Assembly (NCBI GenBank): GCA_951406725.2
Contig: OX597825.1
Coordinates: 43,710,001-43,774,000, forward strand
DNA: 64,000 nt
From: Octopus vulgaris
Taxonomy: Eukaryota
Direction: 5' to 3'
The translations under genes and the position numbers were made by a program. A model generated the notes under the pieces. It was given only the letters and a program-made list of their open reading frames with translations, did no database searches and had not been told where the DNA came from. The stretch's first letter is position 1. Every line of letters starts with the position of its first letter. Positions 1 through 64,000 of this stretch are shown here, in pieces.

Positions 1-398
1 TGTCAGTTGTTTGACCTTAACCAGTTGACCATGTCCCTTAGTGGCTGATGATATGTGCATCTCTGATCAGGATCAGAAGTAGTGGGGGAGCATCATAGCC
101 ATGTGTTGAAAGGAATTCTTAGAGGTTTGGATAATTCACCTTTGGAAACATGGGTGGCTCGTTCTAACATCCTTAAACAATCCTTATTCAGGGACCTTTT
201 GAGCGGGATAGGCTACTCGACCAGAAGAAAATTCTAACTGGGCCCCACCTGCAAGGTCATGCGCTGTTTATCTTGATATGAGATCACCATGTCGCCCACA
301 TATGGTTGTGATGCATGTGTCTGGTGTACTCTTATCAGACAGGTAGTCATGATGGGTATACTGGGCTTCGTATATTTTACCCCAGTGTCACTTTGATG
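1..398 (-). repeat. Fragment of an interspersed repeat (probable LINE-associated non-coding segment), cut by window start
   Basis: Minus strand 'gccatcaaagtgacactggggtaaaatatacgaagcccagtatacccatcatgactac...' resembles a high-copy octopus repeat recalled from memory; no ORF; family not assigned. Confidence 0.45.
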
Positions 399-1000
399 GC
401 CCATTCACGCTGGCCATTCTTGTCACATTCCCCCACTGTTCAAGGAACTTACTGAGTGACAGTACCTTCCTCTCCAGCCTCATATTCCTTTTCAGGTGGA
501 ACCTGAAAAAGTCAATGAGGCCTTGGCCAAAGAGAAAGGTACCCTTCTTCAACTCTTTCAATCGCGTCCACCACACAGCCGCTTTTGCCATAGCCGCCAA
601 ACAGAGAAAAATTGTCCTCCGTTCGCGGCCAAAGGAAGGAGGCAGTGCGATCTTCACAATGGACTCGGACGATATCCGGGTCCATCCTACACGTGAAAAT
701 AACTGTTCGCCAAAGCTTCACAAGTCAGCAATGTGCGAACACTGTACGAGAGCATGCAGAACGGTTTCATCGCTCCACATGCACCTCGGACAAGCCCTAC
801 TGACTGTCATGGACAAGCCCGTTCAGAAATCTTTTGATTGATCAAAACTGAGCAGGGCCCCACTCACCCCTATTTCTTTACCCACTTTCTCTATGATGTA
901 TCGCATAAGGTGTTGGTGAATAGTTCTGTTCAATATGCTGCTTGTTTGTGCATCACCATTTAGATCAGCGAGGGCGAGTGTAAGCCTTTTTGATAAGAGG
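399..1000 (-). mobile_element. Degraded Tx1/L1-clade non-LTR ORF2 fragments (RT motif fused by deletion to C-terminal CCHC region)
   Basis: Translations 'HLMRYIIEKVGKEIGVSGALLSFDQSKDF' (RT motif LxxDQSKAF) immediately followed by 'CPRCMWSDETVLHALVQC' and 'FLCLAAMAKAAVWWTRLK...FFRFHLKRNMRLERKVLS'; homologous to 30540-32370. Confidence 0.75.
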
Positions 1001-1309
1001 TCAGTCAAAATTTTAAAATCTCAGTTTAGCAAAGAAAATTATGCTAAATTATGCTATGTTATTGCTCTTGTAAGGATTTTTCCTCATCAGTACTACGCTA
1101 TCTCAAGTCACAAAACTGGAAATTCTCCCGTCTTGATACCAGTTGCTGTAGATAACTGCCAAGAAGTTTCCAAACAATTTTGTCATATAAAAGTAAATCT
1201 CGTAGTTTGTATGGACAAACTAAGTCAATTTGCTCACCGTACAGCCTCCCAATGTTTCCATATTTCTGCGGATTTTATCGCTGAGATCGCAGCCGATTGT
1301 TAAGGTAAG

Positions 1310-1530
1310 CACTAATGTCCATCCTGCGCTCTGGCCAGCCATTCGTCCCGAAAAGTCAACCAAAGCCTACAACACATCTGCTAGGGTTTGAGTAAGCCAC
1401 AGAAGAATAAATTGTTTTCTTGTCCTGTTGCACCTCAGCCATCGTGCCTATCGTAAAGTTTTTGTCTCCTCGTGTCTTATAGCACGCACGAAAGCTTTGG
1501 GCCTTTGGGCTTTGCTTTCATCAATTGATC
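1310..1530 (-). mobile_element. Possible short Tx1-like ORF2 fragment (EN-RT linker)
   Basis: Minus 'VRAIRHEETKTLR*AR' loosely matches 'QLAMRREGIKAARW' at 25558-25806. Confidence 0.35.
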
Positions 1531-2181
1531 GCCGTGGGCACGTCGGTTACGGTGCGTAAAAGCCAACCATTTTTGCATCGCATTGTTACAGGCGATGAAA
1601 AATGGATTAACAATAACAAGCGTTCTGCACGGTGGCTGGATAGAGACGAAGTGCCAAAACACAATCCAAAAAACAAAATATTCACCAAAAAAGAGCTAAT
1701 TGTGTCTGTTTGGTGGTCCAGCGCTAGTGTCCTCCACTACAGCTTCATGAGACCTGGTAAGTCAATTACAGCAGATGTATATATCATTTGTGATGAAATG
1801 ATGAGCGAACTTGCAATTAAACAACCGAGATTGACCAAGAGAAACAGGCCAGTTCTCTTACAAAACAATGCTTGACCACATGTTCTACAAAAACTCTACT
1901 CTAGTTACAGGAACTGAACTTGGAAGTATTCTGTCATCCACCCTATTCAGCTAACCTTGCACCAACTATCATATTTTCCAGGAATTAGACAGGGGAAAAA
2001 CTTCAAATATGAAGATGCAAAAACTGCCTTCCGTGATTTCATCACCGCTTGTCTTCCAGAATTATTCGCTGTCGGCATAAATAAGCTACCGATAAAATGG
2101 CAAAATTGTATTGATAATTTAGGTGAGATAAAGTAAAACTTTCAGTTCAAAATCAGAAATCTCATTCTTACTGACCTGATA
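1530..2181 (+). mobile_element. Mariner transposase remnant with right end
   Basis: 'FLHRIVTGDEKWI', 'VSVWWS', 'LLQNNA*PH' and 'HPPYSANLAP' motifs; TIR-like end 'cttactgacctga' + TA at ~2181; weak complementary end 'aggtcagtcaaaat' near 998. Confidence 0.85.
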
Positions 2182-2751
2182 GTATAGTGAGCTGAACCAG
2201 CAACATAATGTCTATTTAAAGCAAAACAACAGAGGTAATGAGATTTTTGGCTTATAACTTTTAAACAGCACCCTATTCGCTCCACCAAATGTGAATCTCT
2301 GATGCACCATAATTATGCATAAAGGTTTCTTCTCTAATTAAGATCTCTTGGGAGTTGAGTAACCTAAAGCAACAAACAATAACAACAAAACAACAACAAA
2401 AGGTTAAATGAAAAGAAATTTGGCTGAAGAATGAAATGATTTATTTTGAATTGTTTAATTGTTCCGATGTCCGCCAAATGGAACCGCAACCAAACTACAT
2501 AAGTAGCACATTTGGCAGTCTGACAAATTAATTTTATACTTTAAAATTTCTAATCTTCACCTTGTTATATATTTCATGTTGTTAACGCAACTACTGTTAC
2601 TGTTGGTAGAGCTATTGTTGCTTGTGATTTGTTTGGTATCTTTTGTTGAGGATCAGGCTATCATTTCATATATAGACACGTGGCACAATTCAGGTATATG
2701 TGTGTATGAGTGTGTGCATATGCGTAGCCATGCGTGTATGCACACATGTAA

Positions 2752-2795
<44 letters not shown>

Positions 2796-2889
2796 CACAC
2801 ATATACACGTGTGTGTTTATAAAAAATTAAAAATTACAGAAACCAGGTATGGTATTCAATGCTGTATGTAGTTTTTATGTATATATGTG

Positions 2890-3180
2890 TGAGGATGCAT
2901 GACCTAGTGGTTAGGATGTTGCTTTCACTATCGCATGGTCGTGGTTACAATTACTGGACAGGTAGTGAGCTGTGTTCTTGAGCAAAACATTTCACATCAT
3001 GTTATTCTGCGAATACTTCAACATCTGAGGTGTGTACACAGTACACTTGTTCAGGCAACGTCAATCAGTTGGAGGGAGTGAGCTAATGTACAACACGTAC
3101 ATTTGATCACTATATAAATAAATCATTTGTGCAGGTTGATCAGCAAGAAATTGCAGAACCGTCTTTCTCAGACTACGAGG
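2890..3180 (+). mobile_element. tRNA-derived SINE (degraded)
   Basis: A-box-like 'tgacctagtggttagg', B-box-like 'ggttacaatt', body 'gttcttgagcaaaaca'; related copy at 48148. Confidence 0.7.
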
Positions 3181-3398
3181 GAATACATGCGAATACAGTA
3201 GTCATGGCAGGCATAAAGATGTTGCATATAATTGTCAAGTAAAGTGTAAGTGGTGGGTAGGAGGAAGGTGTGTCAGCGAATGTATGTAGGAGTGTGAGTA
3301 GGTATACCTTATGTTACAGTTGGGTCTTTATACGCGCATTTGCAAACAGAATGGATGTGTAAGTTGTTATCTGTGTGAAGTAGCTAGAGTGTAAATAG

Positions 3399-3409
3399 AG
3401 TGTGTGTGT

Positions 3410-3476
<67 letters not shown>
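3399..3476. repeat. (GT)n(GA)n compound microsatellite
   Basis: Seen directly. Confidence 0.95.
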
Positions 3477-3478
<2 letters not shown>

Positions 3479-3790
3479 GTTTGGGTGTGTGGTGTGGCAG
3501 TGATTGTGAACGTGTTTGTATGGAAACGGTGCAAAAATATTGAAAGCATAAGACGTTGCGTTGTTGTGGCTATAAGTGGTTTTGACTCTTATTTCTAGCA
3601 ATACTGGTGCTGAATAGCGCCCTCAGTCGCTTTAGTGACATATATATTTTTGCTTTTCGGTTGAAAAATTGCGAACAAACCAGTCTTATTATTTATAATT
3701 TACACCTTTATCATTTATGAAATCAGCGTATGACGGTGATCTGATAAGCTGGCAAAGGTAGTTGGGTTTAACCTAAGGCGCCGTTGAGGA

Positions 3791-3835
3791 CCACTGATGA
3801 GCGTTAATGTAAACGCAAAATCACTGGTGATCTGG
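3791..3835 (+). ncRNA. Minimal type I hammerhead ribozyme motif, probably inactivated (GAAA to AAAA)
   Basis: cca-CTGATGA-gcgtt(aatgta)aacgc-AAAA-tcac(tg)gtga-TC-tgg; all three stems pair, but G12 is replaced by A at 3817. Confidence 0.65.
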
Positions 3836-4195
3836 CTATCCCCAGTTCTTAGGGAACTCGCTTCCCTTGTCAGTAAATAAGACGGTGAGTTATTGTGGTT
3901 ATGAGTTGTTTTGACTCTTATTTCTAGCAATACTGGTGCTGAGTAAGCGCCTTCAATCGCTTTAGCGGCGTATATATTTTTTCCTTTCTGTTGAAAAGTT
4001 GCTAACAATCCACCCTTATATATAGGCAGATGCCGAATTTCTCGATGTAAAATACCAAGGCTGGTTCCTTCAGCCAATGCTGAGTTGTGAAAAACAGCTC
4101 ATCGATGATCATCATGGTTTACTACAACTGTTACCAAGCCTAATTCAAACTAATAACGGTGGGAAATTCCTCTTCGAGGAATGTCCTATTTATAC

Positions 4196-4284
4196 ATCCT
4201 GAAGAGGTAGTACTAATAAAGCATAAATCGCTGCATATAAATATGCAACAACATGCAATTAAGGCGATCGAAACACGTGTCGGA
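4196..4284 (+). ncRNA. Hammerhead-like motif with long stem II insert
   Basis: CTGAAGA (4199-4205)-ggt...atc-GAAA-cacgtg-TC-gg; palindromic stem III acacgtgt; stem I weak. Confidence 0.45.
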
Positions 4285-4367
4285 CAATTATTATGAATAA
4301 ACCAACTGTAAATAAACATTAAGTTTGGATGTTCAAATTCTTCATTCTCCTTATCAATATTGTACTT

Positions 4368-4435
<68 letters not shown>

Positions 4436-5689
4436 ATGGGCATTTAACTCAATTCTTACCTAAACACATGCATAAATTAATGTAGGTGTCGATGAAATAT
4501 AACTAATACTTATATCTGTTAATTGATCTACTTTCTATACTGATCAGCACAGCATGTACAAGATATATCACCGTCACATACATACAGATTTATAAGTGAA
4601 AGCGATGAGAAATAAACTGTTCACAGGCTTTTTTGTTGTTTTGTTCTTTTTTTGTCTTTTTAGTGTGAGGTGGGGGTGGTTTCCCTGTCAAGTACATAAA
4701 GAACTTTTAAGATGTGAATTGTCTGCACACGAGAAATGAACCTGGTTCGTGACGTTGTGGTACATAACTCTCTATATTTGCCTATCATCTTAAATACAAT
4801 AATATGAGTAATAAACCAAACAAACTTCAATTACTTATTTGTGTATTGTTCTTTTCATCTATTTTTATTTTCCTCTTTTCTTTTCACATCATTCTATTTT
4901 CTTATCTTTTTTGTTTTTGTTTTTTGTTTTGTTTTTTGGGGTTGTTTTTTTTTTCAAATTATCTGCTTGATGTTTTTCTTCAAACGATACCATTTTCATT
5001 CCATAAACATAAACGAAAGACCTGCAATTATCCGGAAGATAGAACCATATTTATGTATGTTTATGAACAAATTGCTATTCTGTCTATTCGATTTCTGCTC
5101 GGGGGTTGTTGATTCTTTATGGAAGAAACCATTGTACAGTCATCAAATCATTCGATCCCATCAATGACTGATTGCTTTTTTTTTAATGATTATCTAGCCA
5201 ATCTCAGTTCAGTTTCTTGAAATTCTTAGCCTCCAAGCCATCAAATAAACATTCCTATGTTTGTGACCCGTTCAAATGATCAAAGTATACGAAGAAGAGT
5301 TCAGGAAACACATATAGACATACACTAAATAAACACATTTGTATAAGTGTGTATAAATAGATACATACATTTATGTGTGTATGTGTGTGTGTGTGTACGC
5401 ACGCGCGTAAGACAACTAAAATAATAATTACATATCTACACAGTTTTTATTATGACAATCATTAATAAAGTATATAGTTAATTTAAACCGCCGTCTGACA
5501 TATTTTGCTGCATAGATATCTTGCTATGTAGTTTTTATTTGATCCTTGTTTCTTCGTCTTCATCTAGATTTTATCCTGGTTTAGAACGTGTCAATGCAGC
5601 TTTATTGCAGGTGTTGCCACTATTAAAGTTTGATGTAAACTCTTCCTTTTAAACTTTGATAATGGTAGCAACTTGAATAGATATATTTT

Positions 5690-6440
5690 TAAAACACACG
5701 ATCTATTGTCACTCCTGCTGCTCCTATTCTACCTCCTGTTCCACTTCTTGTTTCTGGGGATACCTCGCTTGCATGTGGCCCCGTACTCCACAGTGGTAGC
5801 AGATGGGGGGGGGGGTCTTCCCTTCCACTGCCATTCTTAGTTTGACCTCCTCCGGTAACAATCTTATCTACAATTTTATGCAGATCCGGGACACTGATTT
5901 CAACCGTCACCTCAAGGCCGTATCCAAACCAATTCACCTCTGTTGTCCTCATGACCTTCAGGACATTGGTTTCCTCCTCGGCGTTGAAGAGGATAGCCGC
6001 CACCAGCCACGTTTCTGGGGGCATTCTGCCAATCCTAATTCTGGCCGCACGTTTGCCACAGCAGGTTGACAGTAGTGCTCATTCATCCGACCAGTGGAGC
6101 ACTTTATTGCGTCTTCTTCGGTCGCAAACCGTACCTCCACTGTGCCGTACTTCTTGCCTCTGGTGTAGTACGTGGTAAGGTGCTTCACCTCCTTGAGGCA
6201 CCCCTCCATGGCTTCAATGGTTGCTATTTCCACCTTTTTGCTGATATTAGACAGTGTTATATAAACAACTGTTCTTTTCGCTGTTTCATCTAATATTTCT
6301 TTTGGTGGGGGTCAGTATCAGGCTGTTTCCTTCTTTAACAATTAGCTCGTTACCTTTTTTTTTAGTCTTCGTTCTTCGAGTTTTATTTCCTTTACTTGCG
6401 CAACGTCGCTATTTACATTCCATCCTGCTGCTGTAGCGTA
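5690..6440 (-). mobile_element. Solitary degraded Tx1-like ORF1 (RRM-like region plus CCHC knuckle), same family as the 25.5-36.7 kb array
   Basis: 'YYTRGKKYGTVEVRFATEEDA', 'PPETWLVAAIL', 'NWFGYGLE', 'PICYHCGVRGHMQARYP'; frameshifted. Confidence 0.8.
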
Positions 6441-7401
6441 GCTGAGGGCTGGTTGAATGTCCATAACTTCGTTGGTCACAAATTGCATGAAATGTATTTT
6501 GTTTGTTGGTGAGTATTTGTGTGTGTGTGTGTAAGCGCGCAGACGTGGTTAGATAGAATGTTTCTTGCAACCAATAGCGCTATTGGTCCCACTATTGAAT
6601 ACTTTTCTCCATGTAATATATTTAGTGACACATCTTGGAAAGGTGAATGTTTTTGTTTTGTTTTTGCGTTTTTCACCTTGCCAAAGCTGATGAATTAAAT
6701 ACCAGCTATATATTTAAGTTGACACAGTCAACGGTTAACCTCGTGTACAAATCTTGTGTAAGTGTCGATTTACAATTTAAAACACTCATTATCGTTCATA
6801 TCAGTTTATATACGACTTAGAGCTTTTCTACAGCAAACTTTCAGTAAAAGGAAGTAACCATTAAATGTTTTCACAGTATCAATTTATTTATAAACGGACA
6901 TGTATGCATGCATTAAGCATATGAGAGTGTGTTTTGAAAATATGTTATTTCTTAAATTGCTCTATCTTATCTAATGTTATTGCGTTTTATAAAAACTTCT
7001 GAAAACATACACATACAGCTCTCGATTAACTATTAAGCACAATAAGCACTTGCTTAGGGCATCAAGGGAAAGGGCACCAAAGAAGTAGTAAATGGTTTAT
7101 GATACAAGAGAAATCTTTTTAAACTTGCTAAGACATTTGAAGTGGTCGAGGTGATCATGGTATGATAGTGACATCATATAAAAGTGACCAATCATAAACA
7201 AAATTGGCAGAGTTTATGATTTATATTCGCGCTGCTAGGCATCATTTACCAGTCAGTTTTATGCGGTGGTGAATGGGGTTTGAGTCGGGTGTTTATTTCT
7301 CGGCAAATTTACAGAGATAACACAATAATTTATAATGAAAATACCAGATTATGACTCAAATGATTCCCTTACTCCCTATCTGCCTTACTCTCTCTTTCCC
7401 C

Positions 7402-7530
<129 letters not shown>

Positions 7531-7793
7531 GAATATGAGGTTTACTTTACTGGTGATCTAAACCACTAGGTACGCTGCGTAAGTACAATAATTGGTCATC
7601 CGTTAGGTTCCAAGCTCACAGCTGAGGCTGGAGCAAGGGATCTGTAGTAGGCTTCTGAATCATCAGGTATTTATTAAAGAAAAAGGAAAACAAAAGCAAG
7701 GCAGAATGAGTATCTCTGGACATTTAGAATATTTAATTTAAAATATTTAATCAGGATAATGTGAATCAAGAACGGAGAAGTAGAACTAATTAA

Positions 7794-7871
7794 TGTCTTA
7801 CACCTGTTTCTGGGATTGTCCAGGTAATGGGTTACCACCCTAATATACTGGGTATTCCGTCATCAGTGACA
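7794..7871 (-). ncRNA. Degenerate hammerhead-like motif with extended stem II
   Basis: Minus: tgtca-CTGATGA-cgg..ccag..gggt(ggta)accc..ctgg..cca-GAAA-caggtg-TA-agaca; stem III is one change from palindromic cagctg. Confidence 0.5.
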
Positions 7872-9284
7872 AGGTTTGTATGCAGGAAAGATCCATACAG
7901 AGAACTCACTGTATATAGAAGAATAAAACAGTAGGTAGAAGAATAAAGATAGAAGAATAAAGCTCACAGTTCATCTTGTTCCGGAAGGTGTGGAAGTTAG
8001 TCCATGTTTTCGTGAGGATATAACCCCTTAAATATAATCTCAGGTAAATCAAGGCAGTATTTCGAATGATGCCTTCAGATGGAAAGAATAGATCGAATAG
8101 TTAACGCAAAAGAAAAATGGTCCGCAATAGAGAAGCTCCTGAAACTTGTCTCTCGAGTGCCATTGCCCCTCGATTCTGAATATAACATAGCACATCCACC
8201 CCTAGCCCCCACCCTACGGACACGACAGGTATACATAACAAAGATACTAATATGAGCCAACCCCCAAATACTACCTAGACTTCAACTTGCCCATAAATAG
8301 TACGACATCATTCCTATCCGCATTTAACCCACGTAGGACAGATAGATCCAGCTGCAATTGCCGATCTGGGACCAAATCCCCGCTGCAAACCATTGTAGAA
8401 AATTTAACGTTGTGTATAAGTGTACTGTCCACAACATACTGCACAGTTCTGCTAGCCATTGCAAAGGGTCTATAATTAATTTTAAGTAGAGATATTCCGT
8501 ACATCTGAATTCATTTAGATATGAGCATAGCAAATCCACTTCCCTAGTCAACCATATACAGCACTTGATAAATAAGAAAATACCATATAGGATAACCTGG
8601 GCATAATAGATTCTAGTGTCCCATACCAAGGTCACTGCTCTACATATGACTCTGCCTTACGGAAGCCCACCAAATATTAGTTCATGATTTATCACAATTA
8701 CTTAATATACATCATGAAGCATTCTCTTCCTGCTAACATAAATTCTACTGTACCTTTAGGTTCTTCCACAGGTCCAAGTGCAAGCAAAATCAAGACATGT
8801 CACCTGCTTCTCTACATTCACAATCGTAACAATATACGTACGTATTCCCTTCATTAATACCTTTTACCTCAAAATACGCCAGCTGCACTAAAGTTAGGCA
8901 TCTATTTCTAGCATTTCAGCTCTCTTTAGCGACCATTAAACTAAAGTTAAATATTCTTTCTGACCACGCTGAACCACGAATTCATCTATCCATTTAATTT
9001 CCCGTTAGTGACCATAAATGCTGTCTGCTTTCCTCCTCCGCTTTACCAAAACCTTAACCCCTGACCTCTCACCCCGAACCTACCCTGACGAAGAAGAATA
9101 CCAGCCTTTTACCCTTTTATCGTTATCTTTATATTTCGCTCTCATTCTTTTTATTTCCTTTACTTATCCTCTTTACCGTCCTTACATTTTTATCTTTATC
9201 TTAATTTTCCATCCTTTGATTCATGGCGTAGTTGCTTCGCAGTAAGATTATTTAATTCTGGATGTAGATCGTACCAATATGATT

Positions 9285-9494
9285 TTAATCTTGATTCATA
9301 TAGCCAACAGCGTGGTTTTGTTTCGCTATTTCGTAACAATTAAATAGATCATTATTCAATTCATGACTCCAAGAGAAATGAGTTTTGTTGTTACGGTTTC
9401 TTCCATAACTACAGCTAGAAAGAATTTCTTTACCTGTTGAGCTGTTGTTTTCGTTCTGTTCCTCGATTGAATTGTTGATGTTGTGAACGGCCAT
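9285..9494 (-). mobile_element. Probable 5' fragment (ORF N-terminus) of an R4/Dong-clade non-LTR element
   Basis: 'FSWSHELNNDLFNCYEIAK...GYM' matches the W-x-x-E-x-N-x-x-h-x-x-C-Y...GY pattern I recall at R4/Dong N-termini. Confidence 0.5.
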
Positions 9495-10693
9495 GTTGTT
9501 TGTAGTAATTCTCTGTATATACTAAATTCAAGTTTCAGTCGAAAATCGCGACGATCGTGAATAAAACGCTCCCTCAGTTACTTCATCTGAAGATTAACCA
9601 GTTATTTAATAAGGCTCCAAAGTCGGAGATAGTATTCATCGCATTTTCGATAAATAGTTTCCCACGCCAAATACGCGACTTGTCGCTTCGAATATGTATG
9701 TATGTATGTATGTATATAAAGGGCTGGAAAGAAAGAAAACAAAAAGAAAAGTTAGACAAAAGCACAGTAAACGAAATCTAAACAGATGGGAAATTAGACA
9801 ACGACAAGATATACAGAGTATTCGCGGCTGAGTTTTCCTCTTCAATCAAAGACGCAAAATATCATAGCAATTTCATGCCAATTGCCTTTGATACTGCTCA
9901 ATTTTGCAGGCGCCAGTGCTTTTATTAAGCTACTGGGAAAAACCTAGCGAATGTGAGCTAAGACAGAAACAAACAAAACATTATATAAATATAACAGACA
10001 ACGAATTATGTATATACAACAGCACGAAGCCTTACGGCTATATACAAACGGCTATATATAAAAAAAATAATAATTATACATATACCACAAATACAACAGA
10101 AAGAGTTTTACAGCTGTCGAACGAACTGAGTGGAGCTGCGCAAAGAGGAAATAGAGTAAGTCCTAGAGGACAGAACGGACGTAGCAGAAACCTAGGTCAG
10201 CGTGACCAGTCTGGTCAAAGGTAGAGCGAAAAAGAATGACACCACTTTTACCGAGCATCGATCACGTGGTATGAAAGAGGAAGTGTTGAAAGAGGGAAAT
10301 AGGGGACGACAGAGAGAGAGAGAACGAAGGAGCAGAGGTAGAAAGAGAAGGAAAATGACAGAGCGAGAGAGATTGGAGGATCAGAGTAAGAAACAGAGAG
10401 AGGGGAACGTGCAAAGGAGGCAAGTGAGGGAGGAAAGAGAGGGTAAGAATGGAGAAAGAGAGAATGAAATTAGGGGTTGCAAAAGATAGAGTAAGAGTGA
10501 AAATGGGGGAAACATACAGAGAGAGAGAGAAAAAACGAAAAAGAAAAGAAGACAGAGAGAGAAAGAGTGGAGAAAAATACAGGGTAAGAGTGGAGATAGA
10601 GTAAAGAGTAGCACAAAAATATTCAAGGAATATTTTTTTTTTACAATAAGTAAACAAACTATATGTATCAAGAGTATATCTATATATATATGC

Positions 10694-10791
10694 ATGGTAA
10701 AATTACCTAAATTTTATGGTAATTGTTAAACTGCTCGACCTTATGGTAAAATTACCTAAATTTCACGGTAATTGCTAAACTGCTCGACTTT
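10694..10791. repeat. 49-bp tandem duplication
   Basis: 'atggtaaaattacctaaatttyayggtaattgytaaactgctcgacytt' twice. Confidence 0.9.
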
Positions 10792-10944
10792 ACCATTACC
10801 GAAAAAGGTCGTACTGGAATCTACTTGTAATTACCAAACCTAACTTATTTTCAAAGGCAATCCAAAACGTGTACTTAAGTCAATTTAGTCATATTTAGTC
10901 AGGAGGATTTCGGTAAGAGACATCTGTTTTACTTTGGTTTTACT

Positions 10945-11150
10945 TTGGGGCAATCTGATATGGAACGCTTCCAGTTGTCTGATCTGATGCCAATAAAGGG
11001 TCTAACACTCAGACCAATACAGAAAGATGGATACACAGACAGCTCGATAAACGGAAGCTTCCGTTCTTGCTCTAAGGTTCTTGTTCTGAAAGATCTTTAG
11101 GTGAGTTTCCCGAAAGATGCAGAGACCAAGTTGTTCCGATGGTTCATTAA
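10945..11150 (-). mobile_element. RTE-clade LINE fragment
   Basis: Minus 'SASFGKL...FQNKNLRARTEASVYRAVCVSIFLYWSEC*TLYWHQIRQLEAFHIR'. Confidence 0.75.
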
Positions 11151-11420
11151 AAATATTCATTTAAAGTCCTGTCGGTTGCGTGGATTGATCTTAAGACAAA
11201 AACATTTACACTTCTTTAATATATCCATCGACTGTTTATAACCTCTTTAAATCGTGTAATAAAATATATGTAAATGTTGTCGGGACCGTTGTCTCTCTTT
11301 ATTTATAAATTTCCCATTGAGAAACTTTCAATTTAAAATGAATTAATTATGCCTTAACTTTCAGAAATGTTTAAACACCGTTTGTTTGTTTAAAACCCAG
11401 TTACTATTTTATTTTCAACA

Positions 11421-11463
11421 ATTATTATTATCATTATTATCATTATTATTATTATTTTTATTA

Positions 11464-11513
<50 letters not shown>

Positions 11514-11528
11514 TTTTTTTTTTTTTTA

Positions 11529-11575
<47 letters not shown>

Positions 11576-11582
11576 TATTATT

Positions 11583-11638
<56 letters not shown>
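11421..11638. repeat. (ATT)n/(ATC)n microsatellite
   Basis: Seen directly. Confidence 0.95.
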
Positions 11639-12006
11639 TCTGTTAATCTAATCCAGATGATGATGGAGAGAAGTGAAAATAGGCATTTGTAACAACTGCT
11701 TGGGATTTGAGTGGAAGACCAGCCATATTGCAGGGAAGGGATTTTGTGGCTATCATCCACCTCTGTTGGCGACCTCTCTCACATCAAATTACTTGTTAGG
11801 CAAATACATCTCCGAAATAGACCTTACTATTTGCTTATTTTCGTTAACATGAAGTTTACCGTCGTAAAATTGTGAAAGTAAAATGTTCTTAAAATATGAG
11901 AGTATGTTGCGATAGATACCGAAGTGATAAAAGTGACATCTCGTAATTTGTAAAATAATTGTAGAAGACAATATTGAGTGTGCCTTCCAAATATTTCTAA
12001 TATTAA

Positions 12007-12288
12007 TACTCTTTTACCTGTTTCAGTCATTTCACTGTTGTCATGCTGGAGCACCGCCTTTAGTCAAGCAAATCAACCCCAGAACTTATTCTTTGTGAGC
12101 CTAGTACTTATGCTATCGGTCACTTTTGCCGAACCGCTAAGTTACGGGGACGTAAACACACCAGCATTGGTTGTCAAGTGATGTTGGGGGGACAAACAGA
12201 CACACAAACATATATACATATATACGACGGGCTTCTTTCAGTTTCCGTCTACCAGATCCACTCACAAGGCTTTGGTCGGCCAGAGGCT
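12007..12288 (-). mobile_element. SINE family 1, 5'-truncated
   Basis: Shares 'tgtttcagtcatt...catgctggagcaccgcctttagtc...ttgccgaaccgctaag' with copies at 29503, 61862 and 62862. Confidence 0.85.
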
Positions 12289-12539
12289 GAGTGTCCATAT
12301 TAAAAATCCCTACAGAGGAACTATACAAAGCAGGCTGGATACCTCATATCTATAAAGTATAGAAGCAAATGCGTTACGTAAGGTTAGTTTCGAGGATCTT
12401 ATCGATTTTGCAATTAAAACAAGAAAGAGAAAACTTTTCAAATATAAATAAAGTTGAAGTATACAAAAATGAACATTATTTTCCATTGTATTGGAATTTG
12501 TACACAGAGCATAAATAATAACAGCAACAATAATAATAA

Positions 12540-12745
12540 TCCTTTCTACTACAGGTACAGGGTCTGAAATTTGGGGGGCTAGTCAACTGCATCGACCCCC
12601 GTGGTGAACTGGTACTTATTTTATCGAACCTGAAAAATGACAGGCAAAGTCGACCTTGGTGAAATTTGAACTCAGAACATAAAGATGGAAGAAATACTGT
12701 TAAGCATTTCGCCCGGTGTGCTAACGATTCTACCAGATCGCCGCT
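12540..12745 (-). mobile_element. SINE family 2 (tRNA head, Meta/MESC-like core)
   Basis: Reverse complement of the 49098 copy ('ggcgagctggc...ttcaaattccgcc...gtcgactttgcctttcatcc...gataaa.taagtaccag'). Confidence 0.85.
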
Positions 12746-12762
12746 TTAACAACAACAATAAC

Positions 12763-14456
<1,694 letters not shown>

Positions 14457-15526
14457 GGAGCTATTGATCTCGTACAGGATACCCAAACTGAACAACCCGA
14501 GGGAAGTACGGCAACTATTGTTGCAAAGAAGGTGAAATTGATGGCAATGAAAAAAGCGCACGAGCAATTGGCTGATAGGTGGGAGGAGAAACCTCTGCAC
14601 GGCAAATATGTGACCCGCAGCAAACAAGCTGATGTTGACCAGAAGCAAACCCATCAGTGGCTGCGGAGCTCAGGACTAAAAGCAGAGAGCGAAGGTTTCA
14701 TCCTGGCTGCTCAAGACCAAAGCCTATTAACCCGGAACTACCAGGCCAATGTGATGAAAAATGGAGCAGACCCAAAATGCCGATTCTGCAACGACATGAT
14801 TGAAACAGTGGACCACCTAATCTCTGGATGTAAAGTCTTAGCACCAGTGGAGTATAAATTAAGACATGACAGAGTTGGCCAATATCTCCACTGGCTAATA
14901 AGTCGGCATTACAATATCAAAACTGCCGACAAGTGGTATAATCACCACCCTGAGGCTGTAACTGAAGGAGAAAATGTAACCATTCTGTGGGACTTTCCAG
15001 TACATACAGACCGAACCATCAAGGCCAATAAACCAGATATTGTTGTGAAAGACCAAAACAATAAAGTTTGCTTATTGATCGACATGAGCATTCCCTGTGA
15101 TCATAATATCTCAGCGAAAGAGTTTGACAAGCTCAGAAAATATAAAGACCTACTCATTGAAATTGAGAAAATGTGGCATCTCAAGGCGGTTACAATACCA
15201 GTGATCGTAGGAGCACTAGGAATGATCAAGAAGGGAACTGAAAATTATATGAGAATGATCCCTGGCTTACCATCCCTGCAAGAAGTGCAAAAGATTGTCT
15301 TAACTGGTACATCACACGTATTGAGAAGAGCATTGTCGATGTGAGAACTGTTGCTGCTCATGTATTTTAATTTAACTTTAAAAAAAACAAAAAAACAAAA
15401 AAAAAATGAACGAACTACTGAGTTTGGTTTAATGGCCTACCAATATACACTATGAGTTTCTTTGCCCTAGGAGTCGGGAAGACACTCGGCAAGAAATGGA
15501 AGAAAATTTGAAAGAAGAAAAAAAAA

Positions 15527-15527
<1 letters not shown>
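14457..15527 (+). mobile_element. 5'-truncated R4/Dong-clade non-LTR retrotransposon (CCHC + restriction-like endonuclease) inserted in (TAA)n
   Basis: Frame open 14457-15344 with 'CRFCNDMIETVDHLISGC', 'RHD', 'NKPDIVV', 'IDMSIP', 'KLRKY'; 3' UTR to 15527; (TAA)n abuts both ends. Confidence 0.92.
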
Positions 15528-15567
<40 letters not shown>

Positions 15568-15569
<2 letters not shown>

Positions 15570-15716
15570 ATTATTTACATTATTTACATTTGACGGATAT
15601 TTGTCCTCATCTTGTTTGTTGTTAACACAACGTTTCGGCTGACATACCCTCCAGCCTTCATCAGGTGTCTTGGGGAAATTTCGAACCTGGGTTCTCATTC
15701 CTAAGGTATTTTTCGA

Positions 15717-15807
<91 letters not shown>

Positions 15808-15860
15808 CAAATATCCGTCAAATGTAAATAATGTACATAATTCCTCGTCTTTTAAATATA
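15568..15860 (-). mobile_element. Short Penelope-type terminal-repeat fragments in inverted arrangement, embedded in TAA/TTG microsatellite
   Basis: 29-bp perfect inverted repeat 15576-15604 / 15807-15835; contains a hammerhead core. Confidence 0.65.
15624..15669 (-). ncRNA. Minimal type I hammerhead ribozyme, core intact
   Basis: Minus: gacac-CTGATGA-a-ggctg(gagggtatgt)cagcc-GAAA-cg-TT-gtgtt; palindromic aacgtt stem III. Confidence 0.75.
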
Positions 15861-15885
15861 GAACAACAACAACAATAACAAACGC

Positions 15886-15937
<52 letters not shown>

Positions 15938-16672
15938 GTAATAATAATAAAGTACTCTTTGTTCTGCCATTCATTCTTTCTTTCCTTTTTTGTATTTTAT
16001 TATACGTTTTTAGGTTTTATGAAAAAGTAATGAAATGAAATTGCTTCAATCGCAGGTATAAATTTGTTGTCTTGGCAAAGTGACAATTTCACTTTGTTTC
16101 ATGACTAACAACCCAAAGATAGACTAGGGAAGGGCTGTGATCTACATGTATCTTCTCTAATTACTTTGGAGAAGCGAAAGAAATATTTGATTTAATTCCG
16201 ACCGATAGAATTGTCAGCGGAGGAAAGTATTTAGTATGAATTTTACCAAAATTTTAAATAATTTGTTTTGTGACGTGTTGAAAGATATTTCTATTGCCTT
16301 TTGCCTTTTGTTAAACTGATTTCAATTTTCGTATAAACAGTTGTTCACTCGACAGACATCGTTGAATAGAACTGGGTTACCTTAAATTCCGAATTAACAT
16401 TTTTTATTCAAAACTATTTTTCCCACCTTCTCACATATTCAATCAATGTATTAAAAAAGTGAAAATGTTTCAACGTTTATCTGCTTGGTTGAATTTTAAA
16501 TCGGTATCTTAGTAACTACTGAAGCTAAAAGTCCAGATCGTGCTTCAATAATTGCAAATCAAAATTAAAGCAACTGATTTGTGTCGAGCGAAAGTTTGTT
16601 CGTTTAGCGCGTCATGTGGCTTATGACTTTGCGGCCCATATCGAAAACGATGAACAAAAGCAAGTACAAATA

Positions 16673-16686
16673 GTTTCCATAGCAAC
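16673..16686. promoter_or_regulatory. Candidate RFX X-box
   Basis: GTTTCCATAGCAAC is a near-palindromic match to the RFX consensus, in non-repetitive CpG-containing sequence. Confidence 0.4.
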
Positions 16687-16923
16687 ACATACTGGTTATT
16701 GTAAAAGTAACAGGTATAGCATACCAAACTTTAGTTATATGGGACAAGTAGAAAACTGATTAAATTTCAAAATTTGATGAAAATATGTATACTGAATAGA
16801 GGAAAGGGAGTTCTGAAGTAACTCTCTAAGTTACTGTAGCTTAGTTTTTTGGGGTTGTTTTTTCAATATAAAGCAAAGCTCGAATGAAATACAAATTAGC
16901 AAGTAATTTTGTGCATGCGTGAG

Positions 16924-16988
<65 letters not shown>

Positions 16989-17499
16989 TATTAAACACAT
17001 TAAGTTTCAAATCTTGCTTTAAAAATTAATTAGAAAACATCGTTTTCACTGATTTATTTTTTATAAATAAATCGAACATGTAATTATATATGTATGCCAA
17101 AGACTCTTGAAAATACAGTTTTCAAGAAATATTACATCTGCAAATGTTCTAATAGTCAAGAAATTATTGATGCAACCAATTAATATGTAAATAATATCTC
17201 TTATGTTCTATAAGTGGCACGCTGATCCAGCTTGATAGCTCGATTACTTGTGTTAAGCTAATTTAAAACAGCGACAATTTCGCTTATTATATATGCAAAT
17301 TAATTGTATATTTAAATCTCAAATGTGCAAATTAAGTAAAGTTCTTTTTATATTTGCATTCATCTTTTAAATGCATGTTATATACTGTTTCAGATTTTAC
17401 TATGTTTGAATAGGGTTAAGTTGTATTTTTAATAGTCCAGGACGAACATAGCACCTTCAAGCTTTTATACAATATACATATGTTAGGTGCCTCATATGT

Positions 17500-17800
17500 G
17501 GAGGTGCAGTGGCCCAGTGGTTAGGGCAAGTTCACTGCCCTAACCACTGCAGCGAACTTGCAGTCGGAGGATCGCGGTTTCGATTCCCAGACCGTTGTAT
17601 GTGTTTATTGAGCGAAAACGCCTAAAAGCTCCACGAAGCTCCGGCATGGGATGGTGGCGACCCCTGTCAACATTACAAACTAATACAAGATTTTATAGGG
17701 TTTTAATGTACAGAGTTTGCCTTTCATCCTTTCAGGAGTGATGAATTAAGTACCAGCGAAATATTGGTGTCGATGTAATCGACTAGTCCCCTCCCCCAAA
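17500..17800 (+). mobile_element. SINE family 3 head with internal inverted duplication, followed by a family 2 core fragment
   Basis: 'ggaggtgcagtggcccagtggttagggc...gcggtttcgattccc' matches the 40218 copy; 17713-17800 matches the 49098 core. Confidence 0.8.
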
Positions 17801-17809
17801 ATTATCATA

Positions 17810-18800
17810 TGTGTAACTTTTGCTTTGTATTTGTACAAGTTGATTCCAAGTCTCATCCAGAGACCACAAGAGACAACAAGTTAGAAGTTCATGTTGCTGT
17901 TATGCCTAGCGTGTCATATATTTGGTTTTGAATATGGTATTGTTCTAGAGAATGTTTAAAATATAAGAAAATTATAGTTTGTTTTAAAATTTGAGATTAC
18001 ATAGTGTTTTACGTAGGATATGAGCAGTACCCATGAGCACTATCTTTTGACTTTCTGCCATTTAGGGATTTCCTGGTATCTGAGCTAGGTAGGAATCCTC
18101 CCCTTTTTCTGTCATTCCTAGGTTACCTATGACAATAGGTATTGTTTTAGTCTTGAGGTTTCAAAGTTTGCCAATTTCTATTTCAAGATCTTTACACTTG
18201 CTCAGTTTTTGGTAGGTCTTGACAGATACATTTATGTCGATTGAGACAGCCTTATCAATGAGGAGGCATCATTTTTGTCTGAAGTCTTTTAATATAATGT
18301 CTGGCCTATTCGCATCTATATTTCTGTCAGTTTGAACGGTGAAGTTCCAGAAGAGTGAGCTGTGATCATCTTCAAGCAATGGAGGTGGTTTGTTTTCCCA
18401 CCAGTTTTTATCATGGGGCAGGTCCAGGTTTATGCAAATTACCCAGTGAATATATTGTGCCGCAAATTACCTAGAGAATATATTGTGCCAGATGAGATAC
18501 TCTGCAGACTCAAGAAGACTGCACACGGATACAACATGTGTGGTATCGTCTATTTTGGCCTTAGTGTTATTTGTCCGCAACGACTAGCCTTAAACAGTTA
18601 TTATGAGTCCTTCCGTTTCTTTCTTAAGGTCTCCATTCTTAATCCATAGTCAGCACTCTTCTGCTGCGACTCCTAAGGCTTGTCTGAAACGCTGGCAGTG
18701 TAGTTCTTTACCTCCAGATATTTCTTACTCGGTTTTGTTTTCTTCTTTTCTTGTATTCTGTTGTCGTCTCCACATCTTTCTCCTCTCGTCTGGCAGCTGG
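17810..18800 (-). mobile_element. Degraded R4/Dong 3' region
   Basis: Minus 'WIKNGDLKKETEGLII', 'LFWNFTVQTDRNIDANRPDIILKD', 'KDLEIEI', 'TIPIVIGNLGM'. Confidence 0.85.
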
Positions 18801-18809
18801 TATCAGTCT

Positions 18810-20412
18810 TTCTGGGTTGCTTCTCACTTACTCTTGTATATCTCATTTTCTATCTCTACACAGTATTCTATTGACATGAGACCTCTCTCCACCTCCTTCC
18901 ATGGTAGGTATAATCTATTGATAATGAAAGCATTCACTGCACTTATATTAATTATGTTGTGGAGTATAACTATTGGCCATCTTCGAGTCAGTCTTTTGCA
19001 AGAGTATGTCCTTACCATCTTATCTGGGGTATCTACTCCCCCTTTTATTTTATTCTAACATGTAATAACTTCAGGTTTCTTTTCATGACTTAATGAATCA
19101 ATTGATGGCTGAGAGTGCATTGTACTCATAAGTGTGACAATATATTTTTTCTTGTGACAATAAGATGGGATCATAGAATCCTTTTTCTTTTCCATTTGTG
19201 AAAGCACTTGGAAGTTCAACTCTGTTCTTTCTAATTATTCCAGCTAGAGTAGTTTTCTTGCTAAGTAGCTTTCGAGTAAATCCTAGACTTCTAAAAATAT
19301 TGTCACAAGTTAAATTGCGACCTGTATTTTCAAGTTCTTTTACTAGGTCTTCAACAACTCCTGAACCTTGATTTGTCTTTCTCACTTTTACTCGGTCTTT
19401 CCCAGTGTAGATTTGCATTTTGCAGGCATAAGATGTTTCACTATCACATATTGCCCAAATTTTAATTCCATATTTCCTTGGTTTTGAATGAATATATACC
19501 CGGAATGGGCATCGCTCTCTGTATAAAACTAATTGTTCATCAATTGTCATGCATGAACTTGGAACATATCCATCTTACAAATTCTGATTACACATTTCTT
19601 GAAGTAATTCGTAATTGGACAAATATTGAAGGTCAGGTTGCTTACAAAGATAAATGGAAGGAAATGAATCACTCTGAACTAAAGAAATATATTGGACTGA
19701 TTGTTCTTATAGGTGTTTATAAATCTAAACATGAAAATATTAGTTATGGGGTCAAGAAAATGGCCTCCCAATATTCAACAAAATTATGAGTCAGGGGAAG
19801 ATTTCAACAAAGTATTGCGTTTTGCAAGCTGTAGTTCTTGCCTGTCTCTAGAAACATATTGCTCATTCATAATTGGGTGGCTTACAGATTATTGTTTTTG
19901 AGTACCTTCACCATCTGATGACACAGAACCTAAACTGTCCAGCACAGAATCACTTTCACCATCGTCTTCAGAGCAATAGAAAGAATCACTACAATCTTCT
20001 TCCCATTTCTCATCTAATTCCAGTAACCTTTTCGATATTTGGTCTTCACTCAAGTTTTCACGCCTAGACATTTGGTAAGCATAACTGAACTATATGAAAC
20101 TTGACAGCAGACTAAAGGTAGATATTGCTATTGTAAGAATTGCGTCATCACAGAAATATTGCATCACCCTATAACCTAGCAGATTGAAGGTGATGCAATA
20201 CCACAGAAATTTATAGGAATATTTTCATGATTTTTTTCCCTGTTTTATCCAAAATTAAGCAAATAAATTAAATACAATTGTATCTATTTTATATCTGATA
20301 AATATCTAGGAAAATAATATTTGATACTGATTTTATTCTGTTTAGAATGACAAGAGTATTGTCTGAATTTAATTCGAGGGTCTAGTGGACCCATATGGTA
20401 GTTAATGCATAA
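18810..20412 (-). mobile_element. piggyBac transposon remnant with internal inversion
   Basis: Acidic N-terminus (19889-20071), 'TIDEQLV...CPFRVYIHSKPRKYGIKIW', 'LTCDNIF', 'GVDTPDKMVRTYSCKRLTRRWP'; segment ~19589-19824 lies on the + strand; end-like 'taactaccatatgggtccactagaccc' near 20405. Confidence 0.88.
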
Positions 20413-20639
20413 AGTGAAATTTTCTAGCTTTTATAAACATACGGAAAATTTCCAATTTGACAAATAAAAGAGAGTCAAGAAAAAATAAGAGTCATGAGAA
20501 ATCAGCAGAATCAAATAATATAAACAGTAGGAAAAAGCAACTGAAAAGACTGGAATGGGTCCATTGTAGACAGAAGATTAATACTTTCTTGCTTATTCTG
20601 GCTGTGCCGAGAAGGCAAACCTTTTGTAAACCTTTATAT

Positions 20640-21960
20640 TCCTCTTGATGTCTTCTGATACTGTTCCCAAGGACTCAACAATAATTGGCACCATCGTCAC
20701 CTTCTTTATTTTCCATAGTCGAGCTATTTCGTACTTAAGAGGGTTTTATCTATCTATCTTTTCGCCTTCTTTTTGACTATTTGTGGGTCAAAGAGGTATG
20801 CAATATTAATTATATAGCTTATATAATTGTACACCACCACTAGGTCCGGTCTATTATACTCGGTAATCCCAGAGGATTTTGTTAGTCTCCGAATCCGCCA
20901 CTCTCACCGGTTTGTGCTCATACCATATCTTGCCTCTCTCTCTAGCCCCCGCTTTTCGCAGTTTCCAATGCAGTACTTTCGCAACCTGATCGTGTCGCCA
21001 CGATTTATAGAGGTTTGGGGCAAGTCTAGGGCATTTGTTCGTGATATGGGCAATGGAACAGCTGAGACACTTGCTCCTTCCTAAGATTGACCCTCTAGCA
21101 CATGGCCAAATCTTGATCTCCGTCTCTTTTTTTAGGGTTCCTTTCATCAGCCAATCCCACCTATTTTTTCTAGTAACTTCTGTTTTGGTTACATGGAATT
21201 GATTGTATAGTCTCTCCTTGCGTAATTATTCTTCATATCCTTTTTGTATTTCTTCCTTTGTTTTCTCTTTTATTCTCTACTCTCAATACTCCCTCGCTCC
21301 TAACTATCATTAGGATGATTTCCTTACTTTTGGCTAGATATCTCATTAAGCTCTCCAGTTCGATACGCACGCAATCTTCCACACATATCAGGCCCCTTCC
21401 TCCATTTGCTCTCTTTATGTATAGGCGATCAGTGTCTGCACGTGGATGATGAGCTCTCTGTATCGTTAGGAGCTTTCTTGACTTCCAGTACATCTCCTTT
21501 AGTTTCTCCCCTGTCCACTTCAGGAATCCTGCGCCATACCGAACTACTGCGACTACGCGCGAGTTTATTCGCGAAATTATGTTTCTGGCATTCAGCTTTG
21601 AAACTAATATTCTTCTCACTCGCCGCGGGTACTCTCTTTTTTGTCTTTTCCTTCATGTGGTAGTGTTTGAATCCATCTGCCTCGAGTATTGACCGGTATG
21701 TATAACTGGAATGAAGTTGAATTGCCTTCATCATTTCACCACTTAGCAACCATATGCCATCTGTCCTGGCAACGTTCCTCGTCTCATCACCTTCGTAGCA
21801 CATTTTGATAGTCCAAACTCCATCTTAATATCATTGGAGAAAATCCGCACAGACTGGCCTAGGCTGTCCAGTTCTGCTTCAGTTTATTTTTTAATATCTT
21901 CAGGTCGTCCATGAATAGCAAGTGGTTCAGATTTCCCATAACTCTTCCCCGATCATACTT
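20640..21960 (-). mobile_element. Degraded R4/Dong element (RT C-terminal part to RLE)
   Basis: 'LNHLLFMDDLKI', 'DRLYIKRANGGRGLICVED', 'GTLKKETE', 'RHDQVAKVLHWKL', 'PDLVVV'. Confidence 0.88.
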
Positions 21961-22836
<876 letters not shown>

Positions 22837-24105
22837 TCTATCTATCTATCCGCTCAGTCGAAGTCGACTCTCGGTTAGTCGTTGGACCAGTGTCCTCCAG
22901 TCAGTTCTATCCTGGGCCGCTTCTTTCAGATTGGCTATGTCCATTCCGGTATCATTCTTGATGGTGTCAAGCCAGCGGGTTCTTGGTCGGCCTCTTCCTC
23001 TCTTGCCACTGACCATTCCGAGCATGATGTCCTTCTCCGGGGATTTTCTCTGCATAATATGACCGAAATATGCCAATCTATGCTTGGAAATCCTAGCTTC
23101 TAGCGACACTTTCGGCCTGATCTGCTTAAGAACTTCTCCATTGGTGAGCCTCACTGTCCATGGAATCCGTAAAAGTCTTCTCCAACACCAAAGCTCGAAT
23201 GCATTAATTCTCTTCTGGTCAACTTTCTTTAGTGTCCAGGTCTCGCATCCATATGTTGCTATTGGGAAGACAATTGCATTCACCAATCTGCATTTGGTAG
23301 CGAGTCTGATGTCTCTACTCTTCCAGACCCTGCTCATGCTGACCATTGCCTCTCTGCCTGGTACTATCCGCCGTCTTATTTCTGGGGTGCAGTCACCATC
23401 TCGATTTATTTTGGAGCCAAGGAAGATGAAATCATCAACCACTTCGATCTCTTCATTATCGATCTTGATGCTAAAGTTTGTTGTGGCTGCTGTTGACATG
23501 ATCTTCGTTTTCTTAACATTGAGGTACAGCCCAAATTTCTCACTCTCTTTCTTGACCAGCAGGACAAGATCCTCCAGATCCTTACCACTCTCCGCCAGCA
23601 GGGTTGTATCATCTGCATAGCGAAGGTTATTAATATTTCTTCCTCCAATCCTCACTCCAATGCTGCTATCCTCCAGGCCTGCATTCCTCATGACCTTTTC
23701 AGCGTACATGTTGAAGGCTACTGGTGACAGGATGCAACCTTGCCGAGTGCCTTTTCCAATCTCAAACCAATCAGTGTCGCCATATGGTGTCCGTACTGTA
23801 GCCTTTGGTTTTGATAGAGTGATCTAATAAGCTGGACAAGGTGTAAAGGTGTTCCCATTTCCTCCAGACATTTCCATAACTTGTCATGATCAATGTTGTC
23901 AAAGGCTTTGGAGTAATCGATGAAACACATGTACAGCTTCTTTTGGTATTCTCTTGCCTTTTCCATAATCCACCGTAGGTTGGCGATGTGATCGCGGGTG
24001 CCTCTTCCCTTTCTGAAACCAGCTTGCACCTCTGACAATTCTCTCTCAATAGTTGTGTTCAGGCGCTTCTGGATGATTTTAAGGAGAATTTTGTTTACAT
24101 GGGGG
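22837..24105 (-). mobile_element. Young 5'-truncated RTE-clade LINE with 14-bp TSD
   Basis: 'QAGFRKGRGTRDHI', 'FIDYSKAFD', 'NLRYADDT', 'FIFLGS', 'RGRGRPRTRW'; apparently one frameshift near 23805; (GATA)n tail; TSD atcagttattccta at 22823-22836 and 24106-24119. Confidence 0.95.
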
Positions 24106-24144
24106 ATCAGTTATTCCTAATCTTACTTTTTCAATTTGTTTATT

Positions 24145-24149
24145 ATTAA

Positions 24150-24180
<31 letters not shown>

Positions 24181-24188
24181 GCTGCTGC

Positions 24189-24263
<75 letters not shown>
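24145..24263. repeat. (TTG)n microsatellite, followed by a SINE family 2 fragment (24266-24385)
   Basis: Seen directly. Confidence 0.9.
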
Positions 24264-24449
24264 AAGGCGACGAGCTGGTAGAACTGTTAGCACGCCGGGT
24301 GAAATACTTCACGGTATTTCGTCTGCCGCCACGTTCTGAGTTTATTCCTCCCCCAAAATTGCTGCCCTTGTGGCAAAATTTGAAACTATTATTATTGTTG
24401 TTGTTATTAATCTTATCAGCAGCAGTATTATCATTAGTATTGTTAGAGA

Positions 24450-24645
24450 TTATTATTATTTGGTTTTACTCAGGTTCGGTCTTACTCCTGAATGGATTTA
24501 TGTGGATAGTGGGTTTTTAACTGTAACCTTAGATTATTTCAAGTGCTTAGCACCCTCCTGATAATCTTCGCTGTCCCTAAGAGAGAAACGTTCTGTAGGA
24601 GCTCTACACGTCATTCTATTCCAATCTCCTTCAGCCAATATTTCT
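24450..24645 (-). mobile_element. R4/Dong 3' terminal fragment ending in (TAA)n
   Basis: Minus 'LKEIGIE..VELLQNVSLLGTAKIIRRVL', short UTR, then TAA repeats. Confidence 0.7.
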
Positions 24646-24781
24646 ATATTTTTTATCATCTATGTCTTAATATAAATATGCGGTTATTTTAATCGAATAA
24701 TATCTCATATCATACATCTGAATTATGAATTTGCTTGTCTGAAAGTTTAAGACAAATATCTGAAATTTTTATCTTATACCA

Positions 24782-24785
<4 letters not shown>

Positions 24786-24860
<75 letters not shown>

Positions 24861-25019
24861 ATGTATATATGTATGTACGTATATATATAATGTGTGTGTG
24901 TGTATATATATATATATATAAAATGTATATATATATATATATGTATGTATGTACCTATATATATATATAATGTGTGTGTATATATATATATATGTATGTA
25001 TGTATATGTGTGTGTGTGT

Positions 25020-25059
<40 letters not shown>

Positions 25060-25092
25060 ATGTGTGTGTGCGTGTGTGTGTGTGTGAGTGTG
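24786..25092. repeat. (TA)n/(TG)n compound microsatellite
   Basis: Seen directly. Confidence 0.9.
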
Positions 25093-25480
25093 TATGTCAG
25101 GCTGAATAAAAAGAAAGCAACGTTTTGAAACATGAGATTAATCACAATATATTTCAACACAGCGGAAATTTTATTCTTCAAAGTACCATTACAATCATCA
25201 CATTTTTGCTAACGAGTTACAAATTTGTTTATTCCGGTAACATAAGAATATGGAGTTCTGGAGCTGATGAACTCTTCGAACGCACTTTCAGCATCGGTTC
25301 GATTTTTGGACTTCTTTTCTCGCAGGAAACCATAAGGTGATTGAAAAAGTGATAGTCGGTAGGAGAATAAGGTATGGGGAATAAGCTGGGCGGGGAAGAA
25401 CCTCGTAGCTAAGTTCCTTCAACTTCTGGAGACTCATTAGTGAAACGTGTGGTCGATAATTGGCATGAAGAATGACACGA
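25093..25480 (-). mobile_element. Mariner 3' remnant
   Basis: Minus 'HANYRPHVSLMSLQKLKELSYEVLPRPAYSP...PTDYHFFNHL'. Confidence 0.8.
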
Positions 25481-28150
25481 GGAGGTCCGTAAGGTCCCTC
25501 CTACATTCCATCCCGCCGCCCCTTCCGAAAAGCAGGGCGAAATGCACCTTAAAGACCTTACACATCTCCTCGGGTTCCCTTGATCATTCTCAACGACCTT
25601 ATAGTGCTATTATGTCCACGTTGGGTCTCTATCACACAGGTCCATCTCGCAGCTTTGATTCCTTCCCGTCTCATTGCAAGTTGCTTAACCCTGAATACGC
25701 ATCCTTCTTTTTTAGTCTCGAGATGAAGGTTAAGCGCCATTCTCACAGCAAAAACTCGAGGTGCGGAGTCAGATTCCAGTGCTTCGTCTAAAGCCTTTCT
25801 ACTCAATTTTTCTTAGCCACTAACTCTTTGCTATACGTAATCCCTGTCTACGTAACTTATTTAAGTCCAGCCTACAAGTCACAAATTTGTAATCACTATA
25901 GATGACATAGTGAAATTGTGGACGACTAACTAGGTTTTTGTCTATTTCCCTAATTCCCTAATTAGAATTCTGTCTAAATAAGATCTAGATGACTCATCGC
26001 TATTAGTCCATGTCCAGAATGGAGCGTCTAGGACATCTAGTTTATACCTATCTACCAGCTGAAATGGACTAAGCAGATTACTGAAGCACGGGTTTCCCCT
26101 TCTAACAGTAGACGAACCAACGTAATCTACACGTGCATCGCAGATTACGTTAAATCACCTAACATTACTATGGTGTGAGACGTCCCAAGAAACTTCTCCA
26201 GGCCTAAAAAAAATCAGACTGTCCAGTTCACGAGGTAGCGTAGACAGCTACCAGCCTGAAGATCTTACCGCTGCTTAGTGCCACGATAGTTTATTTTTCT
26301 GAGCAGCACAGCAACGCCTCTTCCTCCTCCAGGTAGGCACGGAGAAATAACTTTCTCGTAGCCATTTAGGAGTGGGGGAAACCCCGTCGACTACCCAATC
26401 TGGACTCTGTGGCAACTGTAATATCCATTCTAAGCAACCTGAGGCCATTCAAGAAACGACGTTGTTTCCATTTTGCCCATCCCCCCAGGTCGCGTACAAT
26501 TAAACATCCAACATAAAGTGTATCCATAACGTTGTACTAACGGTTGGAAATGGGGTAGCACTACCATCTCATTCCTTTGATTTTTGATCCGGGGTTTGCC
26601 AGGTGTCGTTGACAAGGCTCTCAAACATTAATGGGGAAAAGTCTTTCCTCGGAGGGCCTATATCATTTTTTAATTGGTTTGCTAACCTATTATAGTTAGC
26701 CCTGTCTATATTATAAATTGCTATATTTGGGGTAAAGTTTTTTCCCTCAAGGGTTTTTGTGCTGTTGTCCGCATTAGGCACGTCTTTCAATTGCTGCAGT
26801 AGTGACTTGTTAGTCGTCACTACTGTAGTATAATCTATGTCTAGATGGGAGGGGAACATTTTGGGCTGGGATCTTTTGGTGTTTGTGTGTTCGGTTGGTT
26901 GCCGTTTTTTTTATGTTTTGTTGTGGGGCTAGTGGGGTTGGATTGGGCGATTTTTCCTTCCTTTTCTGGAGAAAATCTCCCACCTTTCTCCTTGGGCTTC
27001 CTCCATCTCCTCTTTTGTTTCATTTTCAGAAATTTGTTCAACGTTTCCTCTGCAGCTTCTGTTTGTTTTTCTGCAGGTGGGGGGAGTCACTGCTTTTTTG
27101 AGGGGAGGTTGGAACTCGGCCCTAATGTGACCTTTTTGACCACACATGTAGCAACGAGGCTTCTTCCCCTCTACTGTGACTCCCAGCTTAGTCTCTCCTA
27201 CCTGTATAGTGTCTATATTTTCTAAATCCGCCGGGGCAGCTTGTATAATCTTTTCCAGGCCTTGACCCGGCCAATTTTGCAGTCCCAACGCTGAGGCTTG
27301 GAGAATTGTAATCTTATCCTCCAAGCTGTTTATTATGGCTTCCACCAGCCTAGCGGGGCCTATTTCAGGTGGGATATCTCCTACCCTAATTTTGGAAGTT
27401 CGCCTTCCAAGATAAAAACGTAGGAGAACCACCTCCACCGCAGTTTTTAATGGTTCTGTTGATGCATGTTTTGCCTTTTCCTAGGTTTTGAAATGGATTT
27501 CTATTGTGTAATACTTCACTCCTCTTGTGACGTATGCCACGTCGTTTCAAACTGGACGGAGACGCAGCTCCACCGCCTCTTTACTTTTTGCTTTGGTCAT
27601 ATATGATTTGTATATCACGGTACACCGCAGTGCATTATGCGTCATTTCACTGGGAGGAGTAATCTCTGTTTCGCTCCCCTCCCTTTTCATTATACCTTTG
27701 TATCTTCCGAGCTTATTGCTTCCACAATCTATTGTCGTTTTTGAGACACCGGCCGCTGCTGCAAAATTGCTAGCTTTTCTTCCTTGAATAAATTCTTCTC
27801 CTGTCGGAATGCTATTTAAAACTGCGCTACCTTTTCCGCTTGTGATATCTTTCCATTCACTTGTACCAGGTTCACTACTGGTTTTGGCATTAATAGGTGA
27901 TTTGTCCATGTTTTTTTCTTTCTTTTTTCTTTTTTTTTTTTTTGAAAAATACAACAATATTTTTCCCCCTTCACACAAGGAGGGAAACTTTAACAAAGGA
28001 CTACCAAAAGCAGAGAAATAGGTGTTTAAAAAACACTCAACAAAAGTTCAAAAACGTAATAATTCAACAGTGCAAATTCAACAAATAAACCGCAAATTAT
28101 CCATAAAACTTACGCCAAACCTTTCGAACAACATTTACGAACAAGTCGGT
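25480..28150 (-). mobile_element. Array unit A: Tx1-like 5' UTR + ORF1 (~27910-26450) joined to a degraded ORF2 APE endonuclease fragment (~26410-25480)
   Basis: ORF1 'YLGRRTSKIRVGDIPPEI', 'PRCYMCGQKGHIRAEF'; EN 'MDITVATESRL', 'GRGVAVLLRK', 'FRLVAVYA', 'LGTSHTIVMLGD'. Confidence 0.8.
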
Positions 28151-30260
28151 CAGAGATGATTGTAACAACGAATTTTTTATTGCCCACAGGGGACTAAATA
28201 TAGAATAGACAGTACATAAACAAGACGGTACAATGAAAGTGGGGACACAAAAACGGATGGAAGGATGAATAAAAATAAAATAAAATAAAATGAGTAATGA
28301 AATGATGAGGCCGACCCCCACGTCCGGGTGCCTTACAATCTTACCCTTTTCTCGAGGTTTTATAACTTTTTCTCTTTTTTGAAGAAAAACATTGTAAAAT
28401 GTCTAAACCAAAGTCTTGTTTTAATTTAAATAGACTCACCATTGTGGGCATCTCGCTGGTATCTATATTCTTTGCCACCTATTTAATGTTCTCTTCTTAT
28501 TCTTTTAGTTTATCCACATACATAGGGTTGACTATAATACAATCCAAATTCCTGGACACCTCATAACAAAGATACGTGCTCACATTTATTGTCTTGTCCC
28601 AACGATGGATTTCCTTTATAAATTTGGCATTTGCTTCATCGTAAAAAACGATGTACTTCTCTTTTCCCTTTCTTTCCTTACAGGGCAGGGGTTGGGAAAT
28701 TTGGGGCTCCTTTGTGCATATGCTCATTTTTTCCGTGTCGGGTAGAACAGGGAGAGGGTTAGTGTCTGCTGGGGATCGGTGGGACAAAGTGAACTTGGAT
28801 GGGAGTCGAGTGGGCGTGGGATGGGTTTCATCCCTCACAGGCTGTGTCTTTCTCATTTTCTTTCATTTTTTTTCCACTTTTTCCCATCTGTCGTCGTCCT
28901 TATTTTCGTCTATCTTTGCTTCTGCACTGGTTACTGCCGAAGGTAGAGCTGCGGCTTCCTTCCTAGTCACAGGCTTGGCTTGTATTTCTGCGGGTGATAA
29001 AGGACAGTCTACCCTAACATGACTCTTTTGGCCACATTTGTAGCATCGAGGGATCCTGCCCTCCACTAAAACCCTCAATATCATGTCCTCAGCCGTTATA
29101 GTTTCTATCATATTTTCTAGGACTTCCAGGGCGACCTGGATCATCATATAGAAACCCTGCCCCTACCAATTCTTGTGGGTAGTACAAGCGGCTTGGAGGA
29201 CCACCACCTTCTCCAAGCCCATAGGATAGCGTCCAACAGCCAGGCTACGTCTATTTCTGGGGGTATGTCTTCTACTCTTATCCTGGAAGCACGTCTTCCA
29301 AGGTATATGGTTAGAAGCACCACCTCCTCCGTTTTTAAAAGGGTTGCCTGGCGGTCGATGCATCTCGGAACCGCACCTATACAGTTCCAGAGAATCGGCT
29401 TCTGTTGAGGTACACAATCTCTCTCCATATGGGTTTTAAAGCTTTTTCAATTTGTGCAACTGTCATCACCTTAGTTTTCCTGTTCTTTACTGAAAATGTT
29501 CTCTTTTACTCTTTTACTTGTTTCAGTCATTTGACTGCGGCCATGCTGGAGCACCACCTTTTAGTCGAGCAAATCGACCCCGGGACTTATTCTTTGTAAG
29601 CCCAATACTTATTCTATCGGCCTCTTTTGCCGAACCGCTAAGTAACGGGGATGTAAACACACCAGCATCGGTTGTCAAGCAATGCTAGGGGGCCAAACAC
29701 AGACACACAAACACACACATACATATATATATATATACATATATACGAGGGGTTCTTTCAGTTTCCGTCTACCAAATCCACTCACAAGGCATTGGTCGGC
29801 CCAGGGCTATAATAGAAGACACTTGCCCAAGATGCCACACAGTGGGACTGAACCCGGAACCATGTGGTTGGTTAGCAAGCTACTTACCACACAGCCACTC
29901 CTGTTCTGTAAACATTTCCTTTTTCACCTTGAATTGCTTCACATAGTATCCGTCTCTTCTTAGTATCTCTACCAATTTCTCCCAAATTAATTTGTTTTTG
30001 GTGGCTTCTGGCCACCATTGTGAAATCCATCTTCCTGTCTGCATTGTCCAGGGCTTTTATCAGTTCCTCCTCCGAAGAGAATTCTGAGGAGTTTAAGTTC
30101 TCATAGTTTATCATCATTTCTCTTTTTCAAACAGCGCTGCTCCTTTCAAATAGGGGGGACAGCGTTAACAAAACTGCCGTACGACAGCAAAAACAAGTGT
30201 GTCAAAAAACACAACACTTAACTATAATCTTTACACCTCACAAACATACACGAACAAGTC
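28151..30260 (-). mobile_element. Array unit B: ORF1-only Tx1-like element (SINE inserted)
   Basis: ORF1 ~30117-28430 with 'YLGRRASRIRVEDIPPEIDVAWL' and 'PRCYKCGQKSHVRVDCP'; then ~270-bp UTR, AATAAA and junction motif; no ORF2. Confidence 0.8.
29503..29901 (-). mobile_element. Near full-length SINE family 1 inserted in unit B ORF1, 6-bp TSD
   Basis: Head 'ggagtggctgtgtggtaag...ggttcagtccc'; TSD tgttct at 29497-29502 and 29902-29907; excision restores 'VYRTFSVKNRK'. Confidence 0.92.
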
Positions 30261-32564
30261 GAGATGATTGGAACATATTTCTATTATTTTCCACAAGATT
30301 ACATAAAGGGGGACATACATGGGCACTTACATACATAAATATGGTATTACCATCATAAAAACAAAATTATAATCAAATCGGATTTGAAATGGGATGATTA
30401 TGAAGTTAAAAGTTTATGAGTATGAAAATTCCACTGGAATTAAAGCTCTCGGGGATCTGATTAACCCGCCGGTTCCTTTTTTTCAATAAGGCTTATATTT
30501 TTATTTTTTCTCCTCTCTTTCGTTGCCTCTGACCGGCTACACTGATTCGGTTCCATTTGCCCGCAGCATCTTTACCACTGACATCCATCTTTTCGCAAAT
30601 ACTCTTTGAGACAGACATTTTCTTTCTCGACGGATCTTGCTTAGCAGGTGGTAGTTGAAACAACTAACCAACCCGCCTCCAGAGATAAAGTTGCCCATCT
30701 CAATTCCTCTTCCACGCGTCGTCCATACTGTATTTTTCAGTATGGCTACTACATAGAAAAAAACACGCTTCCCTTTCTTTATTTAAGGAGGAAGGCGGTA
30801 CGATCTTGATGATGGACTCAGCCGATAGCTGTACTCCTTCTGCATCCGACATCAGCTGTTCGACATAGGCAATCAGCCCCCTCAATTCTACACATTGCAC
30901 GAAGGTGTGTGCGGCAATTTCACTCTCCCGCCCGCAGCCCGGATACGTGGGAGGGACGCCAAAACTGTACCTTGACAGCCTCTCTCGAACCGGTAAAACC
31001 AAGTCAGGGATTTCTGAAAGTTATCCAGGTACTTCGGCCCGTATGTCCTTCCAAACAGGTTGATTAACTGGTCCCTATCGAAGCCTAGACTTTCCCTCGT
31101 GACGTCGTCAGACTTGTACTCTACCAACCCGCTATAGAAATCCGTATTGGTAGCCCCGTTGCCGGTATTACTCACCCGGGAGAGCGGAGTGAATGCTTAT
31201 CTGCACTCCAGCTGCCATTCTTACAATCTAGGTTTACGCCTGATCCATGGGCCTAAGTCCCACAAGGACGTTAATTGCGAGAAGAAAAACTTAACGTGAG
31301 GTGACCACACCTGTTCACCATCCAAGTAGAGCTGGAGATGTCTCATCCTCAACACAAATTTGCGCATCACCAGCCAAGGCATCCCTAACCCACCCTTTAA
31401 CGGTTTTTGGCAGCAGAGAAAGCACCTCACAAGCAGTGGTTTCCTTTTCCACTAAAAGCGGAATATGAGCCGTTCCAACTTGTTCAGCCACAACTTGGGA
31501 CAAGGCACGACGGTTAGGCGGTAGATTATTACCGATGCTATGAACCCTTGTGTAACTTCTTCCCTCCCTAGCAAGGATAATGTCCTCCCAGACCAGGTCT
31601 GGGTCAGAGCAGTTACCTTGCTTGCTCGCGCCAGTTTTTCTCCATCTGGAAATCTAGCCCAAACCAGACTCCGTGTAGTTTAACCTGGCCCTCCGTCCAA
31701 CGTCCAACGACGCTGTTGGGAGGCATCGACTTGCATCTCCAGGTGCCGAGTTGCAAGCCGACTGATTTTTTTCTTGGTTAATTTTTGCCCCTGCCACCGA
31801 TTCGTATCTTTTGATCGCGTCTTCTACACGAGGTAGCTGCCTTTCATCAGACACGTACGCCGTCGCTCCTCTGACATCATCCGCGTACGCCGTCGCTCCT
31901 CAGATTGACCCCCGCGGCCCCCAGACTTCGCAGCGGTGGCTCAAGAGCCAATACATATAGAAGCGGGGACAGGGGTCAAACCTGGCGAACTGAACGTTCG
32001 ATTGCGAACGGATTCTAGAAGAAACTGTTCACTCGGACAACGGACTCGATACATAGCGCTGATCCAACCACGGAAAGTCGGGCCGCCAGATACCGGTGGC
32101 CAAACCTATCGAAGGCATTAGACTGGTACAAATTCACCAGTGTCCCACCCTTGCTAGGAACTTTACTAACCCACTCTATGGTGTAGCGGATGCGGTGAAG
32201 GTTGTCGTGTATCGTCTTTCCTGGGATGGCGCATGTTTGCGCTTCTCCCACTAGGTCGCTCACGACAAGCCTCACTCTCTTGGCTAATACCTTGGCCAAA
32301 ATCTTTAACTCTATGTTTAGCAGAGTTATGGGCCTAAATTATTAATGATATCCCCCTTGTTTGGGTCCTTCTCCCGGCATGGCTTGTTCTGGAGAACAAT
32401 TCATTTTTTCTTCAAGTCTCTTTGCCCCTAAATAGGGAAGAGAAAAACAAACAAAGACACAGGCCCGCAGGTAAATCAGCAATATTCAGCAACAGTAACA
32501 GTATTCCACATAATTCAACAATAAGCGCAAAGCCTTTACACAAAAATCACGACTAACTCAATCA
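30261..32564 (-). mobile_element. Array unit C: 5' UTR and first ORF1 codons fused to degraded Tx1-like RT, CCHC and 3' UTR
   Basis: 'KDPNKGDIINN.RPITLLNIELKILAKVLAKR', 'LVNLYQSNAFDR', 'AYADD', 'LKGGLGMPWL', 'YPGCGRESEIAAHTFVQC'. Confidence 0.88.
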
Positions 32565-34276
32565 GAGATGATTGGAACATATCTCTTTATTGGCCACTTA
32601 GGGCCTTCCATAGAAGGGACAGTACAAGAACAGACAAAACAATACAAAGTGGGGACATAAAGCACAAAATGAGTGGATGAGTATGAACTTATATAATAAT
32701 GGGCGTGAAACGGCCACCTGAGCCCCACTCTCGCGTAGTTACATTTAACTGTTTTTTAATCATTTTTTATCGTATAAAATTTTACTCACTTCGTATTACC
32801 AGTTCATGTATGGCATTAAGTCCTCATAATCCACGACCGGAGGTCATCGTACTCCACCTCCAATCCCAATGTGAACCAAACAATTCCTTAATTTGGCATC
32901 TCTTTCTTTGTCTATTAATAAGCCTTTGGTATTCTCAGAATGATCCTCAGTCGGCAATTTCACTCTGATAATCGATTTGAATTTGGTGATGTTATGTTCA
33001 ATTGCCGTTCTTTGGGAATATGTCATGATTGTGTACTTTGTTTTTACGGGGGGTTGTGTCTGTCTGCATTTGTATCTGCTTTTCTACGTGGTGAGCTAGG
33101 GCTATCTGGGACGGTTTCTTTTTTTCACTGGTGGTGATGTATGCTATGTGGGCGTATCTAATATGTTATGTGTTTTTTGTAGTGTCTGCAGTTTTGTTAT
33201 TTCTCCTCTTTTTCTTAGAGCTTTTCGGGGATGAATTTGTTGTTACATTTCTTTTTCTTTTGGGAACTTCGATAAATTCTTCCTCCTCTGTCTCATCCAT
33301 ACTCTCCTCCTGGGCTGGGGCTGTTGTCTCAGTACTCCTACTTGGTTCATTCTGATTTTCCGTTGTTTCATTACTTATCTGGGAGCACTTTATTTTAATG
33401 TGCTCCTTTACACCACAATGGTAATAGGTGGGCGGTCTTCCCTCTACCGCCACTGTCAATTTTCTATCTTCTGGTAGTAGCACTCCTTCCGTTACTTCCA
33501 GTCTTGTTGGGTAGCCTGGATAACCATTTCCAGGCCGTAACCCCAGCAATTCAATTTTTTTCATTCTTGCTACTTGTACGATCTTCGTATCTTCTCGGGT
33601 TCCATACATCACGGCTGCTACCAGCCACGCTTCTTCAATCTCGGGTGGCACCCTGTCGATCCTAATTCTAACGACTCATCTGCTGCAGTAGATCGGCAGG
33701 GGCACCCATTCATGTGACCTAAGTGGTACAGTTGAATGATTTATTGCCTCTTCTTCAGTGACAGACCTCACTTCCACTGTGCCATATCTTCCTCTTCTAG
33801 TGTAAAATATCACGATGTTTTTTGTCTCTTCCAAACATTTCTTGATGGCCTCATCTGCTGCCATCTCGATCTTCTTGCTGGTTAAAGACAACGTTCTGTA
33901 GAACACTGTCCTCTTTTTTGTATTGTTGGTTACTTCTTCCGGAGGATCTCAACCTTAAATTTGACGCTTCCTTCTGGAACAGTTCTTTGTAGTTCTCCGA
34001 TTTCCCATGATCAATATCGACCTCTAGCATCTTCAGCGAATTCGTTGCGGGGGTACGACTTCCCGCCGCCGAAGCATAGCTCCCGACATTGGCTTGTTCT
34101 TGTGAACAATTCATCTTTTTTATCAAATCTCTTTATCCCTAAATGGGGAAAAGAAAAACAAACAATAACACAGGGCCGCAGGCGATACAGCAGCAATATA
34201 CAGCAACAGCATCAATATTCAACAATAGTAACAGTTTTCCGCACAAAGCCTTCAAACAAAAATCACGACTAACTCA
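32565..34276 (-). mobile_element. Array unit D: ORF1-only Tx1-like element (~1.7 kb)
   Basis: 'YTRRGRYGTVEVRSVTEEEA', 'PPEIEEAWLVAA', 'PTYYHCGVKEHIKIKC', C-terminal 'LGLEVEY...PPVVDYEDLMPY', then UTR. Confidence 0.85.
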
Positions 34277-35962
34277 GAGATGACTGGAACAAATTTCTTT
34301 ATTCTGCTATAAAGGCGTTACATAGAGGAGACAGCACAAGGACAGACAGAACTATTCAAGTGGGGACAAAAACATGAAACGAATGAAAAGTGAAATTATA
34401 CCAAAATGAGGGTGTAATGTCCACTGGAGCCCCACTCTCGGGTGGTTACATTTAACTGGTTTTTTTAAAGTTTTTTTTATCTTGTGCTATAATCATAGAA
34501 TGATCTTACTTTGTATGGCGTTAAGTCGTCATAGTCAACGACCGGAGGTAAGGTACCGTACTCCACCTCCGGTCCCAAAGGGTCAATGTTCGATCCTTTT
34601 AATTTTTGGTATCCTTCTACGTCGGTTAAGACACCTTTCCTGTTTTCCTCCGCTGGGAATTTTATTCTCATTGCCAACTTATTTTCGCAATCCTAATTTC
34701 TATTGATGTACTTTTTTATATGTCATGATATATGCTCTTTGTTTTCTGGTGGTTTTGACGGGCTGTGTATTGTCTGCAATTCTGGTTGGAATCCTGTCTG
34801 GTTAACTAGGACTATGTGGGGTGATATCTCTTTTTTTTGTGGGGCTTGTGGTGGTAATGTGTGCTATGTGAATTTATCTGTGTGTCTCGTCTTCCATATT
34901 GCACTCTTCTTTTTTTCTTTATGTTGTTCTTCTGAGGCAAAACCGTTATTTTACCTCTCTTTCTCTTTGGAACCTCAGTAAATCCTCCCTCCTCTGGTTC
35001 CTCTGTGTTTTCTTCGATTGTTAGGGCTGCCCTCTCGATACTTTCTTTTAACTCGGGGCACTTTACTTTCATGTGCCCCTTCTCTCCATAGTGGTAGCAG
35101 GTGTGCGGTCGGCCCTCACTATCATTCTCAATTTCCTATCTTCTGGCAACAGTATCTCCTCCGATATAGAGTTTAAATCTTGGGTGGCCTGGATCACCAT
35201 TTCCAGGCCATAACCCAACCAATTCACATTTTTAGTCTTTGTCACTTGCAAAATTCTGGTTTCCTTTGTATCGTAGATTATAGCTGCCACCAGCCACGCC
35301 TCTTCTATTTCAGGAGGCACCCTGCCAACCCTGATCCTTGCGACCCCTTTTGCCGCAATAGGTTGGCAGGAGTACCCATTCCTCTGACCTTAAAGGCACA
35401 GTGGAGTGGATGAGTGACTCTTCTTCAGTGGCGAACCTCACCTCCACTGTATCGTACCTTCTTCCTCGGGTGTAAAATGTTATTGTATTCTTTATACTCT
35501 CCATGCACTTTTCTATGGCTTCCTCTACCGCCATTTCTATCTTTTTGCTGGTTAAGGACAGCGTTCTATAGAAAACTGTCCTTTTACCCATGCTTTTAGT
35601 TACTTCTTCCGGAGGAGTCAGCCCTAGACTTTCCCCCTTCCTTCTGGAGCAGCTCCCTGTGTCTTGCTAGCTTCTCGAGGGCTATTGCCACCTCTCGTAC
35701 CTCCAATGTGCTCGTAGCGCTGGTCGTGCGACTACCCGCCGCCGACACAAAGCTCCCGACGTGTTCCTATGAATACTCCATTTCAAAATTCTTTAGCCCA
35801 AACTGAGGAAAAGAAAAACAAACAAAAACCACAAGCCCGTATGCGAAACAGCAATAAGAATCCAACGGTAACAATCTCTAAGAATGGTAACAATAATAAG
35901 AGTATTTCGAGGAACGTAACAGTAGGCACGCAGCCGCAAACAAAATCACACTAGCAAGCTAG
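34277..35962 (-). mobile_element. Array unit E: ORF1-only Tx1-like element (~1.7 kb)
   Basis: 'YTRGRRYDTVEVRFATEEES', 'PPEIEEAWLVAA', 'TCYHYGEKGHMKVKCP', 'PLGPEVEYGTLPPVVDYDDLTPY', then UTR. Confidence 0.85.
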
Positions 35963-36615
35963 GAGGTGATTGGAACATTTTCTTTATTCGCCATAAAGGC
36001 GTAACATAGAAGGGATGGCACAAGGACAGACAATACAAGTTGTGACAAAATACAAAACTATGAATGAAATGAATATACAAAATGAGGATGAACGTCTTAT
36101 CTGAACCCCACTCTCAGGCAGTCACGTTTTACTGTTAATTATCTGTTAGTTCAACAATTTTCAATCGTTTAAAACAATTTTACTTTTTTTTTTACTTTAC
36201 CATACAAAATATGGCATAAGTTCACTATATTCTACCACCGGTGGGGAGGGAATCAAACCTCACTTCTAACCCCAGTTTATCTATACCGGATTTGAATGTT
36301 TCTTTTAATGCTGCGTGTCTTTGTTTATCAATTAAGATGCATTTTGTGTCTGATGCGTAGTCTAATAATGTTTTTTTAATTTTGTAATTTTTTTCTATGG
36401 ATGTCATTAAGTATGCTATCTGTTTTGGCGGGGTTTGACTGTGTTGTGTGTCTGCATGTGGATGCTTGGTAGGAGATTCTGGGCAGTTTTTTGAGGGGAT
36501 GATAGCAGTGATGTGCTGTATAAGTGCGTTGTTCTCTAGGGTTGTCTGTATTTCGTTTGTCGGTGTGTCTTGTTTTTGTGCGCATCTCTTCTTATTTTCA
36601 CATTGTTGTGTGTGC

Positions 36616-36680
<65 letters not shown>

Positions 36681-36750
36681 TGTGGTTTTTTTGTGTTTTT
36701 TTTATGATGTATTGGTTTGTTCTCTTTTCCTTCGGAATCTTTTTGGTATG
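35963..36750 (-). mobile_element. Array unit F: 5'-truncated ORF1-only element
   Basis: 'DTKCILIDKQRHAAL...KLGLEVRFDSLP/PVVEYSELMPY', followed by the shared UTR; (TG)n inside; abuts a Tc1 remnant. Confidence 0.8.
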
Positions 36751-36764
36751 TTCGTTTTAACTCC

Positions 36765-37375
36765 GTTAAACGTTCAGTAATATTGAGATCTGGGGACCAT
36801 GGTGGCCAAATAAGATGTTCAACTTCACTAGAATGTTCCTCGTGCCATTCAGTAACAACATAGCTGCTTGGTGCATTATCATCCTAAAAGATTGCGTTTC
36901 CCTCCGGAAACAGTTCTGCAACCATAGGATGAATTTGATCGGAAAAATGCTTAAATAGTCTTGACTATTAATTTTGCCATGAAGGGAAACCATTGAGCCG
37001 GCGGATTTCCAAGATATAGCGCCCCCAGATCACCACAACTGTTTAACAGTTGGAAGAAGGCAGACTGGGCCAAATTCTTCTTTTGGCTGTCTCCACACAT
37101 ATACTCGGCCGGTGGTCGGAAATAAGGTAAAGGTTGACTCGTCCAAGAAATAACATTCTTCCACTGCTCTAGGGACCAATTCTGTAGGTTTTTATTCTAT
37201 TCTCAACGCTTTGCAATGTTTGTTTTTGAAAGTGGTGGTTTTCTGATTGCAGCCCTCCTGTGAAATCCGGTTTGGTGTAGCTCATGGCGAACAGTTTTTG
37301 TGGAAACTGAGTTTGTCATTAAGCTCTGCAGTAATTTTGGGAGCTGTAGTTTTGTGATCCTTTCTAACAATTCTT
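36765..37375 (-). mobile_element. Tc1-like transposase remnant
   Basis: 'MVSLHGKINSQDYLSI', 'AIF*DDNAP', 'HLIWPPWSPDLNITE'. Confidence 0.85.
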
Positions 37376-37379
37376 ATGT

Positions 37380-39970
37380 TAGTACTGACTATCAGACATG
37401 AGAGAGTATTCTTGGTCGTCATGGTGCAGATCGAATGAACTCCAGGGGTCTGTGCATGCTCACCATCTGCAGGAAATTCGATCTAAGCATCTTTCAACAG
37501 TGGAACGTTTTCAAGACGACCTGGATGCATCCTAGATCTAAGAATTGGCATATCACTAAGACGCGAGAAAAAGGAACTTTAACATTACATGTTCCTTTCA
37601 TAACATCTGTTATCTCTCTATCCATTTTCTTCTTCGTGGTGAGGCTACGCTCTATCTGAAACACATAATACTAAAAAGGTCATCATTGTTTAAGCGCACC
37701 AATATTTTGTCTTTGAAATCCGCTGGCTGAGCTCTGTAATAATCTGATCACTGCACTCAGCATTGTTGATATCAGTGATGACATCGAGTCATCTTTTGTT
37801 CGTAAATATCAAGATTAGTTTCATGATAACAGTACAGATGTCCAGCAGTCGATAAATAAAATGTACAGCTCTCATAAAACATGGATCAATAATAAGAGCC
37901 CATCCAGCAAAAAAATGCTTATAAGAAATGATCCAACGTGCTCTTAGACAGATGAAGGAGGCTCGGTGGACATCCAAACTACTGAACTCCAAGAAACTGA
38001 CGACAAAGAATTCAAAAGTTTTCTATAATACCTTCGAGAAAGTGTATGGCCTTTAAGAGCACAGTGTTATTCCAACTTTTTCATCCAATGGAGAGGCACT
38101 GTTAACTGACAAATCTGACTTCCTGAAAAGATAGAAAGACCACTTCGAAGCTGAGTTGAATTCTACCCCGGTCATTGATGATGACGTTATAGTGTCTGTT
38201 TCACATTACGCTGAAATACCGGAACTGTCTCTAGGGCCAACCTTCCTGTAAGTGATAAACTCTGTTAGATAGATCTCTTCGTGTAAAGCGCCTGGCAAGA
38301 ATGCTGTCCCGTCTGAAATCTACAAGTACGGTGGACAGAAGCTTCTCAAGAAATTGCACGTCTTCTTAATAAATATTTGGAGGATAGGCAGTGTAGTACA
38401 GGATTTAAGGACGCATCAGTTCAACAACTTTATAAGAACAAAGGATATCGTGGGATATCTCTTCTGTCTATTGCTGGTAAGAGTTTTTGCTCGACTAATT
38501 ATTGACAGGATCATCAAATACGTCGTAAATGACATCTATCCAGAATAGCACTATCGACATGATCTTTTCCCTTCGTCAAGGTCACCGAGAAGGTACGTGA
38601 GAAACATCAGGAGCTATTCATGGTATTCATTGACCTTATTAAGGCTTTTGACACTGTTAACCTGCAAGCGCTTTGGTATGTTCTGAAAAAGCTTCGTATA
38701 CCTGACAATACATTGAATGTTATCATCTTTTATGAGGGAACAAAAGCTGCTACTGTGTGCGGGGAATCTTCTGCTCCCTACGATGTTACAAATGGCACAA
38801 AGCAAGGTTGCGTCATCGACCTTGTTTTTTTTTGTACTCTTCTTTTCGGTGATATTGAAGTATGCTTTGGACGACATAGTAAGTGGTGTTAAGTTACAGT
38901 TACAAGCATGTTGTGGACTATTCACTCATCAGCGTTTCAAAGCCAAAACACTACTATGCACCAGTATCATTCGTGATCTGCTTTGCGCTGTACTAGTAGT
39001 GATTCCCTAGAGGAAGCTCAGGAACTTCTTGGTTGGTTTTCAGCTGCATGTTAAGCCTTCAGTTTGACCATCAGCATAACGAAGATAGAAGTGATCTTCC
39101 AACCTCCTGAGCAAATTCAAGGCGTCATGCAGAGACCACCAGTTCAGAATTTCCCTGACACTCCTATACAGATTAACGGGAAAAACTTAAGTATGTGAAG
39201 TCATTTACATACCTTGGTAATAAAGTAAACTCAATCGCTTCCCTTGCTGATGAAATTGTCAACCGTCTTGCTAAAGCAACCAACGCAGCGAACTCCGTCA
39301 TTGCCTATGGAATGAAAGAAGCATTATACTTGACATCAAAATACAGGTCTATAACTGCCATGGCACGGAATCGTGGACACCCTATAGGTGGGACATTAAC
39401 CAACTAGACGTCTTCCACAAAGGCTGTCTTAGAACAATCTGCGGTTATACACTAAAACACAGAGTGTCTAATGTAGGCCTATTTAGCAAGTATAAGATTG
39501 ACGGAATCAAAAGTTTCCTTATGCAGTCGCAATTACGCTGAGCTGGTCATGTTGTCAGAATGGGTGACAAAAGAATACCCAAAGTCCTCATGTACACCCA
39601 GCTTCATATGGATACAAGAATGTTGGTCGACCATGGCTCAGATATAAGGATAAGTAACCTATATAACTCACAATCTATATAGCTCACAACACCTTTGAAG
39701 AAATATCCTTGGAGCAATCAGAATGGAGACCGTCGTGTGAAATAAGTATAAGAGATTTTATTTCCACCAGCATTAACAGGCAAAGGAGAGAAGTGGCTGC
39801 GAATACATCGCCTGCACTGACCCGTAATCCGCATACTTGCAACATCTGCGGTCTTTATAATAAGTCGTTGGCAGGACTTAAATGTCACATTAGACAGAAG
39901 CATTATGACTGACAAAGAAAGTGTAGTTTGTCGGATCGTCATACGCCAAAATCGACGAGAGTGTCCATCA
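37380..39970 (+). mobile_element. Old degraded RTE-clade LINE (APE, RT, C-terminal C2H2 finger)
   Basis: 'KTTWMHPRSKNWH', 'VFIDLIKAFDTVN', 'GTKQGCV', 'FTYLG', 'CNICGLYNKSLAGLKCHIRQKH'; many stops and frameshifts. Confidence 0.88.
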
Positions 39971-40217
39971 TGTGTGTGTATGAGTGTGTGTGTGTGTGTG
40001 TGTGTGTGCGTGTGTGTGTGTGCACAAATATACGTATATGTATATGCATGCATCTATGTACACATGGAGGAGAAATGGCGGAGTCCTCAGAGCATATAGA
40101 TTCTTAAACTCGTTGTTCAAATACTGCGTATGGCAACCTTGCCGTTTTTACTTCCAAAAGCAATCAATAAAGTACCAACAATACATACACACACACATTC
40201 ACAAATATATATAGAGA

Positions 40218-40570
40218 GAGGTGCAATGGCCCAGTGGTTAGGGGGCAGCGGGCCTGCGGTCGTAGGATAGCGGTTTCGATTCCTAGACCGAGTGTTGTGA
40301 GTGTTTATTGAGCGAAAACGCCTAAAGCTCCACGAGGCCCTGGTAGGGGGTGGTGGTGAACCCTGCTGTACTCTTTCACCACAACTTTCTCTCACTCTTT
40401 CTTCCTGTTTCTGTTGTACGTGTATATCGGAGGGTCAGCCTTCTCACACTCTGTGTCACGCTGAATCTCCCCGAGAACTACGTTAAGGGCACACGTGTCT
40501 CACAAGCAGACTGTTCCGTTGATCGATGAACTGGAATCCTCGTCGTCGTAACCGACGGAGTGCCATATTG
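40218..40570 (+). mobile_element. SINE family 3
   Basis: tRNA-like head 'ggtgcaatggcccagtggttagg...gcggtttcgattcct'; matches 17500. Confidence 0.85.
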
Positions 40571-40941
<371 letters not shown>

Positions 40942-41639
40942 CAAAATGGTTATAATAATCGTTCAAAATTAAATGCTGCCAAACTTTGCTTTGTTTAATC
41001 GCTTCAAATAATAGCGGAAAACAGAAGCTTATTGTATTTATAATTCCTCTGTATTTAAATGTTAAGCAAGTATATCGAGAAGTTTCACGATTCACTAGGC
41101 AGAATATCTAGCAGACTGAAACTAAATTGCAGTATTAAGGTTTCTATATATTTTTTCTTTTACAATACACAGAAACTTTCTTGGTTAACTACAGCAGATT
41201 GTAAATTAATCACATATCCTTCTTACTTTCGTTTGGGTGATACAGAATTTTGAATTTAAAATAGACATTATCTCTTAAGATCTTATATAAATTTTCTTCA
41301 GAACTAAACATGATTATGAATTGAGAAACCTTTATTCGCTGAGATATTGTTATAAAATTTCTTCTTCGTTAAAATTAGTCTAATCTGATAAGAATGTATT
41401 TCTATATCCTGATGCGACAAACATCAGTTTCTTTGGTAAGGATTACCTTCCGACATGCACTTGAACATCCATTTCCAATTTTGTTTCGTCCTGTCTTTCT
41501 TTCGTTTGATAACTCTTTCAATGATCTGATGTGTCTCTTTATCTCTCTCTGTCTCTCTACTTATCTCTTTCTTCCTCTATCTATCTTTTTCTTTCTCCCT
41601 ATGTTGTTCTCTTTCTCTTTCTCTCTTTCTCTCTTAATA

Positions 41640-42428
41640 TATTGGGTTGAGGAATAATTCATGAGCGATTTTTTTTTTCTTCAAATTTAAAAATGCACGC
41701 AGAAATAAAACGCATTGGCAAAATGTTTTATACTATTTGAAAGAGAATGTTTTGCTCTACAAGATAGTGTGTTTTGATATTTTAATTTTATTGATTTTTG
41801 TGTATTTTCAGATCATTAAAATGCAATGTCCAGTGGGCAAAACTGAGCATTTTCGACGCCCCTTACTTTTTGCATTTAATCGAGGTTTTAAGGCCGCGCT
41901 TCAAAAATGGGAATTTTGACCTCAAGGACAGATTACATACCGGTCGACCAACTGAGTTCGATGAAGAGCGATTGAATCAACTTCTTCATGAAAATTCACA
42001 TCCAATGACCAGAAAATTGGCAGCGCAGATGGATTGTAATAACAAAAACTGTGGTGAACCACCTTCACTCAATGGGCAAGGTTCATCGAACTCAGTTATG
42101 TGTGATCCGTCCTTGGGGTTAAAATTCCAATTTTTGAAGCGCAAAAACCAACGGCGGGCAGTACTTTGAGGCATTGCTTCTTCTCCATACACAGCACAAA
42201 TATCACGATCAGTTTCGACGGACTTAACACCTCATTTAAATACAAAAAGCAAATGGTGTCAAGAATGCTGTCTTGCCCACTTGAAAAATACACAAAAATC
42301 AATAAAATTAAAAAATCAAGACACACTATCATGTAGAGAAAATCATATTCTTTCAAATAACATAAAACATTTCGCCAATGCATTTTATTTCTGTGAGCAT
42401 TTTTAAATTTGAAAAAAAAAACGCTCAA
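41640..42428. mobile_element. Two mariner 5' halves joined in inverted orientation (fold-back)
   Basis: Left (+) TIR tattgggttgaggaataattcatgagcg and 'RFKNGNFDLKD...GRPTEFDEERL'; right (-) 'VYGEEAMPQSTARRWFLRFKNWNF'; leaders 41662-41810 and 42280-42428 are inverted homologues. Confidence 0.85.
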
Positions 42429-42589
42429 GGATGTGGGCAGTACTTGTTAGCACAATATTTTGGATTTATTTGAGACATGGTTCTCCGAAGATATTATCTG
42501 GATATTTCTGATACCCTTTTTTTAATCATACCTAGAACACCCACAATAACAGAACTGTTCTCGCAGAAAGCATTGTCAGAGCAGTAATG

Positions 42590-42890
42590 TTGAGTATTGA
42601 AAAACTATGTTGTCTGTAGTGAGGTTAGAACGCTTACTGGGGTCAGAAATATAGAGAAAATCACTGGAACAGTAAGAGAATTCAAAGTCAGAAGGAAAAA
42701 TGACAGAATAATTAGTCGATATGTAAAGGAATTACATGTCCAGTTCATGCATCAAATAAGACAGTTGGAATTAAAGAACGCTGGTTGTGGCTGACAGATG
42801 AAAACCTGAAACAAGAAACTGAATCGTTAATTATACTCTCTGAGGAACATGCTATTGTTACGAACTGCATTAAAACAAATATTGAAAATC
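42590..42890 (+). mobile_element. R4/Dong fragment
   Basis: 'KELHVQF', 'WLTDENLKQETESLII...EHAIVTNCIK'. Confidence 0.7.
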
Positions 42891-44439
42891 TCATTCATGC
42901 GCGAGCGCGTGTATCTGAATGTGAAAAATGGTGCGCATATCTATGTGTATGTACATATAGACTGAATTAAGCCGAAGAATACCCTGTAAATAAAACCAAG
43001 TTAAGTAGACTTCCATTTACTAATTGCTCTATCAGTAATATGGTAACGAAAGCATATATGTTACCTTCATAAATTAAGTAAGTAATGTGTGTGTGTGTAC
43101 ATGTATATTGAAAATATTGGTTGAGGTGAAATATACAAGTTTTCCATGTCCTCATTGTCAATGATATATACAATGTTTTATAAAAATATAGAATATATAA
43201 AATAAACATAAAATATATAAAACATATATATAATATATTATCTTAAAAAGAAACTATAAATTGATTAATAGTTGTTATTTTATGATGGATGATATTAAGA
43301 GTGCAAAAGCTAATACAATGGTTGCTAAATTTTATAACTAGTTAGATGCAAGTTTTGATAAAAGTATATACACTGTGTGATGTTTCAATTATATAATTTG
43401 AACAAAATACTGTAAGAGAGCAAATGAAAAGAAGCCAGGACAAATTAATAAAGCAAATAATATACATACATTACCATGTCAAACAAAATAGATTCATTAG
43501 CCATAGTAGTGAGTGATAAGTAGATGTTATGCTCTTATCATAAATTTCTGGATAAGGACGTTAGATTGTAATTTCTGTATGGAAAAATATAAAACCAATA
43601 ATATTAATGATTTTAATTAGGAAAATCGATGTAGAAATGCAAGTAGAAGATTATATTAGAGGTCAAAATTGATATATTGGAGGATGTGTAAAAATAATAC
43701 GGGTGCTTGTAAAAGTTTCAAATTATTTATTTAAATGGTAAGTTAACAAGAAGTTCATGTAATGTTGGAAGAAAGTATGTTAAATAGGTGTATACTAATT
43801 AAAAGTCTTTTTAATAAATATCTATGAAAGATAATTATGTTCACAAGTATTATGGATGTAATGTAATTATAGCTGGCGTTATCTACATGAACAAGTGTGG
43901 TGAGAAGCAATAATAGAGTAGAAATTAGACTGGGTGTGTAGATAAGGGGGGTTTTAGAGATATAGAAGTATACCAGTAATTGATTGGGATTTCTTACTAA
44001 ACAACCGTAAATTAAGAAAATGTAAGTGTAATTTAAACCCGAAGTAGAGTAAGTCTAATGCTGATAATAGATTTTCAAATTCTTCAGTTTTATTTTTACG
44101 TTCCGTTGAGTAGTGCACATCAGATTCGAGTAGTACACGTAATATAGCAGAGGTTTGGGGCGGTGAGAGAAGAATTTTTCAGCTCTTTACTCAACCCTTC
44201 TTCCGTTTTGCGAAAAGCGACACTGTAAATGATCTCTTTCTGACAGTGCTACGTAGACAATTGCGAAATAGAAAGTGAAAGAGGAGCTCCATTAGTGCAT
44301 AAACGCAACTTACTTTATCGGTCCCCAAAGTATGAAAAATTTGAACCCGGGGTGGATAGTTAGAAGAAAACTGGGGTGGCATTGTATCCAACTTTCTAAC
44401 TGTCATGCCAATTCGCTACATTAATGGATTGAAAGTAAT

Positions 44440-44645
44440 GCTTTTTAATATAGGCACAAGGCCTGAAATTTCGAGGGAGGAGATAAGTTGATTACATCGA
44501 CCCCAGGGCTGAACTGGTACTTATTTTATCGACCCCGAAAGAATGAAAAGTAAAGATGACCTTGGCGGCATTTGAACTCAGAAACGTAAAAATGGACCAA
44601 ATTCGGCTAAACATTTTGTCCGGCGTGCTAACGATTCTGCCCGTG
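44440..44645 (-). mobile_element. SINE family 2
   Basis: Homologous to 12540 and 49098. Confidence 0.85.
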
Positions 44646-46136
44646 TGTGCTCGTGTGCGTATGTACGTATGTATTTGTTTATATTTATCAGTGAAACTGG
44701 TGCTGCACTTCTATTTGTCAAAATACATGACAATGTGATAACAAAAGACCATAATAAATTCAAAGTAAATATTGAGGCTGGATTTCGTTGGCTAAACCCA
44801 TTTGAGAATGTTGTACAAATCGAAATACCAAAACACTGTTGTTTGTAAGCCATGAATTTCAAACGCGAGTTTACTAGCAAAGCTAATTTACACTTTAATG
44901 TTTTCCAGAAGCTAAATACAGACAAGAGATCAAACTGAATATAACTCGAAGTACATATAATACAGCAAGGGACTAGAAAGTTATAAAAAGACGCCCAAAA
45001 TACTATTAACTAATCTCAAACTATGGTGTAAATATCATCTGGAAAATTCACAGTAGATCAACTTAAAATCAACTTACTAAACGTGTATGATGAATAAACT
45101 GGAATAAAACTTCTTTGGACAAGAGCTATATAGGAGAAAAAAAGCAATGTAAAAGAAAAATAAGCAATCGCGATCAGAGTACTGATGAAGAAAATAGCTG
45201 ATGCTTGAATATATTTAACACAATAAAATGGGAACTAAGTTATACATATCGAAACAACTAAACCAGGCATTAAGTTATCATGGCCTTGCGCATATGCGTT
45301 TCTAACGCTAATGTAATAGATAAACTGAATTGTATTCTTATCTTCATTAAGATCTGGTTGCAGACAGGTGTTCAATTTGAATACAACTCAAAGTACATAC
45401 AGGTAGGGTGGGAACCCGCCAAGTTAATAAAAGAGCAGAATTTCTTTTATTCATTCGCATATAATTCACGTAACAAACGTCTTTACAAACAGAACTCGAA
45501 TCATTTAAATGGTCATCTTATTGTTTCCAGCACACATTTTCTTTAGATTACAATACAATGAGTAGGTGATTATGTTGAACTATCAACGTAATATTCATTC
45601 ATCGAACCCGACCTGATGTCCTTCACATGTGTGATAACTCTCGCTACAAACTTGGAATATTGTACTACCTATCCATCCAGCCAGACATATCTTGTGTGCT
45701 ATGACAGGCGCTGGACTCTGAAGCGGTTAACATCAATATATATCTTAATATAGGCGCAGCGTAATACACTAAACGATGCGATGTTTTTATTGAGATGCAT
45801 TTTTCTTTTTAGTTGTGGTATTGGTTCTCTCATAGACTTGGTGTTGGTAACAGGAAAATGGAAGCAAATTACCTGCATACCAGTTGTCATTGTAGTAATG
45901 ATACTGTCAAGTTCTGATTAAGGAAAGTGAGTAATGACTGAGTTGCAGTTGTCAATTAGATGGTAAAACGAGAGTCGACACATCGACACTAAAGTAGCAA
46001 CAACTTATTGCAAGTATATACACCTGTTTGCGTATATATAACTTGTGATCGTGTGGGTGACTATATATGTATGTGTGTGTATGTGTGTGTCTGTATTTAT
46101 ACACGCACATATATACGTGTATATGAGTTTGTAGGT

Positions 46137-46176
<40 letters not shown>

Positions 46177-46649
46177 TACTTTTGGTGTTCATTTATTTGC
46201 ATGTCTGAATTGCTGCCAGCAGGAAACAGTAACAAAAATGTGGTGAAGAATTATTTCTCCATGAAAGGTTTAAACAGTAAAGAAACTTATATATTTGATT
46301 GTCTAGTTTTCTCTATTACCCAAAATATCACGTTATCGCTCTCTAAAGTTTTCTCAACCAATAAGCGAACATATATCAGTTACTATTATAATGGTTGGCT
46401 AAATCTGAACAAGCTTCTATAAAATGCCGGAGAATAGAATATATTATTACTTCACTTCATATTTGTGGGAGCTTCGAGGAAAAATGTTTCAGGCTCCAAG
46501 TAATTTATTCAATTCAGGAAGATAATTTTCATTGATGCAACAATCTAAAAAAGGCAATTTCTTACCACGTTTTTCCTTCGACGAATTTTGGACGGACATA
46601 CACACACACACACACACATACATACACGCAGACACACATACGTAGATAG

Positions 46650-46694
<45 letters not shown>

Positions 46695-48147
46695 GCAAGC
46701 ATGTATAATATATATGTATATACCAGCATATTTTATATGTATATATCTGTGTATGAGTATTTATATGCATATATATGCATACACTCATATAAGTGTACGT
46801 ATGTATGTGTAAGATTATTTGTGTATATAAATGTACATGTTTACGTATATTTTTCGCTTTACCATCTCCCGATGAAATAGAATATTTTTCCTTCTCTGCA
46901 TTTGAGTATGTGTTTCTCTCAGTGTTATATATGCTTGTGTCTGATCATTTGTACGTACAATGTATACAAGAATGCTTTACGCAGTTGTATGCGTATTATT
47001 TTTATTGCTTATGCCCTGCGAGAAATAAAAAGAGAAAACAAAGTACTTTCCATCTGTTTCAAATGACACAATGGAAGGAAACAGAATGTAAAGGAGTGAA
47101 GGTATCTCAAGATATTTGTAACAAGAAAGGTGTAAAAGAAATTCTGGGGGATAGCCAGTGTTGAGAATTGTCAAGTGAAATAAATGTCTGCATTCAGCAA
47201 TTAAATGATTCCTAGTCAACACTAACATTAAATTTAGTTATCAACGTTTTGCGGCGATATTTTCCAAGTAAATTATCAACATTTAAGTTTCACAACCATC
47301 AAGGCTGATGGTAATTATACTGACAGTAATCTTCCTGTTAGGGAAGATGATGGTGGAAGTAAAGATCATAGTGATGATGATAATGATTAAAATGTTAAAG
47401 GCTATGGTGGAGATATTGCTAGTTGCGTGTAAAAAAAAAAGTTAATAGTCTATACGATTGATTTTGAGGCAAATTATGTAGAACAGGAAATGAACAGGAT
47501 AAAAAAGCTCTACGATATGCAATTTCAATCCTCAGAAAACGCATTTTTCCATTGGGGTAATTTCACGAAGAAAACTTCTAAAAGAAATTGGTTTACTTCT
47601 TCTATCCAGTTTTTGTTTTTAAATTCTTTCTGCTATAGGCACAGGGCCTGGAATTGGGGGGCGGGAGATAGTCGATTACATCAACTTCAGAACTCCATTT
47701 ACTTATTTTATCCAGCCCGAAAAGATGAAAGGCAAAGTCGATCCCGGTGAAATTTGGAATCGATAATGATAATGATAATAATAATTATTATTATTATAAC
47801 TTGCAGCATACAACGGTACGAAAAATGGGAATGGATCTTCCAAGAAAAAAGAGAAATTAAAATAAAAACAAAAATATTTTACAGAAATTTAAGCAAAAAA
47901 CGATATCAATATATAACATGCCAACAACATCAGAGATTCGATACTGGGAATGAATATGGAGTGAACAAGAAAAACATAACAAAAATGCTCAGTGTGTGTG
48001 TGTGTGTGTGTATGTGTATGAAAGGTACATGTGTGGGGGTGTGGGCCTATATATATGCGTATGTATTCATGTATACAGGTATGTGTCTGTGTTTGTATGC
48101 GTGTATTAGTCTACATTACATTTTCTCTTAAGCTTACTCTCTCTTTG

Positions 48148-48400
48148 TGGAGGCGCGTGGCTGCGTGGTTAGGGTGTTGGACTCATTGTCGTAAGATTGT
48201 AGTTTCGATTCCTGGACCGGGCGGCGCGTTGTGCTCTTAAGTAAAACACTTCATTTCGCGTTGCTCCAGTCTACTCAACTGGCAAAATGAGTAATCCTGC
48301 GACGGACCAGCCTCCTGTCCAGGGAGAATATATGAACCATGGAAACCGGGAAATCGACCCAATAAATCTATATGACTTTGGAAGGATCTTTATTATTTTC
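48148..48400 (+). mobile_element. tRNA-derived SINE
   Basis: 'ggaggcgcgtggctgcgtggttagggtgttggact...gtttcgattcctggacc'. Confidence 0.8.
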
Positions 48401-49097
48401 CTTTATCCTGCTCTCTTTAACGGGCAGATTTTTCAGAATAACTAATTGTCACGGAGGATTATTTATAAGCATATAAGTTTTAATCATATCGTTAAAACAC
48501 CACTATAGTATGCTGTAGCTGAAAGCCTGGACATTCTAACTGAAATATTTCATAATAAACTACCATAATGGATCTAGGAGTATTGGATTTATAATTTCGT
48601 GTATATAGAGAAGTGCTTTACTGGATTTATGATATGGATAATAAAGATCAGAATTTAAATTAAGATTTAGAAAACTTACAATCTTAATGCCTTTCTCAAT
48701 CATAATGGATAAATTATATTTCTAAAAATTATGTTGTAATTTCCTAAGTCTTTCTAATTGGAATATAGAATAATTAATGGCATTGAAGAAAGAATCATCA
48801 CGATATTGATTATCATTAATGTTTGGAATATTTCTATGTAATTTATATAAGATAACTAATCGGACTAAATCAGTTGCCTGAACTGAGTCAAATGAGTACG
48901 CATTTATGTCGAACGTCTAGGTTTTCTAGTCTACTCATTTTCATCGAATGGTACCAATCGTGTTCCTCGCTGCTAAAATAATATCTATTTCTGTAAAAGT
49001 TAAAGATGTCTTTCTGCGAAAGATAGGAGCCCTGTTGAAGGATTACCAAAAAAGGTCTGTCTTATAGTTCTTGATAAGAAAACTGGTCAGAGAAGTT

Positions 49098-49390
49098 CTG
49101 TCCTGTCCTCACATACATATGTATGTGTGTTTGTGTTACGATATATATAAAAACATAGGCGGCGAGCTGGCGGAAGCGTTAGCACCCCGGGCGAAATGCG
49201 TAGCCGTATTTCGTCTGCCGTTACGTTCAGAGTTCAAATTCCGCCAAGGTCGACTTTGCCTTTCATCCTTTCGGGGTCGATAAATTAAGTACCAGTTACG
49301 CACTGGGGTTGATGTAATCGACTTAATCCGTTTGTCTGTCCTTGTTTGTCTCCTCTGTGTTTAGCCCCTTGTGGGCAGTAAAGAAATAGA
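49098..49390 (+). mobile_element. SINE family 2, full length
   Basis: 'ggcggcgagctggcggaagcgttagcacc...gttcaaattccgccaaggtcgactttgcctttcatcctttcggggtcgataaattaagtaccag'. Confidence 0.9.
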
Positions 49391-49819
49391 TATATATAAA
49401 AACAATACTCAATAGTTTAGTAGAGTACAAATTTATTAAACTCTTACGAGAATGGTAACTGTAACTTCGAAGTTTTGACTTGCAAGCCATCGTGGAACTA
49501 TACTACCCTTAGATCACTTTTAGCTTTAAACAGTCTTTCGGAAGTTGTTTTCTGGAGTAGGTGAAGCTATGTAAAATTAGGCTAGGGGCATGAAGGTCTG
49601 AGAAGTAGATGCATAAAAAGTGGACAAGTAGAGAACTGGGGTAAAGTATGTTTATACGGTGTGGGTTGATAGAAAGTTGCGTTTGGACAATTCTGTTTGG
49701 TTTGGAGTGGGAGCTACTGTGGAAATAAATATGTATACACACACATACATACATATTATACTTGTATATATCTATATAATAAAACGAACGTCTGTGTATG
49801 TGTCTGTCTGTCGATTTAT

Positions 49820-50337
49820 TGGAAGAAAGACCATGTTGTGTGTATGGTGAAACTGAGAAGGCATAATCCATTACGAACTGCTTGAGAGCAACCAAACGCT
49901 CAATGCAGAGCTCTGTGTTCAACAACTGCACCGACTCGATTCAGCAAAAAAGACCGAATAGGCGAAATGGCGTTCTTCTGCAATACAACAACGCCCGTCA
50001 TCACATCACTAATATGAACCAAAGCCACGATTCAAGAACTTGAATGGGAAGAGCTGCCTCATCCTCCAAATTCTCCAGACTTGGCGCCGTCAGGTATTCA
50101 TCTCTTTGGACCGCTTTCGAACGCTTTGCGCGGTCTATCGTTCAATACTGACGTGGACGAATTCTTTGGGTCAAAACCGGGAGATTGAATTTTTTGAGTC
50201 AAGACCGAGGCATCGAAAAACTTATTGAACGATGATAGGAAATCGTAAACAACAACGGGGATTAATTGATTAATTTGTTGTGTGTTTTTTTTTTATAAAT
50301 TTGAAAACAACGCTCATGGATTATCCCCCAACCCAAT
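49820..50337 (+). mobile_element. Mariner 3' half with right TIR
   Basis: 'KTMLCVW', 'GIIHYELL', 'LQYNNARHH', 'HPPNSPDLAPS'; end cgctcatggattatccccaacccaata is complementary to the 41640 TIR. Confidence 0.88.
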
Positions 50338-52203
50338 ACATATAAACTAAAAGTTAATCTTGGGTAAAATTTTCTGAGGAGGACAATGGAAGTTGTCCCG
50401 ATAGGTGACCAGCAATAGGGTGAGGGATTACTACATATTTTTAAAAAATCAAAGCACAAACAGAATAGCCATCTGCCTGTAAAGGAACCTAGTAGTGCTA
50501 AAGCCATGTTGGCAATAATTCTAATATTAGTCTTCACTAAGGATCAGTAACTGACCACAATGATCAATAACTGACTACTGATAGAGTCAATGAGAGAGTC
50601 TCTAACAAATCAATTAATCGCAGCCAAGTTCCTTCAAATCGCATCCTATTATCAGGAAGAACATATTAAGCAATTTAGTTATAGATATACGAAAAGATGA
50701 GATGATCAAGGTTGCAGGGTCTTTTCTGTTCTATTAGAGTTAACTAGGGGTCAAACGGCGACAAAAACTGACTCTTCGTGCCAATTGCAGTCGAGATACA
50801 ATCCTACGTGCTGCTTTGTCATTGGCAACAAAATCTAAAAGAAGAAGTATTTTTGTTTCAAAAATCAGAAGTTATTTACTAGTTACCTGGAAAAATATTG
50901 TGGAAATGGATAGCTTAGAGCAGCGGTGGAGTGAAATCCCAGCTTCAGCTGAATAAGATTTGGAATAGGTACATCAATCTATCACAGGGAGAAATTAAAA
51001 GAAAAAACTGAATACTAATAGCTAACGGAGCAAATTTCGTTGCTGCTAGTTACATTGATGAGCTATATCTATGCATGACACATATTTACAAATAGGTGAA
51101 CCGGGTCGTTGAGTATCGAGTGTATTTAAAGATATTATTTCAAGAAATTCGTGGCTCAGTAAGGTGCTATTTTTATCTGCCTGAAAATGCCTTCATTGCT
51201 ACCTACATGCAATAAACCTAATCGAAGTGGGGTCTTCTACACACTTTTATATATATCGTCACAAGAAAGCCTTGTGTGACAGTTAAGGAGGAGCTCTTGG
51301 ATAGCTAAAAGAAAATGACTGAATTTTAAAAGCTAACGGAGCGCATTGGCACTTCTAAACTAATCGCTCTGTTGCAAACGATTGGTCTAGGCCTCCGGCC
51401 GGGGTGGGTTACTGCCGCCTAACAATGCACCGCCAGTCTATACTCTTTTCTCTCCCCCATAAACTCTTATTACCATCTACAGAGATGAGATACACCACTT
51501 TTAAATGTTTAACTGAAACCAGTTAAATATCGACAACGCGTTAAAACAATCTGCAATATAGTAAGAGTACAGTACTAGGTATGAGGTACGAGCAATTTTT
51601 TAAATTTTGTGGATGACGCCGGTCACAAAATACGAACACATGAATTCTGAAACCCAGTTCATCCAGCCATTGCGTCAGCTAACAAATAATCACCAGGTTA
51701 ATTAGCAAATGCAGTATACATGACGCCTCACACTTACTAATAGAATCAAGTGATTTTTACCAACGTTTTTGGAATCAAGGGAGTGGTAAATTCATTTATT
51801 TTCTTCCCTTCAAATTTTTCTTCGTCCCACCTTTTATAAATTCAAAGTTAGTATCATTATAATGTCAACAAAGTCACGATTATTTAATAGTTTACATTTT
51901 TTATAAACATATTCTTTCATTTATTCATACATTTTCTTTTTCAGAAACATTAAGTCACGCTTTCCTCCAACATTTCTTTTGCTTTATATCGGTTTTCTTG
52001 CTTAGCTTTCTTTATTGATTGATTTTAGTTTTGTTTTCATTTCAATAGAGTTTAGGATGTTGTTGACGTGATTTTTCAAACGCACCCAACATCTACCCTC
52101 ACACACTTGCATGCACAGTCGTGTGTGTGTGTGTGTACATAAACATACAAGACTATGTACATGGAGGTATGTATGTATGTATGTATGTATGTATGTATGT
52201 ATG

Positions 52204-52318
<115 letters not shown>

Positions 52319-52549
52319 TTATATATATATGGAGAAAGAAAGAAAGAAAGAAAGAAAAGACAAACTTGAGAGTAAGAAATGCTTTGTTAATTCATATGTA
52401 GTTGAGATCTGTACAATAACGAGACAGAAATGAACTTCACAAGTTACAATATAATTTGCTAAGAAATTACTACGCAATTAATTAGAAGTTAGTAGGGTTG
52501 TGACCCATGTCTACGTGAAAGAAAGAAATGTAAGATTCTGACGAACCTG

Positions 52550-53120
52550 AAACTTACTGACACTCAAAATTGTTGAGCACAAACAAAATACTGTTAACTA
52601 CTGACGGAATACGAAAGGTACAGACTTTGAAATATGTTAAGTAACCATTTTCACGAGGTGGCAATCTAAAATATTGAGGGAATATGAGCCATACAGCCGG
52701 AAAATTAAACAGATTGACACTCTATGATGCTGTCGAGAACTGAATCTTGCCAACGCTAAGGTATATTCTTCATTTATTATGAAACTTGCTGACGTTTTAA
52801 AGTACACACCTAACTTTAAAATTACTAACAGTACTGACTAAACCTAAATCTGACACTGCTACCTACTCACTCACCTTTTATAAACTACTGGCAGAACATG
52901 AGGTTTTACTGACATTGTAACGTTCCCCGACCAGTATTGTAAAGTATTAAACTTACAGGTATTATCAGATACTTACCGATAGTAAAGCTCACTGATACAA
53001 TATGTTAGATACCGATTCTAAAGCATATTGGTACTCTTTACCACAGACGAACTACGGAATTTATTGACACTGTCAAGAACTCATCTCACCTGAAAGCTTG
53101 AAACTTACAGAAACTGTAAA
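52550..53120 (+). repeat. Highly degenerate short-unit tandem repeat (core ttactgacact)
   Basis: Recurring variants: cttactgacactc, ctactgacgg, attgacactc, ttactgacattgt, cttaccgatagt, ttattgacactgt. Confidence 0.5.
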
Positions 53121-54001
53121 GTATAAATCAGAAATAATGTGATAAACTCTCAATTTTAATTAAATTTATAGATTGCCCTGATGATTTTGGTAAAAAAAAT
53201 TATATAAATGACTTAACCGAACACACTACCTGAGTTATACGTATTCTATCGTTAGATAAAACCTATAGTCGGCATCAGCCTGGTTTGAACTCAAAGCATA
53301 TAGAGTGTTACATTAATTTCTGTGATTCAGTTGTTCCAATGCTTCAAAAATTATGGATTCCGCAACATAAAAACTATTACAATCAACTGACAAGAGTTTT
53401 TAGCTATAGATTCGCGATACAATAAACAAAAACAAAGTGCAGTTTGCAACTATTTCACCTACACTTACGAAAGACATGAAAACACTCTGATTTTCCTTTC
53501 CTTAAAATACCGGGCTTTTCTGTGTACTGAGTCACAAAAGAACCAAATATTATTCAGCGTCCAGCGAGTGTTAACCGTGTTAATAAGTACTCCGCTAGTT
53601 TACTTTGGGAAATTTTCTACCACCAGCTGAAATATTTTGTATTTTACTTCATTCACCTAAGTTAATATTTCTCTTGGGAAAGGCATCTCAGTAACAACGT
53701 GTCATTTTCACATTGACAAAAGCAGAAAATATTCATTTATCTCAGGACGGTTTGAAGAATTTGCTTTACTTTTTAATATGAGTAGTGACATTTGTAATAT
53801 GCATGCCTTTCCCTCGGAATAAATGCAAAGCAACATGAAGATATGAATGAATCATAATTTCCAAGAGAAAATGAGTCGTTAATTCAGTTCGCCGACGTTG
53901 CTCGACAAAGCAAAAGATGCAGGATTAAATAACAGTGAATAAAAAGAAAATAACTGAGAGCTTTCATTAAATATAAAAGAAACCCAATAGAAGTGTCGGA
54001 T

Positions 54002-54169
54002 TTAATGGCGCATTTCATCTAATAATCTTTCTCGATTCGCTTCCTGGTTGTGATCCAAAATTTGATTGATCCGAAATTCCGCTTCTTGACCACAGTTTGT
54101 TAGTCTAAGATCCAAGTGCCTGACTGTTGTGTTTACCTCAAGACTTTCTCTGATCAGTTTGCCACCATC
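54002..54169 (-). CDS. TCTE1: TCTE1/DRC5 last coding exon
   Basis: Acceptor tttcag| at 54171-54170; 'DGGKLIRESLEVNTTVRHLDLRLTNCGQEAEFRINQILDHNQEANR' matches the vertebrate TCTE1 C-terminus (DGGK...DLRL...QESEY); TAA stop. Confidence 0.93.
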   Translation of the reverse strand, partial: DGGKLIRESLEVNTTVRHLDLRLTNCGQEAEFRINQILDHNQEANRERLLDEMRH

Positions 54170-54357
54170 CTGAAACGGAAGCGAGAAAATCATGAAACAT
54201 GGTGATTGTATTTTGAAGTTTGGATATTTAAATATATGCATCTGTGTACATACATATAAATTCCTCTGTTATTGTATACATATATAAAAATGTGACAATT
54301 TGTCGACTTGCATGCATAGTAATGTCTATGCATACACACAACACTCGCAACACATAC

Positions 54358-54388
<31 letters not shown>

Positions 54389-54897
54389 GCGTACGAGAAG
54401 TTCAAACCTAAACACAAATCCTTTGAAGTAGAGAGGAGCGTCAAAAACCTTTAGCAACATGACCGAAAAACGTTTCGATTCCAGAATGAAACTAAGCGCG
54501 CACGTGTATGTGTGTGAGTGAGTGCGAGCGTGTGTGTGTGTGTGTGTGTGCATGTATGTGTGTATGTGTGTGTGTGTGCGTGCGTGCGTGTATGTGCGTG
54601 CGTATACGTGCGTGCATGTAAGAGCTTGTGAGTGAGGGCTTGTTTTTGCATGAGAACGTGTGCATGAGTGTGTAGGAGTGTTTGAATGCGCATGAATGAG
54701 CACATTTGCGTGCGTATATGTGTACACATCTATGTCTATGTGCGTGAGTGCGTGCTTGTGCGCGATTGCATGTTTGAATGTCTGTTTGTATTCGCATCTG
54801 TATGAGAGAGACAGAGAGAGAGTGCGTGTGTGCGCATTGCATCATGTGTGTGTACATTACGGAAGTAGAAGTTATATACATCACGCACACCAAGAAC

Positions 54898-54943
<46 letters not shown>

Positions 54944-54946
<3 letters not shown>

Positions 54947-55962
54947 GGTGCGATAGGTAAATTGTCGGTATTTTATATTTTTAATTTCACGCATGCGCAT
55001 TGTTTGTTTTATTTGTGTCGACTACACAGTATAGTAGGGTCAGTTGGGCGCTGTCTGTGAGAAAACCAGCGCCATTACTCAATTCATTCTGCCAGAAATT
55101 TGGAAACGACATGCTGTAGTGCTTGGCGACGTTATGCCTTTATTCATCTTCCTACACGGCCTCATACTCAACACAGAGGCCTATATCAAGTGCCTGGAGG
55201 AGATGGTGCTGCCCTGCGTCAAGAGGGGGGCTGCTGAAAAACCTTACGTCTAGCAACAGGACTCTGCACTATGTCACACTAGCAGGAAAACCCAGTCATG
55301 GCTGTCAGACAATCTCTGCGACCACATCATCTCTAACATCTGGCCACGTAACTCCTCAGACTGCAACCCCCTTGATTATTATGTGTGGGGCGCAGTTGAA
55401 CGAGAACCAACAAAACTCATTGTAACACCAAAGATGAACTGAAGGTAAGAATTATGACAGCATTCAGCAACTTAAACAAGGAGACCGTCCAGAATAGTTT
55501 CTAGAGATTCCGAAGTCGTCTGGAGGCGATTCTATTGGATAAATTTACTCTTTAGTATTTCAAGATATTTTTATGTAATTTTGATAAATATATCTGTTAA
55601 AATGAGATGTTATTTTCATTTATGCGTAATTTAGACCAGTGCTTCTCAAACTATCTGATGTGGCGTACCGGCAGTTTTTTCTTTTTTTCTTTTTTCCAAT
55701 GTGCCAGGGACCGGTAATATTTGTTAGTAATATTTATTTATACCGGAAACAATATATATAATGAATATAATAAAAGTTGACAATTTTTTAATCTTATTTT
55801 GTAAACAAATAATACAATATTACATAAGCATTTTATAAGGTTTCTTTCTTTTCTAGAAACTCGCTACGTACCGGCAGCTGATTGCTCGCAAACCGGCACC
55901 GGTCCATGAACCACCACTTTGAGTAGCACTGATTTAGACGACAGTTTATTCACCGCACCCTG
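54944..55962 (+). mobile_element. Internally deleted maT (DD37D) Tc1/mariner element in TCTE1 intron
   Basis: TIRs cagggtgcgataggtaaattgtcg / cgacagtttattcaccgcaccctg flanked by TA; 'QQDSALCH...WPRNSSDCNPLDYYVW' with 37 residues between the two Asp. Confidence 0.9.
55637..55931. mobile_element. hAT (Charlie-like) MITE nested in the maT element
   Basis: TIRs cagtgcttctcaaa / tttgagtagcactg; 8-bp TSD atttagac at 55629-55636 and 55932-55939. Confidence 0.92.
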
Positions 55963-56089
55963 TATATACTGTATATATAAATGCATGAACTTTTACATTC
56001 GAAAGCTCAGAGTGGCTTCTTTATTTCTTACATTTACACTCGCCTAGTCACTCTTTATTGTATTTTCCTTTCGGAGTATTTACACAGTG

Positions 56090-56280
56090 ATATTGGTTTC
56101 AAATTTTTGGCACGAGGCCAACAATTTCAGTGGAGGAGCTAAGTCAATGATATCGATGCCAGCACTCAACTGGTACTTATTTTATCGATTCCGAAAGGGT
56201 GAAAGGTAAAGTCGACCTCGATAGAATTGGAACTCAGAATGTAAAGACGGACGAAATACCGCTAGGCATTTCGCTCGGCT
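56090..56280 (-). mobile_element. SINE family 2
   Basis: Homologous to 49098. Confidence 0.8.
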
Positions 56281-57799
56281 ACACAGTAATATAAAAACTT
56301 GCAAAACCATATATGAATCATATTATGGGATTACAAAACAGCAACAAGTTGCTAGATATATGGGTTCTTTTGCATATAAGATGTGAAAACAAAAAATGCA
56401 ATGCTAATATTTTATAAAATTTACGATCCGGTTATGGCGGAATAAAGGTGATCTTTGCAATTTGAGAAGGATAATCCTTTTTATCTTCTCATAAACATTA
56501 TTATCAAGCCTCTTGTTGTTACTCAGAATGTTAGAAATAGCAGTTAAATCTCCACCTAATAGCATTCTGCTGATAAATGGACAGACACTTATGCATTATA
56601 TAAAAAGTAGCTTTCCATTTTGTCAGCCATTTTACCCGATATAGTTCTCGATACGCTATATCTGATAGACACGATGTTCACTGCTAGAACGCCTTTGATC
56701 ATAAATTTATTCGATCGGAGATGATTTAAGGATAATCAATTGCAGCAAATGAATTTGTCTACATCGACGTATAAAGTTGATTTGCCTGGAACAAGGAGTG
56801 ATCCTATATGGCACAGACCCAATCCTCTGAATGACAACTTGCTGAATTATTTTTCTTATATGCTCGATTCACATTCTGTTTCACGAGGACAGAAAGCTCA
56901 CACGTACTTCAATAAACATAAAGTCTGATTTAGATAGTGGTTTTTTTTTCTTTCTCTTGGGAAAAATCAGACTATGAATTGTCATTGATAATTTTACACA
57001 AGCAATATTGAATGTACATCGTTTCGTCATTATTTTGCTATTGTTAATAAGCTTTCAGACCACTACTCCAATGTTGTACGAGAGTCATATTTTTTATTCT
57101 TTCATTACTATGACTATAATTATCATCATATCGATCTGTCTACTAGAACGATGTTCTGAATAAAACATTGGCACCTTAAGTCACAACACACGTAACAGAT
57201 TAGTCAATACATTAGAATCTAATGGTTTTCTTCAGCATATATTCCTTCTATTGTAGATCAGTAGTAGATATTGACGATTTATTATTTTATTACATCTATT
57301 GTTTAATTTTAAGAGGCTAAGAATAGAAAGGGAATACTGTCTGGGAACAAGACACAAAACAATCAGTATTAAAAAGAGATTAACAGAACTGATGTTGCGA
57401 GAGTTATCTTATGCTGACAGATGAAAGGATTTGTGTGCGACTGAGAAGATACAAACTTTTGCACTTCCTTCTGCCGCCGAATTTGCTTTTGGGCGTATTG
57501 AATGCTTTTTACTTCAAAATGAGTTTGTTTACTGCGAAGAAATAATACAATTCTTCGACGAAAATATTTTCACTCTGTTTGCGAACTCAAAAAAGTATAT
57601 TGTGAAATAATCGTTATACTATATAATACTTCAGTTACACTCCATATACAATAAGCAAACCTATAGAGCAAATGTTTATCTCCGCCTTTTGTACCGTTAA
57701 GAGAACAGACTATAAATCTACTCTGAAGTATTTTCCTTGGAGTAGAATTGAACTAAGAAATATGAACCTACGAATAGTGCTGATGATGATTTCAACAAT

Positions 57800-57972
57800 A
57801 TAATCCTGAGAGCTATACCAGCGGAGCACATACTCCTGGGAGAACCTGCCATGCTAGACATGAGATAAACATGAGTTTGCACCTACCTCGAGATAAGCAA
57901 AGTTACAGCAGGACCTGGGAGAAGCACGGAGTCGATGCTCCATAAGGAGCGAGGAGCATAAATAAATAAATA
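57800..57972 (+). mobile_element. Probable non-LTR 3' end with (TAAA)n tail
   Basis: GC-richer segment ending in taaataaataaataa; weak resemblance to the C-terminal 'LLG.A..LR' of R4/Dong. Confidence 0.4.
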
Positions 57973-58228
57973 ATTGATAATTAAGCATTTTGGCAAAGGC
58001 ACATCTCAGAATCACTGCCAAAATAAGAGTCAGCGACTAGCAATTTATTGGTTGTTCGATACCTTCGTTGGCAAAGTAAAGAAAAGGGAAGTAGAAATAG
58101 ACGAGGGAAAAGAAGAGATTTAATGGAGCTTATACCTAAAACACTGTTTCATTTTACTATATAATTAATATTCTCTTCTCTTGTTCTCCCTTACCCATTT
58201 TTATTTCCTGTTTCTATGAAAAACTTAC

Positions 58229-59250
58229 CTCTTTGAGATCGTTGCAAGAAATATCAATGGATACCAAATTAATGTTGGTTCTAAGGACTTGAGATAATGC
58301 TATTGCAGTCGACTCTCCCATCTTATTGGCCGCCACATTCAGCTCTTGAAGAGATGTATTTTTTGTCAGAGCTTTGAAAATGCAATGTCCTCCTTCGTCA
58401 CCAATTCTGTTTAACCTTAAGTTTAATAACATTAGTTTATGCGTCTTAATTAAAGCGTGTGCTAGGGCTTGTCCTCCAATAATCCCAATTCTATTATTAC
58501 ATAATGTAAGTTTCAAAATCCTATCGCAGCTGGTTATTAATTTGCCGATTGCTTTGGCACCACGATCGCCAATATAGTTGTGTGACAAATCAATTTCTTC
58601 CATAGACGGATGATCTAGTAAATGATACATCAGCATACGTGTCTTTTCATCATCAATTTTGCTTCGATGAAGATGAAGAACTCTCAGTGTTTTACAATGC
58701 TGAATGGCTTCAGATAACGTTTGGCAATCTTTTTTAGTGAAATGAAACATAGACCAAGTAAAATTCATGCCACAGTCTCTGACACTGTAAGTCAGATGTA
58801 GTTCTTCTAGAGAGGTCAGTGCCTTCAAAACTGGATACATATTGAAATGGTCGCACTCGCGTTCTTTCTCGCTTGTTGAATCAGAGCCCTCTTCTAAAAA
58901 ATCCATGGATTTCTCATCTGGGGTAAGAGGTGGCAGCAATTGCCCAATGTCAAGGCGTTTGATAAAATTTGAAGAGACTTTCAAAGTTTCATTTAACTCT
59001 CTTATATCAGTTTTGTCAGGTACAAAGAACTCAATGATATGCTCTAGGTTTCGTTCAAAATACATCCGCTTCCAATTGTTGCCGTAATCAGCGACATTGC
59101 AGAGTGCCCAACGGTTCCTGCAACACCTTTCCCAATAGCATTCTTCTTCAATAAGTTCGGCTGTTATTTTTAGAGGCAAGTTGACTGATAACGTCTCTAG
59201 AACTTTTGCTTTGTGCGCAGGTCGCAGGCTTTTAAAATATATTGAATTAT
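58229..59250 (-). CDS. TCTE1: TCTE1/DRC5 large LRR-encoding exon
   Basis: Acceptor tttcag| (59252-59251), donor |gtaagt (58228); 'YWERCC..RW', 'WKRMYFERNLE', 'YSVRDCGMNFTW', 'LLDHP', 'LNLRLNRIGDEGG' match TCTE1; RI-like LRRs. Confidence 0.96.
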
Positions 59251-60359
59251 CTGAAATTGAATAAGAAATTAAGTCAGTCATATTCAATCATTAAGTGAAG
59301 TAACCCCTTGTGAATAGTCTTGTCTTTTAATTATCTAACTTTTGTCCCAGTGTAGCTATAGAGTTATTCTGGTGAAATTTTTTCTATGAATATACGTAGA
59401 TCTTTGAAAACTTAAAACGAAGATTACTTTTGCATTAAAAATTTTTTTCCCAATTTTAAGTGATTTTGTGATCAAGGGACACGCTATTTCCTCTCCCTTT
59501 ATATAGTTAGTCAAACATAGTCCTCTGACAAGGCTGCCATCTTTGTCTATTTCTTTCTATGTCTGTGTATGCGTTAACTTCTTTAAATATCTATTTATAA
59601 TCTAAGGTTGTTAAGGCAGAATCGAAACCTAGTAGCAGATTCAGCTTGCATTAACCTTCACCATGTCAATGTATTTCAAAGGCAACGTCCCCATGGATTC
59701 ACGAACCGAACAGAAGTAATTCCAATATGAAAGCAATGAATAAATAAGTTGTATGAGATGCTTAGTTAGAATAGTGAATATATTGCGGAGACGGCAAGAC
59801 TGTGAGAATGGTATATAATTCTATTGATATGTAGAACAGAGTTTAGCTTTCCCCCACCACCACATATCGACATTTCGTCATAGTTTATTCGTATTCGACC
59901 ATCGTTTTGCTTTCAGAAAACAGAGAATGTATGCATGGAAATAGTATGCATATGTAACAGGATTATGGCTTCAACTGCCAGACACATTTGAAATAAGAGT
60001 TTAACTCCACTAAACCCACTTCCTAGTATGAGTTTAATTAGAAGTTGAAATATTTCACTATGTTTACACCATGTGAAAACTGACATATTTAACTTTCCTT
60101 CCTCTGAAATACAGCTGTGTTTGTACCCGATCAAAAGAAACTTTCATTCTAAGGTAAACAGCCCTACATAATATACCTCAAAGTGCTCCAGCATTCCTCA
60201 CTTTTACTATATTTAACTACGTCTACTACTTAAATTGTTTGGTTACATAATTTACCTGCATTGGTAAGATTCATAAATCAATATTCAGTTCTCTTATATT
60301 TTCAGAGTGCGGTCTTTTTAGTTTTGTGGCTATTCCACTCTGCGTATAATGTGTAGTTA

Positions 60360-60550
<191 letters not shown>

Positions 60551-60885
60551 GCATTCGGAGACAGAATGCAACAGCACCCTCAGAACAGATGTTTACCCTA
60601 AAGAATTAGCCTAGAATATAAATTCGTATTTATACCAATAATAATAGGTGCACTTGGATTTGTTGGTATTGCCTTGGCTTTTCAGGAAAAGAAATCAACC
60701 AACGAAAATGCACATTACAAAATACAATCTGCAAATAAACGGTAAATAGGTCCAACATCTGACGTTGTCTCTGTTATCTACATTCCAACGATGGAGCTTT
60801 GTATTTTTGTAAGAAACCAGCTCTTTCCTTATGGGACAGAATCAAAAGTTTAAAAATAGATGCGAGCATACATACATACATACAC

Positions 60886-60916
<31 letters not shown>

Positions 60917-61447
60917 CATACATACATACATACATACGATTCAAATAATATTCACCATCAAATTTGGATTAATGAGGGAAAGTGTGGCTTATTTATCTAA
61001 TACCGTCAGTCAGCTCATCTACTCATATTACAGCTCTCAGATTTTTTAACTTTTCATCTCAATGTGGTGGCCAGACGTATCTGACATTTATACTCTACAT
61101 AAAAATGAGCAAGCCAAAAACAAACCACTATGCAGTTGCTTGACCTATTACAAAGAACAGCCAAATTCTCATTGAATCCTACTGGCCTTTAAATATCTAA
61201 ATTCTACAGTTGACATGCCGGTTCAGATACATGATACTTGAAAAGAAAGATAGGATAGTCACTGCTTGAATGTATTTTGATCATAAATCTGCTCAGTCAA
61301 AGCCTAACTTGGGCTGAACAACAATTAAAACATGAAAGTGAGATATCTGTCGATAACGCACCCAGGATTTTAAAATTATGACAAAGTAAATGAGCAGCAG
61401 TAATCGTGTGCTGTTATTCAATCCCCTTATCATTAATCAATACTTAC

Positions 61448-61754
61448 TTTCAAAGTTGTCGACAATATGGCTGATACAGAGTTCTTCTAGTAACGGCACT
61501 GTAGCCAATGACCAATGTGGATCTTCGGCGATGATCCTTCTCATTTTGCGCATGTCAGCAGCAGGGTTTAATATAAATGTTTCTGATATTGATGTTGGAA
61601 ATTCACTGAGTAATGCCTCTGCATCTTCCACTGCGTTGTTAAACTCTTCTTGCTCACTATCTCTTCTTTCTTCATTTGCAGAATTCTTATCTTTCTCTGT
61701 TTCTCCTTCTTCTCCAATGTCTTCGGAATCCTTATTTTCTGAATTGCTTGGCAT
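61448..61754 (-). CDS. TCTE1: TCTE1/DRC5 first coding exon
   Basis: ATG at 61754; 'MRRIIAEDPHWSLATVPLLEELCISHIVDNF' is the conserved TCTE1 motif; donor |gtaagt at 61447, phase 1 matches next exon; total CDS 1497 nt. Confidence 0.95.
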
Positions 61755-61861
61755 TGTCTACAAATACAGAATATATAATTTGCTTATTACGTAAATTGTC
61801 CGTTTTGTGTACGTTGTTCATCTTACCTGAGAACATGCGTTGATGCCTCATCGTGTTTTGG

Positions 61862-62069
61862 CTCCTTTACTTATTTCAGTCATTAGACTCCAGCCATACT
61901 GGGGCACCACCTTGAAGAATGTCAGCTGAATGAATCGACCCCAGTATTTATTTCATTTTGCAAGCCTGGTACTTATTCTATCAGGTTCTTTCACCAAGCC
62001 GCTAAGTTACGAAGACGTAAACACTCTAATACCCGTTGTCAAGCAGTGGGAAAGGACAAACACTGAAAT

Positions 62070-62070
<1 letters not shown>
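61862..62070 (-). mobile_element. SINE family 1 fragment
   Basis: Homologous to the 29503 copy. Confidence 0.8.
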
Positions 62071-62130
<60 letters not shown>

Positions 62131-62155
62131 TACATACATACATGCATACATACAT

Positions 62156-62215
<60 letters not shown>

Positions 62216-62218
<3 letters not shown>

Positions 62219-62458
62219 GCTAAGCCCGGTTTTACCCGGTCGGTTTCGATGATGTGGCTGTAAAACCTGCTCTGTGCAAGCATTCGTCTTGTTTGGGCAC
62301 GCTTACGTTAAAAACAATTTTAGAATAACATTTTTTTCTGTCAAAATGCTAAAAATAACTGACCAACAAAAAAAACAACCAAGATTCAACCAAATCAAAA
62401 TATAAACTCAAATACTAAGTGAACAAAGATGAACCATCTTACTTCCATTGCGCGCGCG

Positions 62459-62492
<34 letters not shown>

Positions 62493-62694
62493 TCACACAT
62501 ACGCACAAACATATTCACATACCCCCTTTTACATACACACACATATATTCACACAGAGTTGAAACGCTATTTGATTTATCTTTTCAGCGAACAATTTTCA
62601 TCACCCCACTACCAAGTATCACTCGTTCCTTTCTTATTCATCTATCACCCCTTCCTTTCTCATTCATAAACACAAGATTATTATTATAGTAGAT
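62216..62694 (-). mobile_element. Probable non-autonomous Helitron
   Basis: Minus 5' 'a|tctactataataat' and 3' hairpin 'ccgggtaaaaccggg' followed by 'ctac' (CTRR-like). Confidence 0.5.
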
Positions 62695-62861
62695 TATCTC
62701 GGTAACCATAGGAGCTAAGAAAAAATACAAAGCCCATCATCACCACTGGATCATTCTACACATCTGTGTAATTTTTTGCGCAATTCCACCCAGCCATTGA
62801 GCGTGGATCCCAAGACAAGAAAGAATCGCCCATGTCAAATTTATATGTATCGATATATATT

Positions 62862-63065
62862 CTTTTATTCTTTTATTTGTTTCAGTCATTTGATTGCGGC
62901 CATGCTGGAGCATCGCCTTTAGTCGAAAAAATCGACCTCAGGACTTATTCTTTGTAAGCCTAGTACTTATTCTATCGGCCACTTTTGCCGAACCGCTAAG
63001 TTACGAGGACGTGAACACACCAACATCGGTTGTCAAGCGATTGTGGGGGGACAAACACAGACACG
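62862..63065 (-). mobile_element. SINE family 1 fragment
   Basis: Homologous to the 29503 copy. Confidence 0.85.
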
Positions 63066-63447
63066 CAAAAATACATACGCGCGCGCTCGCACACACACAC
63101 ACACACACACACAAACACGCTGGAGTTGAACTAGGGACAGCTGATGAAGGGGATTTTTCCTTGTGTGTTTGTCTTGTACTCTGTTTTTTCGTTGTTAAAA
63201 AAAAGGTCCGTTCCATGCTTGTTTTTACGTTTTCGTTTCTCGTTGAGTTCTACGTCTATTTGTGGTGTCCTGTACTCACGTATATATATTTATATATGCA
63301 TGTATATATACATGTAGATGTAGGTACGTACATATATGTATGTATGTATGCATATATTTTATTTATTACACTATTGTATGACTGAGCGCCCTCGCGTCGA
63401 TTCAATTCGATTCGTTTCGTTTCGTTTCGTTTCTTCTTCTCTAAGCA

Positions 63448-63524
<77 letters not shown>

Positions 63525-63529
<5 letters not shown>

Positions 63530-63865
63530 AAATTTAGAGGACTGACCACTAAAAAAATGGATTACCTATGTACTAATAAGTTTCACTTGTTAATATTTAC
63601 GTATATGGATACGCAAATATCTGCAAGATCATCAGCATAGACTGTCGTTTACAAAACATAATTCCCAGAACTAGATACAGAACGCTCGACCGGGTTTTTT
63701 TTTATTTCGTATATTTTCATTTGTCTTGCTTGTTTTTACGCTTTGCATTTTTGCTGAATTGTTTTCTTGAGAATTTTTTTCTTCGTGGAAAATGGCGATT
63801 TTGACGTCTATATCTAGCATATAGGCTGTCCATTTTTTTAGTGATCAGTGCTCTAAATTTTGTAT
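63525..63865. mobile_element. MITE-like element with ~50-bp imperfect terminal inverted repeats next to (TA)n
   Basis: atacaaaatttagaggactgaccactaaaaaaatgg... / ...ccatttttttagtgatcagtgctctaaattttgtat. Confidence 0.7.
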
Positions 63866-64000
63866 GTAAAAAAAATGTTAGTCTTCGGATTAAATTTTAA
63901 TTGATTAATATCAATTTCTACCCTTATTTAATTTTATATATACATATATATATGACGAGCTTCTATCAGTTTCCGCCTACCAAATCAACCGAGGCTATAG

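What the first reader, a model, noticed from the sequence alone, without database searches (positions are those of the whole stretch)
28151..36750. Gag-only (ORF1-only) non-autonomous non-LTR elements with a shared 3' UTR, HeT-A-like organisation
Seen: units B, D and E are each ~1.7 kb (B after removing its SINE), with 5' UTR, one ORF1 (RRM-like 'YTRGxxYGTVEVRF', CX2CX4HX4C knuckle) and a ~250-300 bp 3' UTR. No EN or RT sequence lies between ORF1 and the UTR, and truncated unit F ends the same way. The UTRs share motifs (plus strand 'ccccactctc...ttacatttaactg', 'aagtggggaca', 'gacag.acaag.acagaca'). The same architecture in four diverged copies argues for a propagating family rather than independent deletions. 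Known: ORF1-only non-LTR elements exist (Drosophila HeT-A, mammalian HAL1) but are uncommon. Inference: they are mobilised in trans by the Tx1-like RT represented by units A/C. These particular copies are frameshifted and dead.
Basis: partly seen in the sequence, partly recalled or inferred. Interest (0 to 1): 0.8.

Follow-up and report, generated by a model that had tools for sequence, protein, structure and literature searches.

The report
Octopus half-LINEs stacked at one site
Four broken jumping-gene copies that kept only their RNA-binding gene sit head to tail at one repeated 15-base site in an octopus-type genome, and they likely belong to old families that borrowed the cut-and-copy enzyme of a complete relative, a known trick not found described for this group.

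Summary
Confirmed. Units B, D and E (1,704 without its SINE, 1,712 and 1,686 nt) are 5' UTR + ORF1 + 173-216 nt 3' UTR with no ORF2; cut unit F ends alike. Six units join head to tail through a 15-nt motif (5 sites, 0.01 expected). D and E are not drifting duplicates: their ORF1 cores differ mainly at silent sites (dN/dS 0.13, dS about 1.3), their 3' UTRs stay 77% alike, and the junction motifs differ by 0-1 base. One contig from elsewhere in the genome shows the same ORF1-end/3' UTR join. B's ORF1 lies in another clade (AU p = 9e-5), so ORF2 was lost twice or ORF1 was swapped. Best reading (0.72): old ORF1-only families of L1-superfamily, probably Tx1, site-specific LINEs, likely moved in trans. 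Corrections: neither A nor C is an intact helper; HAL1 and TRE5-A.2 are closer than HeT-A. Not shown: the helper, the host target, Tx1 membership by tree, or that no ORF2-bearing D/E relatives exist (no genome held). ORF1-only LINEs are known in other clades; I found no paper for Tx1 or cephalopods. This scan noted the same arrangement before on other DNA of this genome.

The parts
28153..28167 (-). junction motif B/A (TGTTCCAATCATCTC type, 1 mismatch); likely duplicated target site
30261..30275 (-). junction motif C/B (exact)
32565..32579 (-). junction motif D/C (exact)
34277..34291 (-). junction motif E/D (1 mismatch)
35963..35977 (-). junction motif F/E (1 mismatch)
28153..30260 (-). unit B, ORF1-only; 5' UTR like A's; broken ORF1 about 30117-28341; 3' UTR 28168-28340 with AATAAA
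29502..29905 (.). high-copy SINE-type repeat inserted in ORF1 of unit B (approximate ends; SINE label recalled, not from a call)
30261..32564 (-). unit C: D-like 5' end (84% alike) and about 12 ORF1 codons joined near 32369 to ORF2 from the start of RT to its end; 261-nt 3' UTR; no endonuclease
32565..34276 (-). unit D, ORF1-only; broken ORF1 34114-32796; 3' UTR 32580-32795
34277..35962 (-). unit E, ORF1-only; broken ORF1 35781-34477; 3' UTR 34292-34476
35963..36765 (-). unit F, 3' part only: ORF1 linker and C-terminal domain (stop at 36197), 3' UTR 35978-36196; cut at about 36765 by a Tc1-type fragment, with a (CA)n tract inside
25476..28152 (-). unit A, autonomous-type remnant: ORF1 (about 27910-26569) followed by the endonuclease part of ORF2; RT and 3' end lost at a mariner-type fragment

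Best explanation
Units B, D, E and F lack ORF2 and carry a complete ORF1 joined straight to a conserved 3' UTR, and they are likely dead copies of several old non-autonomous LINE families that were moved in trans by the ORF2 enzyme of a site-specific, probably Tx1-clade, relative. Steps: (1, inferred) a unit is transcribed from its 5' UTR or by read-through from the unit in front; (2, selection shown, role inferred) it makes its own ORF1 protein, predicted two RRM-type domains plus a CCHC knuckle and a C-terminal domain, which would coat and package its RNA; (3, inferred) a helper's ORF2 protein would recognise the shared 3' UTR; (4, pattern shown, chemistry inferred) the endonuclease would cut the 15-nt site and prime reverse transcription there, duplicating the site, so that each insertion leaves a new landing site and different families pile up head to tail; (5, shown) the copies then decayed by stops, frameshifts and a SINE insertion.
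For: Five junction motifs with 0-1 mismatch, 0.01 expected, 0 of 100 shuffles, each 5-7 nt behind an AATAAA-like signal with no long poly(A). D/E ORF1 core, 179 codons in hand-picked in-frame blocks: differences by codon position 27/30/85, dN 0.18, dS 1.30, ratio 0.13; on a plain nucleotide alignment 168 of 360 mismatches fall on third positions, p = 1e-7. D/E UTRs are 77% alike while about 60% of silent sites differ. Junction motifs differ from their common form at 3 of 75 bases, so the families were far apart before they met at this site. D, E, F are colinear through ORF1 end and 3' UTR; their ORF1 ends match a C-terminal profile made from 4 database proteins (iE 4e-18, 1e-11, 5e-10), so ORF1 is whole. 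Contig 17 of run X3 (1,946 nt, single-copy depth) matches D's 3' UTR (25 differences in about 165 nt) and D's ORF1 end (21 in about 107 nt) with 151 letters between, against 129 here: a second ORF1-only copy elsewhere. Joints going back from 5'-end to tail sequence (35829 to 34340 in X3 and X5; 34094 to 32584 in X3) fit other head-to-tail joins. RT-bearing C has the same motif and weak 3' UTR likeness (z 2-4). ORF2 relative P0004 is nearest L1 ORF2p (E 3e-50) against R2 (4e-24) in the PDB. Model of intact relative P0052: best Foldseek hits are tandem-RRM proteins (E 2.7e-4 and weaker, low TM). The motif shares 9 of 10 bases (GTTCC.ATCA) with the SINEU-3 site of Tx1-Mar (PMC4494074, passage).
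Against: No genome was held, so copy counts and the share of D/E-type ORF1 that runs into ORF2 are unmeasured; only 1 paralogous contig was seen to span the join with a known spacer, out of 32 of 882 pieces and 15 of 42 joints shown, at 80% likeness or more. C joins a D-like 5' end to RT, which could mean that D-type ORF1 also exists with ORF2. No intact helper is in the window, and C's 3' UTR likeness is weak (0-7 of 200 shuffles reach it). Selection on the C-terminal part is weaker: third-position excess not significant on nucleotide alignments (p 0.12, 0.08, 0.2), pN/pS 0.49, 0.37, 0.60 in hand-picked blocks of 45-48 codons; N-terminus p 0.055, knuckle plus linker p 0.29. No conserved 3' UTR structure was found. 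B's C-terminal domain did not hit the profile.
Confidence: 0.72

Rival explanations
1. Each unit is a dead-end derivative made anew from its own autonomous family (for example ORF2 spliced or skipped out stop-to-stop), so the selection seen acted in ORF2-bearing parents and no ORF1-only family ever spread.
For: B and D/E fall in different ORF1 clades; C shows that internal loss happens here and ties a D-like 5' end to RT; selection between D and E cannot by itself say whether ORF2 was present at the time.
Against: D, E, F and contig 17 share the same join. D's 5' end is closer to C (84%) than to E (77%), but its 3' UTR is far closer to E (z 32) than to C (z 4), so C's ORF2 part is not D's parent. 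No shown loose end leads from an ORF1 stop into new sequence (24 of 550 loose ends shown; weak).
Confidence: 0.17
2. One deleted LINE copy was duplicated in place by unequal crossing-over and the copies drifted apart neutrally.
For: Head-to-tail layout with similar unit lengths; D, E, F colinear at about 68-73%.
Against: Strong third-position bias; junction motifs only 4% from their common form while silent sites are near saturation; B and A are of another ORF1 clade; a copy elsewhere.
Confidence: 0.04
3. The ORF1-only families are real, but the 15-nt motif is carried by the elements themselves (at their 3' or 5' end) and arrays are partly copied as read-through multimers, not by one-at-a-time insertion with target duplication.
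For: No poly(A) between AATAAA and the motif, and the bases after the motif vary by family (TGA.., GAC.., CTAG); both ends of the array are lost, so no empty host site can be seen; an earlier scan note raises this idea (e1-8665938, unchecked).
Against: The motif is far more uniform (0-1 mismatch) than any other part of the five families; sequential insertion around a TSD is described for SINEU-3 (PMC4494074, passage).
Confidence: 0.07

Closest known systems
HAL1 (half-L1) of mammals (PMC5753468 and PMC5786205, passages; the original paper PMC2923044 was not held)
   Same: L1-superfamily element with 5' UTR, ORF1 only and 3' end; arose more than once.
   Different: ORF1 here is the RRM + CCHC type; copies sit at one fixed 15-nt site in tandem with no poly(A); mollusc host.
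TRE5-A.2 of Dictyostelium (PMC5633606, passages)
   Same: Lacks ORF2, moved in trans by ORF2p of TRE5-A.1, and is targeted.
   Different: TRE5-A.2 is a variant of its helper and is placed by position near tRNA genes; here several deeply diverged families share a sequence site and no close helper is seen.
Tx1-Mar and SINEU-3 of crocodilians (PMC4494074, passages and section 15)
   Same: Similar site core (GTTCC.ATCA), non-autonomous partners using the Tx1 site, tandem insertions around a TSD.
   Different: SINEU is short and non-coding; these units code for ORF1. The host of the site is not known here.
HeT-A and other ORF1-only telomeric Jockey elements of Drosophila (PMC13534243 and PMC5786205, passages)
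   Same: ORF1-only families mixed with ORF2-bearing ones in head-to-tail arrays; repeated ORF2 loss; ORF1-only lineages giving rise to new ones.
   Different: Jockey clade, added at chromosome ends, several kb long; here L1-superfamily, internal, 1.7 kb, joined by a fixed motif.
Ag-Sponge (PMC5786205, passage)
   Same: ORF1-present bipartite non-autonomous LINE.
   Different: CR1 clade.

Membership tests
ORF1-present bipartite non-autonomous LINE (class of HAL1, HeT-A, Ag-Sponge) | 5' part with ORF1 joined to a LINE 3' part, ORF2 absent | tested here: met
   ORF1 complete to its C-terminal domain in D, E, F
ORF1-present bipartite non-autonomous LINE (class of HAL1, HeT-A, Ag-Sponge) | ORF1 kept under selection | tested here: met
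   D/E core dN/dS 0.13, third-position excess p 1e-7; cannot prove ORF2 was absent throughout
ORF1-present bipartite non-autonomous LINE (class of HAL1, HeT-A, Ag-Sponge) | multiple independent genomic copies with the same structure | tested here: inconclusive
   4 in the window, 1 contig elsewhere with known spacer, 2 more joints with unknown spacer; no genome
ORF1-present bipartite non-autonomous LINE (class of HAL1, HeT-A, Ag-Sponge) | mobilised in trans by a partner sharing the 3' end | tested here: inconclusive
   weak 3' UTR likeness and same junction motif in RT-bearing C; no intact partner, no assay
L1 superfamily | APE endonuclease + L1-type RT in the partner; type I ORF1 (RRM + CCHC) | tested here: met
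   P0004 nearest L1 ORF2p in PDB, RVT_1 + zf-RVT; CCHC; RRM-type fold predicted, weak scores; endonuclease motifs in A read by eye, no profile hit obtained
Tx1 clade | RT phylogeny grouping with Tx1, Keno, Tx1-Mar | not testable with these tools
   no named Tx1 reference came from any call (one search gave 2 unnamed proteins); no tree built
Tx1 clade | sequence-specific target (common, not universal) | tested here: met
   5 sites, 0.01 expected; 9 of 10 bases shared with the SINEU-3 site core
HeT-A (member) | Jockey-clade gag and addition at telomeres | tested here: not met
   partner RT is L1-like; the array is internal, flanked by other repeats, with fixed junction motifs
HAL1 (member) | derived from mammalian L1 with Transposase_22 type ORF1 | tested here: not met
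   no Transposase_22 hit in 18 window pieces or 8 ORF1 relatives
a Repbase or Dfam cephalopod family | match to a deposited consensus | not testable with these tools
   no such library among the tools

The most novel reading that the evidence does not exclude
Octopods carry an old guild of ORF1-only parasites of site-specific Tx1 LINEs that arose or swapped ORF1 cores more than once but keep one shared 3' module (their own version of the ORF1 C-terminal domain plus the 3' UTR). Mixed head-to-tail arrays rich in ORF1-only families would then be a general result of regenerating-site targeting, not of telomere duty, which makes the HeT-A question (why keep ORF1 and drop ORF2) testable away from chromosome ends.
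Probability: 0.3. Interest if true: 0.75.

Novelty: new variant of a known kind. Interest (0 to 1): 0.55.

Why it matters
ORF1-only LINEs are listed from few clades (Jockey, L1, CR1; PMC5786205), and in Drosophila repeated ORF2 loss is reported as special to telomeric elements (PMC13534243). A set of long-lived ORF1-only families in internal, site-specific arrays is an independent case. It allows a test of whether ORF1 made in cis helps an RNA capture a helper's ORF2, and of whether array-building itself favours ORF2 loss. It also matters for annotation: relatives of this ORF1 are filed as host genes in Octopus and Argonauta protein sets.

Tried and rejected
No whole genome held. Rfam at gathering level and ARAGORN found nothing in the window; Rfam at E <= 5 over 25.0-37.5 kb gave 5 chance-level hits, none at a junction: host of the site not found. 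A 3-mismatch look-alike of the motif in a SINE copy (12019-12033) is at chance level (2.7 expected). First protein search with a D piece found nothing. JGI metagenome scan: 306 pattern matches, none confirmed. 3' UTR structure: 10 of 10 pieces fold no better than shuffles (z -1.2 to 0.5), consensus fold only -2.2 kcal/mol; no stem-loop claimed. Atlas search of the C-terminal domain: best 0.76, no lead; ZCCHC3-type RNA-binding domains at 0.87 for the core are a lead only. VIA search: best Z 8.2 to ACT/RRM-like folds, common arrangement. D-F and E-F values were wrong (an anchor matched unit D) and were replaced. In one search the second profile held 2 of 3 intended proteins. A possible shared +1 frameshift in D and E before the first RRM was checked by eye and lies at different places. 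Fragment at 400-1282 has no matching tail. Expression: no RNA holder listed; runs X12 and X14 are only guessed to be RNA, so their short matches are not used. Summed depth near the E tail (19,087 against about 60 for single-copy contigs in X3) hints at many related tails but is no copy number. One search was swamped by the SINE. Literature: 7 searches found no paper on ORF1-only Tx1 or cephalopod elements; PMC10294476 and others seen as listings only; subscription papers, Repbase Reports and supplements of PMC4494074 were not read and may hold such families.
Full report
What is there. The stretch 25.5-36.8 kb is a chain of six non-LTR retroelement units on the minus strand. They are joined by a 15-base motif, TGTTCCAATCATCTC on the element strand, found 5 times with 0-1 mismatch against 0.01 expected. 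Each motif follows an AATAAA-like signal by 5-7 bases, with no long poly(A), and leads directly into the next 5' UTR. Junction to junction, B is 2,108 nt (1,704 without its SINE), C 2,304, D 1,712, E 1,686. Named protein relatives come from Octopus bimaculoides, O. sinensis, O. vulgaris and Argonauta hians, so the window is of octopus type. No genome was held.

No ORF2 in B, D, E, F. An ORF2 relative (P0004, 912 aa) maps to A (residues 85-181), to C (290-906) and to two places outside the array, and not to B, D, E or F. From the ORF1 stop to the motif there are 173, 216, 185 and 219 nt, close to the 261-nt 3' UTR of C. ORF1 is complete: a profile from the last 85 residues of 4 database proteins hits the ends of D, E and F (iE 4e-18, 1e-11, 5e-10) but not B; a second profile, from 2 proteins, hits A. 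B's end scores weakly against the first set (35 of 2,000 shuffles reach it), as does A's (3 of 2,000). ORF2 has thus gone almost stop to stop.

The protein. A profile of 9 window pieces found 525 proteins at E <= 0.001 and 136 at 1e-10 among 50% clusters; some top hits are multi-knuckle proteins matched by the knuckle alone. A model of an intact relative, P0052, from 68 sequences has mean pLDDT 73, above 84 for residues 31-220, with two alpha/beta domains. The best Foldseek hits are tandem-RRM proteins, with modest scores (E 2.7e-4, TM 0.15 by query); the VIA search gives RRM and ACT-like folds at Z 6-8. With the CCHC knuckle this is a type I ORF1, which PMC5203782 (passages) links to Tx1-type elements in non-mammalian animals. 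P0004 is nearest L1 ORF2p among solved structures. Tx1 membership was not tested by a tree.

Family or accident. In hand-picked in-frame blocks D and E differ at codon positions 27/30/85 over 179 core codons, dN 0.18, dS 1.30. On a plain nucleotide alignment 168 of 360 mismatches are at third positions (p 1e-7), driven by the two RRM regions; N-terminus, linker and C-terminus are not significant alone. Corrected C-terminal pN/pS values are 0.49, 0.37 and 0.60 on 45-48 codons. Both UTRs are 77% alike, more than silent sites. The five junction motifs differ from their common form at only 3 of 75 bases. So D and E were separate, selected lineages long before they came to this site, and both have the same ORF1/3' UTR join, as does F. 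That rules out simple tandem duplication with drift. Laying public contigs on D-F (32 of 882 pieces, 15 of 42 joints, 24 of 550 loose ends shown) gave one contig from another locus with a D-like 3' UTR 151 letters from a D-like ORF1 end, two F-like joints with unknown spacers, and two joints that fit head-to-tail joins elsewhere. This is real but thin support, limited to relatives 80% alike or more.

More than one lineage. A tree of 26 ORF1 cores (5 window units, 21 of the database proteins chosen for length) splits D, E, G from A, B with support 100/99; holding B, D, E together is rejected (AU p 9e-5; the group was named on structure but tested after the tree was seen). B's 5' UTR resembles A's (z 6.6) while its 3' UTR resembles D and E (z 9-11) more than C (z 3.5). 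Either ORF2 was lost twice or an ORF1 core was swapped onto an ORF1-only backbone; the unrooted tree cannot tell.

The helper. A has ORF1 and the endonuclease part of ORF2 but no RT or tail. C has a D-like 5' end (84%), about 12 codons, then RT onward. C's 3' UTR is weakly like the others (z 2-4) and ends at the same motif. A helper of C's ORF2 type is therefore likely but unseen. Both ends of the array are cut by DNA-transposon fragments, so the host of the site is unknown; Rfam gives no clue. The motif core matches 9 of 10 bases of the SINEU-3 site used by Tx1-Mar, where tandem insertions around a duplicated site are described (PMC4494074, passages and section 15).

Mechanism. Shown: layout, ORF2 absence, selection on ORF1, conserved UTRs, shared site, decay. 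Inferred: transcription, packaging by own ORF1p, capture of helper ORF2p through the 3' UTR, cutting and priming at the motif, target duplication that renews the site. Confidence 0.72; rivals are repeated dead-end ORF2 loss (0.17), element-borne motif with multimer copying (0.07), tandem duplication (0.04).

Known or new. PMC5786205 (passages) lists HeT-A, HAL1 and Ag-Sponge as ORF1-present non-autonomous LINEs from Jockey, L1 and CR1; PMC5633606 (passages) adds TRE5-A.2; PMC13534243 (passages) reports about 40% ORF1-only families among Drosophila telomeric elements, with repeated loss and ORF1-only clades; PMC5753468 (passages) describes HAL1; PMC3747384 (passages) places Tx1 in the L1 group. 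Seven searches found no Tx1 or cephalopod case; Repbase and closed journals could not be checked. So this works like HAL1/HeT-A but is a member of neither: a new variant of a known kind. Earlier notes of this scan describe the same arrangement on other pieces of this genome and in another octopus genome, naming Helitrons or SINEs as hosts; they are unchecked and are not counted as evidence, and sequence look-ups with D and E found no look-alike window. Interest 0.55.

Noticed in passing
window 30261-32564: Unit C is the mirror case: D-like 5' UTR and about 12 ORF1 codons fused to RT and the rest of ORF2, no ORF1 body and no endonuclease. Either a chimera or a deletion across two neighbouring units, or an RT-only family.
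   Followed up: partly
window 5650-6480: Solo fragment G of the D/E-type ORF1 (N-terminus to knuckle), no tail or junction motif nearby; also diverged under selection (E/G dN/dS 0.30).
   Followed up: partly
window 400-1282: Two pieces of a related ORF2 (37-67% to P0004), internally deleted, without the shared tail.
   Followed up: partly
P0001, P0002, P0017: Octopus gene models that fuse this ORF1 core to a WD40 protein or an ISXO2-like transposase, or name it EPM2A-interacting 1-like; likely annotation artefacts, exonisation not excluded.
   Followed up: no
P0009, P0052, P0075, P0132 versus P0016, P0053, P0108: Two versions of an about 85-residue ORF1 C-terminal domain with no Pfam or Atlas match; one fits D/E/F, the other fits ORF2-bearing A.
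   Followed up: partly
window 25100-25475 and 36765-37300: Both ends of the array are cut by Tc1/mariner-type transposase fragments of different kinds (labels recalled from motifs).
   Followed up: no
window 12670-14460: An A/T-only trinucleotide-type tract of more than 1.5 kb (GC 0.000 over 13001-14000).
   Followed up: no
window 14457-15344 and 22846-24110: Fairly intact pieces of other LINEs (295 and 325 aa open frames, RTE-like by recalled motifs).
   Followed up: no
window 32283-33798 in run X7: The locus is held under four organism labels; in organism C unit D differs at 40 of 1,516 bases and its contig leaves the window at 33798 for about 400 nt, perhaps a later insertion.
   Followed up: no
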